Shown here piece by piece: positions 1 to 53,081 of a stretch of 53,081 bases of DNA; position 1 is the stretch's first letter, and every line of letters starts with the position of its first letter. The position numbers were made by a program, and so were the translations under genes. This DNA is from an uncultured Bacilli bacterium (GTDB taxonomy: Bacteria; Bacillota_I; Bacilli_A; RF39; UBA660), in assembly GCA_944371305.1 (NCBI GenBank), contig CALVXM010000005.1, forward strand, positions 1 to 53,081, read 5' to 3'. Below the pieces are notes generated by a model. It saw only the letters and a program-made list of their open reading frames with translations. It was not told where the DNA came from and did no database searches.

Positions 1-582
1 TTTAGTAACTCCACTATTTAATACAACAGCATTTGCCCATTCTTGGTTATCATAGTTATACCATGATTCACTTTCATAGGCATACACCCAATTACTCCCA
101 TCATATTTAATTGGTATCATATTATTATATAACTTTGGTTTATTTGCTCCACTTGCATCTACATATTCATCATCTCCTGGAGTTGGATTGATTGGATCTG
201 TTGCCTCTCCATCAACACTAAAAATGCCATCTGGTTGTAATTCAAATTCATAATTATTACTCTTTACTTTTAATTTGGTTACTTTGCCATTTTCGTATTC
301 TACTTCTAAGACTTCCGCATTCCCTAAACTTACCATTTGACTGACATCTTCTTTGGTTACGCCATCAGCACATATATCAACACTTCCATCTAATTGATTT
401 TTCATTGCTGAAGTAGCGCAATAATTATTATTGCCACTTAATATCATACTTGCTTCTGATAATCCAGCTGATTTTCTTGCATCATTAATCACATTTAATA
501 TGATTGGTGTCGCTATAAGAGCTATTATAGCTAATATTATGATTACTGCCAATAACTCAATTAATGTAAATCCTTTTTTCAT
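1..582 (-). CDS. Type IV prepilin-motif protein, N-terminal part (runs off the window start); probable DGR-target family
   Basis: My translation from ATG 582: MKKGFTLIELLAVIIILAIIALIATPIIL... (class III signal GF|TLIE). It later reads YVDASGANKPKLYNNMIPIKYDGSNWVYA...EWANAVVLNSGVTK, which matches the 25191-27254 protein. Absent from the ORF track because no stop codon is in the window. Confidence 0.9.
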   Translation of the reverse strand, partial: MKKGFTLIELLAVIIILAIIALIATPIILNVINDARKSAGLSEASMILSGNNNYCATSAMKNQLDGSVDICADGVTKEDVSQMVSLGNAEVLEVEYENGKVTKLKVKSNNYEFELQPDGIFSVDGEATDPINPTPGDDEYVDASGANKPKLYNNMIPIKYDGSNWVYAYESESWYNYDNQEWANAVVLNSGVTK

Positions 583-640
583 CTATTAATCTCTTCACTT
601 CTATTATGTCTTATATTTATATCGTTTATTCTACATCTTA

Positions 641-669
641 ATTTTAACTTATATTAGGTTATAAGTCAA
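641..669 (-). promoter_or_regulatory. Sigma-A-like promoter, proximal to the pilin gene
   Basis: Minus strand TTGACT-17 nt-TAAAAT. Copy 2 has TTGCCT-17-TAAAAT. Confidence 0.55.
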
Positions 670-841
670 TTATCTTTTTTTAATAATATGTGACATTTTT
701 GATGTGAGGTAGTTTATTTATTTTTACATCAAACAAATAACAATTTAATCTATAAAGGTTTTTGCCCCCCATGTGTGCTATTTGCTAATAAGGGTGTTAC
801 CTTATTTTGTAACATCTTACTGCACCTACTTTCTATTAATA

Positions 842-870
842 ATTATATATTATTTATCAATTAAAAACAA
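842..870 (-). promoter_or_regulatory. Sigma-A-like promoter, distal (would give a ~250 nt leader)
   Basis: Minus strand TTGTTT-17 nt-TATAAT, conserved in copy 2. Confidence 0.5.
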
Positions 871-893
871 GATTTTATTAAAAAAAGAAGAAA

Positions 894-2708
894 TTAATTC
901 TTCTTACTATCAGCTTTTTTTCTTAATTCAGTATTCAATATTTTTTTGCGTAAACGATAATTAAGTGGTGTTACTTCGACTAATTCATCTTCATTAATAT
1001 AATCTAAGCAAGTTTCCAAACTTAATAATCTAGGTCTTTTTAAAACAACTGTATGATCGCTACCACTTGCTCTAGTGTTAGTTAATTTTTTACCTTTAAC
1101 AACGTTAACAGCCAAATCATTTTCGTGATTATTTTCACCGACAATCATACCTTCATAAACTTCAGCACCAGGTTCAATAAACATAACGCCACGATCTTCT
1201 AATTGTCCTAAGGCATAAGCAGTAGCTTTACCATTTTCCATCGATACTAAAACACCTTGTTTTCTTTTTCCAACACTAGATCCAGCTAAAGGACGATATT
1301 CTTTAAAAGTATGATTGATAATACCATAACCTTTAGTCATTGTCATAAATTCAGTCATAAAACCAATCAAGCCACGTGAAGGAACAATATAACTTAATCT
1401 TACTTGATCATCATGATTAGTCATATTTAACATTTCAGCTTCTCTATTACCCAAAGCTTCAATTACTGTTCCAACGTATTCTTCAGGCACTTCAATTAAA
1501 ACATCCTCAAAAGGTTCACATTTAACCCCATCGATTTCTTTAATGATAATTTGTGGTTTAGATACTTGTAATTCAAATCCCTCACGACGCATATTTTCAA
1601 TCAAAATAGATAAATGTAATTCTCCTCTTCCAGATACAATAAAAGATTCATTATCATTTGGCTCAACTTTTAATGCTACATCACGTTCAGTTTCTTTGTA
1701 TAGTCTTTCTTCAATCTTACGAGCAGTTAATAATTTACCATCTCTACCACAAAATGGACTAGTATTAACGCCAAAGGTCATCTGTAAAGTTGGTTCATCA
1801 ATTCTAAGCAAAGGAAGAGCTTCTTCTTTACCAATCGTACAAATTGTCTCACCTACCTCGATATCAGGAAGTCCTGCTATAGCTACTATTTCTCCTGCTT
1901 TAGCCTCGTTTATTTCGATTCTCTTAAGACCTAAATATCCATACATTTTTTGAATTCTAAATTGCTTAATCGAACCGTCTCTTCGTACACAAGAAACCAT
2001 TTCATTTACTCTAACTTTACCTCTTTTAATACGACCAATACCAATTCTTCCAACAAAATCGTTGTAATCTAATAACGCTGGTTGAAACTGAAAACCACCA
2101 TCGATTGTAGCATTAGGAGCTGGTATATAATTTACAATAGCTTCTAAAATTGGATTCATCGTTTTTTCTTGTTTTTCGATTTCTGGATGAATACTAGAAG
2201 TTCCAGCTAACGCTGAAGCATAAATAACAGGAAAATCTAACTGATCAATATCTGCTCCTAATTCGATAAATAAATCTAATACTTCATCGACAACTTCTTT
2301 TGGACGAGCTGATGGTTTGTCAATTTTATTTACTACAACAATCGGTGTTACGCCAGCTTCTAAAGCTTTTTTCAAAACAAATCTAGTTTGAGGCATTGTC
2401 CCTTCATAAGCATCGACAACTAATAAAACGCCATCAACCATATTCATGATTCTTTCAACTTCTCCCCCGAAATCAGCATGTCCTGGAGTATCTAAAATAT
2501 TAATCCGATATCCATCATAATTAATAGCAGTTGTTTTAGCTAAAATAGTAATGCCTCTTTCTTTTTCAATCGCATTGGAATCCATTGATAGATTTTCAAC
2601 ATTTTCATTGTCTCTAAAAGTACCTGATGCTTGCAATAATTTGTCAACCAAAGTCGTTTTACCATGGTCAACATGGGCAATTATCGCAATATTTCTTATT
2701 TTTTCCAT
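894..2708 (-). CDS. typA: Translational GTPase TypA/BipA
   Basis: [54 protein letters not shown]. Confidence 0.98.
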
Positions 2709-2784
2709 AAAAAAACACTCCTCATCGACCGAGTAATTATATCACTTTTATATAATTTTGTAAAGTTTTCTGCTATAATATTGT

Positions 2785-3387
2785 ATGGTGGTTAGAATGA
2801 AGTTAATATTTACGATTTTAATAAGTTTATTATTAATCAATAATGTCGAGGCTAAAAAGTTAGAGGTTAGTTTAGATAAATGCGTCGATGGTGATACAGC
2901 ATGGTTTATTTTAAATAATGAAAATATCAAAACTAGGTTTTTGGCTATTGATACACCAGAATCAACAAATAAAATTGAACCATTTGGAAAAGAAGCTAGT
3001 GATTATGTTTGTAATTTGTTGAAAAATGCTGATAAAATTGAAATTGAATATGATCCAAACAGCGATAAATTAGATAAATATGATCGTCATTTAGTTTGGG
3101 TTTTTATCGATAACGAATTATTACAAGATAAAATTATTAAAAAAGGACTTGGAGAAGTAGCTTATTTATATGACGATTATCAATATACCGATATTTTGAA
3201 AACTAGTGAATTGATAGCTAAAGCAAACAAAATAGGAATATGGCAAGATAGTTTTGATTATATTTATATTATTGTCGGTATATTAATTATTATCTTAATT
3301 ATAATAATTTGCATATTTAATAAAAAAATAAGAAAAAAAGTTCTAACTAAAACTAAAAACAAATTAAAAAAGAGACTAAAAATATAA
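2785..3387 (+). CDS. Thermonuclease (SNase) family protein with signal peptide and C-terminal TM anchor
   Basis: VDGDT, RFLAIDTPE, DKYDRHLVWV motifs. True start may be 2797. Confidence 0.9.
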   Translation: MVVRMKLIFTILISLLLINNVEAKKLEVSLDKCVDGDTAWFILNNENIKTRFLAIDTPESTNKIEPFGKEASDYVCNLLKNADKIEIEYDPNSDKLDKYDRHLVWVFIDNELLQDKIIKKGLGEVAYLYDDYQYTDILKTSELIAKANKIGIWQDSFDYIYIIVGILIIILIIIICIFNKKIRKKVLTKTKNKLKKRLKI

Positions 3388-3400
3388 ATGAGATGGGATA

Positions 3401-3817
3401 ATGAAATATTATTTAATTCCAATTGAACAATTAAAATTTAAAGATGAAGATAAAAATACACATATTTTTTTAGAAAAATTATATTCGAATATTTATAAAC
3501 TATATTCTAAAGGTTATCTTGCTGATGAAGTATTTTTAGAATTATTAAAAACATACAATTTGCCAACTCACTTTCTATTTCAAAGTAAAAAAAATAGTTT
3601 TGGTAAAACATTAATCATCAACGAAGCCATTACTGACCTTACACTTAAAATGTCCAAATTTGATTTAATTGGAAAAGAAGTAAATAAATTAGAAGCAATC
3701 GCTTATTTGAAAAAATTAACTAGAAAACAAATGATTACAATAACTACTGTTTTCCCTAAATATGTTTATAATGATGATCTGAAAATAATTCCTTTTCCTA
3801 TTGAAAAAATAAAATAA
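3401..3817 (+). CDS. Hypothetical protein
   Basis: 138 aa ORF with RBS-like gggat, followed by a hairpin. Confidence 0.7.
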   Translation: MKYYLIPIEQLKFKDEDKNTHIFLEKLYSNIYKLYSKGYLADEVFLELLKTYNLPTHFLFQSKKNSFGKTLIINEAITDLTLKMSKFDLIGKEVNKLEAIAYLKKLTRKQMITITTVFPKYVYNDDLKIIPFPIEKIK

Positions 3818-3836
3818 CTTTAGTTTTATGCTAAAG

Positions 3837-3971
3837 TTATTTTGTATTATAAGCAACATTTTGAGAAACTTGATTCCCTTCTAGTTCAGTACTAGGAATA
3901 CTAATTAAGGTTAACCCTAAAATAACAACAACAAAGGCAATAATAGTTTTACTTTTTAACATTTCTTTCAT
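3837..3971 (-). CDS. Small single-TM peptide (44 aa), candidate SOS-induced division inhibitor
   Basis: My translation: MKEMLKSKTIIAFVVVILGLTLISIPSTELEGNQVSQNVAYNTK. ATGA overlap with the upstream stop and a GGAG RBS. Function is inferred only from position. Confidence 0.65.
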   Translation of the reverse strand: MKEMLKSKTIIAFVVVILGLTLISIPSTELEGNQVSQNVAYNTK

Positions 3972-4156
3972 AATTCAATCTCCATTCTTCTTAAAAAATA
4001 TTTTTTTTCAATTTTGTTATCAAATATTACCGGTTTGATTTTTTTGTTTTTATATTGTTCTTTGATTTCTTGATTAAGTTTATTGATTATATTCAATATT
4101 TGTTTTTTATTATATCCCGTCAATATTTGAATATCATTAATCGTATAATATTCCAT
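3968..4156 (-). CDS. Small putative HTH/excisionase-like DNA-binding protein
   Basis: MEYYTINDIQILTGYNKKQILNIINKLNQE. Start moved to ATG 4156, which has an AAAGGA RBS and lies downstream of the promoter. Confidence 0.65.
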   Translation of the reverse strand: MEYYTINDIQILTGYNKKQILNIINKLNQEIKEQYKNKKIKPVIFDNKIEKKYFLRRMEIEL

Positions 4157-4179
4157 AGCACCATTCCTTTCATGATTAA

Positions 4180-4208
4180 ATGATATCACGAACAAAGTTT
4201 CGTGTCAA
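4180..4208 (-). promoter_or_regulatory. Sigma-A promoter with a LexA (Cheo) box between -35 and -10
   Basis: Minus strand TTGACA-17-TATCAT. CGAACAAAGTTTCG at 4189-4202 has 1 mismatch to the Firmicute CGAAC-N4-GTTCG box. Confidence 0.75.
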
Positions 4209-4227
4209 TAGTATTTTTGTACAAAAT

Positions 4228-4267
4228 CGAATTTTTGTTTGACAAATGTATATTTGTGTGTTAAAAT
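4228..4267 (+). promoter_or_regulatory. lexA promoter with overlapping degenerate SOS box(es)
   Basis: TTGACA(4239-4244)-17-TAAAAT(4262-4267) with an extended TG. CGAATTTTTGTTTG at 4228-4241 has 2 mismatches to the box. Confidence 0.7.
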
Positions 4268-4291
4268 GTAAATGTAACGTTAAAGGAGGTT

Positions 4292-4915
4292 ATGTTAGTG
4301 GAAAAATTAACTAATCAACAAGAAAAAATGCTAGAAAAAATTAAAAAATATATTGTCAAACATGGTTATGCTCCAACCGTTAGAGAACTATGTCAAGAAA
4401 TGAATTTATCGAGTACAGCTACTGTTCAAGTTCATTTAAATAATTTAGAGAAAAAAGGTTATATAAAAAAAGAAGAAAGTAAAAATCGTACTATCGAAAT
4501 ATTGGTTGAAAATGAATTTGAACCAAAAAATGAATTAATTACTGATGTTCCTTTACTAGGTAAGATTACCGCTGGTAATCCTATCGAGGCAATTGAAAGA
4601 CCTGATGAATTTTTTAGTCTTCCTTCATATTTAATACCTAAAAATAAAGAGGTATTCACATTGCTAGTTGATGGTGAAAGTATGATTAATGCTGGTATTT
4701 TAGATGGTGACATCGTTATTGTTGAAAGAAAGAATACTGCTAATAACGGCGAAATTGTAGTCGCAATGACCGATGATAATGAAGTAACTTTAAAAACATT
4801 TTATAAAGAAAAGGGTTATTTTAGACTACAACCAGAAAATGATACAATGGAACCTTTTATTATGAATAATGTGACAATTTTAGGTAAAGCTATTGGTTTG
4901 TATCGTAAAATCTAA
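4292..4915 (+). CDS. lexA: SOS repressor LexA
   Basis: GYAPTVRE HTH, LLGKITAGNP cleavage site, GESMINAGILDGD, VTLKTF. Confidence 0.97.
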   Translation: MLVEKLTNQQEKMLEKIKKYIVKHGYAPTVRELCQEMNLSSTATVQVHLNNLEKKGYIKKEESKNRTIEILVENEFEPKNELITDVPLLGKITAGNPIEAIERPDEFFSLPSYLIPKNKEVFTLLVDGESMINAGILDGDIVIVERKNTANNGEIVVAMTDDNEVTLKTFYKEKGYFRLQPENDTMEPFIMNNVTILGKAIGLYRKI

Positions 4916-4973
4916 ACTAACAAATTTTGTTAGTTTTTTTTATAAAAAAAGTCGAACTTAAATATTCGACTTT
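4914..4973. terminator. Pair of intrinsic terminators between convergent genes
   Basis: aaactaacaa-at-tt-tgttagttt followed by a T-run, and aaagtcgaa-N-ttcgacttt. Confidence 0.7.
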
Positions 4974-6453
4974 AATTTTTATTAATATTGTTTTTAACTA
5001 TATTAATCGCTGGATCTTCAGTTAAATTATCAAAAAATCTTTCTCCAAAACTTTGACCACTAACACTATTGTTATTAGCCCCAGACATTCGCGAATTAGT
5101 AAGACCAGTTCTTCTTTTAACTAACCTATCGACTTTGCGCAAGTTAGAAAAATTTCTTTTTGTTTCTAATTCATGTTTATGTCTTGCTCCTTGATTACGA
5201 TATTTAGCATATATTACAAAAAAGTAAATAAATCCTGCTGATAAGAATAGCCAACTATAATCAAAATCAACAAATAACATTGCAATTATACCTAATAATT
5301 CAACTAGTAAAGATATTAAAAATAATTTAGGCATATGGACTGGGACACTTCCCATCACTTCTTTAGTTCTAGCATTTACAGCAACATAATGTAATACTTT
5401 CTTATCTCCTTTTACTTGTTGATAGCTATATAACCATACTGGTAAATAAGCGGCTTTCCATTGTTGACCTTTAACATCTAATTGTTCACTTGACCAAGCG
5501 ACTCCACGATCATATTGTCCTAATGTTTCATTAGCAGCAAATCTTGTGATATCTTTTGATTGAGTTTCTACTAACCCTTTTAATTGTTCAATGTTAGTAT
5601 CTCTTTTTTCTGATGTAAAGCCTCTTAAATAATTAGCATTCCATTTTACAGCATTTTCAGTATCAAACGGCATAATAGCATTAATAACATTTGTCGTTTT
5701 ATCATCGGATTTTTTATCTAATTTATCTGAACTAGACTCGACAGTCAAATCATCAATAGTTAAATCAAATTCTCGTTCGACATCATAAAGATCAGCATCA
5801 TAATATGTCTTACGATCATTTCCACTACCCCTTGTATATCTTCTTACTAAATGTTCTCCTTGGCCGACTAACTTTGCATGAGCGTTAACATCGACAACCA
5901 TATAAGGAAAATAAACTCCCATAATATTATTTGTAGTAAATTCTTCTTTAAATTTAGGATGAGCAAAAAACTTTCTTTTACCAACAAACTTTTCGATTTC
6001 TACTTTAGCATCTTCTTTTTTTATCTTAAATGGTAAAACAACATCAGGAATGCTTCCGTTTGGTATTTGTTGATTAATAGATAAAGTATTTCTACACCAA
6101 TGGCAACGAGCTTGACTAGCTTCACTTGTATCAATTACAACTTCAGCGCCACAACTACTACATTTAAAAGTTAAAATATCAGCAGTATCAGCAACTATAT
6201 CTGTTGCTCCAGAGCCAATTACTTGACCTTGTAATTGACTGATATCATTATCCATACCTTCTAGTTTTTCTGGTTCAAATTCGTATCTACAAAAGTTACA
6301 TCTTAAACGACCAGTATTGGTATTCATAGAAATATCTGTCGCACCACATTTTGGACATTTATCTTGACCGATTTTACCATCTGTATCAGTTTGAATTATT
6401 GTTGTATTTTGATTATTTGAAGGAGTTATATTTTCATTATAATTATCCTTCAT
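4972..6453 (-). CDS. Zinc-ribbon membrane protein (YdjG-like)
   Basis: CPKCGA, CNFC, CSSCGA and CHWC pairs, YLPVWL motif, two C-terminal TM segments. Coupled to an SPFH gene. Confidence 0.75.
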   Translation of the reverse strand: MKDNYNENITPSNNQNTTIIQTDTDGKIGQDKCPKCGATDISMNTNTGRLRCNFCRYEFEPEKLEGMDNDISQLQGQVIGSGATDIVADTADILTFKCSSCGAEVVIDTSEASQARCHWCRNTLSINQQIPNGSIPDVVLPFKIKKEDAKVEIEKFVGKRKFFAHPKFKEEFTTNNIMGVYFPYMVVDVNAHAKLVGQGEHLVRRYTRGSGNDRKTYYDADLYDVEREFDLTIDDLTVESSSDKLDKKSDDKTTNVINAIMPFDTENAVKWNANYLRGFTSEKRDTNIEQLKGLVETQSKDITRFAANETLGQYDRGVAWSSEQLDVKGQQWKAAYLPVWLYSYQQVKGDKKVLHYVAVNARTKEVMGSVPVHMPKLFLISLLVELLGIIAMLFVDFDYSWLFLSAGFIYFFVIYAKYRNQGARHKHELETKRNFSNLRKVDRLVKRRTGLTNSRMSGANNNSVSGQSFGERFFDNLTEDPAINIVKNNINKN

Positions 6454-6456
6454 TTT

Positions 6457-7677
6457 TTATAACCCCAATAATTGTGCTTTTATTTTGTCATAATCTTCTT
6501 GAGTAATTGCTCCAGCATCAAGAAGTTTTTTCATTTCTAACAATTTAGTTGTTGGATCTTGTGTAGTGGCTTGTTGTTGATTTGCTTGATTTGGTTGTGG
6601 TTGTTGATTTGTTTGACCAAATGCTGGCTGATAGCTTGATTGTGTTGGTTGTTGTTGCATTGCACCCATCATACCGCCAGCAGCATTCATACCCATTCCC
6701 ATGAAAGCCATACCAGCTCCACCACCGTTTTCACCAGCTGATTGAATTCCACGAGCAGCTGCTTGTTGCATAAATGCATTGCCACGAGCACCAGATAAAG
6801 CATCAGCTTTCTTAACATCACTCATTAATGCTTTAGTATCATCGTCATATTCGATAGCAAGAATAGCTGTTTTGACAATTTCAAGACCACGAGATGATTT
6901 CCATTGATATGCATCTTCAACAGCTTTAGCCATTGCTTGTGCAAAACCGATTTGATCACCTTGAATTTTAGATATACGATTTCCTTTACTTGGATCGTTT
7001 GTATAATTAGAAAATGCAGCAGATAAAGTACTTACAACTTCATTAAATAATTGTGTTCCTGCATCATTATCCATATCAGCAAAATCAAATGCTGGAGCTC
7101 CTGGTTGTACATATTTAGCTGGTACAAAATTTTTAACAAACAATAATGGATCCACTATTTTTAAAGTATAAGTACCTCTTGTTACACATCCTACTTGTGT
7201 ACCAAAATAAGCATCATCCCAATATATTTCTGATTGAGTTCCAAATTTATTATTTGGTATTTCTTTTAAATTAACATAAAATGCTAATTGTTGAGAACCC
7301 GGTTGACCACCAAATTTAAATCTTTCCCAAGTTTGTTTAATAGTTTGTCCGAAGATACCATCACCTGCAAACATAGATTGTGAGTTAGGATCTTCTGAAT
7401 TGAAAATAAATCCTCCTGGTTCAGCAATACAACCTGTAATTGCTCCATCTTGAATAGTGATTAAAGCAGTTCCTTCTGGTACAATAATTTTACTACCATT
7501 AGTAATTATGTTTTCACTACCCTTAGTATTTTCGCCACGTCCAGCATTCTCACCTTGTGGTACTGCTTGAAATAAAGCAGCTGTTTCAGGAATGTCTTGT
7601 CTTGGTGCATAAAAATCTTTCCATTGATCTGCAAAAGTTCCTCCTAGTGAACCTGCAAAAGCTTTAATAAATCCCAT
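6457..7677 (-). CDS. SPFH-domain protein (YdjI-like) with C-terminal SHOCT
   Basis: ENIITNGSKIIVPEG, GM-rich linker, LLEMKKLLDAGAITQEDYDKIKAQLL. Confidence 0.85.
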   Translation of the reverse strand: MGFIKAFAGSLGGTFADQWKDFYAPRQDIPETAALFQAVPQGENAGRGENTKGSENIITNGSKIIVPEGTALITIQDGAITGCIAEPGGFIFNSEDPNSQSMFAGDGIFGQTIKQTWERFKFGGQPGSQQLAFYVNLKEIPNNKFGTQSEIYWDDAYFGTQVGCVTRGTYTLKIVDPLLFVKNFVPAKYVQPGAPAFDFADMDNDAGTQLFNEVVSTLSAAFSNYTNDPSKGNRISKIQGDQIGFAQAMAKAVEDAYQWKSSRGLEIVKTAILAIEYDDDTKALMSDVKKADALSGARGNAFMQQAAARGIQSAGENGGGAGMAFMGMGMNAAGGMMGAMQQQPTQSSYQPAFGQTNQQPQPNQANQQQATTQDPTTKLLEMKKLLDAGAITQEDYDKIKAQLLGL

Positions 7678-7773
7678 AAAAAACCTCCTATTTCTTAAAG
7701 CAATAGCATCTATAGTGCTACCTTAAACTAATTATATCATAAAATATGAATAAAACACTAAAATTTTAGTGTT

Positions 7774-9981
7774 TTATTCATCTTTATTTTCTAATTTAAC
7801 TAATACCTCACGTGGCTTAGAACCATTAGAAGGACCAATTATACCTCTTTCCTCTAATAAATCAATAGCACGCGCTGCTCGGTTATAACCCAGTCTGAAT
7901 CGTCTTTGTAATAATGAAGCACTAGCTTTGCCTTGGGTTACAACAAATTCAACTATTTCATTATATAATGGTTCCTCTGTTGCATCTTTATCAACGCCAG
8001 TTGTTGCTCCTTTTAAATCTTCAGTCTCAATTGTTAAACTTTCATCATAACGAGCTTTTTGTTGAGAGATTGTAAAATCGACTACCGATTTTATTTCTTC
8101 ATCAGAAATGAATGTTCCTTGAACACGAATAGGTATATTTTCACCTTGTGGTAAGAATAGCATATCACCTTTTCCTAATAATTTTTCAGCACCAGTCATG
8201 TCTAAGATAGTTCTTGAATCAATACTTGAAGAAACTGCAAAAGAAATTCGAGATGGAATATTAGCCTTGACTACACCGGTAATAACATCGGTTGAAGGTC
8301 TTTGCGTTGCAACAATTAAATGAATTCCAGCTGCCCTTGCCATTTGAGTAATTCGCATAATTGATTCTTCGACTTCTTTAGCAGCTACTAACATAAGATC
8401 AGCAAGTTCATCGATGATAACAACAATATAAGGCAATTTTTTAATTTGACCTTCGTCATCTTTCATCTTATTTTTCTTTTCTAAGTAGGCATTGTATCCC
8501 GCAATATTTTTAGTTCCACTTTGTTCAAACAAATCATAACGATGTTCCATTTCCGTAACAATTTTCTTTAAAACAATATTGGCTTTTTTAGGATCAGTTA
8601 CAACCGGAGTCTTTAAATGAGGAACCCCATTATACATCGATAATTCAACCTTTTTAGGATCCACTAATACCAATTGAACTTCCTCTGGTTTAGTACGCAT
8701 CAAAATCGATATTAACATACTATTAATACAAACTGACTTACCTGAACCAGTTGACCCAGCAACTAGTAAATGAGGAGTTTTATTGATTTCACAAAATATC
8801 GGTTTGCCCATAATATCTTTACCTAAAGTAACTAACAATTTAGAATCTTCCATATTTTTAGGAATTGCTTCTAAAATTTCTCTTACTGTGACCATTGTAA
8901 TTGATTTGTTAGGTATTTCCACGCCAACTGTTTTCTTACCAGGGATTGGAGCTTGAATATGAACACTTTTAGCAGCTAAAGCAAGAGCTAATTCTTTATC
9001 CAAACTTACAATTCGGCTCAACTTGGTTCCAGCTTTAATATCCATTTCAAATTGCGTTACAGCAGGTCCTATATTAATAGTTACAACTTTAGCCTCAATT
9101 CCAAAATCATGAAATACAGTTTGTAAAATATTGACCGCATCTTTAATTGCTTCTTGATTATCTTTATTGCTTTTTTTTACTGGTCGATTCAGTAATGTAA
9201 TCGGCGGAAAATGATAATTTTGATTAACTTCTTTAATATCGTCTAATTCAATTGTCTCAATTTCTTCTTTTTCCTCTTTATTATCTTCATGAATAATTTC
9301 ATCCATACTAGAAATAACGATTTTATCATCTTTTTCATACTCATCTTCTACTTTTTTAATATGTTCTTTATCTTTAACCTTATGAGTCAAATTAATAGTT
9401 CCTTTAACAGTTTTTTTGACACCTTCTTTAAGCGATTTAATAATATCGTATATCGTTATACCAGTAAACATTATAAAACCACAAATAATTAAAACGATAC
9501 TTACCACATTAGCTCCAGCAAGAGAAACTAATTTAACCATTGAAACACTAACTAAAGCTCCAATCATCCCCCCACCTTGTATATCAGCAGAGCCATCAAT
9601 AAAATTATTCAAGTTATTAAATGTTTCTTCAAAAACTATACCATAACTAATATTATTTTCATTTGATAGTTCTTTAATATAACCAACATGAAAAAAACAT
9701 AACGCACCAACAATAATTACATAGAGTCCAATTAATTTACTAGTTAATAAATCAGGCTTTTTTCTTTTTACAATCATGTACCCACCAATGATACCGACAA
9801 TTATTAATAAAACAGCCCACAAAACACCTACTAAGAAACCAGCAAAGCCATTAATTATATTAGCTAAAATACCAAAACGACAACAGCCAATAATAGCGAC
9901 TAAAATTAAAGCTATACCATATATTTCAATTTTCGCATTGCTTTCTTTTTTTACTTCTTTTCTTACCTTTTTCTTAGTCAT
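7774..9981 (-). CDS. ftsK: DNA translocase FtsK/SpoIIIE
   Basis: N-terminal TMs, PHLLVAGSTGSGKS, IIDELADLM, ATQRPS, gamma domain SLLQRRFRLGYNRAAR. Confidence 0.97.
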   Translation of the reverse strand: MTKKKVRKEVKKESNAKIEIYGIALILVAIIGCCRFGILANIINGFAGFLVGVLWAVLLIIVGIIGGYMIVKRKKPDLLTSKLIGLYVIIVGALCFFHVGYIKELSNENNISYGIVFEETFNNLNNFIDGSADIQGGGMIGALVSVSMVKLVSLAGANVVSIVLIICGFIMFTGITIYDIIKSLKEGVKKTVKGTINLTHKVKDKEHIKKVEDEYEKDDKIVISSMDEIIHEDNKEEKEEIETIELDDIKEVNQNYHFPPITLLNRPVKKSNKDNQEAIKDAVNILQTVFHDFGIEAKVVTINIGPAVTQFEMDIKAGTKLSRIVSLDKELALALAAKSVHIQAPIPGKKTVGVEIPNKSITMVTVREILEAIPKNMEDSKLLVTLGKDIMGKPIFCEINKTPHLLVAGSTGSGKSVCINSMLISILMRTKPEEVQLVLVDPKKVELSMYNGVPHLKTPVVTDPKKANIVLKKIVTEMEHRYDLFEQSGTKNIAGYNAYLEKKNKMKDDEGQIKKLPYIVVIIDELADLMLVAAKEVEESIMRITQMARAAGIHLIVATQRPSTDVITGVVKANIPSRISFAVSSSIDSRTILDMTGAEKLLGKGDMLFLPQGENIPIRVQGTFISDEEIKSVVDFTISQQKARYDESLTIETEDLKGATTGVDKDATEEPLYNEIVEFVVTQGKASASLLQRRFRLGYNRAARAIDLLEERGIIGPSNGSKPREVLVKLENKDE

Positions 9982-10058
9982 ATTAAATTCACCTTCTACT
10001 ATAAAATTATACCATATTATAAAATAAAATGATACTAAAAAAGAGTATTTTAAATACT

Positions 10059-11168
10059 CTATAACTTTTTGACTTTTCTTTTTATTTCAATAGGTTCAGA
10101 GTTGAATTGTTTTTCTTCAATAAAACTTACTAACAACAACTTACCATATTTAATTCTAAATTCAGGATCAAACAAATTATCAGCTAATGGTTCAATAACT
10201 CGATCGATTTTTTGTTCTTTATAACCAAGCTTTTTAAATTTCAAATATAAATTTTTCATTTTCTCAATCCTAGATTGAGCCAAACCTAAATATTTAGAAA
10301 TATTTTTTTCCAATTCTTTATAGATTATATTTATCTCTTTGTCATATTTACTCTTGTTAGAATAATAATCGATTAAACTATAAACAACTAAAATTTGATT
10401 AGAACATAATTCTACCATTGGATTTACCTTTTCTTCAATAAATTGATAATATTGACTAGTTTGATAATTTTCTAATATCCGATTCATACGAAATGATATT
10501 TTATTAGAATATCTTGTTTTAATATCTTCAATTTCACTATTTATCTGATCTTTCATTTTCGTAAAATAATCATATGCCTCAACCACACTATCAAAATTTT
10601 TATTAATCTTTTTATAATTTAAGTAAATTGGCACTATTAGTTTATAAAAAGGTAATTCTTTTATATTGTAACTACTTAATAACTGTTCATATAAATTTTG
10701 ACTATTTAATTGTAATTCTTTTTTCATATTACGTATTAAAACAAATATTTCAACTTCGATATTAGCCGATTTAATTTTATCAATTGCTTCTGTTAGTATA
10801 AATCGTTCTGTAATGAAATAGTCATAAGGTATTTCACTATTTTTATCCAAGTTTTTTAACATTTCATCTAACATGATTAAAGTTTCTTTTTTTGTTTTAT
10901 TAAACTCAGATTCATAATAATTGTTATATTTAGGTTGAGCTTTGGATAAAATTTCATAAGCCTCATTTAATTTCTTAGTCATTTCTAAAGCTTTCATTTT
11001 AGCTTCTTTACTACTCTGTTCATAAAAATCTGGATGATATTTTCTTAACATCATTCGATAAACTTTTTTTAAACTATTATTATCGTATCCATTTTCTAAA
11101 TTTAATAATTTTAAAGCCTCATTATAGGTCATAATAATTCCCCCTTTTAACAGGGTATATACTACCAA
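10059..11168 (-). CDS. J-domain (DnaJ-like) protein
   Basis: N-terminal ALKLLNL...YRMMLRKYHPD...LNEAYEIL. Likely start is ATG 11132. Confidence 0.8.
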   Translation of the reverse strand: MVVYTLLKGGIIMTYNEALKLLNLENGYDNNSLKKVYRMMLRKYHPDFYEQSSKEAKMKALEMTKKLNEAYEILSKAQPKYNNYYESEFNKTKKETLIMLDEMLKNLDKNSEIPYDYFITERFILTEAIDKIKSANIEVEIFVLIRNMKKELQLNSQNLYEQLLSSYNIKELPFYKLIVPIYLNYKKINKNFDSVVEAYDYFTKMKDQINSEIEDIKTRYSNKISFRMNRILENYQTSQYYQFIEEKVNPMVELCSNQILVVYSLIDYYSNKSKYDKEINIIYKELEKNISKYLGLAQSRIEKMKNLYLKFKKLGYKEQKIDRVIEPLADNLFDPEFRIKYGKLLLVSFIEEKQFNSEPIEIKRKVKKL

Positions 11169-11199
11169 ATAATTACTTTTTTGTCAAATAGAAAAGGAA

Positions 11200-12885
<1,686 letters not shown>

Positions 12886-12889
<4 letters not shown>

Positions 12890-14229
12890 TTTAATTCTTC
12901 GACCACTCTTTTAAAATCATCGCCTCGATCTTCAAAACAAGCATATTGATCCCAAGAAGCACAAGCCGGACTTAGTAAAATAACCTCATTTTCTAACGAT
13001 AAGGTATAAGCTAGTTTAGTAGCTTCCTCCAAATTTTCTTTTTTATAACATTCGATTTTATTTTTAATGCAAAAATCAAAAATACGGTCTTTTGTCTCGC
13101 CATAACATACAACTAATTTAACATTTTTCATATGTGGTAATAAATCATCAAATGAATGTTTTCGATCTAACCCACCCAAAAGTAAAATAGTTGGTTTAGT
13201 AAATGAATCTAAAGCAATATTAGTTGATACGACATTAGTCGCCTTGGAATCGTTGTAAAATTCTCTTCCATTTAATCTTTTAACAAATTCTAACCGATGT
13301 TCAACACCAGAAAATTTATTTAAAACTTCTTTAATTATTTCATTAGAAATATTAAATTGTTTAGCAACCACAATCGCACACATAATATTTTCATAATTAT
13401 GGTTTCCTTTAACCCTAATATCATCTAATTTAATTATTTCTTCATCATGATAGTAAATAGCATCATTTAAAATATAAACATCACACTTTTTACTAGCTGA
13501 AAAATAAACTTTTGTCGATTTAATATCTTTAGTTAATTCAACGACATCAGCATCATTACCATTTAAAATAGCTAAATCACTGCTTTTATGATGATTAAAT
13601 ATTTTTTTCTTACATCTTTTATAATTTTCATAAGTTTTAAAATGATCTAGATGAACTGGTGTTAAATTAGTTAAAATACCAATATCAGTTTTGAAATCAT
13701 AAAAATCATGTAATTGTTGAGCAGATAATTCGATTACAATAATTTCATTTTCATTCATTTTATCGATTAATGAACTCATTGGAAATCCAATATTACCGCC
13801 CAAATGAACAGCCAAATTAGCTTCTTTTAAAATTTCATATGTTATAGTTGTTGTAGTAGTCTTCCCATTACTACCAGTAATAGCTACTATCTTAGTATTT
13901 TTAGGTAGATAATGATAAGCCACTTCTAATTCATTAATAACCGGTATTTTTAATTTCTCAGCTTTTAAACAAACTTTATGATCAACTTTAATACCAGGAT
14001 TCTTAACGACATAATCGAACTTATCATCCAAAAGTTCCTCTGGTGTATCAGTAATAATTAAATTAATACCTAATTGGTGTAATTCTTCTACTTTATCTTG
14101 ATCTTGTTCTTTCATATCAGTAATTAATATTTGACAATTATGTTTGGCCAGTAACTTAGCCACTTCATAACCGGATCTAGCCATTCCTAATATGAACATT
14201 TTTTTATTGTCATACATTTTTATCACCAC
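12886..14229 (-). CDS. murD: UDP-MurNAc-L-Ala:D-Glu ligase
   Basis: LGMARSG, ITGSNGKTTTT, NDSKATN, LSPACASWDQY. Confidence 0.97.
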
Positions 14230-14308
14230 TAATATTATACCACTTTAATAAAGAAAATGACCTAAAAAATTAATATTTACATATAAAAAGTAAGGTTATG
14301 ATACCTTA

Positions 14309-14752
14309 CTATAAATTACTTAATCTTTCTTTTACTAACTTGTTAACTAACGACATATCAGCTTTACCTTTAAGTAATGACGATACTTTCCCCATTACCT
14401 TACCAGTATCAGCTTGACCTGTAGGTTTTACTTCATTAAACACTTCATCCAATGTTTTATTAATTTCTTCTTCACTCATCATTACTGGCATATATTTTTC
14501 TAAAATAGCTATTTCCTTTTCTGTCTGTTTAATTAATTCATCACGACCAGATTTTTCTAAATCGACAATAGTCTCTTTCCTAGTTTTAATTTGTTTAGAT
14601 ATAACTGCAACCATTTCTTCATCATTTAATTCTCTTTTTTTATTTATCTCTTCTAATTGAATAGCGCCTTTAACCATTCTAATTACATTAAGCAAATCTC
14701 TATTTTGATTTTTCATCGCATTTTTTAAATCGATCATTATTTTTTCTCTCAT
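14309..14752 (-). CDS. yqeY: GatB/YqeY domain protein
   Basis: DLKNAMK...GKVMGKV...GKAD, directly downstream of rpsU. Confidence 0.9.
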   Translation of the reverse strand: MREKIMIDLKNAMKNQNRDLLNVIRMVKGAIQLEEINKKRELNDEEMVAVISKQIKTRKETIVDLEKSGRDELIKQTEKEIAILEKYMPVMMSEEEINKTLDEVFNEVKPTGQADTGKVMGKVSSLLKGKADMSLVNKLVKERLSNL

Positions 14753-14793
14753 ATATTATTTTCCTTTCTATTTTAATAAAAAAGCCCTAAGGC

Positions 14794-14985
14794 TTAGTTA
14801 TAATTTCGTTCACGGCGACGACTATTTTTAATAGCTTCTTTCTTAGCTTCTCTTCTTCTTTCGCCTGGTTTGCTATAATGCTCTCTTTTTCTTACTTCTT
14901 TAAGGAGGCCGTCTTTAACATTTTTTTGTTTAAACATCTTTAATGCACCATCAACATTACCATTTTTGACAACAACTTTAGACAT
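14794..14985 (-). CDS. rpsU: 30S ribosomal protein S21
   Basis: ALKMFK...EVRKREHYSKP. Confidence 0.93.
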   Translation of the reverse strand: MSKVVVKNGNVDGALKMFKQKNVKDGLLKEVRKREHYSKPGERRREAKKEAIKNSRRRERNYN

Positions 14986-15155
14986 ATAATCCCTCCTTCC
15001 ACATAACTATTTGACATTATAGCACTTTTATCGTTGTTTTTCAACAGTTTTCATTAAAAGTTTAACTTTTTTTGACTACTTTTTGTTAAGTTTTTGTATC
15101 AATTTACATAATTATTAAATAAATCTCCCAAATAGGAGATTTATTTTAAATACAA

Positions 15156-16070
15156 TTAAGCTTTCTTAAAACCACTTAAATAGTAATTACCATCAGCTTG
15201 TTTTTCAAATGTATATATATAACTATTAATTTTATCATAATTATTATCAAAATATTTATTAAATTCTGCCTCCGGTAAAGTATCATCTTGTCCATAAATA
15301 TAGAAAATATCATCAAGATACTTATAGTTATCATAATCATAATTATTATAAGCTGTTATTTTAAATTGATCGAGTGCTTCATCATAATACCAATCGTTAA
15401 AAACTGTTTTAACATAAATATTTATTTTTTCGCCATCATTAACTAATTCAGCTTTATAAGGATGCTCAATAATAGCATATTGTAAAGTAGAAAATCCACC
15501 TAAAAACTGCATGTCCGATGAATAAATACCATCACTATAAGTTACAGGGCCCATGATAGTAGCATCTCTAAATTTACCTAAATCAAAAGATTGATGGGTA
15601 TAGTTAACATTTCCAAATATATCTTTAATATATTTTTCTAAGGTCTTAGTCGATACTTCAAAAACAAACTCGCCATCACCTTTATCAACTTGTTTACCTG
15701 AATCATCCAAAGAAGCATAAGCAAATGCTGTTCTTAGAATTAAGTAATTAGGAATATTATCTTTAGAAAATTCGCCTACTTCATACAAATTCGAAAGAAC
15801 TTCACTGTTAAAATCAAATTTATCTAATATATTCTTTACTATTTTATCATTTATATTTATCTCTTCTTTTTCTTCTTGAACAATCGGTGGTTCTGATTCA
15901 TCTCCAGTATTTTCATCTTCGTTTGGTTTATTTTCATCTACTTCGCTACTAGGATTATCAGGTTCTTTATTATCATTTAACTTATCATATACGATATAAC
16001 CTACCAAACCAACTATACATATAGCAAATATAACGACTAAAATTTGTAGCACTTGAATCTTTTTATCCAT
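15156..16070 (-). CDS. Membrane-anchored extracellular hypothetical protein
   Basis: N-terminal TM, acidic N/E/P linker, C-terminal YTFEKQADGNYYLSGF. Confidence 0.75.
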   Translation of the reverse strand: MDKKIQVLQILVVIFAICIVGLVGYIVYDKLNDNKEPDNPSSEVDENKPNEDENTGDESEPPIVQEEKEEININDKIVKNILDKFDFNSEVLSNLYEVGEFSKDNIPNYLILRTAFAYASLDDSGKQVDKGDGEFVFEVSTKTLEKYIKDIFGNVNYTHQSFDLGKFRDATIMGPVTYSDGIYSSDMQFLGGFSTLQYAIIEHPYKAELVNDGEKINIYVKTVFNDWYYDEALDQFKITAYNNYDYDNYKYLDDIFYIYGQDDTLPEAEFNKYFDNNYDKINSYIYTFEKQADGNYYLSGFKKA

Positions 16071-16138
16071 TTAAAACATCTCCTATCCTAATTTACATTA
16101 TACATATAAATTAAAATAAAAACAATATTTTATTCATA

Positions 16139-16178
16139 AAAAAACCAAGAGTACAAATATTTTACACTCTTGGTTTTT
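16139..16178 (-). terminator. Intrinsic terminator closing the peptide operon
   Basis: aaaaccaagagt...actcttggtttt inverted repeat with flanking A/T runs. Confidence 0.8.
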
Positions 16179-16182
16179 AATA

Positions 16183-16338
16183 CTACATAGGACATGAACT
16201 TAAATATCTAATTGTTGAACCGACAATATTACCAAATTTAAAAATTATTTCAACACATATCGGAAAAAGGGGAAATAATATTAAAACTAAAATTCCAATT
16301 AAAATTATTTTGTAATTTTTTTTAATTAAATTGGACAC
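16183..16338 (-). CDS. Small membrane protein (51 aa), candidate immunity/partner peptide
   Basis: GTG start 5 nt after GGAGGA, overlapping the end of peptide 2. Translation: MSNLIKKNYKIILIGILVLILFPLFPICVENNFKFGNIVGSTIRYLSSCPM. It ends just before the terminator. Confidence 0.6.
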   Translation of the reverse strand: MSNLIKKNYKIILIGILVLILFPLFPICVEIIFKFGNIVGSTIRYLSSCPM

Positions 16339-16487
16339 ATTGTTCCTCCAATTGCACGTCTTAATGCACTACCTAAACTTCTACCCAAATCCATAAGTGT
16401 TGTAATACCACGACTCAAGGCATTAATTAAAGTACCTGTTATACTTACACCACCTACTATTTGTAATAATTCATCTTTTTCTAACAT
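16326..16487 (-). CDS. Double-glycine leader peptide 2 (bacteriocin-like, 53 aa)
   Basis: AGGAGGTG RBS. MLEKDELLQIVGG|VSITGTLINALSRGITTLMDLGRSLGSALRRAIGGTMCPI. Confidence 0.85.
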   Translation of the reverse strand: MLEKDELLQIVGGVSITGTLINALSRGITTLMDLGRSLGSALRRAIGGTMCPI

Positions 16488-16498
16488 ATTATCACCTC

Positions 16499-16633
16499 CT
16501 AATTACATTTTAGTGGTCGCATAAAACCATCAATAACACCGATTATAAAAACAATTGCACCACCAATTATTAAACCTAACCCTAGACCACCACCGGAAAC
16601 ATTTAATAATTCGTCTTTTTCTATTTTTTCCAT
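16499..16633 (-). CDS. Double-glycine leader peptide 1 (bacteriocin-like, 44 aa)
   Basis: AAAGGA RBS. MEKIEKDELLNVSGG|GLGLGLIIGGAIVFIIGVIDGFMRPLKCN. Confidence 0.85.
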   Translation of the reverse strand: MEKIEKDELLNVSGGGLGLGLIIGGAIVFIIGVIDGFMRPLKCN

Positions 16634-17097
16634 ATTTCTATTCCTTTCTTTATCTCTTGAAAAATAGTTGTCTTAGGTTTTTCAAAGACAATATTAATAA
16701 TATTATTATCAACTAACAAATCGTCAGGCAAACTGATTTTAAGTGTTACTTGATAATGAGGTTTTTCTAAAACCAAATAATATCCATCGCTAATATCTAA
16801 AATTTCATATTCATACTTTATTTTATTTACTAATAAATCATACTTCAAAATGTCATTAATTTTTGATTCTTCTAAATAAATAATCGTATAATAAGAATCA
16901 TCATTTTTCTTGATATATCCATTATAGTTTTCATATAAATTAAATTCATAGTTGAAAGCAATAATTAGAAAGATTAAACTACCAATTGCGAGAAACAAAA
17001 GCCAAATAATGATACTTTTAGATGTTTTCTTATTTAATATATATGAGAAGTTATTAAATATTTTTGGATAAATCACTAATAAGGTTCCCTTTCTCAA
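16621..17097 (-). CDS. Single-TM accessory protein of the peptide exporter (short HlyD/ComB-like)
   Basis: One TM then a beta-rich domain ending KTTIFQEI. Overlaps the PCAT gene and peptide 1. Start may be GTG 17076. Confidence 0.6.
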   Translation of the reverse strand: MRKGTLLVIYPKIFNNFSYILNKKTSKSIIIWLLFLAIGSLIFLIIAFNYEFNLYENYNGYIKKNDDSYYTIIYLEESKINDILKYDLLVNKIKYEYEILDISDGYYLVLEKPHYQVTLKISLPDDLLVDNNIINIVFEKPKTTIFQEIKKGIEIWKK

Positions 17098-19105
17098 TTT
17101 TTATAACTTGATCAAATAAATCAATATTATCTATTCGATGCGATATAAAAATAATTGTTTTATCTTTATACATCGTAATCAAATTTTTCATAATTATCCT
17201 TTCCATATTAATATCAACTTGACTCAATCCTTCATCGATAACTAAAATTTCAAATGGCTTAGCAATAGCCCGAGCTAAGATAATTCTTTGTTTCTCACCA
17301 CCTGATAAATTAAAACCATTTTCTTCGATCAAAAAATTAAATCCTAATTGATTATTTTTAATAATATCATCAACTAAACAAATCTTAGATATACCAATTA
17401 TATTGTCACTATCAATATTGTTATAAACAGTATCGGAAAATAATAATTCATTTTGTGAAACATAAATAATATCACTATTTTGATAATCATTGATATCAAT
17501 GTCATCAATGTATATTTTATCTCTTGGAATTTGATAATACTTTTTAAGTAGCTTAAATAAAGTACTTTTACCACTACCACTACTTCCTAAGACCATCACT
17601 TTACTTGCTTTAGTTATTTTTAGATTGATGTTCTTTAAAACATCATTTACATCATCAAAACTATAACTCAAATTATTAAAATAAATATCACCAATCATTT
17701 TTTTATCAATTATACCATTATCTTTTTTGTCATAAAATAAAGTTAAAATCTTCTTAATGGCAATCTTAGATTGTTTTATATTATTATCCAAATCGATGAT
17801 ATTACGAATTGGTGAAAGAAAATAAGTTAAAAGCGCATTAAAAGAAAGTAATTGTCCAAGCGTTATTTTATTTTCCATTACAAGTAAAATTCCAACTAAT
17901 AAAATAATAATAAAACCTAAATTATTAATTAACTCTTTCAATAAATATTGATGATTATAACTATTATCCAATTTTGCTATTTTATTTGATAATTTAGCGT
18001 ATTTATCTTCAAATTTATCCATAGTTTTACCAGTAATATTACAACCTTTCAACGTTTCATAACTATTGATACTTTCAACCATATAAGAAGTTAATTCAGC
18101 CTTACAATAAGTACAATCATCAATTTGATCATTAAAACTATTCCTAAAAAGCAAAATAGTTAAAACATATAACAATAAGATGATTAAACTAATAAAAAAT
18201 AAAGTAGTATTTAAAATATACATAATAATTAAAGCAATGATAGTGAGAGGTAAATCGATAAATAAGCTAATAGCTACTTTACTGATCATTTGCCTTACGG
18301 TATCAAGATCATTAATTCGTGAAATTATCTCACCTGTCGTATTATTTTTATAGTAACAATAAGGGAGATGTAAAATTTGTTTAAAAGTGTCATAAGTAAG
18401 ATTAAGATCGATTTTTTGATTGATTAAAATAATTATTTTGTTTCGTAAAAAGTCGGAGATTATTTTTAAAATATACAAAATTAAAAACAAAACAAATATA
18501 AATATAATCTTTTCTTTAGAAAACATAATATTATCGACCATTGCCTGCATATAAAATGAAGTAATAATAGAAAAAATCGTGATAAAAAAAGAAATGATAA
18601 CAACTTGACCTAGTTGCTTTGTTGAGGATTTGATTATTTTAATGATGAATTTATAAAAAGAATTATCAGGGATATTTTTGATCACTTTTATAGGGTATAG
18701 ATAGATGAGAATATTATTAAAAATTTTAGAAAATTCATCAAAATAATAATAACTAGTTTTACCAATTGGGTCAAAAATTAAAATTCTTTTCTTTCTAAAA
18801 TCAATTTTTTCGATTACAATATAGTGATTGTAGGAGTTATTTATTGTTACATGAGCAATACATGGTAATATTAAATTTTCTTCGGTTAAATCTTTTAATG
18901 TTGCCTTTATTCCATATGATTCAAAGCCACATTTTTTAGCTGCTTCAATCAAATGATAGGCAGTTGTTCCTTCTTTAGTTGTTTTACACATTTCTTTTAA
19001 ACTATTAATATCGATATAACCTTTATAATGTTTGATTATTTTAAATAAACATGTCGGTCCACAATCTTTAAAACCATCTTGTCTTATCAAAGTTTTTTTA
19101 AACAT
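17054..19105 (-). CDS. Peptidase-containing ABC transporter (C39 PCAT)
   Basis: IRQDGFKDCGPTCL and HYIVI (C39 Cys/His), TM domain, GSSGSGKST, LSGGEKQR. Start set at ATG 19105 after GGGAGG. Confidence 0.95.
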   Translation of the reverse strand: MFKKTLIRQDGFKDCGPTCLFKIIKHYKGYIDINSLKEMCKTTKEGTTAYHLIEAAKKCGFESYGIKATLKDLTEENLILPCIAHVTINNSYNHYIVIEKIDFRKKRILIFDPIGKTSYYYFDEFSKIFNNILIYLYPIKVIKNIPDNSFYKFIIKIIKSSTKQLGQVVIISFFITIFSIITSFYMQAMVDNIMFSKEKIIFIFVLFLILYILKIISDFLRNKIIILINQKIDLNLTYDTFKQILHLPYCYYKNNTTGEIISRINDLDTVRQMISKVAISLFIDLPLTIIALIIMYILNTTLFFISLIILLLYVLTILLFRNSFNDQIDDCTYCKAELTSYMVESINSYETLKGCNITGKTMDKFEDKYAKLSNKIAKLDNSYNHQYLLKELINNLGFIIILLVGILLVMENKITLGQLLSFNALLTYFLSPIRNIIDLDNNIKQSKIAIKKILTLFYDKKDNGIIDKKMIGDIYFNNLSYSFDDVNDVLKNINLKITKASKVMVLGSSGSGKSTLFKLLKKYYQIPRDKIYIDDIDINDYQNSDIIYVSQNELLFSDTVYNNIDSDNIIGISKICLVDDIIKNNQLGFNFLIEENGFNLSGGEKQRIILARAIAKPFEILVIDEGLSQVDINMERIIMKNLITMYKDKTIIFISHRIDNIDLFDQVIKIEKGNLISDLSKNI

Positions 19106-19189
19106 ATTTACCTCCCTACTAGTTATATTGATTAAACTAATAAAGAAATCCTTTAAAAAATACAAAAAAAATAATATTTATTAAAAATA

Positions 19190-19705
19190 CTATTTTTTTA
19201 AAACGAAAACTTTTTTCTTACCATAAGATTTTTCCTTAATAATATCTAAATTTGTTACTAAATTTTCCTCAACTTCACAGACAATAATACCTTTATCACT
19301 TAATAAATTATTGTCTATTATCTTATCTATAACTTTATTTATTAAATTATCATGATAAGGCGGATCTAATAAAATAACATCGAATTGTATTTTAAAAGTA
19401 TCTAATGCTTCAAAACAATCTTTATGTAAAATAAAACAATCAGAAATACCTTCAGTATTTTTAGTTATTGTTTTTACGGCTATCTTGTTTTTATCGACGA
19501 AATAACAACTCTTAGCGCCATTACTTAAAGCTTCTATCCCAAGACTACCACTTCCTGCAAATAAATCTAAAACGATAGCTTCTTTAAGATAATTTTGAAT
19601 ACTAGCAAACATTGATTCTTTGATCCGATCCATTGTTGGTCTAGTCCCCTTGATATCAAATCCTTCTAATATTTTACCTTTATATTTTCCGCTTATTACT
19701 CGCAT
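19190..19705 (-). CDS. rsmD: 16S rRNA m2G966 methyltransferase
   Basis: MRVISGKYKG, TRPTMDRIKES, LDLFAGSGSLGIEALS, DPPY. Confidence 0.95.
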   Translation of the reverse strand: MRVISGKYKGKILEGFDIKGTRPTMDRIKESMFASIQNYLKEAIVLDLFAGSGSLGIEALSNGAKSCYFVDKNKIAVKTITKNTEGISDCFILHKDCFEALDTFKIQFDVILLDPPYHDNLINKVIDKIIDNNLLSDKGIIVCEVEENLVTNLDIIKEKSYGKKKVFVLKK

Positions 19706-19739
19706 AATATCACCTAGTAATATTATAACAAAAAAAGTT

Positions 19740-20975
19740 CTATTTTTTTAGAACTTCTATAGCTTGACGCATTTTTAAATCATATTTAACCATTTCAATA
19801 CCACCAAATAGTTTTAAAAATTCATCTTTTTCCATTTGATATTTAGTGGCTAAATTGATGGCTTCAGTCTCAGCATCTTCATCAGTTACTTCGATTTTTT
19901 CAACATTTGCAATTTCCTCTAACATCAAACGATAAGTAACTCGCTTACTAGCTTCTTCTTTCATTTGATCTCTTAATGCCTGTTCATCACTATTAGTAAA
20001 TTGATAAAACATCTCTAAAGTAATTCCTTGCATTTTTAAATTTTCTTCATATTGTTTAATAATACGATCAATTTCTTCTTCAATCATAGCTTCAGGAATA
20101 TCTATCTTAGTATTTTTAGCTGCTGCTTCTAATAAATCATCAAGATATTTATTTTCTGCTTCAGCTTCTTTTCTTGTTTTAATATTTTCTTCTAATTGTT
20201 TAGCTAATTGTTCTTCAGTTTCGATTCCTTCCATTCCTAAATCTAAGAAGAAATCTTTATCTAATTCTGGTAGTTTTTGTTCTTTAATTTCTTTTACTTT
20301 AACTTTAAATACAACGTCTTTTCCTTTTAAATCATCAACGTGATAATCACTAGGGAAAGTAAGATTAATATCTTTTTCTTCGCCTTTTTCCATACCGATA
20401 ACTTGTTCTTCAAAGCCAGGAATAAAGGTATGACTACCGATTTTTAATGAATAATCTTCTCCTTTTCCACCGTCAAAAGCAACGCCATCTTTAAATCCTT
20501 CAAAATCGATAATAGCAATATCGCCATCGGCTACTTGTCCTTCTTTATCAATATTTTCAATATATCTTTGTCTAGTTTGTTCGATAGCGTCTTTAACTTC
20601 TTCTTTAGTAACTTTAACAGTTTCTTTCTTTACACCTAATCCTTGATATTTTCCTAATTTTACCTCTGGTTTTAGAGTTAAATTAAACTTAAATTCAACA
20701 TATTCATCAGTTACAGCACTAATGTTAATTTCTGGTTGAGCGACAATAATATCATCGCCATTTTTTTCTAACATTAATTCATAAGCTCTATTTAAGCTAG
20801 CTTCAGCAGCTTCCATATAAAGACTAGTCATCCCATATTTTTTAATAAATACTTCCTTAGGAGCTTTACCAGGTCTAAAACCATCGATTTTGGCATCCTT
20901 ATTTAATTTCTTAAAAGCCTTATCCAAAGCATCTTGCCATTCTTTTCCTTCAATTTTTATTAAAACTTCTTTCAT
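19740..20975 (-). CDS. tig: Trigger factor
   Basis: IDGFRPGKAP, FKBP domain IDFEGFKDG...FIPGFEEQ. Confidence 0.97.
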   Translation of the reverse strand: MKEVLIKIEGKEWQDALDKAFKKLNKDAKIDGFRPGKAPKEVFIKKYGMTSLYMEAAEASLNRAYELMLEKNGDDIIVAQPEINISAVTDEYVEFKFNLTLKPEVKLGKYQGLGVKKETVKVTKEEVKDAIEQTRQRYIENIDKEGQVADGDIAIIDFEGFKDGVAFDGGKGEDYSLKIGSHTFIPGFEEQVIGMEKGEEKDINLTFPSDYHVDDLKGKDVVFKVKVKEIKEQKLPELDKDFFLDLGMEGIETEEQLAKQLEENIKTRKEAEAENKYLDDLLEAAAKNTKIDIPEAMIEEEIDRIIKQYEENLKMQGITLEMFYQFTNSDEQALRDQMKEEASKRVTYRLMLEEIANVEKIEVTDEDAETEAINLATKYQMEKDEFLKLFGGIEMVKYDLKMRQAIEVLKK

Positions 20976-21083
20976 TTAATATCCTCCTTCAAAGTTCCTT
21001 TATAGTATATAATATTTAACAATTTATTGCAAGTATCTCATTAACTTTTTTCATACTAAAAAGATATCTAAATTTTAGACACC

Positions 21084-21551
21084 TTAAAATATTTCTACAA
21101 TTTTAACGTCGTATTTGCCATTAGGACTTTCTACTGAAGCAACACTACCAACTTCTAAACCTAAAATAGCTTGAGCAATTGGTGACTCATTAGAAATCTT
21201 ATTAGCAAACGGATCGGCTTCGGTACTACCAACAATCGAATAAGTCTCTATTTCACCATCTTCAACATATTCGATTTTAACATTTGTTCCAATAGTTACT
21301 TTGTCAGTTGAAACATCATCAATCAATTTAGCTTTTTCAATTAAAACTTCTAATTCTTTGATACGATTTTCCACAATAGCTTGATCATTTCTTGCAGCAT
21401 CATATTCTGCATTTTCTGATAAATCACCTAAAGCTCTTGCTTCTTTTAAAGCATTAATAACTTCTGGTCTTCTCACATTTATTAAATTGTCTAGTTCTTG
21501 TTTCATATCTTCTAAACCACTAGCGGTTACATAAACTTCTTTACTTGACAT
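21084..21551 (-). CDS. greA: Transcription elongation factor GreA
   Basis: EARALGDLSENAEYDAA, ISNESPIAQAILG. Confidence 0.97.
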   Translation of the reverse strand: MSSKEVYVTASGLEDMKQELDNLINVRRPEVINALKEARALGDLSENAEYDAARNDQAIVENRIKELEVLIEKAKLIDDVSTDKVTIGTNVKIEYVEDGEIETYSIVGSTEADPFANKISNESPIAQAILGLEVGSVASVESPNGKYDVKIVEIF

Positions 21552-21726
21552 ATAATCACCTCATATAATTGAAATCTAGAAAATAATACTACAAATTTAA
21601 ATGTTTGTCAATATATAATTACATTATAAAACTAATTTATGATAATAATAAAAATTTTATACTTTAAAATGATATTTATTAACAATAATTATAAATATAA
21701 AATTATTTAGATTCTCTAGTAATAAA

Positions 21727-22920
21727 TCAATTCTTTACCAGTTTAATTCTCATCATATCATAAACATTTAATTTAAAATCAACTTTTAAATAAACTATTT
21801 GTTTTGGATGTCTTACTACATCGATGATATTTCCTTCTTCATCATAAATCTTTTCAATTTTATAAGTTATTCCAATATTATCGGGACCAAAAAATTCAAC
21901 AACATCACCTTTTTTAAAATAATTACGTTGTTCGATTTTAGCTATTTTTTTATCTTTGTCATAATCTAGAACAACACCTAAAAAATCTTGATTAGATACT
22001 TCAATACGGTCATTATAATAACTGCAATCTTCTTTATAATTACCATCAAAAAATTGAACAATACTATCTCTGTTAGCCACTCTTGATAAGATATTTTCAT
22101 ATTCTAAATTATATGTATATTTTTTAGCATAAACTTCATCAATTGCTTTACGATAAATACTAACAACAGTAGCAATATAATAAATAGAACGCATTCTACC
22201 TTCTATTTTTAAAGAAGTTATTTGCATTTTACATATTTCTTTAATATATTTTAAAAGTGATAAATCTTTTGAACAAAAGGTAAAACTTTTCTCACCTTTG
22301 ATAATATTTTTATTCTCATCTAACAAATCAAAATCCCATCGACAAATTTGACTACATCCACCACGATTAGCATCGCGATTAGTTAAATAATTAGATAAAA
22401 CACATCTTCCACTATAACTTGCACACATTGCACCATGAATAAATATTTCGATTTCTAATCCTACTTTTTGAATTGTTTCAATTTCTTCTTTACTAACTTC
22501 CCTTCCTAAAACAATTCTTGTAACACCTAAATCTTTAAAATGTTCTACCGCTTCATAATTTAAAGTAGACTGTTGCGTTGAAATATGAACTTCCAAATTA
22601 GTGTGTTTTTTGGCTAGTTCTAAGACTGTTAAATCACTAATAATTATCGCATCGACTTTTATTTTATCTAATTGTTTTAAATAATCAATTAAAAACTTAA
22701 CTTCCTTATTATGTAATACTATATTAACTGTAACATAAACTTTTTTATTTAATTTATGGGCAAATTCGACCCCTTCTTTAATTTCTTCGATTGTAAAATT
22801 AACTGCATTAGCTCTTAGACCAAACAAAGATCCTCCTAAATAAACCGCATCAGCTCCATATAAACAAGCTATTTTTAATCTTTCTAAATCGCCAGCTGGC
22901 GCTAATAATTCTGGTTTCAT
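21727..22920 (-). CDS. U32 family protein (YrrO/TrhP2-like tRNA hydroxylation)
   Basis: PELLAPAG, HGAMCASYSGRC, NRGGCSQICR, SLKIEGR. Confidence 0.93.
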   Translation of the reverse strand: MKPELLAPAGDLERLKIACLYGADAVYLGGSLFGLRANAVNFTIEEIKEGVEFAHKLNKKVYVTVNIVLHNKEVKFLIDYLKQLDKIKVDAIIISDLTVLELAKKHTNLEVHISTQQSTLNYEAVEHFKDLGVTRIVLGREVSKEEIETIQKVGLEIEIFIHGAMCASYSGRCVLSNYLTNRDANRGGCSQICRWDFDLLDENKNIIKGEKSFTFCSKDLSLLKYIKEICKMQITSLKIEGRMRSIYYIATVVSIYRKAIDEVYAKKYTYNLEYENILSRVANRDSIVQFFDGNYKEDCSYYNDRIEVSNQDFLGVVLDYDKDKKIAKIEQRNYFKKGDVVEFFGPDNIGITYKIEKIYDEEGNIIDVVRHPKQIVYLKVDFKLNVYDMMRIKLVKN

Positions 22921-23741
22921 TACTTCACCTTGTATACAGTTTCTTGATAGAAAAAGCCTTTCTTTAAATTATCAAATAAATCATTTAATTGTTCATTTAA
23001 AATATCTTTATTTTTTTCATTGACATTATTAAATATATCAACTACTTTACTAAACTTATCATCATCGATTAAAAAACTATTCAAAACGATATAATCGTAA
23101 TCTAACAACAATTTTTCCTTTAAACCATCTAAAATAAAATCTGTATAAACGACTGTTCCATTTTGATCAACTAAAGGATATATCTTCCCTTCTTTTTCCA
23201 TATAATTTATCTGCGATTCATCTTGCAAATCAAAAGTTTTTAAATAATTTTTAACTAAATTACGCTTAGAAGTAAAAATAGGTAGGTAGCCAAACAAAGT
23301 AACCATCAATTTAGCTTTAGTATTCTTTTTAATTTCCTGCATTTCTCTTAATGTTATATCGTTTGATACCCAAGTATATTTAACATTTTGATTATACCAA
23401 AAATTGATCGTATAATAATTGTTAGTCATATGTTCTTGACTCCAAACTAAATTGTAGTTTAAATTTAATTTTTTAGCTAAATTAGGAATAGCCAAATCAT
23501 AAAATATCACACCTTTAATATTATAATTATTTAACTTAATCAACGTCTTTTTTAAATAATCAATGTCACTATTATGCATATTTTTATTTAAACAAACAAA
23601 AACTTCTTTATCGATAGTTTTTAAGTCTTCTAAATTAAAATAAGCCGGCATATTTACACTTAAATCTTTAATACCAATAATTACCCCATCACAAGCTAGT
23701 GACATTTGTTTTAAGGAACTAGGAATTATTAATGTTTTCAC
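22920..23741 (-). CDS. U32 family small subunit (YrrN/TrhP1-like)
   Basis: Degenerate U32 paralogue upstream of the U32 gene, PIFTSKRNLVKNY. Confidence 0.8.
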   Translation of the reverse strand: MKTLIIPSSLKQMSLACDGVIIGIKDLSVNMPAYFNLEDLKTIDKEVFVCLNKNMHNSDIDYLKKTLIKLNNYNIKGVIFYDLAIPNLAKKLNLNYNLVWSQEHMTNNYYTINFWYNQNVKYTWVSNDITLREMQEIKKNTKAKLMVTLFGYLPIFTSKRNLVKNYLKTFDLQDESQINYMEKEGKIYPLVDQNGTVVYTDFILDGLKEKLLLDYDYIVLNSFLIDDDKFSKVVDIFNNVNEKNKDILNEQLNDLFDNLKKGFFYQETVYKVK

Positions 23742-23812
23742 GGTATCATCCCCTTTTCACGGCTTTATTATATAAAATTAATATCTTTTTGTAAAGAGAA
23801 AAGAAAAAATGC

Positions 23813-24070
23813 TTATTCAGCATTTTTGTAAGCTTCTAAAATTTTATCTTGGAACATCTTACGAGTTTCTTGGTTAATTGGATGAGCTATATCACGATAT
23901 TCACCATTTGATTTTTGACGACTAGGCATAGCTATGAATAAACCATCATTACCTTCGATAATTCTAATATCATGAATTGCAAAGCAATCATCAATTAGAA
24001 CAGATGCTTTTCCTCTCATTCTTGAATTTTCTTTTTCTTCTTTACGAACTGTAACTGATGTAATTTCCAT
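23813..24070 (-). CDS. spoVG: Septation regulator SpoVG
   Basis: IHDIRIIEGNDGLFIAMPSR...DIAHPINQETR. Confidence 0.97.
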   Translation of the reverse strand: MEITSVTVRKEEKENSRMRGKASVLIDDCFAIHDIRIIEGNDGLFIAMPSRQKSNGEYRDIAHPINQETRKMFQDKILEAYKNAE

Positions 24071-24136
24071 TAAAACCTCTCCCTTCAGTATTAGTACACC
24101 TTAAGTATAAACTATTTTAATAAAAAAAGCAATAGT

Positions 24137-24346
24137 TTAATAATCAATTTTTATTGTTTTAGTTATAACATCAGTATAAGAAAAAGATTTTTTTTCATTA
24201 TTATTAAGTTCCACTAAAAAAACATTTTCATATAATTCTTTAATCGTAACATGATATTTTTCATATTTATTTCTTCCTAGATTATATTTAATAGTTACTT
24301 TCTCACCAATATAATCATTTAATTTCCTTCTAACCTCGCCAATCAT
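24137..24346 (-). CDS. veg: Veg family protein
   Basis: IGEKV...GRNK...ELYENVFLV...SFSYTDVIT, downstream of yabG as in Bacillus. Confidence 0.85.
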   Translation of the reverse strand: MIGEVRRKLNDYIGEKVTIKYNLGRNKYEKYHVTIKELYENVFLVELNNNEKKSFSYTDVITKTIKIDY

Positions 24347-25122
24347 CGTGGATACCCCGTATACATTGTTCCTTTAGTAATAACGCCACCAATACCATTT
24401 TTACCATACTTAGTATTTTCGATAATTCCCTTTAAATCGATATCTTGATTGACATCTGATAAACTCATCTTAGTAGCAATTATAGCTGGATCTAAAGCAT
24501 GAATATTAATTCTTTTAGGACTACTTGCAAAATTAGCGCCAGCTTTAATTAATTCTTCATAATCAGATTGACAAGCACCAGCTATGATAATTAATTTATC
24601 ATGACTTTTTTCAAATTTTCGTGCTTCTTTAATAGCTTTAACAAAATTACTGCTGTTCTTATAAGCGTTGATATTATCTTGGCTTCCTTTTTTCTTATAA
24701 TAAGCATCATGACCAGTAATAACGATAATATTTGGGTTATATTCATTCAACCAATCCTTAATGTATAATGGAACATTTTCTTCATTTTCATTAATTCCAA
24801 CCGCCCATATATTGGCTTCTTTGTAATATTCCAAACAACGATTTAAATAATCTAAATCACTATCAATGTGTAGAATTTTACCCGGAAGATAAAAATAGTC
24901 ATCACGATTTAGATTAGTATTCGGTTTAACTCTTGTCTCAAATTCTTTTTCTTCAATATCTTCCTTATCAAACTTAACTAAATCTTCTTTAAAACTATCA
25001 GCTTTTAATCTAACATTAGCTCCTTTTAAATAATAAATATTATCTATTATATCAGTAATGATAAAGACAATATCATTATTATAAGAATTACGTGTTACCA
25101 AGTCACCTATGTCGAAATTCAT
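24343..25122 (-). CDS. yabG: Sporulation peptidase YabG
   Basis: GDLVTRNSY, PGKILHID, VITGHD, AGACQS, GANFASSPKRINIHALDP. Confidence 0.95.
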   Translation of the reverse strand: MNFDIGDLVTRNSYNNDIVFIITDIIDNIYYLKGANVRLKADSFKEDLVKFDKEDIEEKEFETRVKPNTNLNRDDYFYLPGKILHIDSDLDYLNRCLEYYKEANIWAVGINENEENVPLYIKDWLNEYNPNIIVITGHDAYYKKKGSQDNINAYKNSSNFVKAIKEARKFEKSHDKLIIIAGACQSDYEELIKAGANFASSPKRINIHALDPAIIATKMSLSDVNQDIDLKGIIENTKYGKNGIGGVITKGTMYTGYPR

Positions 25123-25137
25123 ATAATCACCCAAAAA

Positions 25138-25166
25138 ATTATATGTGATAATAGATATTTATATGA
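25138..25166 (-). promoter_or_regulatory. Mother-cell sigma (sigE/sigK)-like promoter for yabG
   Basis: Minus strand TCATATA-14 nt-CATATAAT. Confidence 0.5.
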
Positions 25167-25190
25167 AAAAAATCAGAATTAAATCTGATT

Positions 25191-27254
25191 TTAATTTGGC
25201 GTTATTACCGCACGCGAACTGACACTACCGTAAGTACTACCACGGCTACCGTTGAAATAGAACACGCCAGCACTAGATCCATCGCTATAGCTACCACTAC
25301 GAGGAAACCACGAATCACTAGCGCTAACGAAATAAGCGTAGTCACTGTACCATCCACCAGTACTGCTTCCAAATGTTGTTAAAGTTTCCTTTGTCGCATC
25401 TCCCAACTTTCCTCTTGCATGAGCTAGAGATGTCCCATATGTGTACTTGTCATAGTATTTGTCTTCTGGAGCACTTGTAAACCCTGAACCACTTGCATAG
25501 AAATTCCCACTACTATCGACCATATTACCCATTACGTATTCCCATGATCCACCACTCATATCATATACGCCATAAATATTTCCAGTTGTTGAATATGTAA
25601 CATTAATTTTATAACTTGTTCCACTTCCACCACCTGTATAATAAGATGAATTGCTTGAATTAAATCCTATATCAGCTATTCCCAACCCATATTTACTTTG
25701 TTTTAAATATGCCACTGCTCCCCATTCCATGTTCTTTGTCATATGAGAATCACCATTACTTATTCCGTAATCAGTTTCAATATTTCTAATTGAATTAAAT
25801 TGGTTTGCTATACTAGCATATCTAAAACTACTTACGCCTGGTTTAATTGTGATTGGCAATTCTTTATTACAATTTGTTGCAGATGGTGTGGAATTACAAG
25901 TTGAATTGGTTGTGCTCACCTCAAACTTTCCCATCCAAAATCCAGTTAAGTCTTTATCACCAAAGGTAAATGCTGGATGAGTATACCAATTACCATTTAT
26001 AGCATTAGTACATATTTCGCTATCATTACCACTTTTTGATACCTTATCGACACATCTAACTGTTCCAGTAGTTGAAGTTCCAGTCTCAAAAGTCACATTG
26101 ATTTGTTGAACTGAGACACTTCCATTATTAGCATTAAACAATTGATATTTATATCTTGGTATCCATACATACCATAACGCTATTTCTGATTCAGATATAG
26201 TATTACCAACACTTTTTGTTACACCACTATTTAAAACAACAGCATTCGCCCATTCTTTACTGTTATAGTCATACCATTCTTCACTAACATCAGCATAAAC
26301 CCAACTTGAGCCATTATATTTAATTGGAATCATATTAGCTAACAATTTAGGTTTATTAGCGCCACTATTATCGACATATTCCTTAACAGAAACAATTTTT
26401 ATAATTCTTCTTTTAGTGGTACAATTGTTACTACTATCACAAGCTTTATATTCAACTATCTTATCAGTCGGAAGTCGATCAAAACCACTAGTTTGAATAT
26501 TTATAGTCTCACCACTATTATCGGTTACTGATACGCCAGCTAATAAATTAAAACTAGCTAATTCATCTTTAGTTAATTCAGTAGTATCTTCTAAACTTAA
26601 TACTGGAGCAGTCGTATCTCTTACAATGACAGTTCGAGTAATATTAGAAGTATAACCATTACTAGTTGCACTATAAACAACTGAGTAAGTTGTGAAACGA
26701 CTAGCATCAATTCCTCCTACTTCCGTGCTACCTTCACGATAAGTTATACTTATATCATCAATTAAATTACCATCTTTATCTTTAGCAATTGCTCCTAATT
26801 CACTATAAGTTCCTTTAATTTCAACATAAGTTATTGCTTCGCCATTTAAAATAATAGTTGGAGCATTACTATTGAAATCATTATTAACATCTGTTCCTGA
26901 TTCACCATTAACTGTTATATCATAACTATTATTTCGATAAGTTATAGTTATTGTCATATCATTAGGCAATAATTTACCAGTAATCGGATTTTTAATGTCT
27001 AAAGGTAAAAATCCAGATTCTTTTAAATTTAACAAAGTTATTGTTACAGTACCATTATTAGCTGTTGGTAACATATTAATATTCTCATAAGCCCATTTTT
27101 CAGCTCCTAATTTAATTTCATCTAATTGTGATTGATAAAGTTTTTTTCGATTACTATCGATACTTTGTGAAACAATTGGAAAAGCAATTAAAGCAACAAC
27201 TGCTAAAATGACAATTACTCCTAGTAATTCTGCTAGTGTGAATCCCTTCTTCAA
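25191..27254 (-). CDS. Type IV prepilin-motif protein with Ig-like repeats and a C-terminal C-type-lectin/FGE-like domain; probable DGR target
   Basis: KKGF|TLAELLGVIVIL, APTIILNG...TRTVIVRDTTAP Ig-like repeats, GVYDMSGGSWEYV...WFPRSGSY...SSRAV CLec-type C-terminus. Confidence 0.88.
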   Translation of the reverse strand: MKKGFTLAELLGVIVILAVVALIAFPIVSQSIDSNRKKLYQSQLDEIKLGAEKWAYENINMLPTANNGTVTITLLNLKESGFLPLDIKNPITGKLLPNDMTITITYRNNSYDITVNGESGTDVNNDFNSNAPTIILNGEAITYVEIKGTYSELGAIAKDKDGNLIDDISITYREGSTEVGGIDASRFTTYSVVYSATSNGYTSNITRTVIVRDTTAPVLSLEDTTELTKDELASFNLLAGVSVTDNSGETINIQTSGFDRLPTDKIVEYKACDSSNNCTTKRRIIKIVSVKEYVDNSGANKPKLLANMIPIKYNGSSWVYADVSEEWYDYNSKEWANAVVLNSGVTKSVGNTISESEIALWYVWIPRYKYQLFNANNGSVSVQQINVTFETGTSTTGTVRCVDKVSKSGNDSEICTNAINGNWYTHPAFTFGDKDLTGFWMGKFEVSTTNSTCNSTPSATNCNKELPITIKPGVSSFRYASIANQFNSIRNIETDYGISNGDSHMTKNMEWGAVAYLKQSKYGLGIADIGFNSSNSSYYTGGGSGTSYKINVTYSTTGNIYGVYDMSGGSWEYVMGNMVDSSGNFYASGSGFTSAPEDKYYDKYTYGTSLAHARGKLGDATKETLTTFGSSTGGWYSDYAYFVSASDSWFPRSGSYSDGSSAGVFYFNGSRGSTYGSVSSRAVITPN
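25206..25349 (-). repeat. VR-like segment (VR4); cognate TR not in the window
   Basis: Abrupt GC rise at the gene's 3' end, with codons almost all NNC/NNT (tac agt gac tac gct tat ttc gtt agc gct agt gat...), as expected from mutagenised AAY codons. Confidence 0.65.
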
Positions 27255-27302
27255 TTAAACCACCTTCTACTATAACCATTATATATTTTTATAATAATTT
27301 AG

Positions 27303-27941
27303 TCAATTAATTTCATTTTTTTTAATTATAAAAGTTTTATCTTTAGTATAAAAAGCATAAAAAACATCCTCTAATTTTAACTTGTTTTTATCTAAAATAC
27401 CATATACCCAATCGATATTTTTTTTCATATTTTTAACAGTATCAACATCGATAACACCATCAATTATAATCGGCATCGGATAAACATTATTATCATTAAA
27501 CACTGATAATTTACCATTATTTTCTAATATAGCATAATTTACTTCCTCTAAATTTTTGATACCTTTTTCTCTTAATTGTGAAATAAGATCATCTAAACTA
27601 TATCTTGTTTTTTGCATCTGTTTAAAATTGACTTTTCCTTTATTAATTAATACTTGTGGATTACCATCGATGAATTTTCTAAAGGCATTACTTTTTAAGG
27701 TAATATAACTTAAAGACATTTGGATAATTACTAATAAGGCTATTGGAATAATAGAAATAAAGATTGATCTATCAACTTCCTCAATACTCATAGCCGCTAA
27801 TTCAGCTATTAAAATCGATACAATTAAATCGATAATACTCAATTGTCCTACTTCTTTTTTCCCCATAATTCGATAACATAACACAATATAAAAATATAAA
27901 ATAAACGTTTTAATAATTAAATTTAAATACATTTTCATCAC
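27303..27941 (-). CDS. DUF421 (YetF/YrbG-like) membrane protein
   Basis: RIMGKKEVGQLSIIDL, LREKG, AILENNGKLSV. Confidence 0.9.
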   Translation of the reverse strand: MMKMYLNLIIKTFILYFYIVLCYRIMGKKEVGQLSIIDLIVSILIAELAAMSIEEVDRSIFISIIPIALLVIIQMSLSYITLKSNAFRKFIDGNPQVLINKGKVNFKQMQKTRYSLDDLISQLREKGIKNLEEVNYAILENNGKLSVFNDNNVYPMPIIIDGVIDVDTVKNMKKNIDWVYGILDKNKLKLEDVFYAFYTKDKTFIIKKNEIN

Positions 27942-27947
27942 CTATTT

Positions 27948-27991
27948 TATTATGATTTTAGTTCTAATGTTTTATACAAAAACATAAAAAT
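27948..27991. promoter_or_regulatory. Overlapping divergent sporulation-sigma-like promoters
   Basis: Minus strand GTATA-18-CATAATA (sigG-like). Plus strand TCTAAT-14-CATAAAAAT (sigE-like). Confidence 0.4.
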
Positions 27992-28005
27992 TATTAGGTG
28001 ATATA

Positions 28006-28377
28006 ATGTTATTTTTAAAAAAAATTATTAAATCTTTAGGTTTTAGTATTGGTATTCTATTAGGATTAACCTTAATAATTACCATTTTGAATTATATAGG
28101 AATAATTGGTACAACCATCGTTGATGCATTTTCTTATATAACTCCTTTTATTGCATTATTTATAGGTGGTTTATTATTAGGTAAAGAAAGTAACAATAAA
28201 GGATGGTTAGAAGGTATTAAATATGGATTAATTTGTATTGTAATATTTTTTATCTTTAACTTCTTAGCTTTCAATCAAATTTTCAACACAAAATCTATTA
28301 TTTTATATATCGTCACTTTAATAGCTAGTATATTAGGAGGAATGATTGGTATAAATATGAAAAAAAATGATGATTAA
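28006..28377 (+). CDS. TIGR04086/YrzE-like membrane protein
   Basis: 4 TMs, KGWLEGIKYG, LGGMIGIN. Confidence 0.85.
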   Translation: MLFLKKIIKSLGFSIGILLGLTLIITILNYIGIIGTTIVDAFSYITPFIALFIGGLLLGKESNNKGWLEGIKYGLICIVIFFIFNFLAFNQIFNTKSIILYIVTLIASILGGMIGINMKKNDD

Positions 28378-28378
28378 A

Positions 28379-29491
<1,113 letters not shown>

Positions 29492-29582
29492 TCACCTATG
29501 CCATTATATACCAAAATAACTAATTTGACAAGATAAAGAAAATGTGTTAATATAGCAATCATGTTTTAAAGGGGGAAAAATT

Positions 29583-30206
29583 ATGATTAAATTTGATAAA
29601 GTTTTAACTAGTCAAGAAATTAGCGAAATGGATCCAGAAAAAATAAAATTTGCAAAAAAAGAAGGTCAATATCATTACAATTATTTAAAAAATGCCTATG
29701 GACCTGATTATTTTAAAGAACGACTTACCAGTCGTGCTCGCGAATTAGCAGAGTTAGGTCACAAATATCGTCTAGAAGATGAAAAAACTAAAGAGTTAAT
29801 TGCTGCTAATATTGTTTTCCCAAACGATTTAACTTTTATGAAAGTATTAATATCAAAAGGAATTACATATGCTCATTTAAAAGCTTATTCAAAAATAATT
29901 CGCGTTGGAAAAATATTAACGCAAATATCTGTTGGTAATTGTGAAAAACAAGATTTTAAAGAATTATTTGATGCTTATGGTTTTGGAAAACAATTTTTAG
30001 GCATTAGTACTAAGGATCTAGAAGCTCCTGATTTTACAATAAAAAGTAAAAAACTTGATTATTTATGTTATATAATTAAGCAATACTTTGGTATTAGAGA
30101 CGAAAACTTAATTTTAGCCAAAGTTAGTGAAATTACAGCCTTAAAAAAAGCATTATATCAAGAAATGGAACAAGGAATGGAAAATAATCCTAGCAAGATA
30201 CGTTAA
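29583..30206 (+). CDS. Hypothetical protein
   Basis: 207 aa ORF with a GGGGG RBS and an upstream TTGACA...-10-like promoter. Confidence 0.75.
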   Translation: MIKFDKVLTSQEISEMDPEKIKFAKKEGQYHYNYLKNAYGPDYFKERLTSRARELAELGHKYRLEDEKTKELIAANIVFPNDLTFMKVLISKGITYAHLKAYSKIIRVGKILTQISVGNCEKQDFKELFDAYGFGKQFLGISTKDLEAPDFTIKSKKLDYLCYIIKQYFGIRDENLILAKVSEITALKKALYQEMEQGMENNPSKIR

Positions 30207-31455
30207 GCGTATCTTTTATTTTATCTAAATTAAAAGCATGACTACCTTTAACATAAATAATGCTACCATTAATATCTTTAGTTTTAATGTAAGAAATTAT
30301 ATCTTTAACATTATCAAAATGCTTTCCTTTAATTAAATTAGTATATTTTCCAATTAATAAAACTTCTTTATTTTTAATTTTTTTTAAATATTTATTGATT
30401 TTCTTATGATAAGTATTACTATATTTACCTAATTCTAACATATCACCTAAAACTATTATTTTAAATTCATCCTTATTTTCTAATTGTTTTAAACCGCCGA
30501 TTAACGACTCAAAACTACTATTATAACTATCATCGATAATTGTATATTTATTTTTAATAATATTTAATCTTCCTTCGATATTTTGGTATTTTTTTATAAC
30601 TTCACTTATTGTTTTTAAATCGATATCAAACATCAGACCAATTTTAATAGCTATAAAAACATTATCTAACAAATGACTATAAGAATTAAATATAAAATGT
30701 ACATCATCTATATCAAAAGTTACATTTTTACCTATATTAAGATTTTTAACTTTTAAAGTTTTATCATTAACTTTAATGATATTAGGATATTTAAGTTTTT
30801 TTAAATATTTATCATTTTTATTAACTATTAAATATCCATTATTTAAACCATCCAAAATTTCTAACTTTGCCTTCAAAATATTTTTCTTACTACCTAAATT
30901 GCCGATATGAGCACTACCAATATTAGTAATAATAGCATAATCAGGTTTACAAATTTGCGATAAATAAGATATTTCATTAAAATGATTCATTCCTAATTCT
31001 ACAACAATCACATCATAAGTTGCATCTAAATTAAATAAAGTTAAAGGTAAACCAATATGATTATTTTGATTTTTTAAAGACTTTAAAACTTTATATTTTT
31101 CACTCAAAATACTATATATTAACTCTTTCGTCGTTGTTTTACCTACACTACCAGTAATAGCAATTAAAGGAATATTATAAGATGATCTTATATACTTAGC
31201 TATTTTCCCCAAACTTTCGATAGTTGAATTAACTATAATCTTAGGAATATCATAATTAAAGTCTTTTTCGCTAATAATAGCACTAGCTCCATTATTTATA
31301 GCATCGATAATATAATCATGACCACTATTAATAGCAATAAATAAATCACCTTCACTAATTTCTTTCGAATTAGTTTTTATCTTATTTACTTTAACATCAC
31401 TATATAAATTACCTCCAATTAACTTAAAAATATCTTTTAAATACATTATAATCAC
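30190..31455 (-). CDS. murF: UDP-MurNAc-tripeptide:D-Ala-D-Ala ligase
   Basis: ITGSVGKTTTKE, NNHIGLPLT, IIDDSYN, LGDMLELG, VKGS. Confidence 0.95.
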   Translation of the reverse strand: MIIMYLKDIFKLIGGNLYSDVKVNKIKTNSKEISEGDLFIAINSGHDYIIDAINNGASAIISEKDFNYDIPKIIVNSTIESLGKIAKYIRSSYNIPLIAITGSVGKTTTKELIYSILSEKYKVLKSLKNQNNHIGLPLTLFNLDATYDVIVVELGMNHFNEISYLSQICKPDYAIITNIGSAHIGNLGSKKNILKAKLEILDGLNNGYLIVNKNDKYLKKLKYPNIIKVNDKTLKVKNLNIGKNVTFDIDDVHFIFNSYSHLLDNVFIAIKIGLMFDIDLKTISEVIKKYQNIEGRLNIIKNKYTIIDDSYNSSFESLIGGLKQLENKDEFKIIVLGDMLELGKYSNTYHKKINKYLKKIKNKEVLLIGKYTNLIKGKHFDNVKDIISYIKTKDINGSIIYVKGSHAFNLDKIKDTLNVSC

Positions 31456-31493
31456 CTAATATATTTTATGAAATATAATTAGTCTCCAAAACA

Positions 31494-31521
31494 AAAAAAG
31501 AATAAATTCAATTATTCTTTT
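31494..31521 (-). terminator. Intrinsic terminator after the TR unit
   Basis: Minus strand aaaagaataatt-g-aattattcttttttt. Confidence 0.7.
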
Positions 31522-31645
31522 AAGAAACTGTTTTTATTCTAGTTGAACATTACTAATATTTTTAGGTTTAACCTAGGGAATAAAACTTGTTTCCTATTGC
31601 TTCTCTTTATATAACCATAGTTACATAAATCTCAGTTTAAAAGGA

Positions 31646-31726
31646 ATCTGCACGGATGCCGTTGGTATTCGTAGGACTATTGTTGTTGATGTTGCCATTG
31701 TTATTGACGTTACGAACGTTAGACGT
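31646..31726 (-). repeat. DGR template repeat (TR)-like sequence, non-coding
   Basis: Minus strand acg tct aac gtt cgt aac gtc aat aac aat ggc aac atc aac aac aat agt cct acg aat acc aac ggc atc cgt gca gat (11 AAY of 27 triplets). Aligns without gaps to 31905-31985 and 32550-32630, with mismatches concentrated at TR adenines. Confidence 0.88.
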
Positions 31727-31752
31727 TATAACAGCTTTACACCCATATGCAC

Positions 31753-31782
31753 CACACCTTGCCATATTATCGGCAAGGTGTG
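31753..31782. other. Perfect 11 bp hairpin between the target gene stop and the TR
   Basis: cacaccttgcc-atattatc-ggcaaggtgtg, with no U-tract on the minus strand. Confidence 0.85.
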
Positions 31783-31823
31783 ACTGCTTTGTTTATGTTT
31801 TATTGGTTATTTATACCTTTGGC

Positions 31824-33299
31824 TCATTGCAAGGTGTATGGTGACTGGGCAGTACCTTCACCTCCTGTGAAGGTTAGGCCTGAAGTCCCTGACTTCAGAT
31901 GGATAACTGCACGCACGCCGTTCGCAAGCGTCGGACTTTTGTAGCTGAGGACGCCAGTGTTGTACACGACACGAACGATAGACGAACTATAACGATTCAT
32001 TAGCCAATAATAATTAAATACTGTTGGATTCTCAATGGTGTTAACATCGACAAATGTTTTGGTACTTGATGTTCCTAAATCGATATCATTTCCACTAAAC
32101 ATCTCTCCTATAGTTGGTAAGCCTACACTTGCTTGTAATGTCTCATCTTGGACATCTTTATAATTTTGTCCTATTCCTTCTACAAATGGATAATCGCCAA
32201 TATAAAATGCTTTGTTTCCTGTATAACGATAATCACTTGATATATTGTTAGCAAAATTATTCAATGGCGTATATATTGTATGACTTGTTGTTATTGTTTC
32301 ATTACTTCCATATCGACTAGTTGTTGGAAGTAATCCATTTAGTACTACTTTAATACTATCACTATCTTTACTTACTACTCTAAATGTACATTTATTATCA
32401 TCACCACAAGCTTTATCACTTCCACTATATGGAACATTGATATATTCTCCTACTTGCACATCACTTGTATTTGTGGCCTTAGCTGCTGTTTTATAATTCG
32501 ATATTAGAGTACCGTCCCCTTCGGTGACGGTTATATCAGAAATCTTGATAACTGCACGGACGCCGAGCGTAATCATCGGAGTGTCATAGCTGAGGGAGCC
32601 ATTGTAGTGCACACGACGAACGAAAGACGAACTATAACGATTTCCTAACCAGAAATAATCCTTTATATCTAAATAAGAATTTTGTCCTCCTGCTCTAGTA
32701 TATTGGGCTTCATCTAATAATCCTACTTTCTGACTTGTTGTTATTTCATCGACATCAGTATATATTCCTACATTAAATGTATTTTCAATAATTTTATTTT
32801 GAATACTACTATCTAAACTATTATAAAAATATTCATTTAGCCAATTGTTGATATAACTACTTTTATATTCTTCTTGCGTTTCCCATACTGCACTTGCTGG
32901 TTGAATAGAAACTAATGGTTGCTGACTAATTAAAGTCAAAGTTCTTTTCGCCACATCAAACTCTACTATTCGCCAATGATGTCCACCATACCATAAATGA
33001 TTATTACTTACTTCTTCATTTGTACCTTTATAATAATAAATATCTGAATTAGTAGTATCTCTTACTAAACCAGTTGTTCCCCCTTCATATCGGTTGAGCA
33101 AAATATCAATTAAATTAGGTACCTCTTCCTGAACATTATTAGAATTATTTAACTCATTCATAACATCATTTTTAAGTTTATCTAAAATTAATTTACGACT
33201 ACCTAATACTGTTAAAACAGCAAATATCAACACTAAAAACAAGATTAAAATTGAATAAATAATACCACTTAAAGCAAATCCTTTATTATTTAATTTCAA
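31824..33299 (-). CDS. Minor-pilin-like protein with two tandem VR-bearing domains; DGR target
   Basis: Start set at TTG 33299 (GAGGG RBS). NKGF|ALSGIIYSILILFLVL pilin-like N-terminus. Two repeats ending YFWLGNRYSSS...GVRAVI and YYWLMNRYSSS...GVRAVI. Confidence 0.85.
   Translation of the reverse strand: MKLNNKGFALSGIIYSILILFLVLIFAVLTVLGSRKLILDKLKNDVMNELNNSNNVQEEVPNLIDILLNRYEGGTTGLVRDTTNSDIYYYKGTNEEVSNNHLWYGGHHWRIVEFDVAKRTLTLISQQPLVSIQPASAVWETQEEYKSSYINNWLNEYFYNSLDSSIQNKIIENTFNVGIYTDVDEITTSQKVGLLDEAQYTRAGGQNSYLDIKDYFWLGNRYSSSFVRRVHYNGSLSYDTPMITLGVRAVIKISDITVTEGDGTLISNYKTAAKATNTSDVQVGEYINVPYSGSDKACGDDNKCTFRVVSKDSDSIKVVLNGLLPTTSRYGSNETITTSHTIYTPLNNFANNISSDYRYTGNKAFYIGDYPFVEGIGQNYKDVQDETLQASVGLPTIGEMFSGNDIDLGTSSTKTFVDVNTIENPTVFNYYWLMNRYSSSIVRVVYNTGVLSYKSPTLANGVRAVIHLKSGTSGLTFTGGEGTAQSPYTLQ
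31905..31985 (-). repeat. Variable repeat VR1 (C-terminal domain)
   Basis: Against the TR by hand: 16 of 30 TR adenines substituted, 6 of 51 non-A positions differ (all third codon positions). Confidence 0.88.
32550..32630 (-). repeat. Variable repeat VR2 (internal domain)
   Basis: Against the TR by hand: 18 of 30 adenines substituted, 9 of 51 non-A positions differ. Confidence 0.85.
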
Positions 33300-33481
33300 T
33301 TTAAACACCCTCTTTACTATAAAAAGTATATCAAAATTTAACAATAAAAGCAATAAAAAACAGTTTTTAAAAATACAAAAACTGTTTTCAAACATAATAC
33401 TTATAAGTTTAAAAATGAAACTTCATCGGTACATAAAGTAGTCTGTGTTTGGATATATCCATAATTATTATTTACTAATAT

Positions 33482-34297
33482 TTATTTTTTATGCATTTCT
33501 ATTTGATAGTAACGGTTATTAATAGCAATCCCCAAAACAATGATATAAGATATTAAATAAATCAAAAACATTAATATCGCTATATTAGCTAAACTTCCAT
33601 AGATTATGTTATAGTTAGCAATATTAGTAACATAAAATGAATAAATACCAGTTACTAACAAAATAGCAAAAGTAGCAAATAAAGCGCCATAATTAACATA
33701 TTTACTTTTAATTTTATCTAACGCTAAAGTATATATTATTTTAATAACAATAAAAACCACAATAAATGATAAAAATAATTTGATCATTGTAATAATAATA
33801 TAATTGTTAGCAATAAACTTACCTAATTCACCAAATGATAATAATTTAGTTAAAATAAAGCTACCAAAAGCTAAAACGATCAAAATAACAACAAATAAAA
33901 TTACTAACCAAATTGTCATAAAAATAGATTTTACTTTACGATAGACATAATTTTTATTTTCTGTTTTATACAAAATATTAGAAGCGATAATAATACTATC
34001 AGGTCCATTACTAGCTACAAAAAAACCGACAATAACGAAAATAATATTAGTTATACTAAGACCACTGTGGAAGAAAGGAGTTATAATTTCCATAACTTCC
34101 TTAGGAACAATGTTGCTAACAAAGTCGACAACAGAACTAGTTGATAATGATAAGGTTGATGCAATCATACCAAACAAACTGATAATAGGAGCCAAAGATA
34201 AAACTAAGAAAAAGGCTAAGTTACCAGGTAATATTAACATCTCTGGTAATCTTAGCACGTGCCATAAATCAAGAATAAATTTTTTTATTTTTTTCAT
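33482..34297 (-). CDS. YihY/BrkB family membrane protein
   Basis: LAFFLVLSLAP, YNIIYGSLANIAILMFLIYL. Confidence 0.88.
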   Translation of the reverse strand: MKKIKKFILDLWHVLRLPEMLILPGNLAFFLVLSLAPIISLFGMIASTLSLSTSSVVDFVSNIVPKEVMEIITPFFHSGLSITNIIFVIVGFFVASNGPDSIIIASNILYKTENKNYVYRKVKSIFMTIWLVILFVVILIVLAFGSFILTKLLSFGELGKFIANNYIIITMIKLFLSFIVVFIVIKIIYTLALDKIKSKYVNYGALFATFAILLVTGIYSFYVTNIANYNIIYGSLANIAILMFLIYLISYIIVLGIAINNRYYQIEMHKK

Positions 34298-36333
34298 TCT
34301 TTAGTAATTTCTTCTTTATTATTACGCATATCTAATGTAGCTTCGTTTATGGCATCATCAATAGTTTTAATAGCATCATTTATCATACTATAACCAATTG
34401 CACATCCAAAACCATGTTTCAACTCTTTTAGTTCTTTTCCTAATTTTCGCATATAAGTGATAACTTGTTTTTCTTCATAGCCAACTAAATAAATTAAAAA
34501 TTCATTACCATTTGTTCTAATAATTTCGCTATTTTCCATTTGATTTAAAATTAAAATATTAGCAGCTTGCTTGATAACATCATCACCTTCTGCGTGACCA
34601 TAATTATCGTTAATATAAGCAACATTGTTTAAATCAACAATGATAATGGTTTGAGGATAAACATCACTGCTATCCCATTTTTCGATTGAAGCATTTAAAT
34701 AATTACGATTTTTCAATGATGTTAAAGCATCAATATATCTTAATTTATCTTCTTTAGATAGATTTAAAGATTTTTTCTTTGGTTTCAATTTTATTATTGC
34801 TAAAACAATTAATAATATACCAACTATACCACCTAAAATAACAGCAAAATTCTTTAAAATAATCGGTGCCTTATTTACTAATAATAATTCAGCTAAACCA
34901 GGAGTTATAAAATTAGAACTATCATTAAATCTAATATAAAAATCAAAAAACTCATTAAAGATAGCATTATCTTGAATATCTCTTATTACAAAAGAATAAT
35001 CTTGATTAGTAAATTGATAACTGATCATATAATCTTGTAGATCTTCTAAATAAAAATTGTAATTATAAAGATCTAGTGCAATAATACTATCATCATTTAT
35101 ATTACTCATTAATTCTTGAATATTAGCAAATGTTTTAACTGTAATACCATTATCAGTAAAATATTTAGCTAAAGCACTATTTTCTAGACAAAAGACATCA
35201 CCCAATGATTTAATCGAATTAATAATTAAATTATTAGAAGCGTGTTTTAGAATAACAAAACTGTTGTTATAAACAGAAACTGTATTATAAACATCTAAAG
35301 CATAATCAGTTTTAGCATTAATGCCATAAAATAAATCAATTTGATTAGTATTAAAAGCATTAAGTAAATCTGATATATTATTGTATTGTTTATAACTTAT
35401 TTCAGCATCGGTTAATTTAGAAAAGCTAGAAAGTAATTGATAATTAATACCAGAAAGACGATTATCTAAAATTGTATCATAAGGCGCATTTTCAACAAAA
35501 CCATAAATATATCTCTTACTTCTAAATTTAACAGCTTCAGAATCATTTATATTTTTAAAACTAAAATAATTTTTAGATAAATATTTATTATAAGAATCTT
35601 CATAATTAAGACTTGACCATTTATTATAATATTTAGTTAAAATAGTGTTTAATTTCTCTTCTGAGCCAAGTGATAGTACAAACGACAATTTATAATCACT
35701 AATATTATAAGCAATATTATAATTATTATCGATCAATTGTTTTAAATTGGTCGTCTTTAGTAAAACAATACCATCTAACTCTGTTTCATCTTTGTTAAAT
35801 TCAGCAATTAACTCATCTTCATTATTAAATGTCTTATAAAGAATTCCCGAATTAGGCAAATAATTATTAACATTATTTAAGTTTTCATTTAAAACACCAA
35901 TGGTTAGGCCATTTAAATCTTCCCTATTTAAACGAATTTTTTCTTTAGTAACGATAACATAATTATCATCATAAATTACAATATCATCATCTTCTTTTTG
36001 ATTAACTAATTTAAAAGCATAATCTGATTTTACCTCATCACCTAGTTTATAAGAAACTTTATTAAATGATAAATTAGTCTCTTCATTTAAAGAGTTTAGA
36101 AAATCAATAATAATTCCTTCGCCGTTATAACTTAAAATCGGAATATTGTCGATAATTGACATATCGATAACATTGTTTTTATTATTTTCTATCCATTGTT
36201 TTTCAAACAAATTTAAAGTAGTTACTTTATCTTCTTTTGTTAAAAAATAATAGACAAAAAAGCCGATGGCAAGAATTAAAATAACTAAAATCGTTCCTAT
36301 TATAAACTTTTTATTCTTCATCTTCTTCACCAT
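34294..36333 (-). CDS. Membrane protein with extracellular solute-binding-like domains and a degenerate GGDEF domain
   Basis: DALTSLKNR, DLNNVAYINDNYGHAEGD, active-site position RTNGNEF. Two TMs flank a large extracellular region. Confidence 0.88.
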   Translation of the reverse strand: MVKKMKNKKFIIGTILVILILAIGFFVYYFLTKEDKVTTLNLFEKQWIENNKNNVIDMSIIDNIPILSYNGEGIIIDFLNSLNEETNLSFNKVSYKLGDEVKSDYAFKLVNQKEDDDIVIYDDNYVIVTKEKIRLNREDLNGLTIGVLNENLNNVNNYLPNSGILYKTFNNEDELIAEFNKDETELDGIVLLKTTNLKQLIDNNYNIAYNISDYKLSFVLSLGSEEKLNTILTKYYNKWSSLNYEDSYNKYLSKNYFSFKNINDSEAVKFRSKRYIYGFVENAPYDTILDNRLSGINYQLLSSFSKLTDAEISYKQYNNISDLLNAFNTNQIDLFYGINAKTDYALDVYNTVSVYNNSFVILKHASNNLIINSIKSLGDVFCLENSALAKYFTDNGITVKTFANIQELMSNINDDSIIALDLYNYNFYLEDLQDYMISYQFTNQDYSFVIRDIQDNAIFNEFFDFYIRFNDSSNFITPGLAELLLVNKAPIILKNFAVILGGIVGILLIVLAIIKLKPKKKSLNLSKEDKLRYIDALTSLKNRNYLNASIEKWDSSDVYPQTIIIVDLNNVAYINDNYGHAEGDDVIKQAANILILNQMENSEIIRTNGNEFLIYLVGYEEKQVITYMRKLGKELKELKHGFGCAIGYSMINDAIKTIDDAINEATLDMRNNKEEITKE

Positions 36334-36790
36334 CTTCCACTATATTATCTATCCATGAAAACTCTGAAGAATTCTTTGAATGATAACCGATAGCAGGATA
36401 AGAACTATTAGCATCACTTGGATCATCTAAAAATATTTCAATATCGTAAAAAGCGACCACTTTAGTACTTAAAGTATTAATGATCATATCACCTATTTTT
36501 TGAGCTTCTTCTAGTTTAGTGTCGCTTTTAACATCGATAAAAAACTTCATCGTTGCTACGTTAGTCTCATATCTAACATCTGTTACTAAACCTGTATCAT
36601 TAATATCATTCTTAATTTGTTCAATAACAGCATTGTCAATTTCTGGTGCATTTTCTAAGCGATCACCATAAACACTTTCGCTATTACTTGGATAAAACAT
36701 CCGGTAAATTGCAAAAAAGGCTAAAAGTAATAAAATTAAACATATTAGAGTTACAATCAAAGCGGTTTTATGTTTTTTTATAAATTCCAT
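36311..36790 (-). CDS. Membrane-anchored hypothetical protein
   Basis: N-terminal TM, YGDRLE motif. Confidence 0.75.
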   Translation of the reverse strand: MEFIKKHKTALIVTLICLILLLLAFFAIYRMFYPSNSESVYGDRLENAPEIDNAVIEQIKNDINDTGLVTDVRYETNVATMKFFIDVKSDTKLEEAQKIGDMIINTLSTKVVAFYDIEIFLDDPSDANSSYPAIGYHSKNSSEFSWIDNIVEDGEEDEE

Positions 36791-36836
36791 ATCTTCACTC
36801 CTAACAAAAATATTATACTATAATTTATTATTTAAA

Positions 36837-38231
36837 TCAATATTTGGATAATTCTCTAATTAAAGCTTCATTAGCCAAATTAGGATTAATTTGTCCTTTA
36901 CTTTCCTTCATTATCTGCCCCATCAAATATTTAATAGCTCGATCCTTACCATCTTTAAAATCCTTAACTGAATCAGGATTGTTTTTTATTACTTTAGTAA
37001 CAATATCTAAAATTAAACTGTCATCGCTAATTTGTTCTAAATTATTTTCTTTTACAATTTCTAAAACATCTTTTTCATCTTCCAAAATAATATTGATGAT
37101 TTCCTTAGCTTGTTTACTAGAGATAGTCTTTTTATCTAACAAGTTAACTAACTTAATAAAATTATTTTTAGTTAATTTAGTATCTTCTATTTTAATAATA
37201 TTTTTGTTCAAATAAGATAAAATATCACCAGTTAATAAATTAGAGGCGATAACCGGATTAACATCTTCAATAACTTCTTCTAAAAAATTACAAATATTGC
37301 GATTAGCAATAATTGTTTTAATATTATTACTATTAATACCTAAGGAAACATATTTATTTTTAAGCTCATCAGTTAAAACCGGCATATTATCAGAAATATT
37401 TTTTAACCATTCATCATCGATATAAATAAAAGGAATATCCGGTTCTGGAAAATAACGGTAATCATTACCGGTTTCTTTATAACGCATCAAAATAGTTGTT
37501 TTCGTTTTATCATCAAATCTTCTTGTTTGAGGAACTATTTTTCCACCTTTTTTTATCAATTCTTCTTGTCGTTTTATTTCATAATCAATAGCTAGACCAA
37601 CATTAGAAATCGAACCAATATTTTTAACTTCACATTTAGTGCCTAACTTATCACTATCACTAACTGAAACATTGACATCACAACGCATACTTCCTTCTTC
37701 GATTTTAACGTCACTAATTCCTAAATATAATAATGTTTCCCTTAATTTTTCTAGATATTCCATTGCTTCAGCACCACTTTCAATACAAGGTTTAGTAACA
37801 ATTTCAATCAAAGGTACACCAGAACGGTTAAAGTTAAGTAAAGTATCTGTAGTATGAATACTTTTGCAAGTATCCTCTTCGATATGCATTCTTTCTAAAT
37901 ATATTTTTTTATTACTTACCTCAACATAGCCATCATAACCAATCGGTGTATCTTGTTGAGTAATTTGATAACCTTTAGGTAAATCAGGGTAAAAATAATT
38001 TTTTCGATCAAAATGCATTAGACGATTAATTTTAAAATTCAAAGCTAAACAAGCTTTTAAAGCCATGTCGATAACACCTTTGTTGACCCTTGGTAAAACT
38101 CCTGGATGACCCAAATCAATAACATTAATATTAGAGTTTACCTCATCATTAAAATTATTTTTACTTAAAGAAAAAGCTTTAGCCATACTCTTTAACTCAA
38201 CATGAACTTCTATACCAATTGTCGGTTTCAT
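36837..38231 (-). CDS. gatB: Asp/Glu-tRNA amidotransferase subunit B
   Basis: IGIEVHVEL, FDRKNYFYPDLPKGYQITQ, DYRYFPEPD. Confidence 0.98.
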   Translation of the reverse strand: MKPTIGIEVHVELKSMAKAFSLSKNNFNDEVNSNINVIDLGHPGVLPRVNKGVIDMALKACLALNFKINRLMHFDRKNYFYPDLPKGYQITQQDTPIGYDGYVEVSNKKIYLERMHIEEDTCKSIHTTDTLLNFNRSGVPLIEIVTKPCIESGAEAMEYLEKLRETLLYLGISDVKIEEGSMRCDVNVSVSDSDKLGTKCEVKNIGSISNVGLAIDYEIKRQEELIKKGGKIVPQTRRFDDKTKTTILMRYKETGNDYRYFPEPDIPFIYIDDEWLKNISDNMPVLTDELKNKYVSLGINSNNIKTIIANRNICNFLEEVIEDVNPVIASNLLTGDILSYLNKNIIKIEDTKLTKNNFIKLVNLLDKKTISSKQAKEIINIILEDEKDVLEIVKENNLEQISDDSLILDIVTKVIKNNPDSVKDFKDGKDRAIKYLMGQIMKESKGQINPNLANEALIRELSKY

Positions 38232-39673
38232 TATTCTACCTCCTTTGGTTCAGTATTTAAATTAAGTTTTTTTTCGATAAAACTAGCTAACTGATAAATC
38301 TTATCTTCTTCAAAATAATTACCAATAATATGCATACCTATCGGTAAATTATTTTTAAAACCGATCGGTAAACTTAAAGCAGGAAGTCCTGCCATATTAA
38401 CGGGAATTGTTAATAAATCATCATAAAAACTTTTCAAAGCATCATCTTGTTTAGTTCCTAATTTATAAGCTACATCAGTATTAGTAGGTCCTATAATTAA
38501 ATCATATTTTTCTAAAACATCTTTAAAACTATCGGTCATCGCTTTTCTTACTTTTAAGGCTTTATAATAATAATTTTGAGCGTTTTCTCCGCTTAAGATA
38601 TAAGAACCGATCATAATCCTTCTTTTTACCTCACTACCAAAACCCTCGGTACGAGTGTTTTTATATAAATCATCAATATTTTGATAATTATCAATTTTAA
38701 GACCATATCTTACCCCATCATAGCGCGCTAAATTACTGCTTGCCTCTCCTAAAGCGATAACTTGATATAAAGGAATCGCATACTCTAAATAATCAATATC
38801 AATATAATCAACTGTGCAACCATTTTCTTTTAACAACGTAATTATCTTAGAAACATTTTGTCTAATTTCACTATCAATTACTTCACTCATATAATAATTA
38901 GGTACTGCTATTTTTAAATCCTTAATATTTTTACCAATTAAAGCAGTAAAATCAGGAACGACTTCTTTAGAAGAAGTTAAATCATTTTTGTCATAACCAC
39001 TAATAGCATTTAAAAGTAAAGCGTTTTCATAAACATTTCGTGTAATAGGTCCTACTTGATCCAAACTAGAAGCAAAAGCGATAACACCATATCTTGATAC
39101 TCTACCGTAAGTTGGTTTAAGACCAACTAAGCCACAAAAACTAGCTGGTTGTCTAATTGAACCGCCAGTATCAGTTCCCAAAGAAAACGGTGTAATCCTA
39201 GCAGCAACACAAGAAGCACTACCGGAAGAAGATCCCCCGGGAATTACTTCCTTGTTCCAAGGATTTAAGGTGTTTTTAAAATAACTAGTTTCACCAGTTG
39301 ATCCCATCGCAAACTCATCCATATTAGTCTTACCGATAATAATCATATTTTTTTCATTAATTTTTTTGATAACTGTTGCATCATAAATCGGAATAAAATC
39401 ATCTAAAATATGACTAGCCGCCGTCGTTTTTAAATTTTTAGTTAAAATGTTATCTTTAATAGCAATAGGAAGACCAAAAAGTAAATTATCAACTTCTTTA
39501 TTTTCTAAATCAAGAGCTTTCTTGATAGCATTCTCTTTATTTAAAGTTATAAAGCAATTTAAATTTGTTTTTTCAATTCTCTCAAACGCTTCGTTAACCA
39601 AATCAATTGGTTTAATTTCTTTCGCTTTTAATTTTTCGTTAATCGTTTTTATATCTAAATCTAAATATCTCAT
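38231..39673 (-). CDS. gatA: Asp/Glu-tRNA amidotransferase subunit A
   Basis: GKTNMDEFAMGS, PGGSSSGSA, GTDTGGSIRQPA. Confidence 0.98.
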   Translation of the reverse strand: MRYLDLDIKTINEKLKAKEIKPIDLVNEAFERIEKTNLNCFITLNKENAIKKALDLENKEVDNLLFGLPIAIKDNILTKNLKTTAASHILDDFIPIYDATVIKKINEKNMIIIGKTNMDEFAMGSTGETSYFKNTLNPWNKEVIPGGSSSGSASCVAARITPFSLGTDTGGSIRQPASFCGLVGLKPTYGRVSRYGVIAFASSLDQVGPITRNVYENALLLNAISGYDKNDLTSSKEVVPDFTALIGKNIKDLKIAVPNYYMSEVIDSEIRQNVSKIITLLKENGCTVDYIDIDYLEYAIPLYQVIALGEASSNLARYDGVRYGLKIDNYQNIDDLYKNTRTEGFGSEVKRRIMIGSYILSGENAQNYYYKALKVRKAMTDSFKDVLEKYDLIIGPTNTDVAYKLGTKQDDALKSFYDDLLTIPVNMAGLPALSLPIGFKNNLPIGMHIIGNYFEEDKIYQLASFIEKKLNLNTEPKEVE

Positions 39674-39960
39674 TCTATCACCTTTGGAACTATTATATAA
39701 TCACCTTTAACTCTTTTAGCATTTTTAAATGCCTCTTCCTTACTAATATGATTTTCCGGATTATCTTCGCTATAAACATTTTGATTAAAAGAAGGGCTAA
39801 TCATTATTTCAGTAGTTTGAATTTCAACATTCAATATTTTATCTATTTCCGTCAAAATATCTGTCAATTGTTGTTGATATTTTTTCATTTCATTTTCTTC
39901 AACTTTTAATTTAGCTAAATCAGCAATATGATTTACTTGTTCTTCACTTATCATTTTCAT
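39670..39960 (-). CDS. gatC: Asp/Glu-tRNA amidotransferase subunit C
   Basis: VNHIADLAKL...IVPKVIE, upstream of gatA. Confidence 0.93.
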   Translation of the reverse strand: MKMISEEQVNHIADLAKLKVEENEMKKYQQQLTDILTEIDKILNVEIQTTEIMISPSFNQNVYSEDNPENHISKEEAFKNAKRVKGDYIIVPKVIE

Positions 39961-40937
39961 TCCTCCAATATATAAGTTTCTATTTTAGTCTCACCGCGCA
40001 CTTTAAAAGAAAATGCTTTAGTTATTCCATTACTTTTTAAATACACTTTAACATTAACACCATCAAAATTATTTAAATTTTTAGTTATAATATTAGTAAT
40101 ATTTAAAATCTCCGATCTTTTAAAATAATTTTTATTGATAATCAAAGTTAATTCATTAAGAACAGTATCTTTATAAAGACCATAGGCATTAACATAAACA
40201 TTAAAATCAGTCAAACTATTTTTGATGGCGAGAATATTATTATAAGTGTTTATATCACTACTCATCACATTATTACTATCTAAGACTTGATAATTATAAT
40301 TAACATATTTTAATTTTATACTATCACTAGTAGTTGCTCCTAAGTATTTAAAACTACCTTTAAAATCATCTTCCAAATAAATACCAATGACAATATTGAC
40401 ATTTTTTAACTCTTCTTTAGTTCTCATATACTTAACTAAAGAGTTAGCTTTTTGTAGCGCATAATCTAAAACTACCTTTTCATCGATGATTTTATATTTA
40501 TTTTCTTCATAATATTGTTTATTATCGACGATAATAGCTAAAGAAACACCTTTTAAAACATTATTAGTAGCTAGGTAATTTTGTTCATAAATTGAGGTGA
40601 TGTAACTAGGTTTTATTTTAACACCAGCAACAACAATTTCATCGGTTTGATTATACTCATCTAACAATTTTTTAATTTCTTCACTAGTTAAAAATTGACC
40701 TTCTTGATATAATGAATTATTAGTTTTAAAATATTCATCAGATAAAGTCATTAACATCTTTTCAACCAATTCACGATCATAATCTCTAATACTATAATTG
40801 CCAACTCCCTCTTGATAAGGAGTAGCAACTTGATAATAAGTATCATCATAACTTATTTCGATGATATCTTCTTCTTTGTTACATCCAACTAATAATAGTA
40901 AAATTAAAATAACAAATACTTTTTTCATAAACACCAC
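39957..40937 (-). CDS. CamS/YerH-like lipoprotein
   Basis: Lipobox LVGC, YQEGQFLT, ITSIYEQNYL, LKGVSLAI, near gatCAB as in Bacilli. Confidence 0.75.
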   Translation of the reverse strand: MVFMKKVFVILILLLLVGCNKEEDIIEISYDDTYYQVATPYQEGVGNYSIRDYDRELVEKMLMTLSDEYFKTNNSLYQEGQFLTSEEIKKLLDEYNQTDEIVVAGVKIKPSYITSIYEQNYLATNNVLKGVSLAIIVDNKQYYEENKYKIIDEKVVLDYALQKANSLVKYMRTKEELKNVNIVIGIYLEDDFKGSFKYLGATTSDSIKLKYVNYNYQVLDSNNVMSSDINTYNNILAIKNSLTDFNVYVNAYGLYKDTVLNELTLIINKNYFKRSEILNITNIITKNLNNFDGVNVKVYLKSNGITKAFSFKVRGETKIETYILEE

Positions 40938-41025
40938 TATTTAATTATATCATATGTATCTTTAAAATATCTTATTTATAACTAAAATAATAAAAAACTG
41001 TCGATATTTTATCAACAATTTTATT

Positions 41026-41685
41026 TTATAATGTCAATTTTAGCCTTTTAGCTACTTCACTTTGTTTTTCTTCCTCAAATGCTTTTTGTAAATCAACTAT
41101 TTTACCAGCATTAATAGCATCATACTTAAGTTTATAAGAAACTTTAGATATTAGCTTATCGATTGCTCTATTTAAAAGTTCTTTATTATTTATTTCCACT
41201 CTTTTTTTTATATCTAAATTTTCTTTTTCAAAATAAAGACTATGTATATAATTCATTTGTTTGATTCTATTTAAAATAATAGCATCTGCTCCTAATATAC
41301 ATATAATTGCTGTTAAACAAATAAAAACGAAAGGAATAGATAAAGTCATAAAATTAAGAAGTAGAAAACATAAAGTGACAATAAATGTCAATAATTTATT
41401 TTTTTTAAATCTTTTAACTTTTTCTTTCTTTTTAACATCGATATTATCTATATCACTTTGAATTGATTTAATAACATCATCTTGTTTTTCGCTTACATAT
41501 TCGCGAAGCGCTAGTAAATCATGCAATAACTCTTCATTACTATCGTAACTAATGACTAAATTTTCTTCATCATTTTTTAAGTTTATTTGCAACAATCTAC
41601 TTACTACATTTACGCTAAAAGAATCTATATTTTTGATATCAGTGTTATCGATTAATTTACTTAATCTACCTGATAAATTATGCAC
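41026..41685 (-). CDS. Hypothetical two-TM protein
   Basis: 219 aa ORF, GTG start after GAGGTG. Confidence 0.7.
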   Translation of the reverse strand: MHNLSGRLSKLIDNTDIKNIDSFSVNVVSRLLQINLKNDEENLVISYDSNEELLHDLLALREYVSEKQDDVIKSIQSDIDNIDVKKKEKVKRFKKNKLLTFIVTLCFLLLNFMTLSIPFVFICLTAIICILGADAIILNRIKQMNYIHSLYFEKENLDIKKRVEINNKELLNRAIDKLISKVSYKLKYDAINAGKIVDLQKAFEEEKQSEVAKRLKLTL

Positions 41686-41733
41686 TATATCACCTCGGAC
41701 AAGATAACATTATAGCATAAATGTATTAGAATA

Positions 41734-42528
41734 TCAAATTGAAATTTTATCAATATAATTATTTATTTCGTCAAGTTGAAATCCTTTATTATATAACTTT
41801 GTTTTTAATTTATAAATTAAAGTTTCTCCTTGATATTTTTTACTTAAATTACGATAAATTTTATCTGCTTCTTTATTAATATCTTGATCAATATTAATAT
41901 TTTCTAATTTTTCTAAAATAAGAGTTTTATCATAGCCTAAATTAACTAACTCACTTAATATTTTATACTTTAATTTATAACCAGAATATTTAGTGTTTTT
42001 CACTCGTTTAGCAATCATTTTAGTCAATTTATCACTTATTATACCATCATCAATTTTATTTAATTCACTTAAAATAAGCTCTTCTTTTATATTGTGTTCT
42101 AATAAACTTTTATATATCTTATTAGGTCCTTCATTAGATAAATTAATTTTATCAGCAATATAAGCTTTAACAAAATTTGTATCATTAATTAAGTTTATCT
42201 GTTTTAATTTATTAATTATTTTTTCTTTATCGGCATTATTAGGGTTGTTTTTATCGATATAACTATTAATTTCTTTTTCACTTCTTAATTTTTTAGTAAT
42301 ATAATTAACTGTCTTATAATAAATATCGTAATAATTATTATCAATAGTTATCTTGTTTAGTAAATCATTATCGATTCCTTTTTTATAAAGTAAACCATAA
42401 TTAATAATAACATCATCATAAGTTTTAATTTCATCGCCATTTTCTAGTAATATTTTATACTTTTTACCAACCTTTTTAATTTTTTCTATGTTCATAATTA
42501 CACCTCTAATTATTTTTAAGTCTATCAT
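41734..42528 (-). CDS. recX: Recombination regulator RecX
   Basis: KLRSEKEI, LINDTNFVKAY, GPNKI, LYNKGF. Likely start is ATG 42495. Confidence 0.88.
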   Translation of the reverse strand: MIDLKIIRGVIMNIEKIKKVGKKYKILLENGDEIKTYDDVIINYGLLYKKGIDNDLLNKITIDNNYYDIYYKTVNYITKKLRSEKEINSYIDKNNPNNADKEKIINKLKQINLINDTNFVKAYIADKINLSNEGPNKIYKSLLEHNIKEELILSELNKIDDGIISDKLTKMIAKRVKNTKYSGYKLKYKILSELVNLGYDKTLILEKLENINIDQDINKEADKIYRNLSKKYQGETLIYKLKTKLYNKGFQLDEINNYIDKISI

Positions 42529-42681
42529 GTTAGTAACTAAATTGCAACTAAAAAATCGCGATTCTTAGATTTTATTTAAGATAATGCTATCTTATTTGAT
42601 TGTTAAAATCACTATTACATTTGTCGTTTGTATCAATTATGTGAAATCAACAAAATCAAAAAAGGAATGGTTTAAACCATT

Positions 42682-43191
42682 CTATTTTAAAGCTTCTAAT
42701 AATTCGGCTTTTTTCATTGTTGAATAACCTTCAATATTTTTTTCTTTAGCTAATTCTTTTAATTCAGCCACTGTTTTACTACTTAGATCAGTTTTTCCTT
42801 CTTTAACTGTTTTTTTTGTTTCTTTAGCTACTTTTCCATCTAAAGCATCTTTAGCTAATTTAACCAAATCTTTAAAAGCTTGTGGATTGTCAATAGCAAT
42901 TTCACTTAACATTTTACGATTAATTGTGATTTCAGCTTTATTTAATCCATTAATAAATTTTGAATAACTAATATCATTTTGTCTACAAGCAGCATTGATT
43001 CTTGTAATCCATAATTTACGGAAATCTCTTTTATTTTGTCTTCTATCTCTATAAGCATATTTACCTGAGTGCATTACTTGTTCATGAGCTGTACGATATA
43101 ATCTATGTTTACTACCAAAATATCCTTTGGCTTGCTTCATAACTTTTTTGTGTCTTGCACGATTTATTGTTCCACCTTTAACTCTTGCCAT
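42682..43191 (-). CDS. rplT: 50S ribosomal protein L20 with a C-terminal Rho-N/HeH-like extension
   Basis: MARVKGG...[23 protein letters not shown], plus extra [34 protein letters not shown]. Confidence 0.96.
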
Positions 43192-43203
43192 ACAATTACC
43201 TCC

Positions 43204-43398
43204 TTATATTAAATCCTTAATTCTTCTATAATCACTATTACTTAAAACTGAAGCACTTCTACCAGCACGATTGCTAGCAGCATTTTTCTTTCCTGTGTTA
43301 TGTCTTGTTCCAGGATGACCAATTTTAATGCTTCCACCTGGTCTTACTTTACAAACTTTACTTGTACCTTTATGAGTTTTCATTTTTGGCATATACAA
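43204..43398 (-). CDS. rpmI: 50S ribosomal protein L35
   Basis: MPKMKTHKG, located between infC and rplT. Start is probably 43392. Confidence 0.92.
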   Translation of the reverse strand: MYMPKMKTHKGTSKVCKVRPGGSIKIGHPGTRHNTGKKNAASNRAGRSASVLSNSDYRRIKDLI

Positions 43399-43405
43399 AT
43401 TCCTC

Positions 43406-43939
43406 CTATTTTTCTTTTTTTGGTCCTAAAATCATCGACATTATACGTCCTTCTAATTTAGGTTGTTGTTCAATAATCGCTACACTTTCTTGGGCATTAG
43501 CAAAGCGAATTAAAACATCCTTACCTAATTCTGGATGAGCCATTTCTCTTCCTTTGAAACGAACAGTTGCCTTAACCTTATGTCCTTTTTCCAAATACTT
43601 CGCACTATTTTTTACTCTCGTATCAAAATCATGAACATCAATAGTTACTGACAAACGATACTCTTTCATTTCTAAATTAGCTTCACGTTGTTTCTTTAAA
43701 TTTTCTTTCGTTCTTTTTTTATTTTCATATTTGAACTTATTATAATCCATTATCTTACAAACTGGCGGATTACCATTAGGATTAATTAAAACTAAATCAA
43801 ACCCCGCATAATTAGCTAAAGTAAGTGCATCTTTAATTCCTTTTGTTCCTAATTGTTCCCCATTGGGACCAATAACCATTACCTCTTTTGCTCTAATTTG
43901 ATCATTAATCAATGATTCCTTTGATTTACTTGCGATAAT
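43406..43939 (-). CDS. infC: Translation initiation factor IF-3 (ATT start)
   Basis: INDQIRAKEV, PPVCKIMDY, FKGREMAH. GGAGGTG is followed by ATT at 43939, the known non-canonical infC start. Confidence 0.96.
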   Translation of the reverse strand: MIASKSKESLINDQIRAKEVMVIGPNGEQLGTKGIKDALTLANYAGFDLVLINPNGNPPVCKIMDYNKFKYENKKRTKENLKKQREANLEMKEYRLSVTIDVHDFDTRVKNSAKYLEKGHKVKATVRFKGREMAHPELGKDVLIRFANAQESVAIIEQQPKLEGRIMSMILGPKKEK

Positions 43940-43949
43940 TGACACCTCC

Positions 43950-44062
43950 AACAATAAAAAAGTAGATACGAAAGTATCCACCCGTAAAAGCAATCTTAAA
44001 AATGGCTTATAACCCATAGCTATGTGCTATCAGGTGGAGTGTGGATACTCGCTTTCCTTCTT
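43950..44062 (-). promoter_or_regulatory. L20 leader RNA
   Basis: Upstream of infC-rpmI-rplT. AGTATCCAC...CACCTGA...GGGTGGATACT pairing and a terminator-like GGATACT-TTC-GTATCTAC-TTTTT. Confidence 0.75.
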
Positions 44063-44287
44063 CATTTCCATTTAATTATACCATTTATTATATGTTTGTC
44101 AAGCATTTTTTATTAAAATAAACGATTTTATTTCAGTTAATAATAAATTAACAATGACTATTAGGTATTTATTTTCAAATAATTCATGACAATAGTATAG
44201 TTTTTAAAATAAATTTTAAAAACAAAGATATAAGCTTAGTCAACTCTTTAAAATGTTCATAACATAAAGTGAAAGGAGAAAAAATTT

Positions 44288-45067
44288 ATGAATGAAGAAG
44301 TCAAAGAAATTTTAAATAATGATTGTGGCAATAGTTGTTTATGTGAAGTTATTCAATGTTTAGTAGAATGTAAAGTTGGACCTACTGGAGCCACTGGGGC
44401 AACTGGGGCAACCGGTCCTCAAGGTAGAACTGGTGATTCAGGAGCTAATGGAGCTACAGGTCCTACCGGACCAACGGGACCAAGAGGAGCTACTGGACCT
44501 ACTGGACCTGCTGGAGCTACTGGAGCAACTGGACCTACCGGACCTGCTGGAGCTACTGGAGCAACCGGAGCTACTGGGGCTACTGGACCTACTGGGGCTA
44601 CTGGACCTACTGGACCTGCTGGAGCTAACTTAGATAGTTACGCTATGGTACATGATGAAACTAATTCCACTGTTCCAATGCAAAACCCTATTTTATTCCA
44701 AACAACTAACATTTCTAATAAAATTACATATAATCCTGCCACTGGTGATTTCTCAATTCCAGAACCTGGAATATATATAATTCATTGGTGGGTAAATGTT
44801 AGAAGTCACAAAAACGACGGTTTTGATTGCGAAGAGAGAGCTTTAGGAATTGAATTCCATCAATTTTGGCCTAATGACGTTTTAATTGCACACTCTTCTA
44901 CTCACAATAAACTTTCTTGTTGTGAAACAGGAACAATTAGTGGTAATGCTATTTTCGAAGCTCTTCCTGGAGCAAGCTACAGATTCATTAACACCTCTGC
45001 AGTTGATTTTGAATTAGTACCAAACGATTTATATTCTGCTTGTGTTTCTGTTACAAAAATCAATTAA
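44288..45067 (+). CDS. Collagen-like protein (BclA-like exosporium type)
   Basis: Cys-rich N-terminus, (GPT/GAT)n triple-helix region, globular C-terminal domain. Confidence 0.85.
44378..44626 (+). repeat. 9 bp-period coding repeats (Gly-X-Thr)
   Basis: Tandem ggacctact/ggagctact units. Confidence 0.9.
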
Positions 45068-45092
45068 AAAAATATGGATTTTTCCATATTTT

Positions 45093-45590
45093 TTATTTGC
45101 AATATTTTTTTAAGGAAATAACCCCAGCTATAATCTCTAAAACATTACCGATAATTCCTATAAATGCTCCTATTTTAAAATTATAATAAATCCATAAAAT
45201 AGCTGCTAGAATATAAATAATTCTAGCTATTTTCAAATCTTTTTGCCAAAAAGAATAAGCATAAAGTAAAGTTATAATAACGGGAATAATGCTTAAAACA
45301 CCATCTAATGTTAAAAAACCTAAAATCAAAATTAAAAAACTAAAAATAATCAAAATAAATTCAGGCATTTCCTTTTCTTTTTTAGCAAATAAATAGTAAA
45401 CTAATAATCTAATAAAGGATAAAAAATTCATGCTAGCTGCACTAAAAGCTCCTAATAAACTGTACTCAATTCCATAAATAGCATTGGCTACGACCTGAGA
45501 TAATAAAATATCTTTCTTATTCTTTAATAAAATACTAAATACCCAAAGAATAATAGCTAAAACACCCATTATTTGCGCTAATACATACAT
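45093..45590 (-). CDS. YgjV-family inner membrane protein
   Basis: LAQIMG, YSLLGAFSAA, LWIYYN, fully hydrophobic. Confidence 0.8.
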   Translation of the reverse strand: MYVLAQIMGVLAIILWVFSILLKNKKDILLSQVVANAIYGIEYSLLGAFSAASMNFLSFIRLLVYYLFAKKEKEMPEFILIIFSFLILILGFLTLDGVLSIIPVIITLLYAYSFWQKDLKIARIIYILAAILWIYYNFKIGAFIGIIGNVLEIIAGVISLKKYCK

Positions 45591-45626
45591 AATAACAACA
45601 TCCCTATAAAAGCATTATATCATATT

Positions 45627-46709
45627 TTATCTTTGATACCTAGAAATATTTAATACAATACCAATACTACATAAAGTAATCAATAAAGATGAACCACCAT
45701 ATGATAAAAATGGTAAGGTTACACCAGTTACTGGTATTAATCCAACTACGACCATTAAATTAAGACAAGCTTGAAATCCGATTTGAAAAATAATGCCAAA
45801 CGATAAATATTTGCCAAACAAATCATCACAATTTCGTGAAACTTTAAATCCAGTATAACAGATTGTTATAAACAACATCACAATAATCGCACAACCTAAA
45901 AAGCCTAATTCTTCACTAATAATTGAAAAAATAAAATCGGTTTGAGGTTCTGGCAAAAAGAAATGTTTTTGACGCGAATTACCAATACCAAAACCAAATA
46001 ATCCTCCTGGTCCTATTGCATATAAACTTTGAATAATTTGAAAACCACTACCTAAAGGATCACTCCAAGGATTTAAAAATGATAAAATTCGACTAAGTCG
46101 ATAAGGGGCAGCTAAAATAAGTCCTACTATACCTATTACACCAACTAAACCTAATCTAATAAAATATTTAAAATTAACGCCACCGACAAATAACAACCCA
46201 ATTATTGACATAACAATAATTGTTCCTGTCCCAAAATCTGGTTGCAACATAATTAACCCAAATATTAAAATCAATAATCCTAAAATCGGTAAAATTCCTT
46301 TAAAGTTTTTAGTAGCTTTTTCATTATGAGATAAATATTTAGAAACAAAAATAATAAGTCCTAACTTAGTAAATTCACTAGGTTGAATTCCAAATGAACC
46401 TATACCGAACCAACTACGACTACCATTTCTAACTGTCCCAACCCCTGGAATTAAAACTAAAACTAACAAAATAAGACAAATTAATAAAATCAAATTAGAC
46501 TTTTTTAAGTATATTTTATAATCAATTTTGCTAATTACGATCATTAATATTAATCCAACTATAAAAAACAAGCCTTGATTTTTGACATATTTTAAAGCAT
46601 CGTTATATTTATATTCTGCCCAAATATAAGAGGATGAATAAATCATTAAAACACCAAAAATACTTATTACTATTACACTTATTAATAAAGTCCAATCAAT
46701 TTTTTTCAT
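45627..46709 (-). CDS. spoVE: SEDS family protein SpoVE/FtsW
   Basis: RNGSRSWFGIG, IQPSEFTK, QPDFGT, DPLGSGFQIIQSLYAIGPGGLFG, LPEPQTDFIF, TGVTLPFLSYGGSS. The spoVE versus ftsW assignment is by resemblance plus the sigE-like promoter. Confidence 0.8.
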   Translation of the reverse strand: MKKIDWTLLISVIVISIFGVLMIYSSSYIWAEYKYNDALKYVKNQGLFFIVGLILMIVISKIDYKIYLKKSNLILLICLILLVLVLIPGVGTVRNGSRSWFGIGSFGIQPSEFTKLGLIIFVSKYLSHNEKATKNFKGILPILGLLILIFGLIMLQPDFGTGTIIVMSIIGLLFVGGVNFKYFIRLGLVGVIGIVGLILAAPYRLSRILSFLNPWSDPLGSGFQIIQSLYAIGPGGLFGFGIGNSRQKHFFLPEPQTDFIFSIISEELGFLGCAIIVMLFITICYTGFKVSRNCDDLFGKYLSFGIIFQIGFQACLNLMVVVGLIPVTGVTLPFLSYGGSSLLITLCSIGIVLNISRYQR

Positions 46710-46724
46710 GATATCCCTCTATTA

Positions 46725-46752
46725 AATTTATGTAAAAAGGACTAATATTAGA
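46725..46752 (-). promoter_or_regulatory. SigE-like promoter for spoVE
   Basis: Minus strand TCTAAT-14 nt-CATAAATT. Confidence 0.45.
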
Positions 46753-46753
46753 A

Positions 46754-47650
46754 TTATTTTAAATTACTATTTTGATTAAAGCGATTACCAATATCTACTA
46801 ATTTAGAAGCAATATTATTTATCCTTATTTGATTAAATAAGCCTTTTGTTTTTTGTAATTGCATCATTTTATATAAAAGATTGACTAATAAATTGTAACT
46901 ATCATCACCAGCAATACTATTAAACCAATTTTCAATATCATCAATATTTCCTTCAATTCTTAAATTTTCTAAAGTTAATAAAAAAGTTTTATTATTCAAT
47001 AATTCTTGACAATAATGTTTCATCACAAAATAAGCTGGTGATATATAATTATCGTCAATACTACCACTTACTGCTTCAATTGTATTCTGAATTCTAATAT
47101 CATCAATATTTAAATCTTTTAATTGTTTAATAATATCAATAATCACTTCAGTCTGTTTACAATTAATTATTTCTTCTAAAACATAAGTATTTTCCCTCTT
47201 TAATAAATTTAAAGTTTTTTTATCATAAATTGCCTTAGTCAAACCAGTTCTTAAATAAAAAGTATTTTCTTCAAAAACTACCTCATTTTGATAAGAATTA
47301 ATAGCATGATTTAATTCATGAATTAAATTGTCGATTAAATTTAAAAACGGAATATTATTATATCTATTTAAATAAATAGCTTTTTTTGTTTTAATACCAT
47401 TTTCGAAATATGGATAACTAACATATAAAGCTTGAATTTTTGGATCTTCCTTGCCAGTTATAATAATAGGTACTTGATCCAAACACTCTAAAATAAAATG
47501 TTCTTTTTTAATACCATATTTAATTACAAAAGCTGGTACAATAACATATAATAAATGTTTAATATTGTCAGGATATTTATATTTTTTACTTATTAAATCT
47601 ATAAAAGGAATATATTTTGTGATTGCTCTTTTCATATCTTCAGTATACAT
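46754..47650 (-). CDS. Hypothetical protein with HExxH motif
   Basis: NLIHELNHAINS followed by LEEIIN. Confidence 0.7.
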   Translation of the reverse strand: MYTEDMKRAITKYIPFIDLISKKYKYPDNIKHLLYVIVPAFVIKYGIKKEHFILECLDQVPIIITGKEDPKIQALYVSYPYFENGIKTKKAIYLNRYNNIPFLNLIDNLIHELNHAINSYQNEVVFEENTFYLRTGLTKAIYDKKTLNLLKRENTYVLEEIINCKQTEVIIDIIKQLKDLNIDDIRIQNTIEAVSGSIDDNYISPAYFVMKHYCQELLNNKTFLLTLENLRIEGNIDDIENWFNSIAGDDSYNLLVNLLYKMMQLQKTKGLFNQIRINNIASKLVDIGNRFNQNSNLK

Positions 47651-47720
47651 ATTACTTCACCAATTATATTTTATCCAAAAAATAGAAAAAAAACAACTTT
47701 TTAAAAGTTGTAATTTATAA

Positions 47721-48775
47721 TTATTGCAATTCATATGGTGATTCGGCAGTACCATTTCCTCCTGTGAAAGTTAGGGCTGAAGTTCCTGACTTCAGATAGA
47801 TAACTGGACGACAGCCGTACGCAGTCTCCAAAGGGTCGCTGCCTAGGACATCATAGTAAACGTAGCGAACAAGAGACGAACTATAACGATTTCCTAACCA
47901 AAAATAATCTTTTATATCTAAATATGAATTAGTTCCACCTGCTCTTGCATATTGGTCTTCATCTAATAACCCAACCTTCCCAGTTGTTGTTATTTCATCT
48001 ACATCAGTATATATTCCTACATTAAATGTATTATCTAATATATTATTTTGAATACTACTATCTAAACTATTATAAAAATATTCATTCAACCAATTATTGA
48101 TATAACTTGTTTCGTATTCTTCTTCTGTATCCCATACTGTACTTGCTGGATGAATTGCTGTTAATGGTTGTTGAGATACAAGAAGTAAAGTATTATTTGT
48201 AGTATCTATTTTCATTACTCGCCAATGATGTCCTCCATACCATAAATGGTTATTGGTTACAACATCATTTCCACCTACATAATAATAGATATTGCTATTT
48301 GTTTTATCTTGCACTAACCCTACTGTGGCTCCTTCTTGATATTGATTTAGGAGTTTAGTAATTGATGCATCGGGATTTCTAGGACAAATTTCGTCATCAA
48401 TTCCAAAATTTCCATCACTACATAATGTAAATGTATGAGTATTACTCTTTACTTTTAATTTGGTTACTTTACCATTTTGATATTCCACTTCTAATACTTC
48501 GGCATTTCCTAAGCTTACCATTTGACTGACATCATCAATTGTTACTCCATCATCATCTGTACAATATCTGTACTTCCATCTAATTGATTTTTCATTGCTG
48601 AGGTTGCACAATAATTATTAATGCCACTTAATATCATACTTGCTTCTGATTTGCCCGCACTCTTTCTTGCATCATCAATGACATTTAAGATAATTGGTGT
48701 GGCTATCAAAGCTATTATAGCTAATATTATAATAACTGCTAATAATTCTATTAACGTAAATCATTTTTTCTTCAT
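47721..48775 (-). pseudogene. Disrupted chimeric pilin / DGR-target gene
   Basis: ATG AAG AAA AAA TGA TTT ACG TTA ATA GAA (GGA>TGA at 48761-48763 in KKGFTLIE) and a 1 bp deletion near 48563. N-half matches 1-582 and C-half matches 31824-33299. Confidence 0.85.
47802..47879 (-). repeat. VR-like segment VR3
   Basis: Same flanks as VR1/VR2 (aatcgttatagttcgtct ... cagttatc), GC-enriched divergent interior, one codon shorter than the TR. Confidence 0.75.
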
Positions 48776-49081
48776 AAACATTCTCCTCACTTCTATTATG
48801 TCTTATCTTTATATTGTCTATTCTATAATTTTATTTTAACTTATATTAGATTATAAGGCAATTATCTTTTTTAATAATATGTGACATTTTTGATGTGAGG
48901 TAATTTTTTTATTTTTAAATTAAACAAATAACAATTTAATCTATAAAGGTTTTTGCCCCCCCATGTGTGCTATTTGCTAATACGGGTGTTACCTTTTTTT
49001 CTAACATCTTACTGCACCTACTTTCTATTAATAATTATATATTATTTATCAAATTAAAACAAGATTTACTAAAAAAGAAGA
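48776..49081 (-). repeat. Conserved ~300 bp non-coding upstream region, copy 2
   Basis: Near-identical to 583-891. The C-tract is 7 long here versus 6 in copy 1. Confidence 0.95.
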
Positions 49082-49099
49082 CTATAATCTTCTAATAAC

Positions 49100-50101
49100 T
49101 TATATTAAAACACCAAAAGTTAAAGCTAATAATGAAGCAATTAAGCCGACAATCCAAAATAATTTAACAATATCACTTTCATGCCATCCTTTTTTTTCAA
49201 AGGAATGATGAATTGGTGTCATTAAAAACAATCTTTTTTTAGTAAATTTATAATATACTCTTTGAATAATACAAGTTAAAGTTTCTATCACAAAAACTAT
49301 CCCAATTAAAACTAATAGCAATTCATGTCTTGTAATTATCGCAATACTACCTAAAGTAGCTCCTAAAGCAAGACTTCCAGTATCACCCATAAATATTTTA
49401 GCTGGATTAACATTAAATACCAAAAATCCCAATAATCCACCTACTAAAGCAAAACAGAATAAAGCAATACTTTCATAACCTTCTAACCAACCAGTATTAT
49501 ATGAAATTATTCCGAATGTCAAAAAAGCGATTAAAGATAACCCACCAGCTAAACCATCCAAGCCATCAGTTAAATTAACAGCATTACTAGAGGCAACTAA
49601 AACAAATAAAATAAATAAACCATATAACCAACCAATATCTAATCTTAAATTTAAAGAATGAATCCATAACAGTGGCTCATTACCAGCTTTCATAAATAAG
49701 TAAAAAATGATAACAGCAATAAATAATTGCAATAAAAACTTTGTTGTTTCACTAAGACCCGCATTATTTCTTTTTTTTATAATTAAATAATCATCAACAA
49801 AACCAATTAAGCTATAACTAATGAAAGTAAATAATACAATTATCAAGCTATAATTTAATTTTATATAACCAAAAAGTATTAAAAGAATAATAATAATTAA
49901 AACAGGTAAGATAAAAATGATTCCTCCCATGGTAGGTGTACCATTTTTACTTTTATGAGCCTCCTTCAAATACCGATTTAAACTTTGATCTAATTTTTTC
50001 TTTCTTAAAATAGGAATTACTATAAATCCGATAATCATAGCTAAAATAAAACTAATCATTACGACAAAAGCAGATTTAGTCAATATTAACAACTTATTCA
50101 T
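49100..50101 (-). CDS. mraY: Phospho-MurNAc-pentapeptide transferase
   Basis: KNGTPTMGG, IGFVDD, NAVNLTDGLDGLA, IFMGDTGS, TPIHHSFE. Confidence 0.97.
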   Translation of the reverse strand: MNKLLILTKSAFVVMISFILAMIIGFIVIPILRKKKLDQSLNRYLKEAHKSKNGTPTMGGIIFILPVLIIIILLILFGYIKLNYSLIIVLFTFISYSLIGFVDDYLIIKKRNNAGLSETTKFLLQLFIAVIIFYLFMKAGNEPLLWIHSLNLRLDIGWLYGLFILFVLVASSNAVNLTDGLDGLAGGLSLIAFLTFGIISYNTGWLEGYESIALFCFALVGGLLGFLVFNVNPAKIFMGDTGSLALGATLGSIAIITRHELLLVLIGIVFVIETLTCIIQRVYYKFTKKRLFLMTPIHHSFEKKGWHESDIVKLFWIVGLIASLLALTFGVLI

Positions 50102-50762
50102 CTCCTAACATTAATCTAATTACTTCACCTTCAGCTATATAACTACCTTCTTTAGGTGATTGATGAATTACTTTACTACCACTACCACTGAACTCAACTT
50201 TGAAATTTTTTAAATTCTCAACAGCTTCTTTCGTATTCATACCGATAACATTACTAACTGTATAATATCTTTTATCGCCATAATTATATTCTTTAATCAT
50301 GCCATCATATCTTTCCTCTATTTTTAAAGCTGATATAGCTGAATTCATAACATTTTTAGCTATAGGTGCGGCAACTGTTCCCCCATATTGAGTAACACCT
50401 TTAGCGTTATCGATAGCGATATAAACTACAATCTCGGGATCATCAGCAGGTAAAAATCCCATAAAAGAAGTTATATAATTTCCAACCATATATTTGCCAT
50501 CTTTAACCTTTTGTGCTGTTCCAGTTTTACCTCCAACACGATAATTAGATATATAAGCATTTCTACCCGAACCGTTAGCAACGACACTTTCTAAAGCATA
50601 TCTTACTTTAACACTTGTATTTTCACTAATAACTTTTCTTACTACTTTAGGTTCATTATTAACAATAACACTGTTAGTTTCTGGTTCATTTAAACTCTTA
50701 ACAATATAAGGAGTATATAAATTCCCCCCATTTATAGCTGCACTAACAGCTGTCACTTGTTG
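50094..50762 (-). pseudogene. spoVD: 3' fragment of a SpoVD/FtsI-type penicillin-binding protein, split by an integrated element
   Basis: Begins mid-transpeptidase at QQVTAVSAAINGGNLYTPYIVK. Has KTGTAQK and one PASTA domain, but lacks the N-terminal TM and the SxxK/SxN motifs. Lies directly upstream of mraY. Confidence 0.8.
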
Positions 50763-52398
50763 TGAGGTACTCCTCTAAATGATACTTTTTGCCTAAATTA
50801 TTACTGGATGCTTTTAATATTGTTCCAGTTTTAAAAATAATATCTAATTTTATTTTTTTAGGATTATCTTCATCTTTATTAACAATTATTTTTTCTACTA
50901 AAGAATTAAATATATCACTTAAGCATAATTCATCTTCTATAGAATGCTCTAAATTTTCTCTTATACTATTTATTTCTTTTTCAATTAAATATTCATCTAA
51001 TTTATTATTTTTTAAATTATCTATTTTATCTAAATATTCATTTAACTCTAAATTTAAACTATCTACTTGTTTTTTATAATCAATATTTTCTAAGTATCCA
51101 TCCATTACAAGTTCTAATAATTTATCTTTTTTATTTTTTATGACTTCGCATTTAGATTCTAAAACCTTTATTTCATTATCACTATTTTTAGACAATAAAT
51201 AGTTTTTACACTCTTTAATAAGACTATCAAAGATTATTTTTTTATCAAGATATAGTTTAGATATAATACTTTTAAATAATTCATCTAATTCATGTTCAAA
51301 TACTCTATTATTAGTACAACCTTTTAAACTCTCTTTTCGATAAATCTGACATTCCCATACAGGATTATTTTTTCGTTTACCAGCACTATTCCTATGATAA
51401 GTTACATTATGAACACCACAATATATTTTTCCTGAATAAGTATAACGATTATGAAATATTGTTTTATCTTCTATTTTATTTAAATAACTTTTTTGTCTTT
51501 TTCTTAATTTGATATTGGCTCTTTCCCATAATTCTTCTGATACAATTGGAGGTACTTTATCATAATCTTTATAAACAACCCAATCATCTTTATCTAATTT
51601 CTTTTTCTTTTTAGTTCGATAATCTAATACTTTTGTTTTATTACCACAATAATATCCTTTGTATTTAGGATTTTCAATTATTCTAGTAATAATAGTAGTA
51701 TCTAATCTTTTACCAGTTTTTGTTTTATAGTTTAATTCATATAAATATTTAGATATTTTAGATAAGCCATCATTTGTATTTGCATATCTATCATAAATTA
51801 TTTTAATCATTTCCGCTTCTTTTTCATTAATAACTAATTTCCCATTATCTTTTTCATAACCATAAATATTAGAGCATCCTAAAACATTACCATTATCAAT
51901 ACTTCTTTTCATACCAAATGATACTCTTTCTGATAGTTTTCTTACCTCATCTTGGGCAACACTTGCCATAATAGTAAGTCTTAGTTCGGAATCTGGTAAT
52001 ATAGTATTAATATTATCATTTAAAAAATAAACACCTACACCACTAGCGAGTAATTCTTTGGTATATTTAATACTATCTAAGGTACTTCTAGAAAACCTTG
52101 ATATTTCTTTTGTTAAAATTAAATCAAACTTACCATTTTTAGCATCACTAATCATTTTTAAGAATTCTTCTCGTTTAAAAACTCCAGTACCACTAATACC
52201 TTCATCGATATATGAACCTGCAAATTCCCATTTAGGAATCTTATTTATATAATCATTAAAGAAAGTTATTTGATTTTTTAAAGAATTTATTTGTTCATCT
52301 TTTTCAGTTGATACACGAGCATAAAAACAAACTCTTAAATTTAATTCTTGAAGTGGTATTCCTTTCATTATATTATTCCTAACTGTATATAGATCCAT
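50743..52398 (-). CDS. Large serine recombinase (SpoIVCA-like/integrase)
   Basis: YARVST, DEGISGT, KEISRFSR, IYGY, NPKYKG, Zn ribbon CGVH...WEC, coiled coil. Confidence 0.95.
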   Translation of the reverse strand: MDLYTVRNNIMKGIPLQELNLRVCFYARVSTEKDEQINSLKNQITFFNDYINKIPKWEFAGSYIDEGISGTGVFKREEFLKMISDAKNGKFDLILTKEISRFSRSTLDSIKYTKELLASGVGVYFLNDNINTILPDSELRLTIMASVAQDEVRKLSERVSFGMKRSIDNGNVLGCSNIYGYEKDNGKLVINEKEAEMIKIIYDRYANTNDGLSKISKYLYELNYKTKTGKRLDTTIITRIIENPKYKGYYCGNKTKVLDYRTKKKKKLDKDDWVVYKDYDKVPPIVSEELWERANIKLRKRQKSYLNKIEDKTIFHNRYTYSGKIYCGVHNVTYHRNSAGKRKNNPVWECQIYRKESLKGCTNNRVFEHELDELFKSIISKLYLDKKIIFDSLIKECKNYLLSKNSDNEIKVLESKCEVIKNKKDKLLELVMDGYLENIDYKKQVDSLNLELNEYLDKIDNLKNNKLDEYLIEKEINSIRENLEHSIEDELCLSDIFNSLVEKIIVNKDEDNPKKIKLDIIFKTGTILKASSNNLGKKYHLEEYLTTSDSC

Positions 52399-52415
52399 AT
52401 ATCTTCCCTCCTTAT

Positions 52416-52544
52416 TTAGGCTTTAATTAATTTATTCATAACAAAAGAGTACATTTCTTCATTTATAAATTTATTTCGTTTCAAATATTCAATTAATTTT
52501 ATTTTAATTTCTATTTCGATAGATTTATTAATTATATTTTCCAA
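52416..52544 (-). CDS. Small SHOCT-like protein upstream of the recombinase
   Basis: GGAGGA RBS and TTG start (in-frame ATG also at 52565). MENIINKSIEIEIKIKLIEYLKRNKFINEEMYSFVMNKLIKA. Confidence 0.6.
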   Translation of the reverse strand: MENIINKSIEIEIKIKLIEYLKRNKFINEEMYSFVMNKLIKA

Positions 52545-52672
52545 TATCTTATCCTCCTTCTTCATTTTATTTAATTAAATAAAAAAAAGAACTTAAGCCC
52601 TTAAGTTCTACAAAATATCCGAAAACCTAAGTAGCTAAAAAAGATAAGATATTAAGTTTTCAAATAACAAAT

Positions 52673-53050
52673 TTAATTACTTTGATAATTCATAATTTTT
52701 CTAGCAACAATATAACCATCAATATTATCTGGTAATAAATTATTTTGTTCTAAAAACAAGAATAATTCTTTTAAAAAGATAATTTTATCTTCATAAAATA
52801 ACTTTTCAAAATTAGATAACACATCTTCTATACCTTTTTGATAAAAACGATAAAACAAATTGTAATTATAATTTAGATAACATTTAATATCTTTAATTAA
52901 ATTATTAGAATATCCAATTAGTAATGGATTAAATATTTCTATATTAGTATCTTCTAAATCAGGATTACAAGTATTTAAACTATTTATTAAATCGTTATCC
53001 CAAAAATCTAAAACATAACATATAAATTTTATTTGATTTTTCTTTTCTAA
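52673..53050 (-). CDS. Hypothetical element gene, start unclear (possibly frameshifted)
   Basis: The frame of ORF 52673-52858 stays open upstream to ~53050 without a standard start codon. Confidence 0.35.
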   Translation of the reverse strand, partial: LEKKNQIKFICYVLDFWDNDLINSLNTCNPDLEDTNIEIFNPLLIGYSNNLIKDIKCYLNYNYNLFYRFYQKGIEDVLSNFEKLFYEDKIIFLKELFLFLEQNNLLPDNIDGYIVARKIMNYQSN

Positions 53051-53081
53051 ATTATCTAAACTTTCTATTAATTTTTTAACC

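Follow-up and report, generated by a model that had tools for sequence, protein, structure and literature searches.

Non-adenine mismatches between a template repeat and the two variable regions of a pilin-like gene in a Bacilli genome with several template cassettes

Introduction

The reverse transcriptases (RTs) of diversity-generating retroelements (DGRs) are marked by an [ILV]GxxxSQ motif together with YxDD. Among the DGRs that have been described, those of architecture D carry a MutS-like accessory gene, and the Legionella DGR is an example (Wu et al. 2018, PMC5758913). Of the DGRs with multiple variable regions (VRs) counted in one survey, 216 of 271 have a single template repeat (TR) and the rest have more, such as Stenotrophomonas SKA14 with 2 TRs and 6 VRs (PMC6642488). 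In the account of the Treponema denticola DGR, the TRs are not identical from strain to strain, with a single silent difference in one case, and target genes persist with VRs whose TR is gone (PMC4891356). In Thiohalocapsa PB-PSB1, the targets of incomplete loci agree at every non-adenine site with a TR located elsewhere, and for some VRs a perfect TR is reported to be absent from the whole genome (Doré et al. 2024, PMC10907252). A paper joining a DGR with type IV pilins was also sought, and the search yielded only a passing mention of a 'G-type pilin' domain with a VR (PMC11661182).

In the present study, we analysed a window of 53,081 nucleotides from an uncultured Bacilli bacterium (GCA_944371305.1, contig CALVXM010000005.1), in which a two-VR target gene stands next to a TR, named TR-A. 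The system shares with architecture D, as given in PMC5758913, the order of TR, MutS-like gene (MSL), a putative avd and RT on one strand, an RT with the IGxxxSQ motif, TRs rich in AAY codons and C-type-lectin-like targets, some of them away from the RT. It differs from the examples of that paper in that one RT is accompanied by at least five TR cassettes, which have their own conserved flanks and lie on separate contigs, and each cassette is placed behind a two-VR gene. Like the multi-TR DGRs of PMC6642488, it has more than one TR per element and DUF1566/CLec targets; its satellite cassettes, which lie apart from the RT and carry a conserved hairpin and 3' element, are not described in the multi-TR cases reported there. 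The presence of both complete and incomplete DGR loci within one genome is shared with Thiohalocapsa, whose account describes conflict-system targets, a large genome and several RTs, whereas here there are one RT, a 1.1-Mb genome and pilin-like targets (PMC10907252). For Treponema denticola, PMC4891356 describes a single TR in each genome and TR variants in different isolates, in contrast to the several TRs within one genome found here.

Results

The features of the window are collected in Table 1. The target gene encodes a prepilin-like N-terminal helix and two C-type-lectin-like domains with a VR at the end of each, and the database copy of its protein (P0001, 491 aa) begins with MKLNNKGF. 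The N_methyl profile gave no match in this gene, whose N-terminal sequence KGFALSG is without Glu at +5, and PF07963 is present in many homologues of the protein. The Pfam search returned DUF6273 (E=8.8e-8), and the best match of a PDB sequence search had E=0.13. In the AlphaFold model (pLDDT 80.6), the helix covers residues 6-49. Structural comparison by VIA-align matched residues 271-465 with the C-terminal domain of Lcl at Z 8.3 and with TvpA of T. denticola at Z 7.2, residues 99-250 with C-type lectin domains (Z 5.5-5.9) and residues 58-268 with the T. ramosa IgA peptidase (Z 15.3), which alone fell below E<0.001 in the whole-model Foldseek search. Both VR-bearing domains matched many C-type lectin domains at Z 5-6, values that are moderate and refer to a predicted model. 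According to this model the VRs lie in a C-type-lectin-like fold, as counts for membership of the DGRs.

Table 1. Positions of the features of the window
Feature	Position	Strand	Details
Pilin-like paralogue, 5' part	1..582	-	N_methyl E=7.6e-7; TIGR02532 E=2.5e-8; 3' end off window
AT-rich hairpin and T run	31492..31521	-	RNA fold of 31470-31790 and sequence
Conserved 3' element of TR cassette	31525..31647	-	ATTCCTTTTAAAC...ATTCCCTAGG...CCTAAAAATATT...AGAATAAAA
TR-A	31648..31731	-	core 31648-31720, 28 A in 73 nt
5' hairpin of TR cassette	31753..31782	-	11-bp stem; fold -14.7 kcal/mol, z=-6.2
DGR target gene	31824..33299	-	491 aa, TTG start; longest ORF reaches 33395
Hairpin after VR1	31880..31898	-	8-bp stem CTGAAGTC/GACTTCAG, starts 8 nt past VR1 end
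VR1	31907..31997	-	core 31907-31979; 5' flank same as VR2
Hairpin downstream of VR2	32511..32531	-	DNA fold -8.4 kcal/mol, z=-2.9, 0/200 shuffles as stable
VR2	32552..32642	-	core 32552-32624; shared 5' flank AATCGTTATAGTTCGTCT up to 32642
Paralogous target gene with VR3	47721..48773	-	VR3 core 47804-47876; repeat families D2, D9

A repeat search placed TR-A, VR1 and VR2 in one family (D4; 31643-31755, 31902-32014 and 32547-32659, respectively). VR1 ends in ...GGCGTGCGTGCAG and VR2 in ...GGCGTCCGTGCAG, both followed by TTATC. The hairpin after VR1 is weak on energy alone (z=-1.9, 9 of 200 shuffles as stable), and the same hairpin also follows VR3 and the C-terminal VRs on contigs C10, C22 and C29. 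The TR-A cassette lies 80 nt downstream of the target gene. The 5' homology of TR-A (GTTATAACGTCT) carries a 2-nt deletion relative to the VR flank (GTTATAGTTCGTCT), and its end, GCAG followed by ATTCC, is of the TR type. The 5' hairpin is conserved in alignments of all complete cassettes, both in this genome and in relatives. The 3' element (about 120 nt) has 77-89% identity in the other cassettes while the DNA past it is unrelated, and it is probably the RNA part needed by the RT complex. Rfam matches were sub-threshold only (RT-14, 27-34 bits vs 48.1 gathering; RT-9, 29 bits vs 46.1), among them that of the 3' element of TR-A (RT-14, 27 bits, E=0.18). RNAalifold on 21 copies of this element predicted 16 pairs with 0 compensatory changes, because the copies are too alike. 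The TR transcript likely ends at the AT-rich hairpin with its T run. This hairpin was missed by the consensus terminator scan, which read the TR hairpin as a terminator of the opposite strand, and the promoter scan gave no convincing promoter for TR-A.

For the comparison of TR-A with the VRs, the 73-nt core was read in codons on the minus strand, from the first AAC after TCT to ...CGTGCAG. Of the 28 adenines in TR-A, 14 differ in VR1 and 16 in VR2, and of the 45 other bases 6 and 9, respectively (Fisher p=0.001 for VR1 and p=0.002 for VR2). An earlier note on this DNA had held that TR-A is not an exact parent of its neighbours, and this is confirmed. The four non-adenine differences that it listed as common to both VRs are there with the same letter in each (GTC>GTG, AAT>xAC, CCT>CCG and ACC>xCG); they fall at codons 5, 6, 16 and 19, which were triplets 7, 8, 18 and 21 in that count, since it began two codons earlier. 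At codon 14 position 3, both VRs differ from TR-A with different letters. The VRs also differ from each other at 19 positions, of which 6 are non-adenine sites of the TR, again in agreement with what had been said. The non-adenine differences are concentrated at third codon positions (13/15, p=0.006; 9 when counted as 11 events, p=0.045).

VR3 is more distant and one codon shorter, as described before, with 18 substitutions at A sites, 15 at non-A sites and 3 gap columns against TR-A. A further region of a different family (VR4) had been proposed; it was not located, and a scan with two flank motifs (15-nt 5' flank, <=3 mismatches; 13-nt 3' block, <=2 mismatches) found only VR1, VR2, VR3 and TR-A in the window.

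The genome assembly has 47 contigs and is 92% complete, and its contigs break at TRs and VRs; C15 starts right at the boundary of a VR. A single RT was matched in it (PF00078, 62.8 bits, C23:1302-1928), in an ORF of 331 aa with IGNLTSQ and YMDD; RVT_1, at 60.9-62.8 bits, is a generic RT profile. Before the RT stand an Avd-like ORF, with scores under the cut-offs (bAvd, E=1.6e-9, 38.6 bits vs 40 in Pfam; NCBIfam Avd, E=5e-10, 39.6 bits vs 80), and a MutS-like ORF of 136 aa (MutS_I, E=2.4e-5, 25 bits vs cut-off 20.6). HRDC had no match among the three RT-locus ORFs scanned against Pfam. By its gene content, a small MutS-like ORF with a putative avd and no HRDC, the RT locus fits the MSL-type DGR of architecture D. 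These genes lie on C23 beside one of the TRs (TR-C), which is another contig than the window. The element is a DGR.

The existence of several TR variants in the genome had been predicted, and five intact cassettes, each with the 5' hairpin, the TR and the conserved 3' element, were found rather than a single TR: TR-A in the window, TR-B on C15, TR-C on C23, TR-D at the end of C1 and TR-E on C30. Further copies are one truncated remnant (C16) and two VR/TR hybrids. From TR-B to TR-E the sequences form a patchwork, in which TR-C groups with TR-B at codons 10-12 and with TR-D and TR-E at codons 15-19. All five TRs end in GCAG followed by ATTCC. Of ten VR-like copies, eight end in ...GCAG and two (VR3 and C29-6633) in ...CCAG, and the base run that follows is TTAT in nine and TTCT in one (C10). 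The GC-rich 3' end shared by VR and TR with divergence after it, together with the hairpins after VR1, VR2 and VR3, conforms to the IMH and IMH* of DGRs.

TR-A is the nearest intact cassette to VR1 (6 non-adenine mismatches) and VR2 (9), compared with 14-21 for TR-B to TR-E, and the hybrid on C11 has 9 and 8, respectively. The other TRs were rejected on mismatch counts as parents of VR1, VR2 and VR3, the last being far from every TR of the genome. The earlier note had also proposed looking for mosaic VRs; an origin as a mosaic of the assembled TRs was rejected, as no two-segment mosaic fitted. At the mismatch sites, the VR letters are the common state of the TR family and not of any single TR. 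TR-A is in a derived state: AAT6, ACC19 and ATC22 are in no other intact TR cassette of the genome or of the compared relatives. AAT6 recurs solely in the C11 hybrid and ACC19 in the hybrids on C11 and at C1:97554, which look derived from TR-A.

Nine orthologous proteins form four VR allele sets, and their first 110 residues are identical in 9/9. Among them, 15 of the 17 A-holding codons of TR-A vary in VR2 and 14 of 17 in VR1, whereas of the 7 codons that lack A none varies in VR2 and 1 in VR1. This pattern between lineages is indirect evidence of mutagenic homing. At codon 22, 18/18 VR copies encode Val, where TR-A has ATC, and codon 17 of VR2 is xTG in 7 of the 9, where TR-A has ACG and the C11 hybrid ATG. 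One and the same VR pair is found again in proteins with differences in other parts: within the P0004 cluster, VR1 is identical in all five members and VR2 differs at one residue. In contigs of other samples, VR1 occurs with the letters of TR-A at 31962 and 31965, and 9 of 11 listed differences of VR1 sit at TR-A adenines; these figures are differences listed, from contigs that include paralogues at 80% likeness.

In relatives, the VRs of one gene share non-adenine differences from the sole similar TR in three genomes (G014, 4-10; G002, 8 and 8; G004, 5 and 5), and the VRs of G004 fit the TR type of G001 and G008. Going by these alignments, TR turnover is general in the genus. Where the pairs are clean (L018, L028 and L008), one adjacent TR serves both VRs of the gene. 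Metagenome contigs gave seven related loci; a TR-type end was found in none of these seven, and the one near-identical contig ends before VR2. The runs listed as containing the stretch included no RNA run.

Discussion

It was correctly argued before that VR1 and VR2 cannot both derive from a single TR by mutagenesis at adenines only. Of the two mechanisms then offered, the replacement or drift of the TR after the last retrohoming is the better fit, given the states that are private to TR-A. The reading that we favour, with somewhat more belief than doubt, is that TR-A belongs to the parental lineage of VR1 and VR2, that homing is infrequent at this locus and that, in this strain, the TR has been altered since homing last took place. 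The window holds a satellite unit of a chromosomal DGR, a two-VR pilin-like gene with its own TR cassette. The RNA of TR-A would be reverse-transcribed in trans by the RT on C23 with errors at adenines, and the cDNA would replace VR1 or VR2, anchored at the common GC-rich end ...CGTGCAG. The direction of transfer would be set by the next bases, TTATC after the VR and ATTCC after the TR. Infrequent homing is suggested by the recurrence of one VR pair in proteins that differ elsewhere.

TR-A could have changed through point mutation, through exchange between homologous TR cassettes or alleles (recombination or gene conversion), or through both processes. The private ATC at codon 22 and the four synonymous differences common to both VRs would be placed on the TR side, and the private differences of VR1 (2) and VR2 (5) would have arisen by mutation of the VRs afterwards or would go back to TR alleles of an earlier time. 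At least 5 changes and an indel in about 85 nt of TR-A are a lot for point mutation, and set against the identical first 110 residues of the nine orthologues they favour replacement of TR-A by recombination, as we infer. Since codon 17 of VR2 is mostly xTG against the ACG of TR-A, VR1 and VR2 may have had different parent alleles.

A TR repertoire acting in trans would account for the mismatches in another way. VR1 and VR2 would have been written through the shared flanks by one or two other TRs, with TR-A as one donor of several; the donors would be a TR-A-like allele missing from the assembly or, in the case of VR2, a template resembling the C11 hybrid. We consider this rather unlikely. The five intact cassettes speak for it, yet only TR-B has children in the assembly: it is the exact parent of two VRs on C25, with 15 and 12 adenine changes and 0 others. 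The end of C25 shares a 77-nt overlap with C30 (TR-E) and with C16 (the remnant); compared with the start of C15, it differs at 6 of 105 bases. In the assembly graph, C25 is joined to TR-E or the remnant and not to TR-B. Clean children of TR-B away from it in the graph hint that writing across loci may occur, but the synteny check did not decide which DNA follows C25, the two flanks being on different contigs in every relative that has both. The C11 hybrid removes both non-synonymous mismatches of VR2 (codons 15 and 17); it carries, however, the GTC, AAT, CCT and ACC of TR-A, therefore the four shared differences remain. Incomplete loci are served in trans in Thiohalocapsa (PMC10907252), whereas the clean pairs of the relatives show one adjacent TR for each two-VR gene. 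No assembled TR fits better than TR-A, and 'GCT TGG'-kind content is in no VR of the 'GTT CGT' kind. Because the genome is incomplete and its contigs are broken at TRs and VRs, a closer TR allele could be unassembled. In the earlier interpretation, the insufficiency of one TR and the presence of several stand, and the cross-targeting of VR1 and VR2 by the other dispersed TRs of the assembly, its preferred mechanism, has found no support.

An assembly chimera, in which the conserved tail and hairpin served to join TR-A of one co-existing strain with the VRs of a second strain, is very unlikely. The locus is polymorphic between samples, in run X15 a contig connecting TR-A with VR1 shows 47 differences over 443 nt vs 3 over 545 in the flank, and the assembler overlaps are 77 nt, all of which agree with such a join. 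On the other hand, record 16 of X3, a contig from another study that covers 31689-32076 with 8 differences, includes the whole of VR1 along with the 5' part of TR-A and retains the letters of the window at 31962 and 31965, the exact protein of the window was found on 4 contigs, and the same kind of mismatch is seen in three other genomes. That the non-adenine differences are RT errors at other bases, or the result of selection after homing with TR-A unchanged, is hardly to be expected. Non-adenine substitutions do occur in 868 of 1,874 TR-VR pairs of the survey, with a mean of 1.5 per pair (PMC6642488). In the present case, however, they amount to 8-12% of bases vs the survey mean of 2.6%, four identical changes are found in two separately written VRs, the third-position bias is strong, and within the TRs of the genus it is TR-A whose states stand apart.

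Template change after the last rewriting is ordinary for DGRs, and this is a known kind of system; TR/VR mismatch at non-adenine sites is common and by itself needs no new mechanism. It is unlikely that one RT serves at least five self-contained TR RNAs that are able to write at other loci, as TR-B may do in the case of the C25 gene, and recombine with each other. If such a recombining repertoire did exist, the fixed 'scaffold' codons of the VRs would evolve by template exchange on top of adenine mutagenesis, and a family of over 20 pilin-like surface proteins would be diversified at two levels in a genome of 1.1 Mb. Under template turnover after the last homing, which we prefer, the VRs would record older template alleles, and thus the turnover of templates is open to study.

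The paralogous gene with VR3 is probably a pseudogene, as TGA stands in place of the prepilin Gly codon and the reading frame shifts after ...GSTDI. TGA terminates 97 of 566 long ORFs in the genome and is therefore a stop codon in it, by which an alternative genetic code for this gene was ruled out.

What is less usual is the layout, with one RT, at least five cassettes and a large pilin-like lectin family in a very small genome from the chicken gut. DGR finders that are limited to the surroundings of the RT or to clean adenine-only pairs will miss satellite units of this kind. The cassette layout is common to much of the genus.

Results

A repeat search of the window placed the template repeat (TR) TR-A and the variable regions (VRs) VR1 and VR2 in a single repeat family (see the table). 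The downstream neighbour of TR-A is a Mur ligase gene, so the unit in the window has no reverse transcriptase (RT) of its own. The source genome, G000 (1.14 Mb, 27% G+C, 47 contigs, 92% complete), contains the window as the whole of contig C5, and the sequencing runs that contain this stretch come from chicken gut. A single RT match was found in G000, on C23, where an intact 331-aa ORF with IGNLTSQ and YMDD is preceded by another TR, then by MutS-domain-I-like and Avd-like ORFs. Thus the window system is a diversity-generating retroelement (DGR) with its enzyme on another contig, and the C23 locus shares the MutS-like (MSL) layout described by Wu et al (PMC5758913). A second RT on C2 (L061, 104304-104519) is a 65-aa remnant of the 3' end of the gene, with 61% identity to residues 261-331, a stop and no TR nearby, between AbrB-like and mfd-like genes. 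In addition, three short contigs (C45, C46 and C47) have 51-55% G+C against 27% in the rest of G000 and are probably foreign to the bin.

Location of the target gene, the repeats and the VR/TR hybrids in G000 (window = contig C5)
Feature	Location	Strand	Remark
Target gene, 491 aa	window 31824-33299 (longest ORF to 33395)	minus	holds two similar ~90-nt segments
VR2	window 32552-32642	minus	inside target gene
VR1	window 31907-31997	minus	inside target gene
TR-A	window 31648-31731	minus	adenine-rich third copy, 80 nt past target-gene stop codon; complete cassette
VR3	window 47804-47876		one codon shorter; no TR matches
TR-B	C15		complete cassette
TR-C	C23, beside RT		complete cassette
TR-D	end of C1		complete cassette; tRNA gene just downstream (L052 2654-2726)
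TR-E	C30		complete cassette
Cassette remnant	end of C16		truncated
Hybrid	C1:97554 (L014, C1:97431-98460)		full 3' element kept
Hybrid	C11:37372 (L054, C11:37331-37460)		adenines still present

TR-A and the VRs were compared over a 73-nt core, read in codons from the first AAC after TCT. Of the 28 adenines in TR-A, 14 differ in VR1, against 6 of the 45 remaining bases (Fisher p=0.001); the counts for VR2 are 16/28 and 9/45 (p=0.002). This confirms the non-adenine mismatch described in the earlier note, and the four differences it reported as shared by both VRs are exact (GTC>GTG, AAT>xAC, CCT>CCG and ACC>xCG at codons 5, 6, 16 and 19), each being synonymous and at a third position. Third positions account for 13 of the 15 non-adenine differences (p=0.006), or 9 of 11 when these are counted as events (p=0.045). 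In one survey, such differences occur in 868 of 1,874 TR-VR pairs, about 1.5 per pair (PMC6642488), against 6 and 9 here.

The same note expected several TRs, and G000 does carry five complete cassettes. Common to all five are a hairpin with an 11-bp stem on the 5' side (z=-6.2), the TR itself and an element of ~120 nt on the 3' side; the DNA outside is unrelated between them. Its proposal that other TRs cross-target VR1 and VR2 was unsupported, as TR-B to TR-E show 14-21 non-adenine mismatches to them. Two VRs on C25 are exact children of TR-B (15 and 12 adenine changes, 0 others), which demonstrates that the method can find clean pairs; no VR for TR-C, TR-D or TR-E was found in the G000 assembly. 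A "VR4" of another family was not recovered by search in the window. The VR3 gene (47721-48773, minus) has TGA, a normal stop codon in G000, at the position of the conserved Gly codon of the prepilin motif and is frameshifted ~60 codons on; therefore it is probably a pseudogene and VR3 a fossil. Elsewhere in the window (44377-44646, plus), a 9-nt unit is repeated in ~30 tandem copies within the ORF 44288-45067.

After ...GCAG, VR-type copies have TTAT whereas TRs have ATTCC, and an 8-bp hairpin lies 3' of C-terminal VRs. Two pilin-like genes terminate in VR/TR hybrids, whose 5' flank is that of a VR and is coding and whose 3' end is of the TR type (...RA(D/Y)SF-stop). We infer that exactly this form would arise if a deletion joined a VR to the TR lying 259 nt downstream. 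One contig in each of four runs joins window positions 31720 and 32625, which fits the C11 hybrid. A 6S RNA gene (L014 407-588) lies ~900 nt from the C1 hybrid.

Contigs of four runs from four studies were aligned to the window at 80% likeness, paralogues included. Among the VR1 differences listed, 9 of 11 are at TR-A adenines, and the remaining two (31962 and 31965) bring VR1 to the letters of TR-A. A contig of run X15 bridging TR-A and VR1 carries TR-A's letters at both sites, and one of run X3 (31689-32076, 8 differences) retains those of the window; hence both states are natural and the mismatch is not confined to one assembly.

Discussion

Replacement or drift of the TR after the last retrohoming, the other possibility raised in the earlier note, explains the mismatch best, and we favour such template turnover with modest confidence. 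TR-A has AAT, ACC and ATC at codons 6, 19 and 22, respectively, and none of the three occurs in another intact cassette of G000 or of ten related genomes. The first recurs only in the C11 hybrid and the second only in the C11 and C1:97554 hybrids, which look derived from TR-A; the C11 hybrid has 9 (VR1) and 8 (VR2) non-adenine mismatches. Furthermore, the 5' homology of TR-A carries a 2-nt deletion relative to both the VR flank and the TRs of TR-A type in relatives. TR-A is the derived partner. Strain-to-strain variation in TRs, in one case at a silent site, has been reported (PMC4891356).

Nine orthologous proteins from public assemblies have identical first 110 residues and four VR allele sets. 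VR2 is variable at 15/17 TR-A adenine codons and 0/7 adenine-free codons, VR1 at 14/17 and 1/7, with 86/443 columns variable outside the VR cores; thus the diversification of both VRs followed the adenine pattern of TR-A. All 18 VR copies encode Val at codon 22, so the writing templates had GTx there and not TR-A's ATC. The main rival, which we consider rather improbable, is that an unassembled or trans-acting template wrote VR1 and VR2. Incomplete DGR loci served in trans have been reported (PMC10907252). The C25 end, which carries the TR-B children, has a 77-nt overlap with the ends of C30 (TR-E) and C16 (remnant) and differs at 6/105 bases from the C15 start, upstream of TR-B; these joins hint at writing across loci. 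In a synteny check of the order around C25, every relative with both flanks had them on different contigs. C15 starts exactly at a VR boundary, which would be expected of a VR too variable to assemble. The assembly is also broken at the C18 end and C30 start, by a 39-nt tandem repeat within a gene.

Turnover of the template is also seen at the level of the genus. Of 18 further genomes in the genus, 11 had the cassette, against none of 12 genomes from other genera; 6 genomes in the genus yielded a single RT orthologue each (71-89% identity). A recurrent layout is a TR with a two-VR gene upstream, the VRs being ~930 and 250 nt from the TR. Clean pairs, with 0 non-adenine differences, were found at L018 and L028 (two VRs each) and L020 (one VR). 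In G014, G002 and G004, VRs of the same gene have non-adenine differences in common when compared with the one similar TR that the genome contains; the G004 VRs match instead the type of TR seen in G001 and G008. TR-B to TR-E form a patchwork of one another. These observations indicate template turnover in the genus, with recombination between cassettes that have common flanks as the probable route. The L010 TR in G013, a genome in which an RT search found none, has only 18 adenines and a VR-like look. At the window locus, homing is infrequent, since VR pairs are stable within lineages: in the five-member P0004 cluster VR1 is identical and VR2 differs by one residue while the rest of the protein shows differences, and the exact protein of the window target was found on 4 contigs.

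The model of the target (pLDDT 80.6) combines a long helix at the N-terminus with two domains, each with a VR at its end. In the model, residues 271-465 resemble the C-terminal domain of Legionella Lcl (Z 8.3, 120 aligned at rmsd 4.3) and also TvpA of T. denticola (Z 7.2), and the resemblance of residues 99-250 is to C-type lectin domains (Z 5.5-5.9). Over residues 58-268 (window ~32490-33120; DUF6273, first lectin-like domain), the model resembles the IgA peptidase of Thomasclavelia ramosa in its N-terminal part (Z 15.3, 173 aligned at rmsd 2.6, 21% identity). A prepilin motif is present in many homologues and paralogues of the target, and the N-terminal pilin-like module (C25:11553-12244) has ~26 matching places on 16 other G000 contigs, a very large family for a 1.1-Mb genome. 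In the first domain, residues 111-200 are a mosaic between lineages (P0003, P0004, P0122-P0125), one block of which resembles VR3 and C1 paralogues; this suggests gene conversion among paralogues.
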